Shown one piece after another: positions 1-29,078 of a stretch of DNA of 29,078 bases. Position 1 is the first letter of the stretch. Every line of letters starts with the position of its first letter. Origin of the DNA: a virus (taxonomy: Duplodnaviria > Caudoviricetes); IMG/VR virus record IMGVR_UViG_3300012971_000068, positions 1-29,078 of that record. One strand, given 5' to 3'. The notes below the pieces were generated by a model. It saw nothing but the letters and a program-made list of their open reading frames with translations. It was not told the origin of the DNA and ran no database searches. A program made the position numbers and the translations under genes.

Positions 1-168
1 GTCCACGAGGGCCTCAACCATGTCAAGCAAGCGGAAGGTCACCTCAGCGGCCATGGTAAGGATGGCAAGGAACATGGCCTCCATCTTGGGCATGCGGCGG
101 AACATCTTGGCGAGGTTCTACATCGCCTTGCGGAAGAGACACATCGGACACTACTTGAAAGAGAATAG
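1..168 (+). CDS. 3' end of a His-rich helical protein (5'-truncated by window)
   Basis: Frame 1 is open from base 1 to TAG at 166-168: VHEGLNHVKQAEGHLSGHGKDGKEHGLHLGHAAEHLGEVLHRLAEETHRTLLERE*, 10 His in 55 aa. It is followed directly by the AGGAGG RBS of the next gene. Confidence 0.7.
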   Translation, partial: VHEGLNHVKQAEGHLSGHGKDGKEHGLHLGHAAEHLGEVLHRLAEETHRTLLERE

Positions 169-180
169 GAGGACTTAATC

Positions 181-657
181 ATGGGTAAGGTTCTGCGGAA
201 AATGTCGCGCACCGAGATGTACAAGCTGGCCATCGAGTACCTGGAACTCGAGAAAGGGGCCAAGAAGGGCGACGTCACCTCCAGCGGGAAGTTTGTTGGA
301 GGCTTTGGCGGATGCTCGAAGCACATGCAGGACACGAAGGGAATCCCGAAGGAGAACGCAGACAAGCTCTGCGCCTTTATCGGGCGCCAGGCGGGCAAGA
401 TCAAGTTTGACATGGCGAAGTCGGAGATCCTGTCGAAGCTTGATCAGCTGCACAAGCTCCAGACGGCGGGGCAGGACAATCCTGGCCAGGCCCATCTCAC
501 CCTTCAGATCATGGGCATCCTGAACGGAACGTCCTACTTCCCGACTGACCTGGATGATGCCAAGAACTACACGGGCGCTGTCGAGGATGTCCGTGATGGC
601 TTCGAAGACCCGGACAACAAGCCGCTGAGCAACCTGGCGGCGAGACTGCGCGAGTAA
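181..657 (+). CDS. Hypothetical protein, possibly internal head protein
   Basis: Strong AGGAGG RBS at 167-172. Contains an FGGCSKHM...NADKLCAFI two-Cys motif and many hydrophobic-x-K motifs like those in the head proteins. Confidence 0.75.
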   Translation: MGKVLRKMSRTEMYKLAIEYLELEKGAKKGDVTSSGKFVGGFGGCSKHMQDTKGIPKENADKLCAFIGRQAGKIKFDMAKSEILSKLDQLHKLQTAGQDNPGQAHLTLQIMGILNGTSYFPTDLDDAKNYTGAVEDVRDGFEDPDNKPLSNLAARLRE

Positions 658-688
658 CGGGGGTTCGACCGGGGGGTATGGAGGCGAC

Positions 689-970
689 GTGATTGACATC
701 ACGGCAGTTGAGGATGCGGCAAAAGCCGGGGGGATCACAACCCTTGAAGGGATCCTCATGGGGGCGATTGGTGTCCTGTTTGCGGCTCTTGGCGCAACGG
801 CGAAGTATGCTGCCAAGCTCCATGAGAAGTACGGCGAGAGGATTGATGCCGTCTATGAGAAGCGTGTCAGTGATTTGCGAAGGCTCTCTTCGAAGACTGC
901 GGACCTTGAAGACGTGACGATCAAGAGCACAACGAAGTTCAGAGGGAAGAAGAATGAGCACCAGGACTAG
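689..970 (+). CDS. Small membrane protein (one TM helix plus charged C-terminus)
   Basis: GGAGG at 680-684 before a GTG start. Hydrophobic segment ILMGAIGVLFAALGATA. Confidence 0.7.
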   Translation: MIDITAVEDAAKAGGITTLEGILMGAIGVLFAALGATAKYAAKLHEKYGERIDAVYEKRVSDLRRLSSKTADLEDVTIKSTTKFRGKKNEHQD

Positions 971-1190
971 GAAAGGCAACGCGGTCGATGCCTACTGTGC
1001 CGAACTTGAAGAGCGGATCGACAAGATCACTGCTGAAATCTCTTCAGGGAGTCTCAACCCTCAGGACCTTGAGAAGGCGAAGCTGATTCTGTCGGACATG
1101 ACGAAGGAGCTTGAAGTTGCCGTCCTTCGGGCAGAACAAGAACGGGCGCAGATGACGGCAAGACCGAAACCCTTTTTTGGAATTTTCTAA
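954..1190 (+). CDS. Hypothetical coiled-coil protein
   Basis: Overlaps the previous stop, has a purine-rich RBS-like stretch and heptad-like composition, and fills the operon gap. Confidence 0.65.
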   Translation: MSTRTRKGNAVDAYCAELEERIDKITAEISSGSLNPQDLEKAKLILSDMTKELEVAVLRAEQERAQMTARPKPFFGIF

Positions 1191-1202
1191 CGAGGAGAAG
1201 AC

Positions 1203-1604
1203 ATGGACGACGCTGAGAAGCCTTGGAAGTGGTTTGTCTTTGGGATGGAGATTGGAAGTCCCTCGCCTGATGTTGCGCTCGAATGTCAGTACTCGATTGA
1301 TGACTTTAAGGACGGGCTCCCGAAGATGATCCGTGGACGGAACCTGTGCGGTGTTGGAATCTCTCAAGATGCCGGGAAGCTGGTGATGTCGATTGTCCAA
1401 GACCCTGCGGGGAAGAACGGAGCGATCACGATGTACAGCCCGACTCGCTTTGCACGGGTAATCGAAGTCTGCGACAGCGACATTCTCTCAAAACTCGGGG
1501 CAGCCGTTGGTCGCCAGGAGTTGTTCAGGCCCGGCATGTTTGACACGAAGAAGATCAACGAGGAGAAAAAGAACTTTGAGTCCATGAAGGGAGGGAAGAA
1601 GTGA
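1203..1604 (+). CDS. Hypothetical protein
   Basis: GAGGAG RBS. Stop overlaps the next start (GTGA). Confidence 0.75.
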   Translation: MDDAEKPWKWFVFGMEIGSPSPDVALECQYSIDDFKDGLPKMIRGRNLCGVGISQDAGKLVMSIVQDPAGKNGAITMYSPTRFARVIEVCDSDILSKLGAAVGRQELFRPGMFDTKKINEEKKNFESMKGGKK

Positions 1605-1897
1605 ACAACGTCATTGACTTCACCTTCGAGGACTACAAGCGGACACCGCTCTTCCTCAAGAAGCAGTATGGGGCGGATGTCCCGGAAGGCTGGAAGTGGA
1701 AGTGCCCCTGTGGAAACCAGAATCAGCTGACGCAGGAGCTTGAGCAATGGTGCCCGAAGTGCGGCACTCGTCTCCGCATTCAGACGGAGAAGGACAAAGA
1801 CCCGGAAGCAATGCCGGGAGTCACGAACCTGACGATTGTTCGAGTTGCCCACTTCAAGGTGCGAAATGGGAAAGAAGAAGCAGGACCTGCCGCCTGA
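1601..1897 (+). CDS. Zinc-ribbon protein
   Basis: WKCPCG...WCPKCG motif pair. GGAGG RBS and GTG start overlapping the upstream TGA. Confidence 0.7.
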   Translation: MNNVIDFTFEDYKRTPLFLKKQYGADVPEGWKWKCPCGNQNQLTQELEQWCPKCGTRLRIQTEKDKDPEAMPGVTNLTIVRVAHFKVRNGKEEAGPAA

Positions 1898-3572
1898 CGA
1901 GGGCGAAGACCGGGAACTTGCCGCAGCGCGTCTGATCTATGACGCGGTGACGGGGAAGAAACAGATCACGAAGTCGTCGGAACTGTACAAATTCATGAAC
2001 GCCTTGACGGGTGAAGTCGTCCCGTTCACCCCGGTCTGCTCTCATCACAAGAGCCCTTGGGATATGATCTGGGAGAGCTTCAAAGTTGACCTCCCGGAAT
2101 ATGCCAAGCTGCCTCAGACCGACATCATTGCGATTGGCCCTCGAGAGGGATTCAAAACCCTGTCGACAGCAAAGCTCATCGCAATGGAGGCCCTGCTCAA
2201 GCCGAAAGTCTCGATTGCGTCAATCGCGGCAATCATCAAACAGGCTTCGAGATGTTACAAATACGCAAGCCAGTATCTCTTCCATCCGCTCCTCACGGAC
2301 ATGAACATGGTCGTGAAGAACATCATGGAGGAGACGAGGCTGGCCAACAAGTCTCATTATGAGCAGCTTGTTGCGACGGTCTACAACGTCAACTCTCCGC
2401 ACCCGAACAAACTGAGAGCGGACGAAGTGGAGCTCATGAAGCCTGAAGTTGTTGAAGAGATGAAGAACGTCCCAAGCTCCTATGGGGGCTGGCGGGCGCA
2501 CACGCTGTACACGTCGACAAGAAAATACTATGACGGCCTGATGAGCGAGCTTGTCGCCCGTCAGCAGAAGAACGGCTACAGTTCCAAGCTCATCATCTGG
2601 TGCTACAAGGACGTGTCCGAGCCCTGCCCCGATGAGCGTTCTGGCGTCAATCCTCATACCTATGAGGTTGAGGACATCTTTCATCATGGAGAGAAGATCG
2701 TCGTTAATGCCTATGAGTACTGCGGAGACTGCCCGATCCTTCCGAGTTGTAAGGGTGACCTGAAGCGGGCGAAGGGCATGATCCCAATTGACGATGCGAT
2801 CAAGAAGTGGAACGAGCTTGACCGGGACACCTGGCTTGCGCAGAAAGAGTGCGTTGAGCCCCCGCGCACAAGCCTGTTCTACTATGAGTGGGACGAAAAA
2901 TTCAACGTTGGGGATGTCCCCTTTAACCCGGCCCATCCGGTCGAGATGTTCTGCGACTTTACGGGTGGCGGTGAAGATCCGAGTGTGTTCCAGTTCTGGC
3001 AGAAGTATGACGGGAACGACTACCTGATCATGGAACTGACGTACCGCCGACGTTCAACAGGAGATGTTGGCAGGGATGTTGAACGGATCTGCAAGGAACG
3101 CGGGATCCGCCCCTCGAGGATGATGGGTGACTCCTCTCAGATGCAGCAGATTCGGGATCTTGCAGCAACCTCCAACTTCTTCCGATCCCTGCGGCCTGTC
3201 CGGAAGATTGACCGCAAGGAAGGGCTCTCGATTTGCCGGCGTCGCATCAAGGACAACAACGGAGTCCGCCATACGTTTGTGGACTCGAAGTGTCATAATT
3301 TCAAGCAAGAAGTCCGGGAGCTGAAACGCCGTGCGTCAGATGCCGATGACCACAAGGACGGCAACGACCACTCGATGGACGCTTGGCGGTACTACTGCGT
3401 CGCAAACTACTATACGGTTGGAGAGCCCCGCATCCGTCTACTCCGGGGCGGAGATGACGGCGACTTCGACAACATCGAGGATGCGGTGACGGCACCGAAG
3501 CCTGCAAGAATTATCCGGGATAGCCGTGGAGTTCATGGAGCAATTGACGACTATCTGAGGGAGATGGACTAA
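1866..3572 (+). CDS. terL: Terminase large subunit
   Basis: Walker A-like GPREGFKT, Walker B LRADEVE, coupling motif YTST, and RNase H-like nuclease residues in FCDF...DP and DHSMDAWRY. Lies upstream of the portal. Start taken at ATG 1866 rather than the track's 1836. Confidence 0.93.
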   Translation: MGKKKQDLPPDEGEDRELAAARLIYDAVTGKKQITKSSELYKFMNALTGEVVPFTPVCSHHKSPWDMIWESFKVDLPEYAKLPQTDIIAIGPREGFKTLSTAKLIAMEALLKPKVSIASIAAIIKQASRCYKYASQYLFHPLLTDMNMVVKNIMEETRLANKSHYEQLVATVYNVNSPHPNKLRADEVELMKPEVVEEMKNVPSSYGGWRAHTLYTSTRKYYDGLMSELVARQQKNGYSSKLIIWCYKDVSEPCPDERSGVNPHTYEVEDIFHHGEKIVVNAYEYCGDCPILPSCKGDLKRAKGMIPIDDAIKKWNELDRDTWLAQKECVEPPRTSLFYYEWDEKFNVGDVPFNPAHPVEMFCDFTGGGEDPSVFQFWQKYDGNDYLIMELTYRRRSTGDVGRDVERICKERGIRPSRMMGDSSQMQQIRDLAATSNFFRSLRPVRKIDRKEGLSICRRRIKDNNGVRHTFVDSKCHNFKQEVRELKRRASDADDHKDGNDHSMDAWRYYCVANYYTVGEPRIRLLRGGDDGDFDNIEDAVTAPKPARIIRDSRGVHGAIDDYLREMD

Positions 3573-6073
3573 TGGGCATGCTCGACAAGATCAAGGGCTG
3601 GTTCGTGGAGCCTCCGAAGACAGGCGGCTCAATGATCCCACTCCCTCCGGATGAACCCGCCCCGAACAGTGGCGGGATGATTCAGAGGATCAAGAGAGGG
3701 ATTCAGAAAGCCCTCCAGGCAGACCCGGAAGATTATGAGCGGTACGATTACAACCAGGCAGACACGTATCGCTCCAACCGGGTCAATCCGAGTGCGGAGA
3801 TCCTTGACTTTCTTGCGTTGTACCAAGTCAACCCGCACGTCTATGCTTGCGTGAATGCGATTTCGACGGCGATTGCGTCCGTTGAATTCCAGATTATGAA
3901 GGGCGGTGTCAAGCAGGAAGCGACCCACGATGTCCACAAGATGATGATGAAGCCGAACCCGTACCAGGTCTGGTATGAGTTCCAGGAAATGCAGACCGCC
4001 TTCAGGGAACTCTGCGGCAACTCCTTCGCAGAGAAGGTGCGGGACGACAAGGGGAAGCTCATCGCCTTCTTCCCGCTCAGGCCTGACAAGATCCGAATCA
4101 TTCCGCATCCGAAGGTGAAGGTGGCGGGCTACATCTACTGCCCGCGTCCGGGAATTGAGATCTTGTACGGGAGAGACGAAATTGTCCACTCCAAATACTT
4201 CTCCTCGACAGACGAGTACTGGGGAGTCTCGCCCGCATACGCTGCTCAGAACTCCGTCATCCTCGATATCTACAGCACCGCCTACAACAAGAAGTTCTTC
4301 CAGTCAAGTGCCGTCCCTGAGGGTGTTCTGGAAACCGCTGGGACAATTTCTGACGCAACGTACCAGCGCCTGAGACAGGACTGGGCGAAGCGTCATCGCG
4401 GAGTTGACAACGCCTTTGAGCTGGCGATCCTCGAGGAGGGCCTAACCTACAAGCCGATCAGCTTCAATCATCGCGACATGCAGATGGTTGAACTGAAGAC
4501 GATGGCAGCTGAAGAGATCCTGGCCGCCTACAAGGTCCCGCCCGGGATTGTTGGCTTCCTCCGGGAACGCGGCAACGCCGGGACGCTCCGTGAGCAGAAG
4601 AAGATGTTCTGGATGGACAATATTCTTCCGAAGCTCAAGCGCGAGCAGCAGCTCATCAACGCGGAGATCATTCCGCAGGGCCAGGACCTTGAGCTCAGGT
4701 TCGTGACGGAGAACATTGCGTCTCTGATCGAGGATATCCAGATCTCAACGTCCGTTGCGATGCAGCTTGTGACGCACGGGATCATGACGATCAACGAAGT
4801 CCGGAAGAAGCTGTTCAATCTTGACGAGGCTGACTGGGGCAAAACGCCGTGGATCCCGGTCGGACTTGCTCAGTACGATTCTGGCGTCCATCCGGGCTCT
4901 CCGAATGCCCCGCATATCACGGGCATGCTTGATGAAGAGACGGGCGGGCGCGTGACGGCTCCTGATCCTCAGAACCCTGCGAAGCCTCAGCCGGGAGGTG
5001 GCGCGGGCGGGACGCCGAACCAGGGCCCGACAAGTGGGGCTCAGGCCCGCAATCAGTCGACGCCAATGGGTGGCTCGATGCCGAGTGCGAAGCGTTACCC
5101 TGGGCTTGACTTTGAGAAGCTGACCCGGAAGGATCCGGACTGGACAAATAAGCAGCAGGTTCGGGACTGGCAGAAGTGGAAGATCTGGAAGGGACTTGCG
5201 ACCCCGGACTATAAAGAGCTGCAGACCTTCTTCAAGGACTACTTCGAGAAGCAGATGGCCCGGGTGACGAAGGGCCTTCGCCCGAAGTACATGCTTGCTG
5301 CTGGCAAGAACAAGAAGGTTGAGAAGGGCCGTGCGCAGAAGCTCGCAGAGGAAGCCTGGACCGATCCGTTCAGGCTGGTCAAGGCGACCTACGATGATGA
5401 GATTGAGGAGATGCTTTTTGACATCACGGAGGAGGCGGGGGACCTCAGTGTCAAGATCCTGCCGAAGGCCGGGAAAATCGTCAAGAAGCATGGCAACGCA
5501 ACGCTCGGGACGATTGGCGTTGACGAGGATTTCCTGCTCGACAACGAGCGGGTTGTCGACTTCCTCAAGAAGCATGCGGGTGAGCAGATGGACGGAATCA
5601 CCAAGAAGACCCGTCAACTGATGGGCCGGGAACTCTCGAAGGCCGTCGAGAATGGCGAAGACTTTGATGAGATGATGGACCGTCTCAACAATGTCTTCAA
5701 GGGCGACCTTGCCGAGTGGAGAGCCCGAATGATTGCCCGGACGGAGACAGTGACCCTGACGCAGTTTGCAGCCCTCGAGGCGGCCCGTCAGTCCGGAGTT
5801 GTTGAGAAGAAGCGTTGGGTGTCAGAACTCCTCGACACGACTCGTGATGATCCTCAGGGCGAAGATCATCGCATCATGCACGATCAGACGGTTGCCCTTG
5901 ACGATGTGTTCCATGTTCCGGCCCGCAAGGGAGAAGTGAACCTGATGGATGGCCCTGGCGATCCTGAAGGTTCTCCGGAGAATCTCGTCAACTGCCTCTG
6001 TATCCTTGACTTCCCGGGAACCACGGAGGAACTTGAAGGGGCTGAAGGCGACTTGGAGCCTGAAGAGGAGTAA
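3572..6073 (+). CDS. Portal protein (HK97 type) fused to C-terminal Mu gpF/SPP1 gp7-like head morphogenesis domain
   Basis: Portal motifs VYACVNAISTAIASV, PNPYQ, GNSF, PLRPDKI, GVSP, ILEEGLTYKPI, AYKVPPGIVG, GIMTINEVR. After a Pro/Gly linker come RARMIARTET, KKRW, H..MH.Q and PGDP...NCLC, typical of MuF. Confidence 0.92.
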   Translation: MGMLDKIKGWFVEPPKTGGSMIPLPPDEPAPNSGGMIQRIKRGIQKALQADPEDYERYDYNQADTYRSNRVNPSAEILDFLALYQVNPHVYACVNAISTAIASVEFQIMKGGVKQEATHDVHKMMMKPNPYQVWYEFQEMQTAFRELCGNSFAEKVRDDKGKLIAFFPLRPDKIRIIPHPKVKVAGYIYCPRPGIEILYGRDEIVHSKYFSSTDEYWGVSPAYAAQNSVILDIYSTAYNKKFFQSSAVPEGVLETAGTISDATYQRLRQDWAKRHRGVDNAFELAILEEGLTYKPISFNHRDMQMVELKTMAAEEILAAYKVPPGIVGFLRERGNAGTLREQKKMFWMDNILPKLKREQQLINAEIIPQGQDLELRFVTENIASLIEDIQISTSVAMQLVTHGIMTINEVRKKLFNLDEADWGKTPWIPVGLAQYDSGVHPGSPNAPHITGMLDEETGGRVTAPDPQNPAKPQPGGGAGGTPNQGPTSGAQARNQSTPMGGSMPSAKRYPGLDFEKLTRKDPDWTNKQQVRDWQKWKIWKGLATPDYKELQTFFKDYFEKQMARVTKGLRPKYMLAAGKNKKVEKGRAQKLAEEAWTDPFRLVKATYDDEIEEMLFDITEEAGDLSVKILPKAGKIVKKHGNATLGTIGVDEDFLLDNERVVDFLKKHAGEQMDGITKKTRQLMGRELSKAVENGEDFDEMMDRLNNVFKGDLAEWRARMIARTETVTLTQFAALEAARQSGVVEKKRWVSELLDTTRDDPQGEDHRIMHDQTVALDDVFHVPARKGEVNLMDGPGDPEGSPENLVNCLCILDFPGTTEELEGAEGDLEPEEE

Positions 6074-6138
6074 GACTCAATTCAGTAACCTTCTGTCGCC
6101 TTTCGCCAAGTCTATAAACCGGTGAGCTGGAGGAGACG

Positions 6139-8115
6139 ATGAACGTCAAGAAGGAAACAGAAACGAGAGAGTTTGACACGATGGACGCCATGCCGCCCAT
6201 CTACGATCAGCACTACGTTTCTGATCTCTCGGATGATGGGCTTGAAGCAGCCTACACGCTGCTCCATGCTGAAGCTGAAAAAGGCTTGATCCGTGAGAGC
6301 GATCCACAAGCGGCGCAGCTTCTGAAATCAGAGCTCATCATGCGCCGTGAATTCCAGCTGCGCGATCTGATCATCCCCGAGAGGCAGGGTGACGTCCTCA
6401 ACAAGATGTTCAAGGCCCTCGCGGACGCGGGCGCGTCCGATGATGAGGAAGACCTTGAGAAGAAGGATGTCACCACCAAGTATTCCGGGAAGACCGTCGA
6501 AGACGTCAACGATGAGCACGTCCATACCTTCAAGAATCTTGACGTGAACGGCAACGGCGTCACGGACGAGGGTGGGGATGCGGATCATAAGCATTCCCAC
6601 AACATCGCCAAATTCGTCTGTCTCCCGATCCAGCTTCCGAACGGCTACGTCAGCGACCACCCCGGCAAGGTCGAGATGAAGACGTCGAAGAGCAACTTCA
6701 GCGTCACGAAGCGGTTTGATGACTACTTCGAATGGGAAGCGGAAATCGAACTGGTCAAGGTTGACGTTGAGAAGCGTCTTGTTGGCGGCATCGTCTACGA
6801 ACCCGACATCATCGATGCTCAGGGCGACTCATCCTCCGACACGGAGATTGAGAAGGCTTGCCATAACTACATGATCAAGTCGATGACCGTTGGCAAGATG
6901 CATTCGGAGAAGCTCGGAAAGGATCAAGTCGCTCTTGTCGAGAATTACATCGCCCCGGGCAACTTTTTTATCGGACAAGAGTTTGTCCGGAAGGGGTCCT
7001 GGGTACAGGTCCATAAGATCCTTGATGACGGCCTGTGGACCGATATCAAGGACGGAAAGTATACGGGGCTTTCGATGGCAGGACGCGCAAAGGACATCTC
7101 CCCGAAGGACCCGAACAAGCCGGTGTTCGGGAAAAGAGCGAGTGGCGCGAAGGTGCTGAGTGCTCGGGAGCAGGTCCTGAGCGATGCGTCGGACGCTTCG
7201 AAGCACCTCGACAACTACGCGCAGCACATGGAAGCTGGCAGGACGGATGATGCCGAGAATTCCCTGAAGCAGGCAAGCGGTGTTCTTCAGGACTCGGCAG
7301 ACCGGATGAAGCTCGGCAACGATCACGCAGCAATCCGGTATCTCCAGTCGGCAGACAATCACTTCACGCGCCAGAAGGCGGGGATGAAGCAGAACCGTCC
7401 GATGCATCTCTCGGACGCGCACTACAGTCTTCAGAGTGCGCATGGCGCCATCGTTGATCACGCGATCCGCATGAAGAAGAATCTCAAGACGTTCAACAAG
7501 TTCCATGGCGGGAGGCTCGGGGCCTTGACGTCAATCCTCAAGATGGATCTTGAGAAGATGATCAAGAAGATTGACGGAAAGTTCTACGTCTACACCAAGG
7601 ACGGCTCCCGCAAGCTTGGTGGGCCCTTCGATGACCGGGAGAAAGCCTTCAAGATGCTGGCGGCCATCGAGGCCAACAAGCATCTGACGGCAAAGCATCT
7701 GGCGACAACCGACATCGAGATGGAGAAGGCGAACATCACCGAAGCGCCGATCCCCGAAGGCGTCAACATGATTCACCATAACGTCCTTGCGACGCATGGC
7801 TTCATGGACTCCGGGACGTACACGCTTGACGGCGAATCGGCCCGCAAGTACGTCAGAGGTGATGGCAGCACCGCGACGATCCAGAACAACATGACGACGT
7901 TCACCTGGACGGGCGGAAGCAAGAACTCCAAGAAGTTTGTGAAGGCGGGCCCGTTCCGGACGGGTGCTGCTCTTGACCTTGCGCTGAAGAAGGTCAAGCG
8001 GGCAACTGGTGCGACCGGTGCAAAGGCCCCGACTCCGAAGCCTTCTCAGGGCCCGAAGGGCAAGCCGGGGTTTGCCGGAACGATGATGCGCGGAATGAAA
8101 GGGGGCAAGAAATAA
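6139..8115 (+). CDS. XkdF-like (S78-related) prohead serine protease with multiple accessory modules
   Basis: Core at about 6766-7090: KRLVGGIVYEPD..DAQGD...EIEKACHNYM...KMH...VENYIAP...KGSW...LWTDIKDGKYTGLSMAG. GGAGGAG RBS. Position between portal and capsid fits. Confidence 0.88.
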   Translation: MNVKKETETREFDTMDAMPPIYDQHYVSDLSDDGLEAAYTLLHAEAEKGLIRESDPQAAQLLKSELIMRREFQLRDLIIPERQGDVLNKMFKALADAGASDDEEDLEKKDVTTKYSGKTVEDVNDEHVHTFKNLDVNGNGVTDEGGDADHKHSHNIAKFVCLPIQLPNGYVSDHPGKVEMKTSKSNFSVTKRFDDYFEWEAEIELVKVDVEKRLVGGIVYEPDIIDAQGDSSSDTEIEKACHNYMIKSMTVGKMHSEKLGKDQVALVENYIAPGNFFIGQEFVRKGSWVQVHKILDDGLWTDIKDGKYTGLSMAGRAKDISPKDPNKPVFGKRASGAKVLSAREQVLSDASDASKHLDNYAQHMEAGRTDDAENSLKQASGVLQDSADRMKLGNDHAAIRYLQSADNHFTRQKAGMKQNRPMHLSDAHYSLQSAHGAIVDHAIRMKKNLKTFNKFHGGRLGALTSILKMDLEKMIKKIDGKFYVYTKDGSRKLGGPFDDREKAFKMLAAIEANKHLTAKHLATTDIEMEKANITEAPIPEGVNMIHHNVLATHGFMDSGTYTLDGESARKYVRGDGSTATIQNNMTTFTWTGGSKNSKKFVKAGPFRTGAALDLALKKVKRATGATGAKAPTPKPSQGPKGKPGFAGTMMRGMKGGKK

Positions 8116-8969
8116 TGGCTATCACGAACAAGAAGGAGCTTCAGAAAGCTCGGCTTGCGGACATTGAAGTTGACGAAGTCTCCATTGTCGACAAAGCTGC
8201 GAACAAGAGAAAATGGCTCTTCATGAAACGAGACACTTCAGAAGAAGATAAAGGAGGTGAGAACTTGGAACTTCTGAAAGCGTTCAGCAAGGACGAAGAT
8301 GCCATTGCCGCCCTCGAAGGAATCGAGGAGCACCTGACCAACTTCGACGCTCTCTTCAACAAGAAGCTCGAAGATGAAAGCCTGACCGAAGAGCAGAAGG
8401 CGCTGCTGCTCGAGAAGCGGGCCCAGTACGAAGAGCTGAAGGAAATGCTTGAGGACGGCTTTGAAGAGCTGTTCCTTGGCAAGACTGCCTTCTCTTCGAA
8501 TGGTGGTGCGAACGGCAAGGGCAACGACACCGCCAAGTCCAATGGCAGCACCGGTGATGAGCCCTCTGGCGTTGAGTCGGAGGAAGAGATCAACACCGAA
8601 GAGGCCGATGGGCAGGGAGATTCGGCTGACAAGGCCGGTGATCCCACGTCGAAAGGCAAGGGCGGCAAGGGCGCTGGCAATGGCCTTCCGATGCCTCTCG
8701 CGGGCGTGAAGAAAAAGAAGAAGCCCGCTGATGACGAGGACATGGAGGACGAAGAGGACGACAGCGACGACGAAGAGGCCGAAGGTGAGGCCCCCGCTGG
8801 CAAGAAGAAGCCCACCAAGAAGTCTGAGGAAGACGAAGCGGAAGAAGATGATGAGGAGCTTGATGAGGAAGAGCAGGGCCTCATGAAGCAGATCAGCGCT
8901 GAGCTCGAGCGCGGCACCAAGCTCCGCAAGGAACTCAAAGAGCAGAACGCTCAGCAAGCCGCTGAGTAA
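8115..8969 (+). CDS. Scaffold-like acidic protein with N-terminal protease strand (EVSIVDKAAN)
   Basis: N-terminal RLADIEVDEVSIVDKAANKRKWLFMK, then coiled coil and long D/E-rich low-complexity tracts. TAATG overlap with the protease gene, directly upstream of the capsid gene. Confidence 0.75.
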   Translation: MAITNKKELQKARLADIEVDEVSIVDKAANKRKWLFMKRDTSEEDKGGENLELLKAFSKDEDAIAALEGIEEHLTNFDALFNKKLEDESLTEEQKALLLEKRAQYEELKEMLEDGFEELFLGKTAFSSNGGANGKGNDTAKSNGSTGDEPSGVESEEEINTEEADGQGDSADKAGDPTSKGKGGKGAGNGLPMPLAGVKKKKKPADDEDMEDEEDDSDDEEAEGEAPAGKKKPTKKSEEDEAEEDDEELDEEEQGLMKQISAELERGTKLRKELKEQNAQQAAE

Positions 8970-8998
8970 ACTTGGAATTCAACGCCATCATTGCATTC

Positions 8999-9020
8999 CC
9001 TAGTAGTATGCGCTACTAGG
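8999..9020 (+). promoter_or_regulatory. Perfect 8-bp inverted repeat/hairpin upstream of capsid gene
   Basis: CCTAGTAG-tatgcg-CTACTAGG in the scaffold-capsid intergenic region. Function unknown. Confidence 0.45.
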
Positions 9021-9030
9021 TCTTGGTGAC

Positions 9031-9062
9031 TTGGCAATCCCTTGGAGATATAGGGATGCCGA
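9031..9062 (+). promoter_or_regulatory. Hairpin enclosing capsid RBS and start codon
   Basis: TTGGC(A)ATCCCT-tggagatat-AGGGATGCCGA: GGAG sits in the loop and ATG 9056-9058 is in the 3' stem. Confidence 0.45.
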
Positions 9063-10420
9063 GCAATAAGAAGCAGCTGGAGGAAGTCCTTCAGCTGGTC
9101 AAGCGGTCCAACGATGAGGTCGAAGCTCTCAAGGCAGAGGGCAAGCAGAATAGCGAGAAGCTCGAAGGCATCGTCAAGGACCTGTTCGAGAAGCGCCGTG
9201 CGGCGATGGACGAGGACCTCGTCAATCGGTTCCGCAAGGGCGAGCATCTCACCGAAATGACGGGCCCCATCGGTGGCGATGCTGGCGATGGAAGCAGCCC
9301 TGTCATCGTCCAGAAGAGCGCGGACAACAACGTCCGTCGTCTTCAGGAGTTCAACGATGACGTGTACGTGCTGAGCAAGATGCTCCGCGTGCACCCCACG
9401 CAGACCAAGATGTGGAAGAAGAACCAGGCTGCGGTGGGTGAACTCCGCAAGGCGGTCAACGTCGCCACGACCACGCAGGGCGGCAACTGGGTTCCGGTTG
9501 AGCTCTCGGCGGACGTGATCGACAAGTTCCGTCTTGCCCTCAAGGTCGGCGCGCTGTTCAAGCGCATCCAGATGCCGACGAACCCCTATGACGTCCCCGT
9601 CGTCTCGGCGGACGCCACCCCGAAGCTGGTGTCGGAGTCCACGGTGGATTCGGCCAGCAAGTTCACGGCGAGCACCCCCACGACCCGCAAGCTGCGCCTC
9701 ACGGCCCAGAAGCTGGTCACGCGGACGGTGTTCAGCGAGGAAGCCACGGAGGACATGGTCACGCCGGTCCTGCCCTGGTTGAAGGACAACCTCGCGATCT
9801 CGATGGCCCGTGGCTTCGAGAATGCCCTGGTGAACGGAGACTTCACCAGCGTCGTCCACATGGATTCTGACTCCAACGCTTCCGACAACGTTGTCAAGGC
9901 GTATGACGGAATCCGCCGCACGGCCAAGACCAACGGCGTTGCGGGCGTGGACATGGGCTCCACCAACTTCACGACTGCGAACATGCGCACCGTCCGTTCG
10001 CAGCTGGGCAAGTACGGGGTGGACCCCAAGTCTCTGGTCTGGATCTGCGGACCGAAGGCTTACCAGAAGCTGCTCGGTCTGGCGGAAGTCATCACGATGG
10101 AGAAGTACGGCACGGCTGCGACCATCGTGACCGGCGAACTGGCGCGTATCGACGGTATCCCCGTCGTCGTGTCCGAGTTCGTCCGCGAAGACCTCAACGC
10201 TTCGGGCTACTACGATTCGACCGTTGCCACGAAGACGGAGATGCTCCTGTGCTGGACTCCGGGCTTCTGGATCGGTGATCGTCGCCTGATGACGCTGAAG
10301 ACCTTCGAGGACATCCAGGTGGACCAGACCATCCTCGTGACGACCATGCGCGCTGCCCTCGGCACGCCGTATGATCCCACGACGGAGAGCATGGTCAGCT
10401 TCGGATTCAACATCGCGTAA
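9056..10420 (+). CDS. Major capsid protein, HK97 fold, with cleavable N-terminal delta domain
   Basis: Coiled-coil N-terminus, then ELRK|AVNVATTTQGGNWVPVELS, LTAQKL...FSEE..ED, ENALVNGD, RIDGIPVVVSE and IGDRR. Very strong codon bias. ATG 9056 has a GGAG RBS. Confidence 0.95.
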   Translation: MPSNKKQLEEVLQLVKRSNDEVEALKAEGKQNSEKLEGIVKDLFEKRRAAMDEDLVNRFRKGEHLTEMTGPIGGDAGDGSSPVIVQKSADNNVRRLQEFNDDVYVLSKMLRVHPTQTKMWKKNQAAVGELRKAVNVATTTQGGNWVPVELSADVIDKFRLALKVGALFKRIQMPTNPYDVPVVSADATPKLVSESTVDSASKFTASTPTTRKLRLTAQKLVTRTVFSEEATEDMVTPVLPWLKDNLAISMARGFENALVNGDFTSVVHMDSDSNASDNVVKAYDGIRRTAKTNGVAGVDMGSTNFTTANMRTVRSQLGKYGVDPKSLVWICGPKAYQKLLGLAEVITMEKYGTAATIVTGELARIDGIPVVVSEFVREDLNASGYYDSTVATKTEMLLCWTPGFWIGDRRLMTLKTFEDIQVDQTILVTTMRAALGTPYDPTTESMVSFGFNIA

Positions 10421-10427
10421 CCAAGTC

Positions 10428-10468
10428 GGGGAGCAGGGGTGAAATATCCCCTGCTCCCCTTCGGGGGA
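10428..10468 (+). promoter_or_regulatory. Post-capsid 12-bp GC hairpin overlapping an alternative cUUCGg hairpin
   Basis: GGGGAGCAGGGG-tgaaatat-CCCCTGCTCCCC (10428-10459) overlaps TCCCC-TTCG-GGGGA (10455-10468). There is no U-tract. Confidence 0.6.
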
Positions 10469-10471
10469 TTA

Positions 10472-11191
10472 ATGCCAGACCTGTGGGCTTGCCTGAACAT
10501 CTACCAGGAGGAGCAGCTGCTCCCCGAATGCATAGAGTCCATCCGCAAGTACAATCCTGAGGCCAAGATTGTAGCTGTGGATGGAGCCTATCAGTCCTGG
10601 GTTGACGAGAATAAAAAGCTCTGCGGACTTGAGCAGAGTTTTGGGCACTACCAAGTCACCGATGCGATGGTGAGGTTTACGAGTCCTCAGTCAACCGACA
10701 AGACTCTTGAAATCCTCCGGGACTTTAAGGTGGACGTGATCATCGAGTGCGAGAAAGATGAGCACGGGAATTACAAGCCCTGGGAACACGAGTACACCAA
10801 GCGGAGCCGGTACTTTGTTGGGAAGCCTGGGGACTACTACCTGGTCATTGATGGTGACGAGCGGCCCGAGAAAAGACTTGACTGGGAGAAGCTGACGGCC
10901 CCCTGCTACAACGTCATCCTCAAGAGGGACGAAGAGCATTACCGTCCCTACCCGATCATGCGTGTTCATAAACACGTTGATGGGATGAAGTATTTTGGGG
11001 CCCATCATGTTCTCTGGTACGGGGACGTGATGTGGCGCAAAGAGATGTGTGAGGATCTTGACTACGCTTTGTTCCATCGGTTCACGTATCGGGCGGTGCG
11101 GGATCCCCTGCGCCATCTTGCGAAGACGGCCTACTATCGCAATCTGACAAGCAGCGAAGAGGGGCCCTTCCGGAGGCAGCATGGGTTTTGA
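10472..11191 (+). CDS. GT-A fold (GT2-like) glycosyltransferase
   Basis: ACLNIYQEEQLLPECIESI, IVAVDG, STDKTLEIL, and DxD-type YLVIDGDE. ATG 10472 follows the GGGGGA RBS; the track's start at 10439 lies within the hairpin. Confidence 0.82.
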   Translation: MPDLWACLNIYQEEQLLPECIESIRKYNPEAKIVAVDGAYQSWVDENKKLCGLEQSFGHYQVTDAMVRFTSPQSTDKTLEILRDFKVDVIIECEKDEHGNYKPWEHEYTKRSRYFVGKPGDYYLVIDGDERPEKRLDWEKLTAPCYNVILKRDEEHYRPYPIMRVHKHVDGMKYFGAHHVLWYGDVMWRKEMCEDLDYALFHRFTYRAVRDPLRHLAKTAYYRNLTSSEEGPFRRQHGF

Positions 11192-11705
11192 AATAAAAAT
11201 CACGGGCGACAAGGAAGTCTTTGACAGGCTGAAGAGGCTGCGAGACATTTGGAAGAGCGAAGCCCTGCGGCGTGTCCTGGAAGACTCCAAGAATCGGATG
11301 GCCTTCATTGCGAACCGGATGGCGCCAAAGAGAAGCCGGGAGCTTGCAACGAGTATCATGCAGGCAAGTCGCGTTGAAGGCTTTGGCACCAAGAGTGTTT
11401 CAATCCGAGTTGGAACCCCGCTGCTGTACGGGCTGTATCAGGAGAAAGGCACGAAGCCGAGAACATATGGGCCGGAAGTCAGACAAGTCATGTTCTGGAC
11501 GGACTACGACAGCCCCCAAAAAAGACTCTTCTTCACGACCCCGGGTGGAGCGCGGAAACGTGTTGGTGCCGTGTTCCATTTTGCCAAGATCGTTGATCAC
11601 CCGGGTAATCCGCCCCATCCTTTCATCCGGCCAGCCGCTGAGATCGTGAAGCCGATGCTGATGAAGGCCGTCAAGAGACTCATTACTAAGGCGGGAGGGA
11701 AATAA
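11181..11705 (+). CDS. HK97 gp10-like neck/tail-completion protein
   Basis: APKRSRELATSI, VGT...YGLYQEKGT, HPGNPPHPFIRPA. Basic protein. Confidence 0.85.
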   Translation: MGFEIKITGDKEVFDRLKRLRDIWKSEALRRVLEDSKNRMAFIANRMAPKRSRELATSIMQASRVEGFGTKSVSIRVGTPLLYGLYQEKGTKPRTYGPEVRQVMFWTDYDSPQKRLFFTTPGGARKRVGAVFHFAKIVDHPGNPPHPFIRPAAEIVKPMLMKAVKRLITKAGGK

Positions 11706-12307
11706 TGTCGAGCCTCCTGACAAGTCTCGCAAACGTCAAAGAATACCTGAAGATCCCGACTCTGACGACGACCTATGACGCCCTTCTGACAAACCTCGTC
11801 AAGAGATCGGGGGCCCTCCTCGAGAAGTACATGGGCCGGACGATCCTTCAGGCAACCTACACGGAGTATTATGACGGCGACGGGAAGACCAAGCTGCTCC
11901 TGAATCAGTGGCCGATTATCTCGGTCACGGAACTAAACATGGACAATAGCCGTCTGTTCTTGACGGCAACGCAGATCCAGCCGAGTGACTACGTGATCTG
12001 GAACAATGTTGGTTACCTTGAGCTGCTGAAGCCTCTCGATTATCTCTCAGGAATCGAGACGGCCTATGGTAGGTTCTTCATCCATGGGCAGCAGAACATC
12101 AAGGTCACGTATGCGGCTGGTTATGCGACGGTCCCGGATGATGTTGAACAGGCGTCGATCATTCACGTTGCGTACCTCTATAACAAGGCCGGCAGTGAAG
12201 GCCATATCTCGATGAGCCTTGGCGGACTTGCGAAGAGCTACGACCGGCGGGCGATCCCGGATGAGGTTGCGATGTACCTGGAACCTTATCGGAGGCGTCC
12301 AGTCTAA
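11705..12307 (+). CDS. Head-tail adaptor (HK97 gp6/SPP1 gp15-like)
   Basis: LTSLANVKEYLKI...DALLTNLV...LEKYMGR, YDGDG, WPIISV, IKVTYAAGY..VPDDVEQA, and C-terminal LEPYRR. Confidence 0.88.
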   Translation: MSSLLTSLANVKEYLKIPTLTTTYDALLTNLVKRSGALLEKYMGRTILQATYTEYYDGDGKTKLLLNQWPIISVTELNMDNSRLFLTATQIQPSDYVIWNNVGYLELLKPLDYLSGIETAYGRFFIHGQQNIKVTYAAGYATVPDDVEQASIIHVAYLYNKAGSEGHISMSLGGLAKSYDRRAIPDEVAMYLEPYRRRPV

Positions 12308-12669
12308 TGTTCGACAATATCCGCGCCATGTTGGTTGACACTTGCGACATCCAGAGGCCGTCTGTCGCAATCGACAAGGCGACTATTCAGGATCGGAGAG
12401 TCCCGCAGTATACGACAGTTGGGTCAAGCGTTCAATGCTGGTTTGAACCGTCTGCGACTGAATACAAGTTCAATCAGCAAGTTGGGCAGGTCCCGGTTCG
12501 CCGGTCGACCGTCTACTTTGCGGGCCAGACAGACCTGAAAGAAGGGGACCGGCTCAAGAACCTGAAAGAGGGGACGTATTGGCTGGTTGAGGACGTGATG
12601 GACTACACCAGTCAGGGCTTCCATATGTATGCCATGGTTCGGCTCCATAACGTGGCGATGGGAACTTAA
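12307..12669 (+). CDS. Head closure/stopper protein (SPP1 gp16-like)
   Basis: 120 aa, beta-rich, DLKEGDRL...YWLVEDV pattern, positioned after the adaptor. Confidence 0.7.
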   Translation: MFDNIRAMLVDTCDIQRPSVAIDKATIQDRRVPQYTTVGSSVQCWFEPSATEYKFNQQVGQVPVRRSTVYFAGQTDLKEGDRLKNLKEGTYWLVEDVMDYTSQGFHMYAMVRLHNVAMGT

Positions 12670-13164
12670 ATGACCCAGAGACTCCACGCAAACGAGATTC
12701 TTGACGAGATTCTGAACGTCTTTGAGAGCAATCTGAAGACGGCCCTGAATCTCCAAGGAGTCTATCGGGGAACGCTTGCGTGGCTTCCTCCAAGCGATAT
12801 GGCCCAGATGGTCAACGGGATCTGGGTTGAACTGCTTGAGAGTTCCGAGATCAAAGACGTTGCGATGCCGAAGGGCATCACGGTGACGTACCGGATTCGC
12901 TGCCTGTTCGTCCGGAGAATCGACGTCAGCAACAACGTTTCAAAGCAGAGGATTGCGGATGCGGAGCAGATGATCGAAACGATCTTCAACAATTATCTGC
13001 TCGGCACGATCAACCCTCCGCTTTCAAACGGGCAGGTGCTCTGGTGGCTGCCAAAACTGATCGAGTGGTATCCGCCTGAGAACGATTTTGTTGAAGGCTT
13101 GAGTTCGGATCTTTCGGCAATCGCTTGTAACACGGAACTTGAAGTGAGGACCAACTTCCGGTAA
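12670..13164 (+). CDS. Putative tail terminator
   Basis: Size, an N-terminal amphipathic helix and position just before the tail tube gene. No specific motif recognised. Confidence 0.6.
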   Translation: MTQRLHANEILDEILNVFESNLKTALNLQGVYRGTLAWLPPSDMAQMVNGIWVELLESSEIKDVAMPKGITVTYRIRCLFVRRIDVSNNVSKQRIADAEQMIETIFNNYLLGTINPPLSNGQVLWWLPKLIEWYPPENDFVEGLSSDLSAIACNTELEVRTNFR

Positions 13165-13176
13165 AGGAGATTTGAT

Positions 13177-14166
13177 ATGGGCGTCGGCGTAGGACTTACT
13201 GGATTTCTGGGCTTCGGGAAAGAGTCCGTGTACGGGACTCCCGTTGCCCGCACGGACTTCCTTGAAATCAACTCAGAAGCCATTGAAACCCAGGAGAAGG
13301 TTGTCGAGTCTGCTGCTCTAGCGCAGGTCGGCATCCGGACAACGAGGAGAGCGCAGGGCGCTGTTTCTGTTCAGGGAACCTTCGACTACGACGCGGGCTA
13401 CAGCGGCTGGGAACGTCTCATGACGCAGACGATGGGGTCGATCAGTTCGGCCCGTCCTGACGTCACGAATGCCCCGACCGTCTGGGATCATACCATCGGA
13501 ATTGCGGACATCCTTCCGACTGGCATGACCTTCGAAGTGTTCCGTGGAACGGAAACGTTCGTGACGGAGCCTAACAAGTCGTTCGTGTACTCGGGCTGCC
13601 AGATCACGCAGGTCCAGCTTTCGTGCAAGGTGGACGACCTTCTCAAGGTTCAGTTCTCCATGTTCGGAATGCAGGAAGCGCGCCAGGCGAAGAGCACCCC
13701 GACGTATCCGACCGATCCGCTGGCCGTCTTCACGCAGGGCCTGTGCACCTGGAACAACAACGACGTGAGCTGCGAAAACTTCCAGATCACCTTCAACAAC
13801 GATCTGGAACAGCGCTTCAAGCTCGGCTCGAGGTTCACGAGACAGCCGACACGCCGCGGCAAGCTGTCGGTCGAGATCATGTTCGAGGCTGAGTTCACGC
13901 AGTGGGCCGAATACGACGACTTCCGCAACGCGACGCAGCGTGCGTTCGTCGCTCAGTTCATCGGGCCCTCGATTGCGGGCACGGGCTTCTTCCGACAGAT
14001 CACGCTGACGATCCCCATCGGCATCATCATTGCGCATAAGGTGATGCTGAAGCAGCCCGGACGCCTCATCATGCAGATCACCGCGAAGGCGTACCGCGAT
14101 GGACTCGGGACGAACGAGCTGGCGGTTGTCTTCCGGAACACGACAACGGCGAGCTTGGTCAACTAA
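13177..14166 (+). CDS. Major tail tube protein
   Basis: LGFGKESVYGTPV N-terminus, YSGCQIT..LSC and ITFNNDLE, typical of siphovirus tube proteins. AAGGAG RBS, high-expression codon bias. No sheath gene present. Confidence 0.88.
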   Translation: MGVGVGLTGFLGFGKESVYGTPVARTDFLEINSEAIETQEKVVESAALAQVGIRTTRRAQGAVSVQGTFDYDAGYSGWERLMTQTMGSISSARPDVTNAPTVWDHTIGIADILPTGMTFEVFRGTETFVTEPNKSFVYSGCQITQVQLSCKVDDLLKVQFSMFGMQEARQAKSTPTYPTDPLAVFTQGLCTWNNNDVSCENFQITFNNDLEQRFKLGSRFTRQPTRRGKLSVEIMFEAEFTQWAEYDDFRNATQRAFVAQFIGPSIAGTGFFRQITLTIPIGIIIAHKVMLKQPGRLIMQITAKAYRDGLGTNELAVVFRNTTTASLVN

Positions 14167-14203
14167 GAAACCGTTGATTGAATGATTACAAGGAGAAAAC
14201 TAT

Positions 14204-14677
14204 ATGGAAGCCAATCCTCTGATCACCCCGGAGGCAAAGACCCTCATCACCGGGGAAGCCCCAGTCTCTGAGGAAAAGATCACCCTGAAAAGCGAGGATG
14301 GGGCTGAGTATGAGCCCTGCCCCCTGAGTCTTCGGGACATGATCGACTTCGAAGAGGAGATGGGGATCAGCCTCCTGTTTGCCGTCAAGAATGTCCTATC
14401 GGCAAAGCACCTCGTTGAAGTTGCCTACCTCTCCGCGAGGCGAAGCGGACAGACCAAGAAGCAGATCCTGAATGGCGAGTACCGCATCTCACGAGATGCA
14501 TTCCTGGAGTCCTTTGGCTTTGACTTCTTTGCGAAGGGTGGCTCCGAGTACACGGTCCAAGTCCTCAAGCTCTGCGGAGTGTTGAAGGATAAGGAAAACC
14601 CTCCGAAGCAGGTCAACCCGACAAACGAGCAGGGCAAGTCGGCTGGCACGAAAGAAACGCCCGCAAGCGGCCAGTAG
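14204..14677 (+). CDS. Tail assembly chaperone (gpG-like)
   Basis: Lies between tube and tape measure. AAGGAG RBS. Contains slippery heptamer at ...ENP. Confidence 0.85.
   Translation: MEANPLITPEAKTLITGEAPVSEEKITLKSEDGAEYEPCPLSLRDMIDFEEEMGISLLFAVKNVLSAKHLVEVAYLSARRSGQTKKQILNGEYRISRDAFLESFGFDFFAKGGSEYTVQVLKLCGVLKDKENPPKQVNPTNEQGKSAGTKETPASGQ
14596..14602 (+). other. Programmed -1 frameshift site A AAC CCT
   Basis: X XXY YYZ heptamer in the correct phase (GAA AAC CCT). The -1 frame stays open to TAA 14896-14898. Confidence 0.8.
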
Positions 14678-14898
14678 ACTGGGTTGACCTGTATAGGTCC
14701 TTTCATGAGATTGGACTTGTACATAGCCCGGAGGAGTTTGGTGAGCTAACCCTTCCTCAGATTCTCATGGTAACAAAGTACGAACACGACAAGGTTGAAC
14801 TTGAGCTCCTGAACGAAAAGCTAGCAAAAGAGATGGCCGAGAGAAACAAGGAACCTGGCAACCCGCCGATCAAGCTCCAGCTTGATGTGAGGGAGTAA
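14602..14898 (+). CDS. gpT-like frameshifted extension of tail chaperone (not in ORF track)
   Basis: The -1 frame reads SEAGQPDKR...DWVDLYRSFHEIGLVHSPEEFGELTLPQILMV...DVRE*, with the P-x-EF-x-x-LT-x-x-Q pattern of gpT-like regions. Its stop overlaps the TMP ATG (TAATG). Confidence 0.78.
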   Translation, partial: SEAGQPDKRAGQVGWHERNARKRPVDWVDLYRSFHEIGLVHSPEEFGELTLPQILMVTKYEHDKVELELLNEKLAKEMAERNKEPGNPPIKLQLDVRE

Positions 14899-17555
14899 TG
14901 TCAGACGACGCAATTTCAGTCCTCGTAACCCTGAAGGATGAATTCACCGAGTCCGCAAATCGGGTCAGCGCTGCCGTTGACCGGATGAAGGAGTCCCTCG
15001 GGGAAGTTGTCGACCGGAGCAAAGAGGTTGCGAAGACCTTCGGGAAGGAACTCCAGAGCACCTTCGACACGACTGCCAAATACGCGGGCTACGTTGGGAC
15101 GGCCCTTGTCGGTGCCTTCGGGCTGATGGCCCGCGAAGTCCTTCACGAATCCCAAGAACTCGTTCATCTCAACGAGATCACCGGCATCTCCATCGAGCGC
15201 CTTCAGGAACTTGGACTTGCTGCTCAGACTCACGGCTCGAGTCTTGAGGGGATGGCCCAGGGCTTGCGTCGCCTGTCAATGATGGCAACCCAGGCCGCCG
15301 AAGGATCGGCAAGGGCCGAAAAAGCCTTCCAGAAGCTCGGCGTCAACATCTACGACTCAAACGGCAACCTGAAGGAGACGAACGAACTCTTCAACGATGT
15401 TGCGAATGGCTTCTCGAGAGTCGAGGGTCATACCGAGAAAGCTGCACTTGCGATGGAACTGTTCGGGCGGGCGGGGCAGAATCTCCTCCCGGTCCTCGAG
15501 CAGGGAACGGCGGGCTTCGACAAGATCGGCAAAGTTGGCCGGGAACTCGGCATCATCATGAGCAAGGAGTCCGTCGAAGCCTCCAATGCCCTCAAGAATG
15601 AGTTTGCTCTCCTTACTCAGGTTGGAAAGAGTCTTGTCTCTGAGGCTCTCGAGAAAATCGAAGAGCATATGCCCGACATCATTGACTTCTTTGTGACGAT
15701 GGCAAAGGCTGTCAATGGTGGCAAGATGGAGTTCAAGAACCTCCTGACGGATCTGGCCGCAGGAGCGGGCGTCATCTCTGGGCTTGCGACGAACCTCAAG
15801 GAAGCCTGGAAGATGATGAAGGGCGACATGTCCGGAATGGACAACGTCAAGACAATCGGAGAACTCTGGAAGAAGGCCCAGGAGGAGACTGCTGCGGGTC
15901 ATGCGGAGAACCAGAAGCAATATAAAGAGGAACAGCTACTCCTTGATGAGCTTGGTGGGAAGCTGAAGAAGGCCGTTGCTGTCATCCGGGGAATGGGGGA
16001 CGAAGCAAAGAAGACGGGCGAAAACATCCAGCAGATGCTTGACCCGGCGTTGAAGCTCCTCGACAGCCAAGACGCCGCAATGGACAAGTACCAGAAGACC
16101 GGGGACGCTGCCGAATACTACAAAGAGAACGTCAAGCTTGCGAAGGAAGCCCTTGACGCCTATGCCCGGAGTCTTCCGCCTTGGATCGTCCTGATGAACG
16201 ACGGGACGGAGGCGGGCGAAAAGAAGAGGAAGATGCTTGCAGAACTTCGCGGGGACTATGAAACCGCGAAGGAGGCCGAGGCCAACTACACCAAAGAACA
16301 GCAGGACGCAAAGAAGGAGCTTGAAGAATTCCAGCACATGCTGGTCGAGGGCCGGAACCTCGCAGAGAAGTATGGGCTTGCCCTTAATGACCTTGACCTG
16401 GTGAACCTTGCCAATGAGGCTCAGGCAACCGGCAAGTCCATGCAGGAAATGTTCCGGGCGATGGAGGAAGCGAAGAATTCAACCTTCCTTGGCGGACTCG
16501 ACAGTGCCCTTCAGGAACTCCAGAAAAAGCTGGTTGACATGAAGGGGCTCTTCATGAGCCTCTTCAATTCAATCGAAGGCGGCCTGTCAAACGCCTTTGA
16601 GAAAATCCTGGAGTCTGGCGGCAAGTGGAAGGATGCCATGAAGGGCCTGTTCGATGACATCAAGAAGGCATTCTTCAAGATGATCTCGGACATGCTCGCA
16701 AAAGAGATCATGGCAAACCTCCTTGGAGTCGGTGGAGGAGGGGGCGGGCTCGGAAGTTTTGGAGGAGGCGGGGGAGGCGGGGGCGGTGGAGGAGGGCTGC
16801 TCGGCGCTGCGGGCGGGCTTGCCGGTGGCGCTGCGAGCCTCTTTGGAGCGGGTGGTGCGAGCGGAGCAAAGAATATCTCCGACATGAGCACCGAAGAACT
16901 CGCAAAGGCAGGAATGCTGAATTCTTCAGGCGAAGCTGCCTCAGGCTTCAGCCTTGGAAGTGCCCTTGGCGCTGTTGGAATGGGCGTTGCCGGGGCCGGG
17001 ATGGCAGTCGGCGGATACAAGTCTGGCAATATCGGTCAGACGGTTGCGGGCGGTGCTATTGCGGGCGCTGCGATTGGGTCTGTGATCCCTGGCCTTGGAA
17101 CGGTTGCGGGCGCCGTGATTGGCGCGGTTGTCGGGGCGGTTGCCGGCTTTATTGGCAATCGTTCCAAGAAAAGACGCGAAGCCGCAAAGAAACGGGCCGA
17201 ATACGCTGAAGCCAAGGCCATCGTTGAGCAGCAGATCGAGAATCAATATGGCGGCGGGCTTGCCCTCGAGGAGCAGACCGATCAGATCAGCAAGCTCCTG
17301 AGCCACGGGATCAGCAACAAGGAAATTGATCAGCTTGGCGGACGCCGGGCAATCATCAATAGCTACAAGGCGGGACATCCGGTTGGACCCGGAGCGGGTG
17401 GCGGGACGACTCCCGGGAATACCGTCAACGTTGGCGCTCCGAACATCAGCGTGACGGTTGGAAGCATCGGGAATAACTATGAGGCAGCCCAGCTTGCTCA
17501 GGACCTTGGCTATCATCTTGTGAACACGATTCACGCGGCGGGGGCTGGTTCATAA
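14898..17555 (+). CDS. Tape measure protein
   Basis: 885 aa, helical and Ala-rich, with TGISIERLQEL, AFQKLGV and AMELFGRAG..LLPVL motifs and a Gly-rich hydrophobic C-terminal part. Follows the chaperone. Confidence 0.93.
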   Translation: MSDDAISVLVTLKDEFTESANRVSAAVDRMKESLGEVVDRSKEVAKTFGKELQSTFDTTAKYAGYVGTALVGAFGLMAREVLHESQELVHLNEITGISIERLQELGLAAQTHGSSLEGMAQGLRRLSMMATQAAEGSARAEKAFQKLGVNIYDSNGNLKETNELFNDVANGFSRVEGHTEKAALAMELFGRAGQNLLPVLEQGTAGFDKIGKVGRELGIIMSKESVEASNALKNEFALLTQVGKSLVSEALEKIEEHMPDIIDFFVTMAKAVNGGKMEFKNLLTDLAAGAGVISGLATNLKEAWKMMKGDMSGMDNVKTIGELWKKAQEETAAGHAENQKQYKEEQLLLDELGGKLKKAVAVIRGMGDEAKKTGENIQQMLDPALKLLDSQDAAMDKYQKTGDAAEYYKENVKLAKEALDAYARSLPPWIVLMNDGTEAGEKKRKMLAELRGDYETAKEAEANYTKEQQDAKKELEEFQHMLVEGRNLAEKYGLALNDLDLVNLANEAQATGKSMQEMFRAMEEAKNSTFLGGLDSALQELQKKLVDMKGLFMSLFNSIEGGLSNAFEKILESGGKWKDAMKGLFDDIKKAFFKMISDMLAKEIMANLLGVGGGGGGLGSFGGGGGGGGGGGGLLGAAGGLAGGAASLFGAGGASGAKNISDMSTEELAKAGMLNSSGEAASGFSLGSALGAVGMGVAGAGMAVGGYKSGNIGQTVAGGAIAGAAIGSVIPGLGTVAGAVIGAVVGAVAGFIGNRSKKRREAAKKRAEYAEAKAIVEQQIENQYGGGLALEEQTDQISKLLSHGISNKEIDQLGGRRAIINSYKAGHPVGPGAGGGTTPGNTVNVGAPNISVTVGSIGNNYEAAQLAQDLGYHLVNTIHAAGAGS

Positions 17556-18352
17556 TGCCGATAACTCACGCAGTCAGCTTCAACGGCTATGACCTGACCG
17601 ATATCATCGAGGCGCATAGCGATCAGGCGAACACGCGTGTCATTATGCAATCCGTCCCGAAGAGACACGGAGGGCTTCTGACGGAATCGCCCGTGCTCGA
17701 TGTTCGCAAGGTTCAGCTTCAGGGGGTTTATTTCGGGACGGATCAGCAATCGACTCGCGACAAGATCCGCGCAGTTGAAGGGGCGCTTGGCTACCAGAAG
17801 GGCAAGTTCAAGCTGTTCTCAGACAGGTACTACCTTGCCTGGAAGTCTGGCTTCAGCCATTCCTATGTCCCGAATACAAACCTCTGTGTCGTCGTCATGA
17901 CGATGGAATTCTCCTGCGACGATCCGTTTGAGTACGACGAAGGCGGGCCCTTCAGCCACAACGAAACCCTGACGACCGGGGACACGGTCACGGACATCAC
18001 CAACGGGTTCTACAAGAGGCAGTTCCATATCAACTATCCGGGGACTCAGAATGCCTACCTGAAGACAACCGTCACGGCAGACCAACCGGCAGGAGCGGTC
18101 AAGGAAGTTATTGTCCGTAACCTGACAACGGGTCGTGCCTGGACCTACGCCAGGACAGGAAGTGCGGGCGTGATCAATGCGGGCAAGTCCCTGATCGTTG
18201 ACGCCAACTATTTCACCGTCTTCAACGACGGGAAGAAGGACATCAAGGCTTGGAGCGGCTACTTCAACTGGCTCATTAACGGCGACAACCTCATGGAGAT
18301 CGAAGGGACACCTGCGTCTTACTTGTTTAACTGGGATCAGAGATACGCATGA
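17555..18352 (+). CDS. Distal tail protein (Dit-like)
   Basis: FNGYDL start, VPKRHG, R..QLQG, L..DRYY, FSCDDPF, N.G, L..GDN and terminal W..RY pattern. Directly after TMP. Confidence 0.85.
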   Translation: MPITHAVSFNGYDLTDIIEAHSDQANTRVIMQSVPKRHGGLLTESPVLDVRKVQLQGVYFGTDQQSTRDKIRAVEGALGYQKGKFKLFSDRYYLAWKSGFSHSYVPNTNLCVVVMTMEFSCDDPFEYDEGGPFSHNETLTTGDTVTDITNGFYKRQFHINYPGTQNAYLKTTVTADQPAGAVKEVIVRNLTTGRAWTYARTGSAGVINAGKSLIVDANYFTVFNDGKKDIKAWSGYFNWLINGDNLMEIEGTPASYLFNWDQRYA

Positions 18353-19104
18353 GCACTGCCATCTTCGACCCTGCTGTCTTGGATTTTGAACTCCCGAAAG
18401 GGCTCATCGCAAACCGTCCGAATCTGTCGGACTGGTTCAGCGACTGCCAGCTTGTCATGTTCGACCGGAAGACCGGGAGAATCAGCCAGCACGACTTCCT
18501 CGAGCTTGCCGACATCCTTGACGATGAGCTCTGCTACGCGAACAAGGCTTGGCTGGATGATTCCTGTAATCACCTGTGGAGGCTTCAGTGCAACTGGGCC
18601 GATAAGAATTCCAAAGACAAGAATGGGCGTGGAACGTTCGCGGTTCCTTCGGCAGGGCTCCCAATCGACATCGTCACCAAGAACCAGCTCAACCTTAAAT
18701 ACCTGAGCTTGTTCACTCCGGAAGAGAAGATCCGGAACCAAGATGAGATGTACCGGGACGGGAAATCTCTTCCGGAGTATTACAAGTTCCATGATCCCTA
18801 TGACGGATCGAGGCCGGTCATTGCGATTGGGACAACGGTGGTGAAGGCTCTCGAGTCCTTCACGAACATCTCTGGAAGCTGGCCCATCGAAGGCAACGAG
18901 AGCATCTCGGATCTCCTAATCACTCCGGGCCATACGTTCCGGAACGTCAAGGGGATCCTAACGAACTTCCATTACCCAAAAGAGCCGTTGTCAGCGCTTG
19001 TCGCAGCTTTCACGGGAGTCGAGCAATTCAAGGAAATCTACAAGTACGCGGTTGATTATGAACTTCGCTTTGTGGATTTTGGGGACCGTCTTCTGGTAAT
19101 CTGA
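18349..19104 (+). CDS. queA: Shortened QueA-like protein (SAM:tRNA ribosyltransferase-isomerase homologue)
   Basis: DFELPKGLIANRP, QLVMFDR..G.I.. ..F..L.D.L, AVPSAGL, VIAIGTTVVKALES, DLLITPG..F..V.GILTNFHYP, LVAAFTG and Y..A....LRF..FGD.LL match QueA motifs in order. Only 251 aa. Symbol denotes homology, not proven function. Confidence 0.85.
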   Translation: MSTAIFDPAVLDFELPKGLIANRPNLSDWFSDCQLVMFDRKTGRISQHDFLELADILDDELCYANKAWLDDSCNHLWRLQCNWADKNSKDKNGRGTFAVPSAGLPIDIVTKNQLNLKYLSLFTPEEKIRNQDEMYRDGKSLPEYYKFHDPYDGSRPVIAIGTTVVKALESFTNISGSWPIEGNESISDLLITPGHTFRNVKGILTNFHYPKEPLSALVAAFTGVEQFKEIYKYAVDYELRFVDFGDRLLVI

Positions 19105-19105
19105 A

Positions 19106-22100
19106 ATGGCTTGCTCCGGATCCGTCCCGACCATTACGACAGGCGCCGCAGTCTACGACTTTGTAGGCTGCACGCTGACCTACGTCGCAACGATTGACAT
19201 TCCCTGCGGCTCGAGCGGCTACAAGCTCTATGCCTATCTTGACCCGGGGACTTCTCCGACCTTCGCGCATCAGGTTGACAGCGTAGCTCTCCCCTCCGGC
19301 CCGGCAACGTACAGCTACAACAAAGTTGTCACGATGAACTGCCAGGCTCCGGGGAACTACGCCTGGAGCATCCGGATTGAATGTGATGGAGTTGGAACCT
19401 ACGGGGACGCGCACGGAACGTTCAACCATACGGAGCGCAACCCCGAGATCACCGCGTTCCAAGCGACCATCGACAGTGATGCGTGCAGCTACGCGGCGAG
19501 TGCGGCCTACCATGCTCTGTGCGGCGTCCCGGATGCGACCTGGACTTGCGAAATCTACCTGAAGAAGGGCGTCATCTCTGGGCTCTTGCCAGCCGACATG
19601 ATTGCCGGGCCGGTCGCAATCCCTTGCGGAATCGGGAATGCGAACATCTCGGCAAACGGCCCGATTGCCGGCAGAGGAACATTCTACTTCACGTTTGTCC
19701 TGAAAAAGAACGGGGTCGTTTTCTCCACCGTCAACCAGCCGGTTGAATGTTACGGCTGCGACGACTACGTTGACATCTTCGCGCCCGGGAATGCCGTCCC
19801 TTATGATGACATCCAAGAAACAATCTGGCTGGTGAAGCCCGTCAAGAGTGCTTCAGGCTACACCTACGAAGATCAGCGCCTTCTGTCAGCTTCCTATCGG
19901 ATGATCGACTGGTTCTACTATCGGAATGGTGGATGCGGCCCGTTCAATCTTGTTCTTGGGGAATCGTTCTCTGATCTGGAGCTTGCGCTTCAGAACCAGT
20001 GGGAAATCCATGTCCGCATTCAACTCCCGACTGAAACAAGCTTCACGACTTGGTATCGGGGAATCATCCGCTCTGGAGAACGGAGAACAAAAGGAACGGA
20101 CACCATCACGGAAGTCCGGGGCCAGGGCTACAACTCCCTGCTTGCGGAAGTGTATGTCGGAAGACGCTATCCGAAGGGCCTGAGAGTTGACCAGATTGTT
20201 GCAGACATCATCACCAACTACGTCAAGCCGAATACCAAGATCAAGCAGCCCCGAGACATTGACCCGACGCTTGGGACAGGGACCATCGGGACGGGCATCG
20301 ACCAGACCACGTATGTGACCCGAGGCCCGATTCACTTTGAATGCTCGGCTCTGAAGGCAATCAAGTTCCTCTCGGAGCTTGAAGGTGGCATGGAATTTGG
20401 CGTTGCTGCAAATAATGCCTTCTTCTTCAGGGCCAAGAACACCGACAATGCCATCAGTTCCTTGTTTGCCGGAATTGACGTCACGAGCGTTGTCGACGCT
20501 GGCAAGGAAGTCCAGAAGATCAACCAAGTCCGGGTTGAAGGGAAGGGATTCGGAAAGCGGGAGTTCAATGCTGTCATTGGTGACCCGACCGACATTACCC
20601 TGTATGGCCTCTTTGAGCGCCAGATCGAAGTCCCCTGGATTGAGCAGCAGGATGATGCGGTTCGCTGGTCAACAAACATCATTGCCCTGAAGCGGGATGC
20701 GTCTCCCTGGAAGACCTTGAGCTGGGACAACGTCAATACCCGGCTCGAGTCGGCCCAGCCCCTCCTTGGGATGCAGCAGCTTCGGTTTTACTCAGATCCG
20801 GGGAACTCTTCGACAAAATTCAACGACTACGACATCAACAAGATCCACTATTACAAGGGGCTGGTCCCGGGTGCCATGAAGCCGGTCCAGGAGATGCGGC
20901 GACCGATTGACTTCCAGACGGGGGACAACCCTCAGCTGAGAGCCGTGATCACGACCGGCTACCATCACCATGATCTTGTTGAGGAGCTTGAAGAAAAAGT
21001 CTTCGATCAGATCGGAGCAATCAAGGGCAAGCTCCAGCAGTTCCGGAATCCCTTTGTTGATCCGACGCTCCCGCTCCTTCAAGATGTCTCGCTGAACGCG
21101 GGTGAGCTTCAGGGCATGCCGAATGTCCCGGGCTCAACTGACGTGACGGCAGGGCCAATCCTCCTCCACTACTTTGACGGAACGCTCTGGAGAGATCTGA
21201 TCTCCATGAAGTCCGGTGAGCAGCTGCCGGCTTCGGGAGTTTTCGTTGGAGAAGAGTTCTTCAAATGGTCTGACGGAAGCCACACGACAGGCGTCAAATA
21301 CTATTGGACCGGATCTGCCTGGTCCAATATGTCGGGCGGGGGCGGTGGAGGCGGTGGGGACATCCGAAGCGACGGAACCGTGCCCTTTGCGGCAGACGAA
21401 TCCATGGGTGGGCACAAGCTCACCGGGGTTGCGGCACCGGTCTCAAGTACAGACGCGGCAAACAAACAATTCGTTCTTGACACCAAGGACTCAATTGCCT
21501 GGAAGGACCCTGTCCGAGTTGCGACAACGGCTGCTCTGACGCTTTCATCGGTCATCAGTGGTACCGTGATTGACGGATTTGCTGTTGTAACTGGGGATCG
21601 TGTTCTCTTCAAGGATCAGGCGGCCCAGGCAGAGAACGGGATTTACATCATCCAGACTTCGAGTACCCCTGTCCGGTCGACAGACGCAGACACAACCTCC
21701 GAGATGAACTGCGCCGCAACTGCGGTAAGACTCGGGACCGTGAACAAGAGCCGCGTCTATCTTCAGACAACAGACAGCCCGACAATCGGTTCAAGCGCAA
21801 TCGTTTGGACTCGAATTGACGGGGCTGGCGGAGGTGGAGGCGGGGATATCAAGTCTGACGGAACGATTCCGTTTGCTGCCAACGAATCCATGGGTGGGTT
21901 CAAGCTCACGAACGTTGGCGCCCCAACTTCGGGCACGGATGCAGCAAATAGACAGTACGTTCTTGACACCAAAGATTCGATTGCTTGGAAGGATCCTGTC
22001 AGAGCAGCTTCCACGGCAGCACTGACGCTCTCGTCTGTTCAGAACGGAACGGTTGTCGACGGAGTTACGCTTGCGACTGGAGATCGGTTCCTCTTCAAGG

Positions 22101-22495
22101 ATCAGGCCGCTCAATCTGAAAACGGCATCTACATTATCCAGGCCTCAAGCACTCCTGTCCGGGCGACCGATGCGGACACGACGGCAGAACTGAACTGCGC
22201 AGCTACTGCTGTCAGACTTGGAACGGTCAACAAGAGCCGGGTTTATCTCCAAACAACCGATAGCCCGACTGTTGGTGCGAGTTCGATTGTCTGGGCCCGA
22301 ATTGATGGCAGCGGCGGGGATATCCGCTCAGATGGAACGGTTGCCTTTGCGGCGAACGAGTCGATGGGGAACAACAACCTCATCAATGTCAAGGACCCGA
22401 TTAATCCTCAAGACGCGGCAACAAAAGCATATGTTGACTCGACGGTCGGATATGACCCTCTACACGATCCGGTTTTCTGGATGCTGATGGGGTGA
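19106..22495 (+). CDS. Tail tip/hub protein fused to fibre-type repeats, with Cys-rich N-terminal extension
   Basis: Central hub-like region (W.Y.RNGGCG.F.L, WYRGII, EVRGQGY..LL, SALKAIKFLSE..G.MEFGV, INQVRV). The C-terminus has repeats of the fibre motif WKDPVRVATTA.LTLS...IDG....GDRVLFKDQ....ENGIY. Confidence 0.8.
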   Translation: MACSGSVPTITTGAAVYDFVGCTLTYVATIDIPCGSSGYKLYAYLDPGTSPTFAHQVDSVALPSGPATYSYNKVVTMNCQAPGNYAWSIRIECDGVGTYGDAHGTFNHTERNPEITAFQATIDSDACSYAASAAYHALCGVPDATWTCEIYLKKGVISGLLPADMIAGPVAIPCGIGNANISANGPIAGRGTFYFTFVLKKNGVVFSTVNQPVECYGCDDYVDIFAPGNAVPYDDIQETIWLVKPVKSASGYTYEDQRLLSASYRMIDWFYYRNGGCGPFNLVLGESFSDLELALQNQWEIHVRIQLPTETSFTTWYRGIIRSGERRTKGTDTITEVRGQGYNSLLAEVYVGRRYPKGLRVDQIVADIITNYVKPNTKIKQPRDIDPTLGTGTIGTGIDQTTYVTRGPIHFECSALKAIKFLSELEGGMEFGVAANNAFFFRAKNTDNAISSLFAGIDVTSVVDAGKEVQKINQVRVEGKGFGKREFNAVIGDPTDITLYGLFERQIEVPWIEQQDDAVRWSTNIIALKRDASPWKTLSWDNVNTRLESAQPLLGMQQLRFYSDPGNSSTKFNDYDINKIHYYKGLVPGAMKPVQEMRRPIDFQTGDNPQLRAVITTGYHHHDLVEELEEKVFDQIGAIKGKLQQFRNPFVDPTLPLLQDVSLNAGELQGMPNVPGSTDVTAGPILLHYFDGTLWRDLISMKSGEQLPASGVFVGEEFFKWSDGSHTTGVKYYWTGSAWSNMSGGGGGGGGDIRSDGTVPFAADESMGGHKLTGVAAPVSSTDAANKQFVLDTKDSIAWKDPVRVATTAALTLSSVISGTVIDGFAVVTGDRVLFKDQAAQAENGIYIIQTSSTPVRSTDADTTSEMNCAATAVRLGTVNKSRVYLQTTDSPTIGSSAIVWTRIDGAGGGGGGDIKSDGTIPFAANESMGGFKLTNVGAPTSGTDAANRQYVLDTKDSIAWKDPVRAASTAALTLSSVQNGTVVDGVTLATGDRFLFKDQAAQSENGIYIIQASSTPVRATDADTTAELNCAATAVRLGTVNKSRVYLQTTDSPTVGASSIVWARIDGSGGDIRSDGTVAFAANESMGNNNLINVKDPINPQDAATKAYVDSTVGYDPLHDPVFWMLMG
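21359..22445 (+). repeat. Intragenic tandem repeats: two full ~160-aa units plus a partial third
   Basis: Units start with DI(R/K)SDGT at 21359, 21845 and 22319 (periods 486 and 474 nt), each preceded by a Gly linker. Confidence 0.92.
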
Positions 22496-22499
22496 TGAT

Positions 22500-22829
22500 A
22501 TGGCAGGTACGCCGAAAATACTTGGACAGTTTGTGCTCGGAAGCGGGAACATCCTGTTCCTGACGGTTCCGGTATCCAAGCGCTGGGTCGTCTCGATGTT
22601 CCATGTTTCCAATACGGACTCGGTTCAGCGGGCGGTTCGCTTGAACCACGTCTTGGCCGCAGACGGTGCGGTTGCTGTCAAGAACAGGATTGTCCCTGAC
22701 TCGGCGCTGCCAAACGGCGACTTCATGGAGTTCTGGGGCGGTGCGGTCCTGAACGCGGGCGACACCATCTGGGGGCTCTCCGATGCAACGGGCGTCATCA
22801 GCTGCACCCTTTACGGAATCGAGGAGTAA
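22500..22829 (+). CDS. Small beta-rich tail-fibre-associated protein
   Basis: TVP....VV....VSN......VRL...VLNAGDTI......SCTLYGIEE pattern, which I recognise from small proteins next to phage fibre genes. Confidence 0.65.
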   Translation: MAGTPKILGQFVLGSGNILFLTVPVSKRWVVSMFHVSNTDSVQRAVRLNHVLAADGAVAVKNRIVPDSALPNGDFMEFWGGAVLNAGDTIWGLSDATGVISCTLYGIEE

Positions 22830-22832
22830 GCA

Positions 22833-23708
22833 ATGCCGCGCGGAATCTCGAGGCTCCGTCAAGCAGAAAAGCAGAACACGCTTATCCTCCAGACGTTCAC
22901 CAAGACGGCTCTGGCAGCAGACGTCAATGACTACGATCTGTCGGTTGGCGCTTGCTTCAACATTGGGGCAACGGGAGCAGACCGGACTATCACCGGAATC
23001 CTAGGTGGAATTGAAGGCCGGGTTATCGAGCTTGTCAACTATCTCACGTTCAATCTCCTGTTCCCGAATGAGAGTCTCCTATCTGTTGCCGGGAATCGGT
23101 TTGTAACTCCAGATGGCTCAACGTATGTTCTTGGCCCAAACAAGAGCATTATCCTCTCCTACAACAACGCCGTCAACCGATGGATCATCGTAAGCACCGG
23201 GACAACCTTTGACCCCGTGACGGACACCCCGATGACAGCGTTGCTCCGTGGGAATATCATGAGGCGGTCGGCTTCCTCCTTGTTCGGCTCTCTTGTTGGC
23301 TCGGGGCTTGCGGTTGCGTTTGCGTCCTACACCTTCGGGGACATCACGAAGCAGAACTTTGCCGAAGTCTCGGGAACGGACATCAGCTTCACGACGAAGC
23401 GGCCCGGGAACTGCTTTGCGATTGCGATTGGGACAAACTACGCCGCAGCGTCCTTCATGTGGAGTAAATTTGGAGTTGCCTTTGACGGAGACACAAGCCC
23501 GGAGCTTAATGTCATCAAGATCGGAAACGGTGCCGGAGATGACTTGACCTACGACATGGTCCATACGGCAGTCTGGGTCAAGAATCTTACGGTAGGCGCT
23601 CACTTCGCAAGGATCTGGTGGGGGAAAGACCCGAGCAACCCGCAGAACATTGGACTCCGGTGTAATGCGACGCAGCCTCTTGTGATTGCGGTTCTTTATC
23701 CGGGATAA
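22833..23708 (+). CDS. Putative tail fibre/receptor-binding protein
   Basis: Beta-rich. ITGI..G.EGRVI.LVN....L...NES..S.AGNRF....RW module followed by a second beta-sandwich. GAGGAG RBS. Confidence 0.6.
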   Translation: MPRGISRLRQAEKQNTLILQTFTKTALAADVNDYDLSVGACFNIGATGADRTITGILGGIEGRVIELVNYLTFNLLFPNESLLSVAGNRFVTPDGSTYVLGPNKSIILSYNNAVNRWIIVSTGTTFDPVTDTPMTALLRGNIMRRSASSLFGSLVGSGLAVAFASYTFGDITKQNFAEVSGTDISFTTKRPGNCFAIAIGTNYAAASFMWSKFGVAFDGDTSPELNVIKIGNGAGDDLTYDMVHTAVWVKNLTVGAHFARIWWGKDPSNPQNIGLRCNATQPLVIAVLYPG

Positions 23709-23711
23709 AAG

Positions 23712-24104
23712 ATGGGCGTAACGAGATTCAGATATTTTGAAGATCCTGCTCCCTTTATCGGGAAGTCGGACTTTGAATGGTTCTACTCGGGAACCCTTCA
23801 GAAGAACGATGACAACAAAATCCCGGTCAAGACGAAGGCCATCGATGTCTACATTAACAAGCTTGAAGTCATTCTGTATTCGGCAGCTCAGGGTGACGTA
23901 ACGAACGGGCGCGTCATCGTGAACTTCTTCAAGAACGCAGTCCTGATTGACACGGTCATCATTACCCCCGGGGGCCTAACGGGCGCGACAAACATTGCGA
24001 AGACTCTGGTGACGGCGGGCGACAAAATGACCTGCACGATTACGAGTGTTGGGACGACGGTTCTTGCGATCACGGCAGCCATGTATGCTCGGGTGACGAC
24101 ATGA
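23712..24104 (+). CDS. Hypothetical virion beta-sandwich protein
   Basis: C-terminal VTAGDKMTCTITSVGTT motif. Coupled within the tail operon. Confidence 0.6.
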   Translation: MGVTRFRYFEDPAPFIGKSDFEWFYSGTLQKNDDNKIPVKTKAIDVYINKLEVILYSAAQGDVTNGRVIVNFFKNAVLIDTVIITPGGLTGATNIAKTLVTAGDKMTCTITSVGTTVLAITAAMYARVTT

Positions 24105-24886
24105 CGATTCCGTTCCATCTTGACCCTGTCCAGGTTCCCTTCGCGTATTCGCGGGATGATGGGATGACGGACGTCAACACGATCATCTCAACGATCCGTT
24201 CGCTTCTTGTGACAACGCTTGGATGGTCGGAGCCGACAACGGCTCGATTCAAAACCCCTGTTGATGCTTCCGGGCGATTCCTTGATATCCTCCTGACAAG
24301 GATCAGCGCAACGAACCTTGACATCTTGACCCGCAACGCGTCAGCCGTTACGGTCTGTGAGCGACGCATTCAGATTTCAAATCCGGGATCGGTCGAATAC
24401 TACTGTAACACCTTCGGAGTCTGCATCAATTCGCTCCAAGCGACCCCGGAGAGATTTGAGGCCCATGTCCTTGACCAAGCTCCAGATCTTCAGTCTGACA
24501 ACTCCCTTTATGTTGCGAGTCATGGCTATCGGAATACTTCAGATGTTGCGGACGCGGTTGACACGGGCCGGTACTTCATGATTGATAACGGGGCGGCGAC
24601 TCTTGCGGCGAGATCGAGACGGTGGGGCTGTACTCACGCGCCCGCCGTTGCAGATCTTGCAACTGCGGTTGGGTCACTCCTGTACCGGGATGCGATCCTC
24701 CGGGTTAACTCGGCTGGCAGCCAGCGTTGGGCCGGACGCATCTGCCAGTGTATCGCGGTCAATGAGCTTCTTGGGCCTGGAGTTGAAGAAAAGCCCTTCA
24801 TCGACACGGCAACCGGAGGAACCTTCAAGATCGTTGGCGGAACGGCTGGTGCCGTTGACCACCGTTGGGCTTTCCGAAAGGCATAA
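24101..24886 (+). CDS. Hypothetical tail-region protein, paralogue 1
   Basis: ATGA overlap with the upstream gene. Aligns end to end with the next gene. Confidence 0.75.
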   Translation: MTIPFHLDPVQVPFAYSRDDGMTDVNTIISTIRSLLVTTLGWSEPTTARFKTPVDASGRFLDILLTRISATNLDILTRNASAVTVCERRIQISNPGSVEYYCNTFGVCINSLQATPERFEAHVLDQAPDLQSDNSLYVASHGYRNTSDVADAVDTGRYFMIDNGAATLAARSRRWGCTHAPAVADLATAVGSLLYRDAILRVNSAGSQRWAGRICQCIAVNELLGPGVEEKPFIDTATGGTFKIVGGTAGAVDHRWAFRKA

Positions 24887-24887
24887 C

Positions 24888-25679
24888 ATGACGAAGCCGA
24901 TTGTTTTTGACGAAGGTGTCTGCCCCTTCGGATTCCGTCAGGACCTGACGATGACGGATTATAACACGTTCCTGACGAACATTTCTACGGAGCTTGTAAC
25001 AAATCGTGGATGGACGAATCCATCGTCAAATCTCTATCAGTGTCCGGCAGACAGCGGTGGGCGATGGATTGATATTCTCTTCACCCGTATCACGGCAACA
25101 GACCTTGAGTGCCGCGTCCGAGATCAGCTTGGCAGAACGCTCTGTACGCGCCGTATTCAGATTGCTGTTGCCGGGACGAACGTGAACTATTACACGGGTA
25201 AGTTCTACTGCATCATTGAATCTCTTCAGACAACTTCTGAAATCTTTCAGGCAATGATCACGGAGCCATCCCCGGACGGGGAATCGGACATGGCCTTCTG
25301 CAGTGCTCTTGGGACAGGATACCGGACGACGGCTGATGTGGTTGATGGGATCGGGGATCAGCCTGGAGAATATTTTGGCTGGGAAGATACGGCAGCAGCA
25401 AATCGTCAACGGCTCCAGACATCAGTCGATACGGGGAACGTTGCGATTCCGTTCATTCTTGTTTCAGGGAATCTGATGTATGAGCCTGTCGTCGTCGACA
25501 ATCTTGTCGCGGGCGTTGCGCGTTGGATTGGACAGTTGTACCAGTCTGTTATCTGCGACAGTAGCATTGCCTTTCAGGCCGACAAGACAGTCATGATTGA
25601 TGACGCCGTAAGTGCGACGTTTCGGGTTATTGGCCTTGCCACGATCAACACGAACCGGATGATGGTGAGGAAGGCATGA
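24888..25679 (+). CDS. Hypothetical tail-region protein, paralogue 2
   Basis: True start is ATG 24888 (MTKPIVFD), matching the paralogue N-terminus MTIPFHLD. The track's extension from 24582 overlaps the previous gene. Confidence 0.75.
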   Translation: MTKPIVFDEGVCPFGFRQDLTMTDYNTFLTNISTELVTNRGWTNPSSNLYQCPADSGGRWIDILFTRITATDLECRVRDQLGRTLCTRRIQIAVAGTNVNYYTGKFYCIIESLQTTSEIFQAMITEPSPDGESDMAFCSALGTGYRTTADVVDGIGDQPGEYFGWEDTAAANRQRLQTSVDTGNVAIPFILVSGNLMYEPVVVDNLVAGVARWIGQLYQSVICDSSIAFQADKTVMIDDAVSATFRVIGLATINTNRMMVRKA

Positions 25680-25966
25680 GCAATAGTGTTATCCTGTACT
25701 CAAGGGATAGTTCTTCGCCAAAGAACGGAACAGCCTTTGGGATTTATTCGTCAAAGTCTACGGCGACGGTTGCTGCAGATAAGTTTGTGGCAGTAACAAA
25801 AAGCGTGAAATTCCTATACGCAAGGGATAGCTCCTCGCCAAAAAACGGGACTTCCTTCTTCATCTCCGCAACGATTATTGGCGGGACGGATGCGATGCGT
25901 TGTAAGGGGGATGTCTTCGGGAACGCCAAGTCTGATCAGAAGCATCGTGGAGGGACCGCAGGATGA
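25676..25966 (+). CDS. Small protein with internal 40-aa duplication
   Basis: LY(S/A)RDSSSPKNGT(A/S)F occurs twice. ATGA overlaps at both ends. Confidence 0.65.
   Translation: MSNSVILYSRDSSSPKNGTAFGIYSSKSTATVAADKFVAVTKSVKFLYARDSSSPKNGTSFFISATIIGGTDAMRCKGDVFGNAKSDQKHRGGTAG
25701..25851 (+). repeat. Imperfect direct repeat, period 120 nt
   Basis: CAAGGGATAGttcttcgccaaagaacggaac at 25701 and CAAGGGATAGctcctcgccaaaaaacgggac at 25821. Confidence 0.8.
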
Positions 25967-26511
25967 GAGCCTACAAAAAGCATCACGCGGAGCATCTCGA
26001 TGGGACTCGAGGTGCTTGGCGTCCAACGCTGATTGCCTCCATGATCGGGGCAGATGGTCATCCGATTGCGTGGAAGGAGATCGTTGTTGTCTCCTGCCAT
26101 AACTGCGGTTTGCAATACGGAGTTGGCGGGGACGATGGTGGCCCGCAGATCAAGCCGGACGGCACGACGGACATCCCCGTAATCTGCCACAACTGCAAAA
26201 CCGAAGACCATATGACCTTCGAGAAACATCAGGAGTCTGAAGGCCGGGAGCATTACGCAAAGCTGAAAGAGGCTGCTCAGACCGAAGCTGATGATGCCCG
26301 TCATCGGCATATTCAGGAGCACTTCAAGGCCAAGATGTATGAGAATATCGAGGACATTACAAAGACAATTGCGAAGAAAATTATCCCTTCAGGGGCTCCG
26401 AATCGGGACAAGCTCTTGAAACAGTTCATCGATGAACAGAAGGCTCAGAAACAAACGAACGCAGAACTGATCCAGAAGGCAATTCAGAAATACCTTCAGG
26501 ACGAAGAATAG
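25963..26511 (+). CDS. Zinc-binding protein with C-terminal helical region
   Basis: SCHNCG...ICHNC pair, then a charged helical tail. Confidence 0.7.
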   Translation: MRAYKKHHAEHLDGTRGAWRPTLIASMIGADGHPIAWKEIVVVSCHNCGLQYGVGGDDGGPQIKPDGTTDIPVICHNCKTEDHMTFEKHQESEGREHYAKLKEAAQTEADDARHRHIQEHFKAKMYENIEDITKTIAKKIIPSGAPNRDKLLKQFIDEQKAQKQTNAELIQKAIQKYLQDEE

Positions 26512-26513
26512 AC

Positions 26514-27455
26514 ATGGACAAGAACTCGGTTATCTTGGTCACCGGTGGCCGTGGGTTTCTTGGAACGAATCTTGTCGAGAGACTTCTTGCCGAAGGCTTC
26601 AAGACGGTCTGCCCGTTGAGTCGCCGTAACGGATTCAACATGCTTGACCTACCGCAGTTGCGGGCTGTCTTCAGAGCCGTCAAGCCGGACATTGTCTTTC
26701 ATCTTGCCGCAACCGTTGGCGGGATCGGAGCAAATCGCAAGAGCCCGGGAACCTTCTGGGTTGAGAACACGTTGCTCGGGCTGAACCTCCTCGAGGCCGT
26801 CCGGGAATTCAAGCCTGAGCGGACGGTCATGGTCGGGACGACGTGCGCCTACCCGAAGTATTGCACCGTCCCCTTCAAAGAGTCCGACATCTGGAACGGA
26901 TTCCCGGAAGAAACCAACGCGCCTTACGGAGTTGCAAAGAAGTCAATCATGCTTGGGGCGAAATCCTACGTTCAGCAATTCGGCCTTGACATCGTGAATC
27001 CGATCCTGACGAACCTCTATGGCCCGAAGGATCATTACTCCAAAGAAAATGCTCATGTCGTCCCGGACATGATCCGCAAGTTCCACGACGCAAAGCAAGT
27101 CCGGGAGCGCATCACCCTCTGGGGAGACGGAACCCCGACAAGAGATTTCCTGTACGTTGAGGACGCTTGCGATGCCCTGATAAAAATAGCGAGTCTGCCG
27201 GTTGGCCCTGAGCCGATCAACTTTGGTTCCGGTACGGAAGTCTCCATGAGAGAGCTTGCAACGCTTGTTTCTCAGACCGTTGGCTACGATGGAGACCTGA
27301 GCTGGGATACGACAAAGCCAAATGGCCAACCGCGACGGCTCTTGGATATCACCCGCGCAAAGGATCTTGGATGGGTCCCGAAGACAACCCTTCAACATGG
27401 ATTGATGGTGACGTATGAAGATTTTCTTGGCCGCTCTGCTGGCGACCGTGTGTAG
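26514..27455 (+). CDS. fcl: GDP-L-fucose synthase (GDP-4-keto-6-deoxymannose epimerase/reductase family)
   Basis: VTGGRGFLG, HLAATVGGIGAN, TCAYPK, PEETNAPYGVAKK (YxxxK), NLYGP.D, WGDGTPTRDFLYVED, NFGSG.EVS and KPNGQPRR.LD. Confidence 0.93.
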   Translation: MDKNSVILVTGGRGFLGTNLVERLLAEGFKTVCPLSRRNGFNMLDLPQLRAVFRAVKPDIVFHLAATVGGIGANRKSPGTFWVENTLLGLNLLEAVREFKPERTVMVGTTCAYPKYCTVPFKESDIWNGFPEETNAPYGVAKKSIMLGAKSYVQQFGLDIVNPILTNLYGPKDHYSKENAHVVPDMIRKFHDAKQVRERITLWGDGTPTRDFLYVEDACDALIKIASLPVGPEPINFGSGTEVSMRELATLVSQTVGYDGDLSWDTTKPNGQPRRLLDITRAKDLGWVPKTTLQHGLMVTYEDFLGRSAGDRV

Positions 27456-27663
27456 CGGTTGTGCGATTGCGAATCGTTCCGACAAATTCGGAGCAGAGCT
27501 TGACATCGGAATTGGAGGAGTGTTCAGCTACATTGCGGATTTGCATATCAAGGCAAGCGTTGGATTTTCTAAGACCTGTAAGGAGACGAACGATGTTCCG
27601 GAAAACCCTGATGACCCTGTTGATCGTATCCGGAGGTTTCTTCAACGGCGGCTGCTCACTTGA
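27415..27663 (+). CDS. Putative small lipoprotein
   Basis: MK + hydrophobic IFLAALLATV + CSGC lipobox-like signal. Overlaps both neighbours and has only a weak RBS. Confidence 0.55.
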   Translation: MKIFLAALLATVCSGCAIANRSDKFGAELDIGIGGVFSYIADLHIKASVGFSKTCKETNDVPENPDDPVDRIRRFLQRRLLT

Positions 27664-28120
27664 GCAGAAAGCTGCAGACTTCCTCGAGGCAAAGGTCAAG
27701 GAGCTTGGCCCGATCCTTGAGAAGCGGGCGTCGGACGCGGCAACTGCGGCAATCCAGGCCAAGACGGCCAAGGAGCTTGCGGCCCTCGATGCGCAGCTTG
27801 GCCTCATCCATCTGAAGGACGCGGATGGAAACGATTACGTCAAGACCTGGAAGGATTTCTCGGCAGATCATGGCGCAAGCGGAAGCCTGGCTCCTGGAGA
27901 ACTCGCCAAAGCGGGACTCTTCATTGCTCAGAATACCGCGAAGGCTGTGGCGACGGGGGAAATCACAAAGGCACAAGGCGGTCAGCGTCTCAAAGATGGA
28001 GGCATTGCCCTTGGGGCCCTTGGACTGCTTGGACTTGCGTGGTCGCTCGTCAAGAAAGTCGCGGGCAAGCTGTCACCGCCCGCCCCTGCCCCGGTTCCGG
28101 TTCCTCCAAAGACGACGTAA
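27593..28120 (+). CDS. Putative lipoprotein with C-terminal TM helix (unimolecular-spanin-like topology)
   Basis: AAGGAG RBS before ATG 27593. MFRKTLMTLLIVSGGFFNGGC signal-like N-terminus, and GGIALGALGLLGLAWSLVKK TM segment followed by a Pro-rich tail. Confidence 0.65.
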   Translation: MFRKTLMTLLIVSGGFFNGGCSLEQKAADFLEAKVKELGPILEKRASDAATAAIQAKTAKELAALDAQLGLIHLKDADGNDYVKTWKDFSADHGASGSLAPGELAKAGLFIAQNTAKAVATGEITKAQGGQRLKDGGIALGALGLLGLAWSLVKKVAGKLSPPAPAPVPVPPKTT

Positions 28121-28129
28121 GGAGGCAAC

Positions 28130-28423
28130 ATGGAAGACCTGATGGCAGCCCTTCTCAGTCTTGATCCGACGACAGTTGCGACCAGCGGAGGAATTGCTGC
28201 CTCTGTGGCAGGGATGACCCAATGGATCACGAATGAGATCGAGGCGCTCAACCTCAAGGACAAGCTGTATCGTTTCTATCCCCTGATTCCGTTTGTCTGT
28301 GCGTTTATCGTTGGGTACATGACAGACCAGAACCTTGGCGAGGCGATCAAGGATTGCTTTGTCTATGGGGCTGGTGCCATTGCCCTTCACAATGCGCATG
28401 AGACAACGATCCAGGGAAAATAA
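28130..28423 (+). CDS. Holin-like membrane protein
   Basis: 97 aa with 2-3 hydrophobic segments and an RFYPLIPFVCAFIVG / GAGAIALH pattern resembling small phage holins. AAGGAGG RBS. Confidence 0.65.
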   Translation: MEDLMAALLSLDPTTVATSGGIAASVAGMTQWITNEIEALNLKDKLYRFYPLIPFVCAFIVGYMTDQNLGEAIKDCFVYGAGAIALHNAHETTIQGK

Positions 28424-28458
28424 CTTGGCTATGATGAACGTGATTGCTAGGAGAAACA

Positions 28459-29078
28459 ATGGATCCAATCCTCTCTCTTGTTACAGGGACGCTAAACCGT
28501 CCTGACTCTTTTGCGCGGCTCGCAAAAAGCATCATCGAGTGGACAAAAGTCCCTTGGGAGCTTGTCGTCTCGGATGCGTCTGACGAGCCGTACAAAGAGA
28601 AATACCCCGACAATGTCATCTTCCTGCCGGAGCGTCCCCGACTTGGCTGCGTGAAGGGCTACAACCGGGCCTTCAAGCATTGTCGCGGGAAGTGGGTCAT
28701 CTGGCTCAACGATGACGCTGAAGTCATGCCCGGGTATGACACCGCGGCCATCGACTTCATGGAGAAGAACCCCGACTGCGGCCTTGGCGCGTTGTACTAC
28801 GCCAACCATACGATGCCGTATTTCGTCCAGACCTACCACGAGATGCTCTATGCGAACTTCGGGATCATCTCGAGGGAGCTTGGAGAAAAGGTTGGGTGGA
28901 TGGACGAAGTTGTCCGCATGTACGGGAACGACAACTCGATTACCTTCCGGGTCCTCCTCGAGGGGCTAGGAATTGGCAGCATCCAAGGTGCTCGAATCTG
29001 GCATCATCCGATCCAAGACAAGCAGCGGATCGAAAATGAAAGCCGACACGCCGAGGATGCCGCAGCCTTGATGGGCAA
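28459..29078 (+). CDS. GT2-family glycosyltransferase (3'-truncated by window; not in ORF track)
   Basis: AGGAG RBS, ATG 28459: MDPILSLVTGTLNRPDSFARLAKSI...WELVVSDAS...LGCVKGYNRAFKHCRGKWVIWLNDDAEV...GWMDE...YGND...IWHH. Open to the window end. Confidence 0.88.
   Translation, partial: MDPILSLVTGTLNRPDSFARLAKSIIEWTKVPWELVVSDASDEPYKEKYPDNVIFLPERPRLGCVKGYNRAFKHCRGKWVIWLNDDAEVMPGYDTAAIDFMEKNPDCGLGALYYANHTMPYFVQTYHEMLYANFGIISRELGEKVGWMDEVVRMYGNDNSITFRVLLEGLGIGSIQGARIWHHPIQDKQRIENESRHAEDAAALMG

What the first reader, a model, noticed from the sequence alone, without database searches (positions are those of the whole stretch)
18349..19104. Mini-QueA lacking the inserted domain, embedded in the tail-tip operon
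Seen: QueA motifs in the right order (DFELP..LIA..P 18382-18420; AVPSAGL 18640-18660; VIAIGTTVVKALES 18817-18858; TNFHYP 18961-18978; RF..FGD). The gene overlaps the Dit stop (ATGA) and ends 1 nt before the tail-tip ATG. Compared with canonical QueA as I recall it (about 340-355 aa), only about 12 residues separate the VFNNT-equivalent (YANKA) from the YQTVYA-equivalent (LQCNWA). So the beta-barrel domain and LPPYI motif are gone, and HVGxGTF is replaced. Known: QueA transfers the ribosyl of SAM to the preQ1 amine in tRNA. Inference: a clean domain deletion with a retained core suggests a repurposed SAM-using enzyme or binder acting on a non-tRNA amine, such as a tail protein or glycan, or preQ1 in DNA. 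No folE/queC/D/E/F/dpdA genes are in this window. This is the best candidate for an undescribed system.
Basis: partly seen in the sequence, partly recalled or inferred. Interest (0 to 1): 0.82.

Follow-up and report, generated by a model that had tools for sequence, protein, structure and literature searches.

The report
Barrel-less QueA in phage tail operon
An uncultured tailed phage and its relatives carry, wedged between two tail-tip genes, a shortened but well-conserved copy of the bacterial tRNA-modifying enzyme QueA that has lost one whole domain, and it likely has a new, untested job using the cofactor SAM on the virus particle's tail rather than on tRNA.

Summary
Window 18349-19104 encodes a 251-aa QueA homologue without the inserted beta-barrel. 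Its confident model matches only QueA (Z 23.3, next 3.2).

It is not a decaying singleton. It belongs to a clade of 49 barrel-less proteins under purifying selection (dN/dS 0.08-0.24 in unsaturated pairs). All 8 related contigs recovered place it next to Dit and/or the baseplate hub, with no exception where the neighbour is visible.

The hub carries Cys-rich Ig-like N-terminal domains. Two more distant phage types lack both these domains and the gene.

The larger related genomes hold no TGT, QueC, QueD or FolE match, so tRNA or DNA deazaguanine work is unlikely. Barrel-retaining relatives share its new acidic residues; the two with context are also in phage tail regions, so residue changes probably preceded barrel loss.

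Best guess (0.45): a late SAM-using enzyme that modifies tail-tip proteins or their glycans. Main rival (0.25): a non-catalytic tail-tip part. No activity, substrate or binding is shown.

Eight literature searches found no description. This scan noted the same family earlier in other genomes (three notes).

The parts
18349..19104 (+). Barrel-less QueA homologue, 251 aa (P0001)
   Evidence: Pfam, NCBIfam and PDB matches; model and fold searches
18541..18600 (+). Deletion junction, N65 to A84, where canonical QueA has the beta-barrel and the PPY motif
   Evidence: Alignments A2 and A4; span counts
17555..18352 (+). Distal tail protein Dit, 265 aa, short form; its stop overlaps the QueA-like start (ATGA)
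   Evidence: PHROG 33, E 2.9e-16; junction
19106..19780 (+). Two Cys-rich Ig/FnIII-like domains at the N-terminus of the hub (1-4 copies in relatives), present together with the QueA-like gene
   Evidence: model pLDDT 70-89 over residues 1-220; beta-sandwich matches, Z about 9-11
19106..22495 (+). Baseplate hub (Tal/gp27-like) tail-tip protein, 1129 aa, with C-terminal fibre-like repeats
   Evidence: Fold matches to phage hubs, best Z 13.3, rmsd 4.0, 184 aligned; PHROG 196 in 3 of 4 orthologous hub segments, not in the window's own
10439..11191 (+). Weak GT2-like glycosyltransferase directly after the major capsid gene, conserved in that position (context)
   Evidence: PF00535 E 0.005, below the cut-off; same position in L001-L004
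26514..27455 (+). NAD-dependent nucleotide-sugar epimerase (context)
   Evidence: PF01370 E 1.3e-55
28444..29078 (+). Second GT2 glycosyltransferase, cut by the window end (context)
   Evidence: PF00535 E 9.8e-14

Best explanation
This gene encodes a conserved, barrel-less QueA derivative placed between the Dit and baseplate-hub genes, and it likely acts late in infection as a SAM-dependent enzyme that modifies the tail tip instead of tRNA. Shown: the fold, the domain loss, the conserved position, purifying selection and retention of the invariant polar core. Inferred: (1) the gene is co-translated with Dit and the hub; (2) the retained core still binds SAM and releases adenine to give the electrophilic intermediate proposed for QueA; (3) the new acidic residues and the loss of basic ones changed the acceptor from the preQ1 amine in tRNA to a nucleophile on the virion; (4) the acceptor is the hub's Ig-like domains or an amino sugar on virion glycans, and the resulting cyclopentane group tunes adsorption or shields the tip. 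Step 4 is the weakest.
For: Polar residues invariant in canonical QueA are kept in the 49 short forms: N65 100%, P100 100%, G103 100%, E143 100%, G161 100%, T162 97%, E169 97%, T205 100%, N206 95%, H208 100%, D246 97% (P0001 numbering). Arg becomes Lys at 166 in all 49. New shared residues: Glu/Asp at 212 in 96% of short forms against 0% of 208 canonical, at 243 in 88% against 0%, and Arg247 in 98% against 0%. Ten of 15 conserved basic positions are lost or reduced. dN/dS is 0.08-0.14 in five close pairs and 0.24 in a sixth; three pairs were saturated. Dit lies directly upstream in 7 of 7 related contigs with upstream DNA, and the hub start lies directly downstream in 7 of 7 with downstream DNA. 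Records G001-G005 have no TGT, QueD or FolE match, G002-G006 no QueC match, and no tRNA with a GUN anticodon was found in 20 scanned stretches. G003 and G004 carry an FdtA-like isomerase, a DegT aminotransferase and several glycosyltransferases. The 89-kb outgroup record G006 has neither DegT nor QueA. Precedents for modified virion proteins: tail methylation needed for adsorption (PMC13445384, abstract) and capsid glycosylation (PMC11256854, passages).
Against: No activity, ligand or substrate was tested. No QueA structure has a bound substrate, and canonical QueA binds tRNA before SAM (PMC10491745, passage), so calling the kept residues catalytic is an inference from invariance. The role of the barrel is unclear (PMC1282579, passage), so its loss does not prove loss of RNA binding. 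Bulk charge of the shared domain hardly differs (mean -2.3 against -1.6). The complete 44-kb phage G005, which has a barrel-retaining relative, shows no DegT match and none of its ORFs matched the window's Dit or hub, so no one substrate gene follows the whole lineage. The DegT link rests on two related genomes and one incomplete outgroup. Lys is not invariant in the 12 aligned hub repeats. A late-operon position may reflect timing only. P0001 departs from the family consensus at Phe30, Gln34 and the YA motif.
Confidence: 0.45

Rival explanations
1. The protein is a non-catalytic or ligand-binding part of the tail tip. It docks on Dit or on the hub's Ig-like domains and uses the old pocket to bind a host-surface ligand, replacing the accessory domains that relatives insert into Dit.
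For: Overlapping or abutting start and stop codons with Dit and the hub in every locus where the junction is visible. 23 of 37 Dit homologues share a longest-contig length with a short form, and two more are linked by DNA. Pairwise identities track Dit: rho 0.81, 0 of 5000 permutations as high. Outgroup phages have long Dit proteins (484 and 740 aa) directly followed by a hub without the Cys-rich domains and without QueA.
Against: Invariant polar pocket residues are kept across about 30% identity, which is more than a scaffold usually needs. Barrel-retaining relatives sit in phages with a different tail build, beside fibre-like and putative lysis genes. The model has no match among predicted viral structures.
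Confidence: 0.25
2. It is a counter-defence or host-takeover protein: it either breaks down SAM unproductively, starving SAM-dependent restriction or BREX-type defence, or binds host tRNA anticodon loops and shields them from nucleases.
For: The proposed QueA chemistry cleaves SAM to adenine and methionine (PMC10491745, passage), so uncoupling would give a SAM-destroying enzyme. Phage SAM lyases with this role are recalled, not from a call. G003 also encodes Thg1 and an RNA ligase.
Against: The fixed position inside the late tail module suits an early defence role poorly. G003 and G004 encode methyltransferase-like proteins that would need SAM. Conserved basic residues are lost. G004 showed no Thg1 or RNA ligase match.
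Confidence: 0.16
3. It is a minimal but ordinary QueA that makes epoxyqueuosine on host preQ1-tRNA to support late translation.
For: Only QueA families and structures match, and the core is retained.
Against: It scores 94 bits against a TIGR00113 cut-off of 267. GTTxxR is present in 0 of 49 short forms against 201 of 208 canonical, and S[FY]GD in 0 of 49 against 206 of 208. No other pathway genes or substrate tRNAs were found.
Confidence: 0.07
4. It hypermodifies preQ1 or another amine-bearing base in phage DNA.
For: Other phages place deazaguanines in DNA (PMC8265664, passage).
Against: No TGT-family, QueC, QueD or FolE match in the related records. The gene lies in the tail module, away from the replication genes. 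A divergent DpdA could be missed, and only G005 is rated complete.
Confidence: 0.04
5. It is a decaying host gene without function.
For: It lacks a domain and several canonical motifs.
Against: A supported 49-member clade, dN/dS about 0.1, fixed synteny, and GC and GC3 like its neighbours (0.53 and 0.69 against 0.55 and 0.73 for Dit).
Confidence: 0.01

Closest known systems
Bacterial QueA, SAM:tRNA ribosyltransferase-isomerase (PF02547, TIGR00113, NF001140; PDB 1yy3, 1vky, 1wdi)
   Same: Same alpha/beta domain fold (Z 23.3, rmsd 2.8, 209 aligned) and the same invariant core: N, P[ST]AG, E, GTT, E, TNFH, GD.
   Different: No beta-barrel; PPY, YQT and GxGTF mostly lost; Arg to Lys at 166; new Glu212, Asp243 and Arg247; far below the equivalog cut-offs; phage tail operon; no tgt or que genes in the related records.
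Phage 7-deazaguanine DNA modification clusters (FolE, QueD, QueE, QueC, DpdA)
   Same: Phage reuse of a queuosine-pathway gene.
   Different: No TGT, QueC, QueD or FolE match in the related records, and those systems do not use QueA (PMC8265664 states that no viruses carry QueAGH).
Virion protein modification systems (mycobacteriophage capsid glycosylation; MepM-dependent tail methylation)
   Same: A proposed covalent change to virion proteins; these phages also carry glycosyltransferases in and near the structural genes.
   Different: A different enzyme fold and proposed chemistry; the modification is untested here, and MepM is host-encoded.

Membership tests
QueA (TIGR00113 / NF001140) | QueA alpha/beta domain fold | tested here: met
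QueA (TIGR00113 / NF001140) | Score above the curated equivalog cut-off | tested here: not met
   94.3 bits against 267.45 and 99.8 against 324; canonical control P0116 scored 412 and 478
QueA (TIGR00113 / NF001140) | Inserted beta-barrel domain | tested here: not met
   N65-P100 span of 35 residues against 100 or more
QueA (TIGR00113 / NF001140) | PPY, YQT, GxGTF, GTTxxR and S[FY]GD motifs | tested here: not met
   None of the five is in P0001; regex hits in 1, 6, 6, 0 and 0 of 49 short forms
QueA (TIGR00113 / NF001140) | Invariant core N, P[ST]AG, E, GTT, TNFH, GD | tested here: met
QueA (TIGR00113 / NF001140) | SAM-dependent conversion of preQ1-tRNA to epoxyqueuosine-tRNA | not testable with these tools
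   Needs complementation and an enzyme assay
Pfam PF02547 superfamily | Score above the gathering threshold | tested here: met
   103.7 bits against 25
Phage deazaguanine DNA modification | DpdA/TGT with FolE, QueD and QueC in the same genome | tested here: not met
   0 of 5 records for each of four families. The window's own record is a 29-kb fragment, and G003 and G004 are rated 73% and 80% complete.
Virion-modifying enzyme | A covalent adduct on virion proteins or glycans that depends on the gene | not testable with these tools
   No cultured relative: no match for the hub segment among 50,697 phage records
Tail-tip structural protein | Physical association with Dit or the hub, and presence in virions | not tested
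   No complex prediction was obtained; gene position only

The most novel reading that the evidence does not exclude
A phage lineage of QueA has become a new kind of protein- or glycan-modifying enzyme: it transfers the SAM-derived epoxy-cyclopentanediol group, so far known only in tRNA, to amines or thiols of the tail tip. This would be an undescribed post-translational modification of virions that controls host attachment.
Probability: 0.3. Interest if true: 0.9.

Novelty: new variant of a known kind. Interest (0 to 1): 0.72.

Why it matters
QueA performs an unusual reaction, the transfer and isomerisation of SAM's ribose, and how it binds tRNA or SAM is still unclear (PMC10491745). One paper states that no viruses carry it (PMC8265664). 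This family offers a natural series: canonical, barrel-retaining divergent and barrel-less forms. The series makes two questions directly testable: what the barrel does, and whether the chemistry works without tRNA. If the enzyme modifies the tail tip, it adds a new virion modification and a small SAM-dependent labelling enzyme. The family is also easily misread: several members carry the canonical QueA name in source databases and could be counted as auxiliary metabolic genes.

Tried and rejected
Decay: rejected by selection and synteny.

DNA deazaguanine role: no partner genes found.

Cellular copies: of 82 QueA-like ORFs in the 80 best genome loci plus two viral loci, 81 had a PP[YH] motif and the other was 363 aa. 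That scan stopped after 36 of 64 parts and kept 80 of 521 hits, so absence from cells is not shown.

Cultured phages: 19 of 50,697 records matched weakly (E 7e-24 or weaker) and were not opened; the two annotated ones read queA. The hub segment had no match, and the capsid protein matched at about 25% identity.

Viral structure library: 0 matches at E <= 0.001. The protein atlas gave only PF02547 clusters for P0054 and nothing for the hub N-terminus.

Context for the second short group (4 proteins): no viral locus found. One versus two barrel losses is unresolved (p-AU 0.44).

A conserved acceptor Lys or N-terminal amine on the hub: not found; one hub starts Met-Pro-Cys and only two Cys positions are near-invariant.

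Promoter and terminator scan: counts at chance level.

No complex prediction and no RNA evidence were obtained, so binding and expression remain open. The host is unidentified.

Literature: eight searches found no description of a phage or barrel-less QueA. The library lacks most subscription papers, the two QueA structure papers were not read, and no supplements were read.

Full report
Observation. The window is a 29-kb fragment of a tailed phage, covering terminase, portal, protease, capsid, connector, tube, tape measure, Dit, hub and distal genes. ORF 18349-19104 encodes 251 aa with every motif at the stated position, an ATGA overlap with Dit and a one-base gap to the next start. It matches PF02547 (E 1.4e-29) and three solved QueA chains. 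A model built on 44 short relatives is confident (pLDDT 91.1) and matches only QueA, with 209 residues aligned at 2.8 A, Z 23.3, against Z 3.2 for the next chain. Alignments show the barrel and the PPY motif replaced by a short linker. GC and GC3 resemble the neighbours.

Family. Two word-based searches and one exhaustive profile search gave 295 sequences after adding locus translations. The N65-P100 span is bimodal. I built a tree on the shared domain from 54 short forms, 19 full-length forms lacking PPY and GxGTF, and 35 canonical proteins drawn at random from 215. One fragment and two duplicates were dropped first. The tree places 49 short forms in one group (SH-aLRT 98), four more short forms and 17 divergent full-length forms nearby, and one short form and two full-length forms among canonical QueA (quick tree). 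A careful tree of 50 rows separates the 38 divergent rows from 12 canonical rows at 100/100 and supports the main short clade at 100/99. One or two barrel losses cannot be told apart.

Residues. The 49 short forms keep the polar invariants N65, E143, T162, E169, T205, N206, H208 and D246, and the P[ST]AG and GTT motifs. They change Arg to Lys at 166 and gain acidic residues at 212 and 243 and Arg247, none of which occur at those columns in 208 canonical proteins. The canonical set was selected for PPY and the divergent full-length set for lacking PPY and GxGTF, so those two counts are circular for those sets. The acidic changes are not: they appear in 82% and 76% of the 17 barrel-retaining forms. 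The residue changes therefore probably preceded barrel loss (inference). Ten of 15 conserved basic positions are lost or reduced, some in gappy columns, yet mean net charge of the shared domain differs little.

Selection and position. dN/dS is 0.08-0.14 in five pairs and 0.24 in one, similar to Dit (0.11); three of nine pairs were saturated and dS is high, so the ratios are rough. Scans of viral and metagenome contigs gave eight distinct related contigs. Dit is directly upstream in 7 of 7 with upstream DNA. The hub start is directly downstream in 7 of 7 with downstream DNA, and in three of these only its first 43-84 residues are visible. As a proxy, 23 of 37 Dit homologues share a longest-contig length with a short form and two more are linked by DNA; 12 are unresolved. 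Among 22 such pairs, identities correlate (rho 0.81). This fits joint inheritance but does not show interaction.

Downstream gene. Its model is weak overall (pLDDT 55.3) but good over residues 1-220. It shows two Ig/FnIII-like domains followed by a hub domain that matches phage baseplate hubs. The Cys-rich domains occur in 1-4 copies in the five full-length hubs. Two more distant phage types have a long Dit followed directly by a hub without these domains, and no QueA match in their incomplete records.

Genome context. G003 (96.8 kb, linear) and G004 (93.7 kb, terminal repeats) have no TGT, QueC, QueD or FolE match, while controls rang in 10-14 of 14 genomes. I scanned 138 G004 proteins and 129 proteins from G003, G002 and L020 against Pfam, a subset of my gene calls that left out most structural and some short genes. 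Both large genomes carry an FdtA-like isomerase, a DegT aminotransferase, glycosyltransferases and an epimerase. That FdtA plus DegT makes a 3-amino sugar is recalled knowledge. The two barrel-retaining relatives with context lie in related phages of another build, between distal tail and putative lysis genes. G005 has a Methyltransf_24 gene but no DegT, and L020 has GT6 and MptE-like genes.

Mechanism. Canonical QueA is proposed to release adenine from SAM, add the substrate amine to a vinyl sulfonium and form an epoxide; how it binds substrates is unknown (PMC10491745, passage). The barrel is thought unlikely to contact SAM (PMC1282579, passage). I favour a late enzyme that applies this chemistry to the tail tip (0.45). 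The polar core is retained, the partner genes and substrates of the tRNA pathway are missing, the gene is fixed among tail genes, and these phages invest in sugar enzymes. A non-catalytic tip component (0.25) explains the position and the pairing with the Ig-like domains equally well. Counter-defence (0.16), ordinary QueA (0.07), DNA modification (0.04) and decay (0.01) are less likely. No step of the chemistry is shown.

Comparison and novelty. The protein belongs to the PF02547 superfamily but fails the QueA equivalog test, as do both barrel-retaining phage forms. Eight literature searches found no description. Papers seen as passages: PMC1282579, PMC10491745, PMC6313347, PMC9837993, PMC8265664, PMC11256854, PMC8632793. 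PMC13445384 was seen as abstract and outline. No supplements were read, and lists of phage genes in supplements could bear on the novelty claim. Three earlier notes of this scan describe the same family in other genomes. I reached the reading before seeing them, reused their title, and checked their claim about basic residues. Verdict: a real, conserved, apparently undescribed variant; interest 0.72.

Noticed in passing
window 19106-19780; L002, L003, L004, L009: The hub carries 1-4 Cys-rich Ig/FnIII-like domains ahead of the hub domain, with a C-x(8-11)-PCG pattern and CxxC in several copies; no PHROG match for three tested N-terminal segments and no atlas hit for the window's.
   Followed up: partly
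L005:9491-10459 (G005) and L020:9476-10471: Barrel-retaining divergent QueA (322 and 331 aa) lies at the end of the tail module of a different phage group; 17 such proteins were found, 15 without context.
   Followed up: partly
P0084, P0159, P0164, P0274: A second small group of barrel-less QueA, possibly an independent loss; no genomic context found.
   Followed up: partly
window 10439-11191: A GT2-like gene sits directly after the major capsid gene in L001-L004 as well, a candidate capsid glycosyltransferase.
   Followed up: partly
L004:18164-20662, L051:2-8595, L053:400-10154: Large sugar-enzyme cluster after the tail genes in G003 and G004: GT2, FdtA, DegT, GT1-like, GT47-like and epimerase, with a UDP-glucose dehydrogenase-like gene nearby.
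   Followed up: partly
window 14590-14892: An overlapping second reading frame follows the tail assembly chaperone and is conserved in L001-L004, consistent with the usual programmed frameshift.
   Followed up: partly
window 3572-6073: Portal protein fused to a MuF-like head morphogenesis domain, also in G002-G004.
   Followed up: no
L053:17838-18500, L054:14659-15672, L059:3224-4141: G003 encodes a Thg1 tRNA-His guanylyltransferase and an RNA ligase; G002 encodes a spermidine synthase-like protein in the head region.
   Followed up: no
L052:7654-11310, L054:2172-5798: DNA polymerase III alpha subunit fused to a uracil-DNA-glycosylase-family domain in both large genomes.
   Followed up: no
L003:8401-9252: An extra 283-aa Cys-containing ORF without a Pfam match lies between the tape measure and Dit genes in G003 only, possibly a homing endonuclease.
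   Followed up: no
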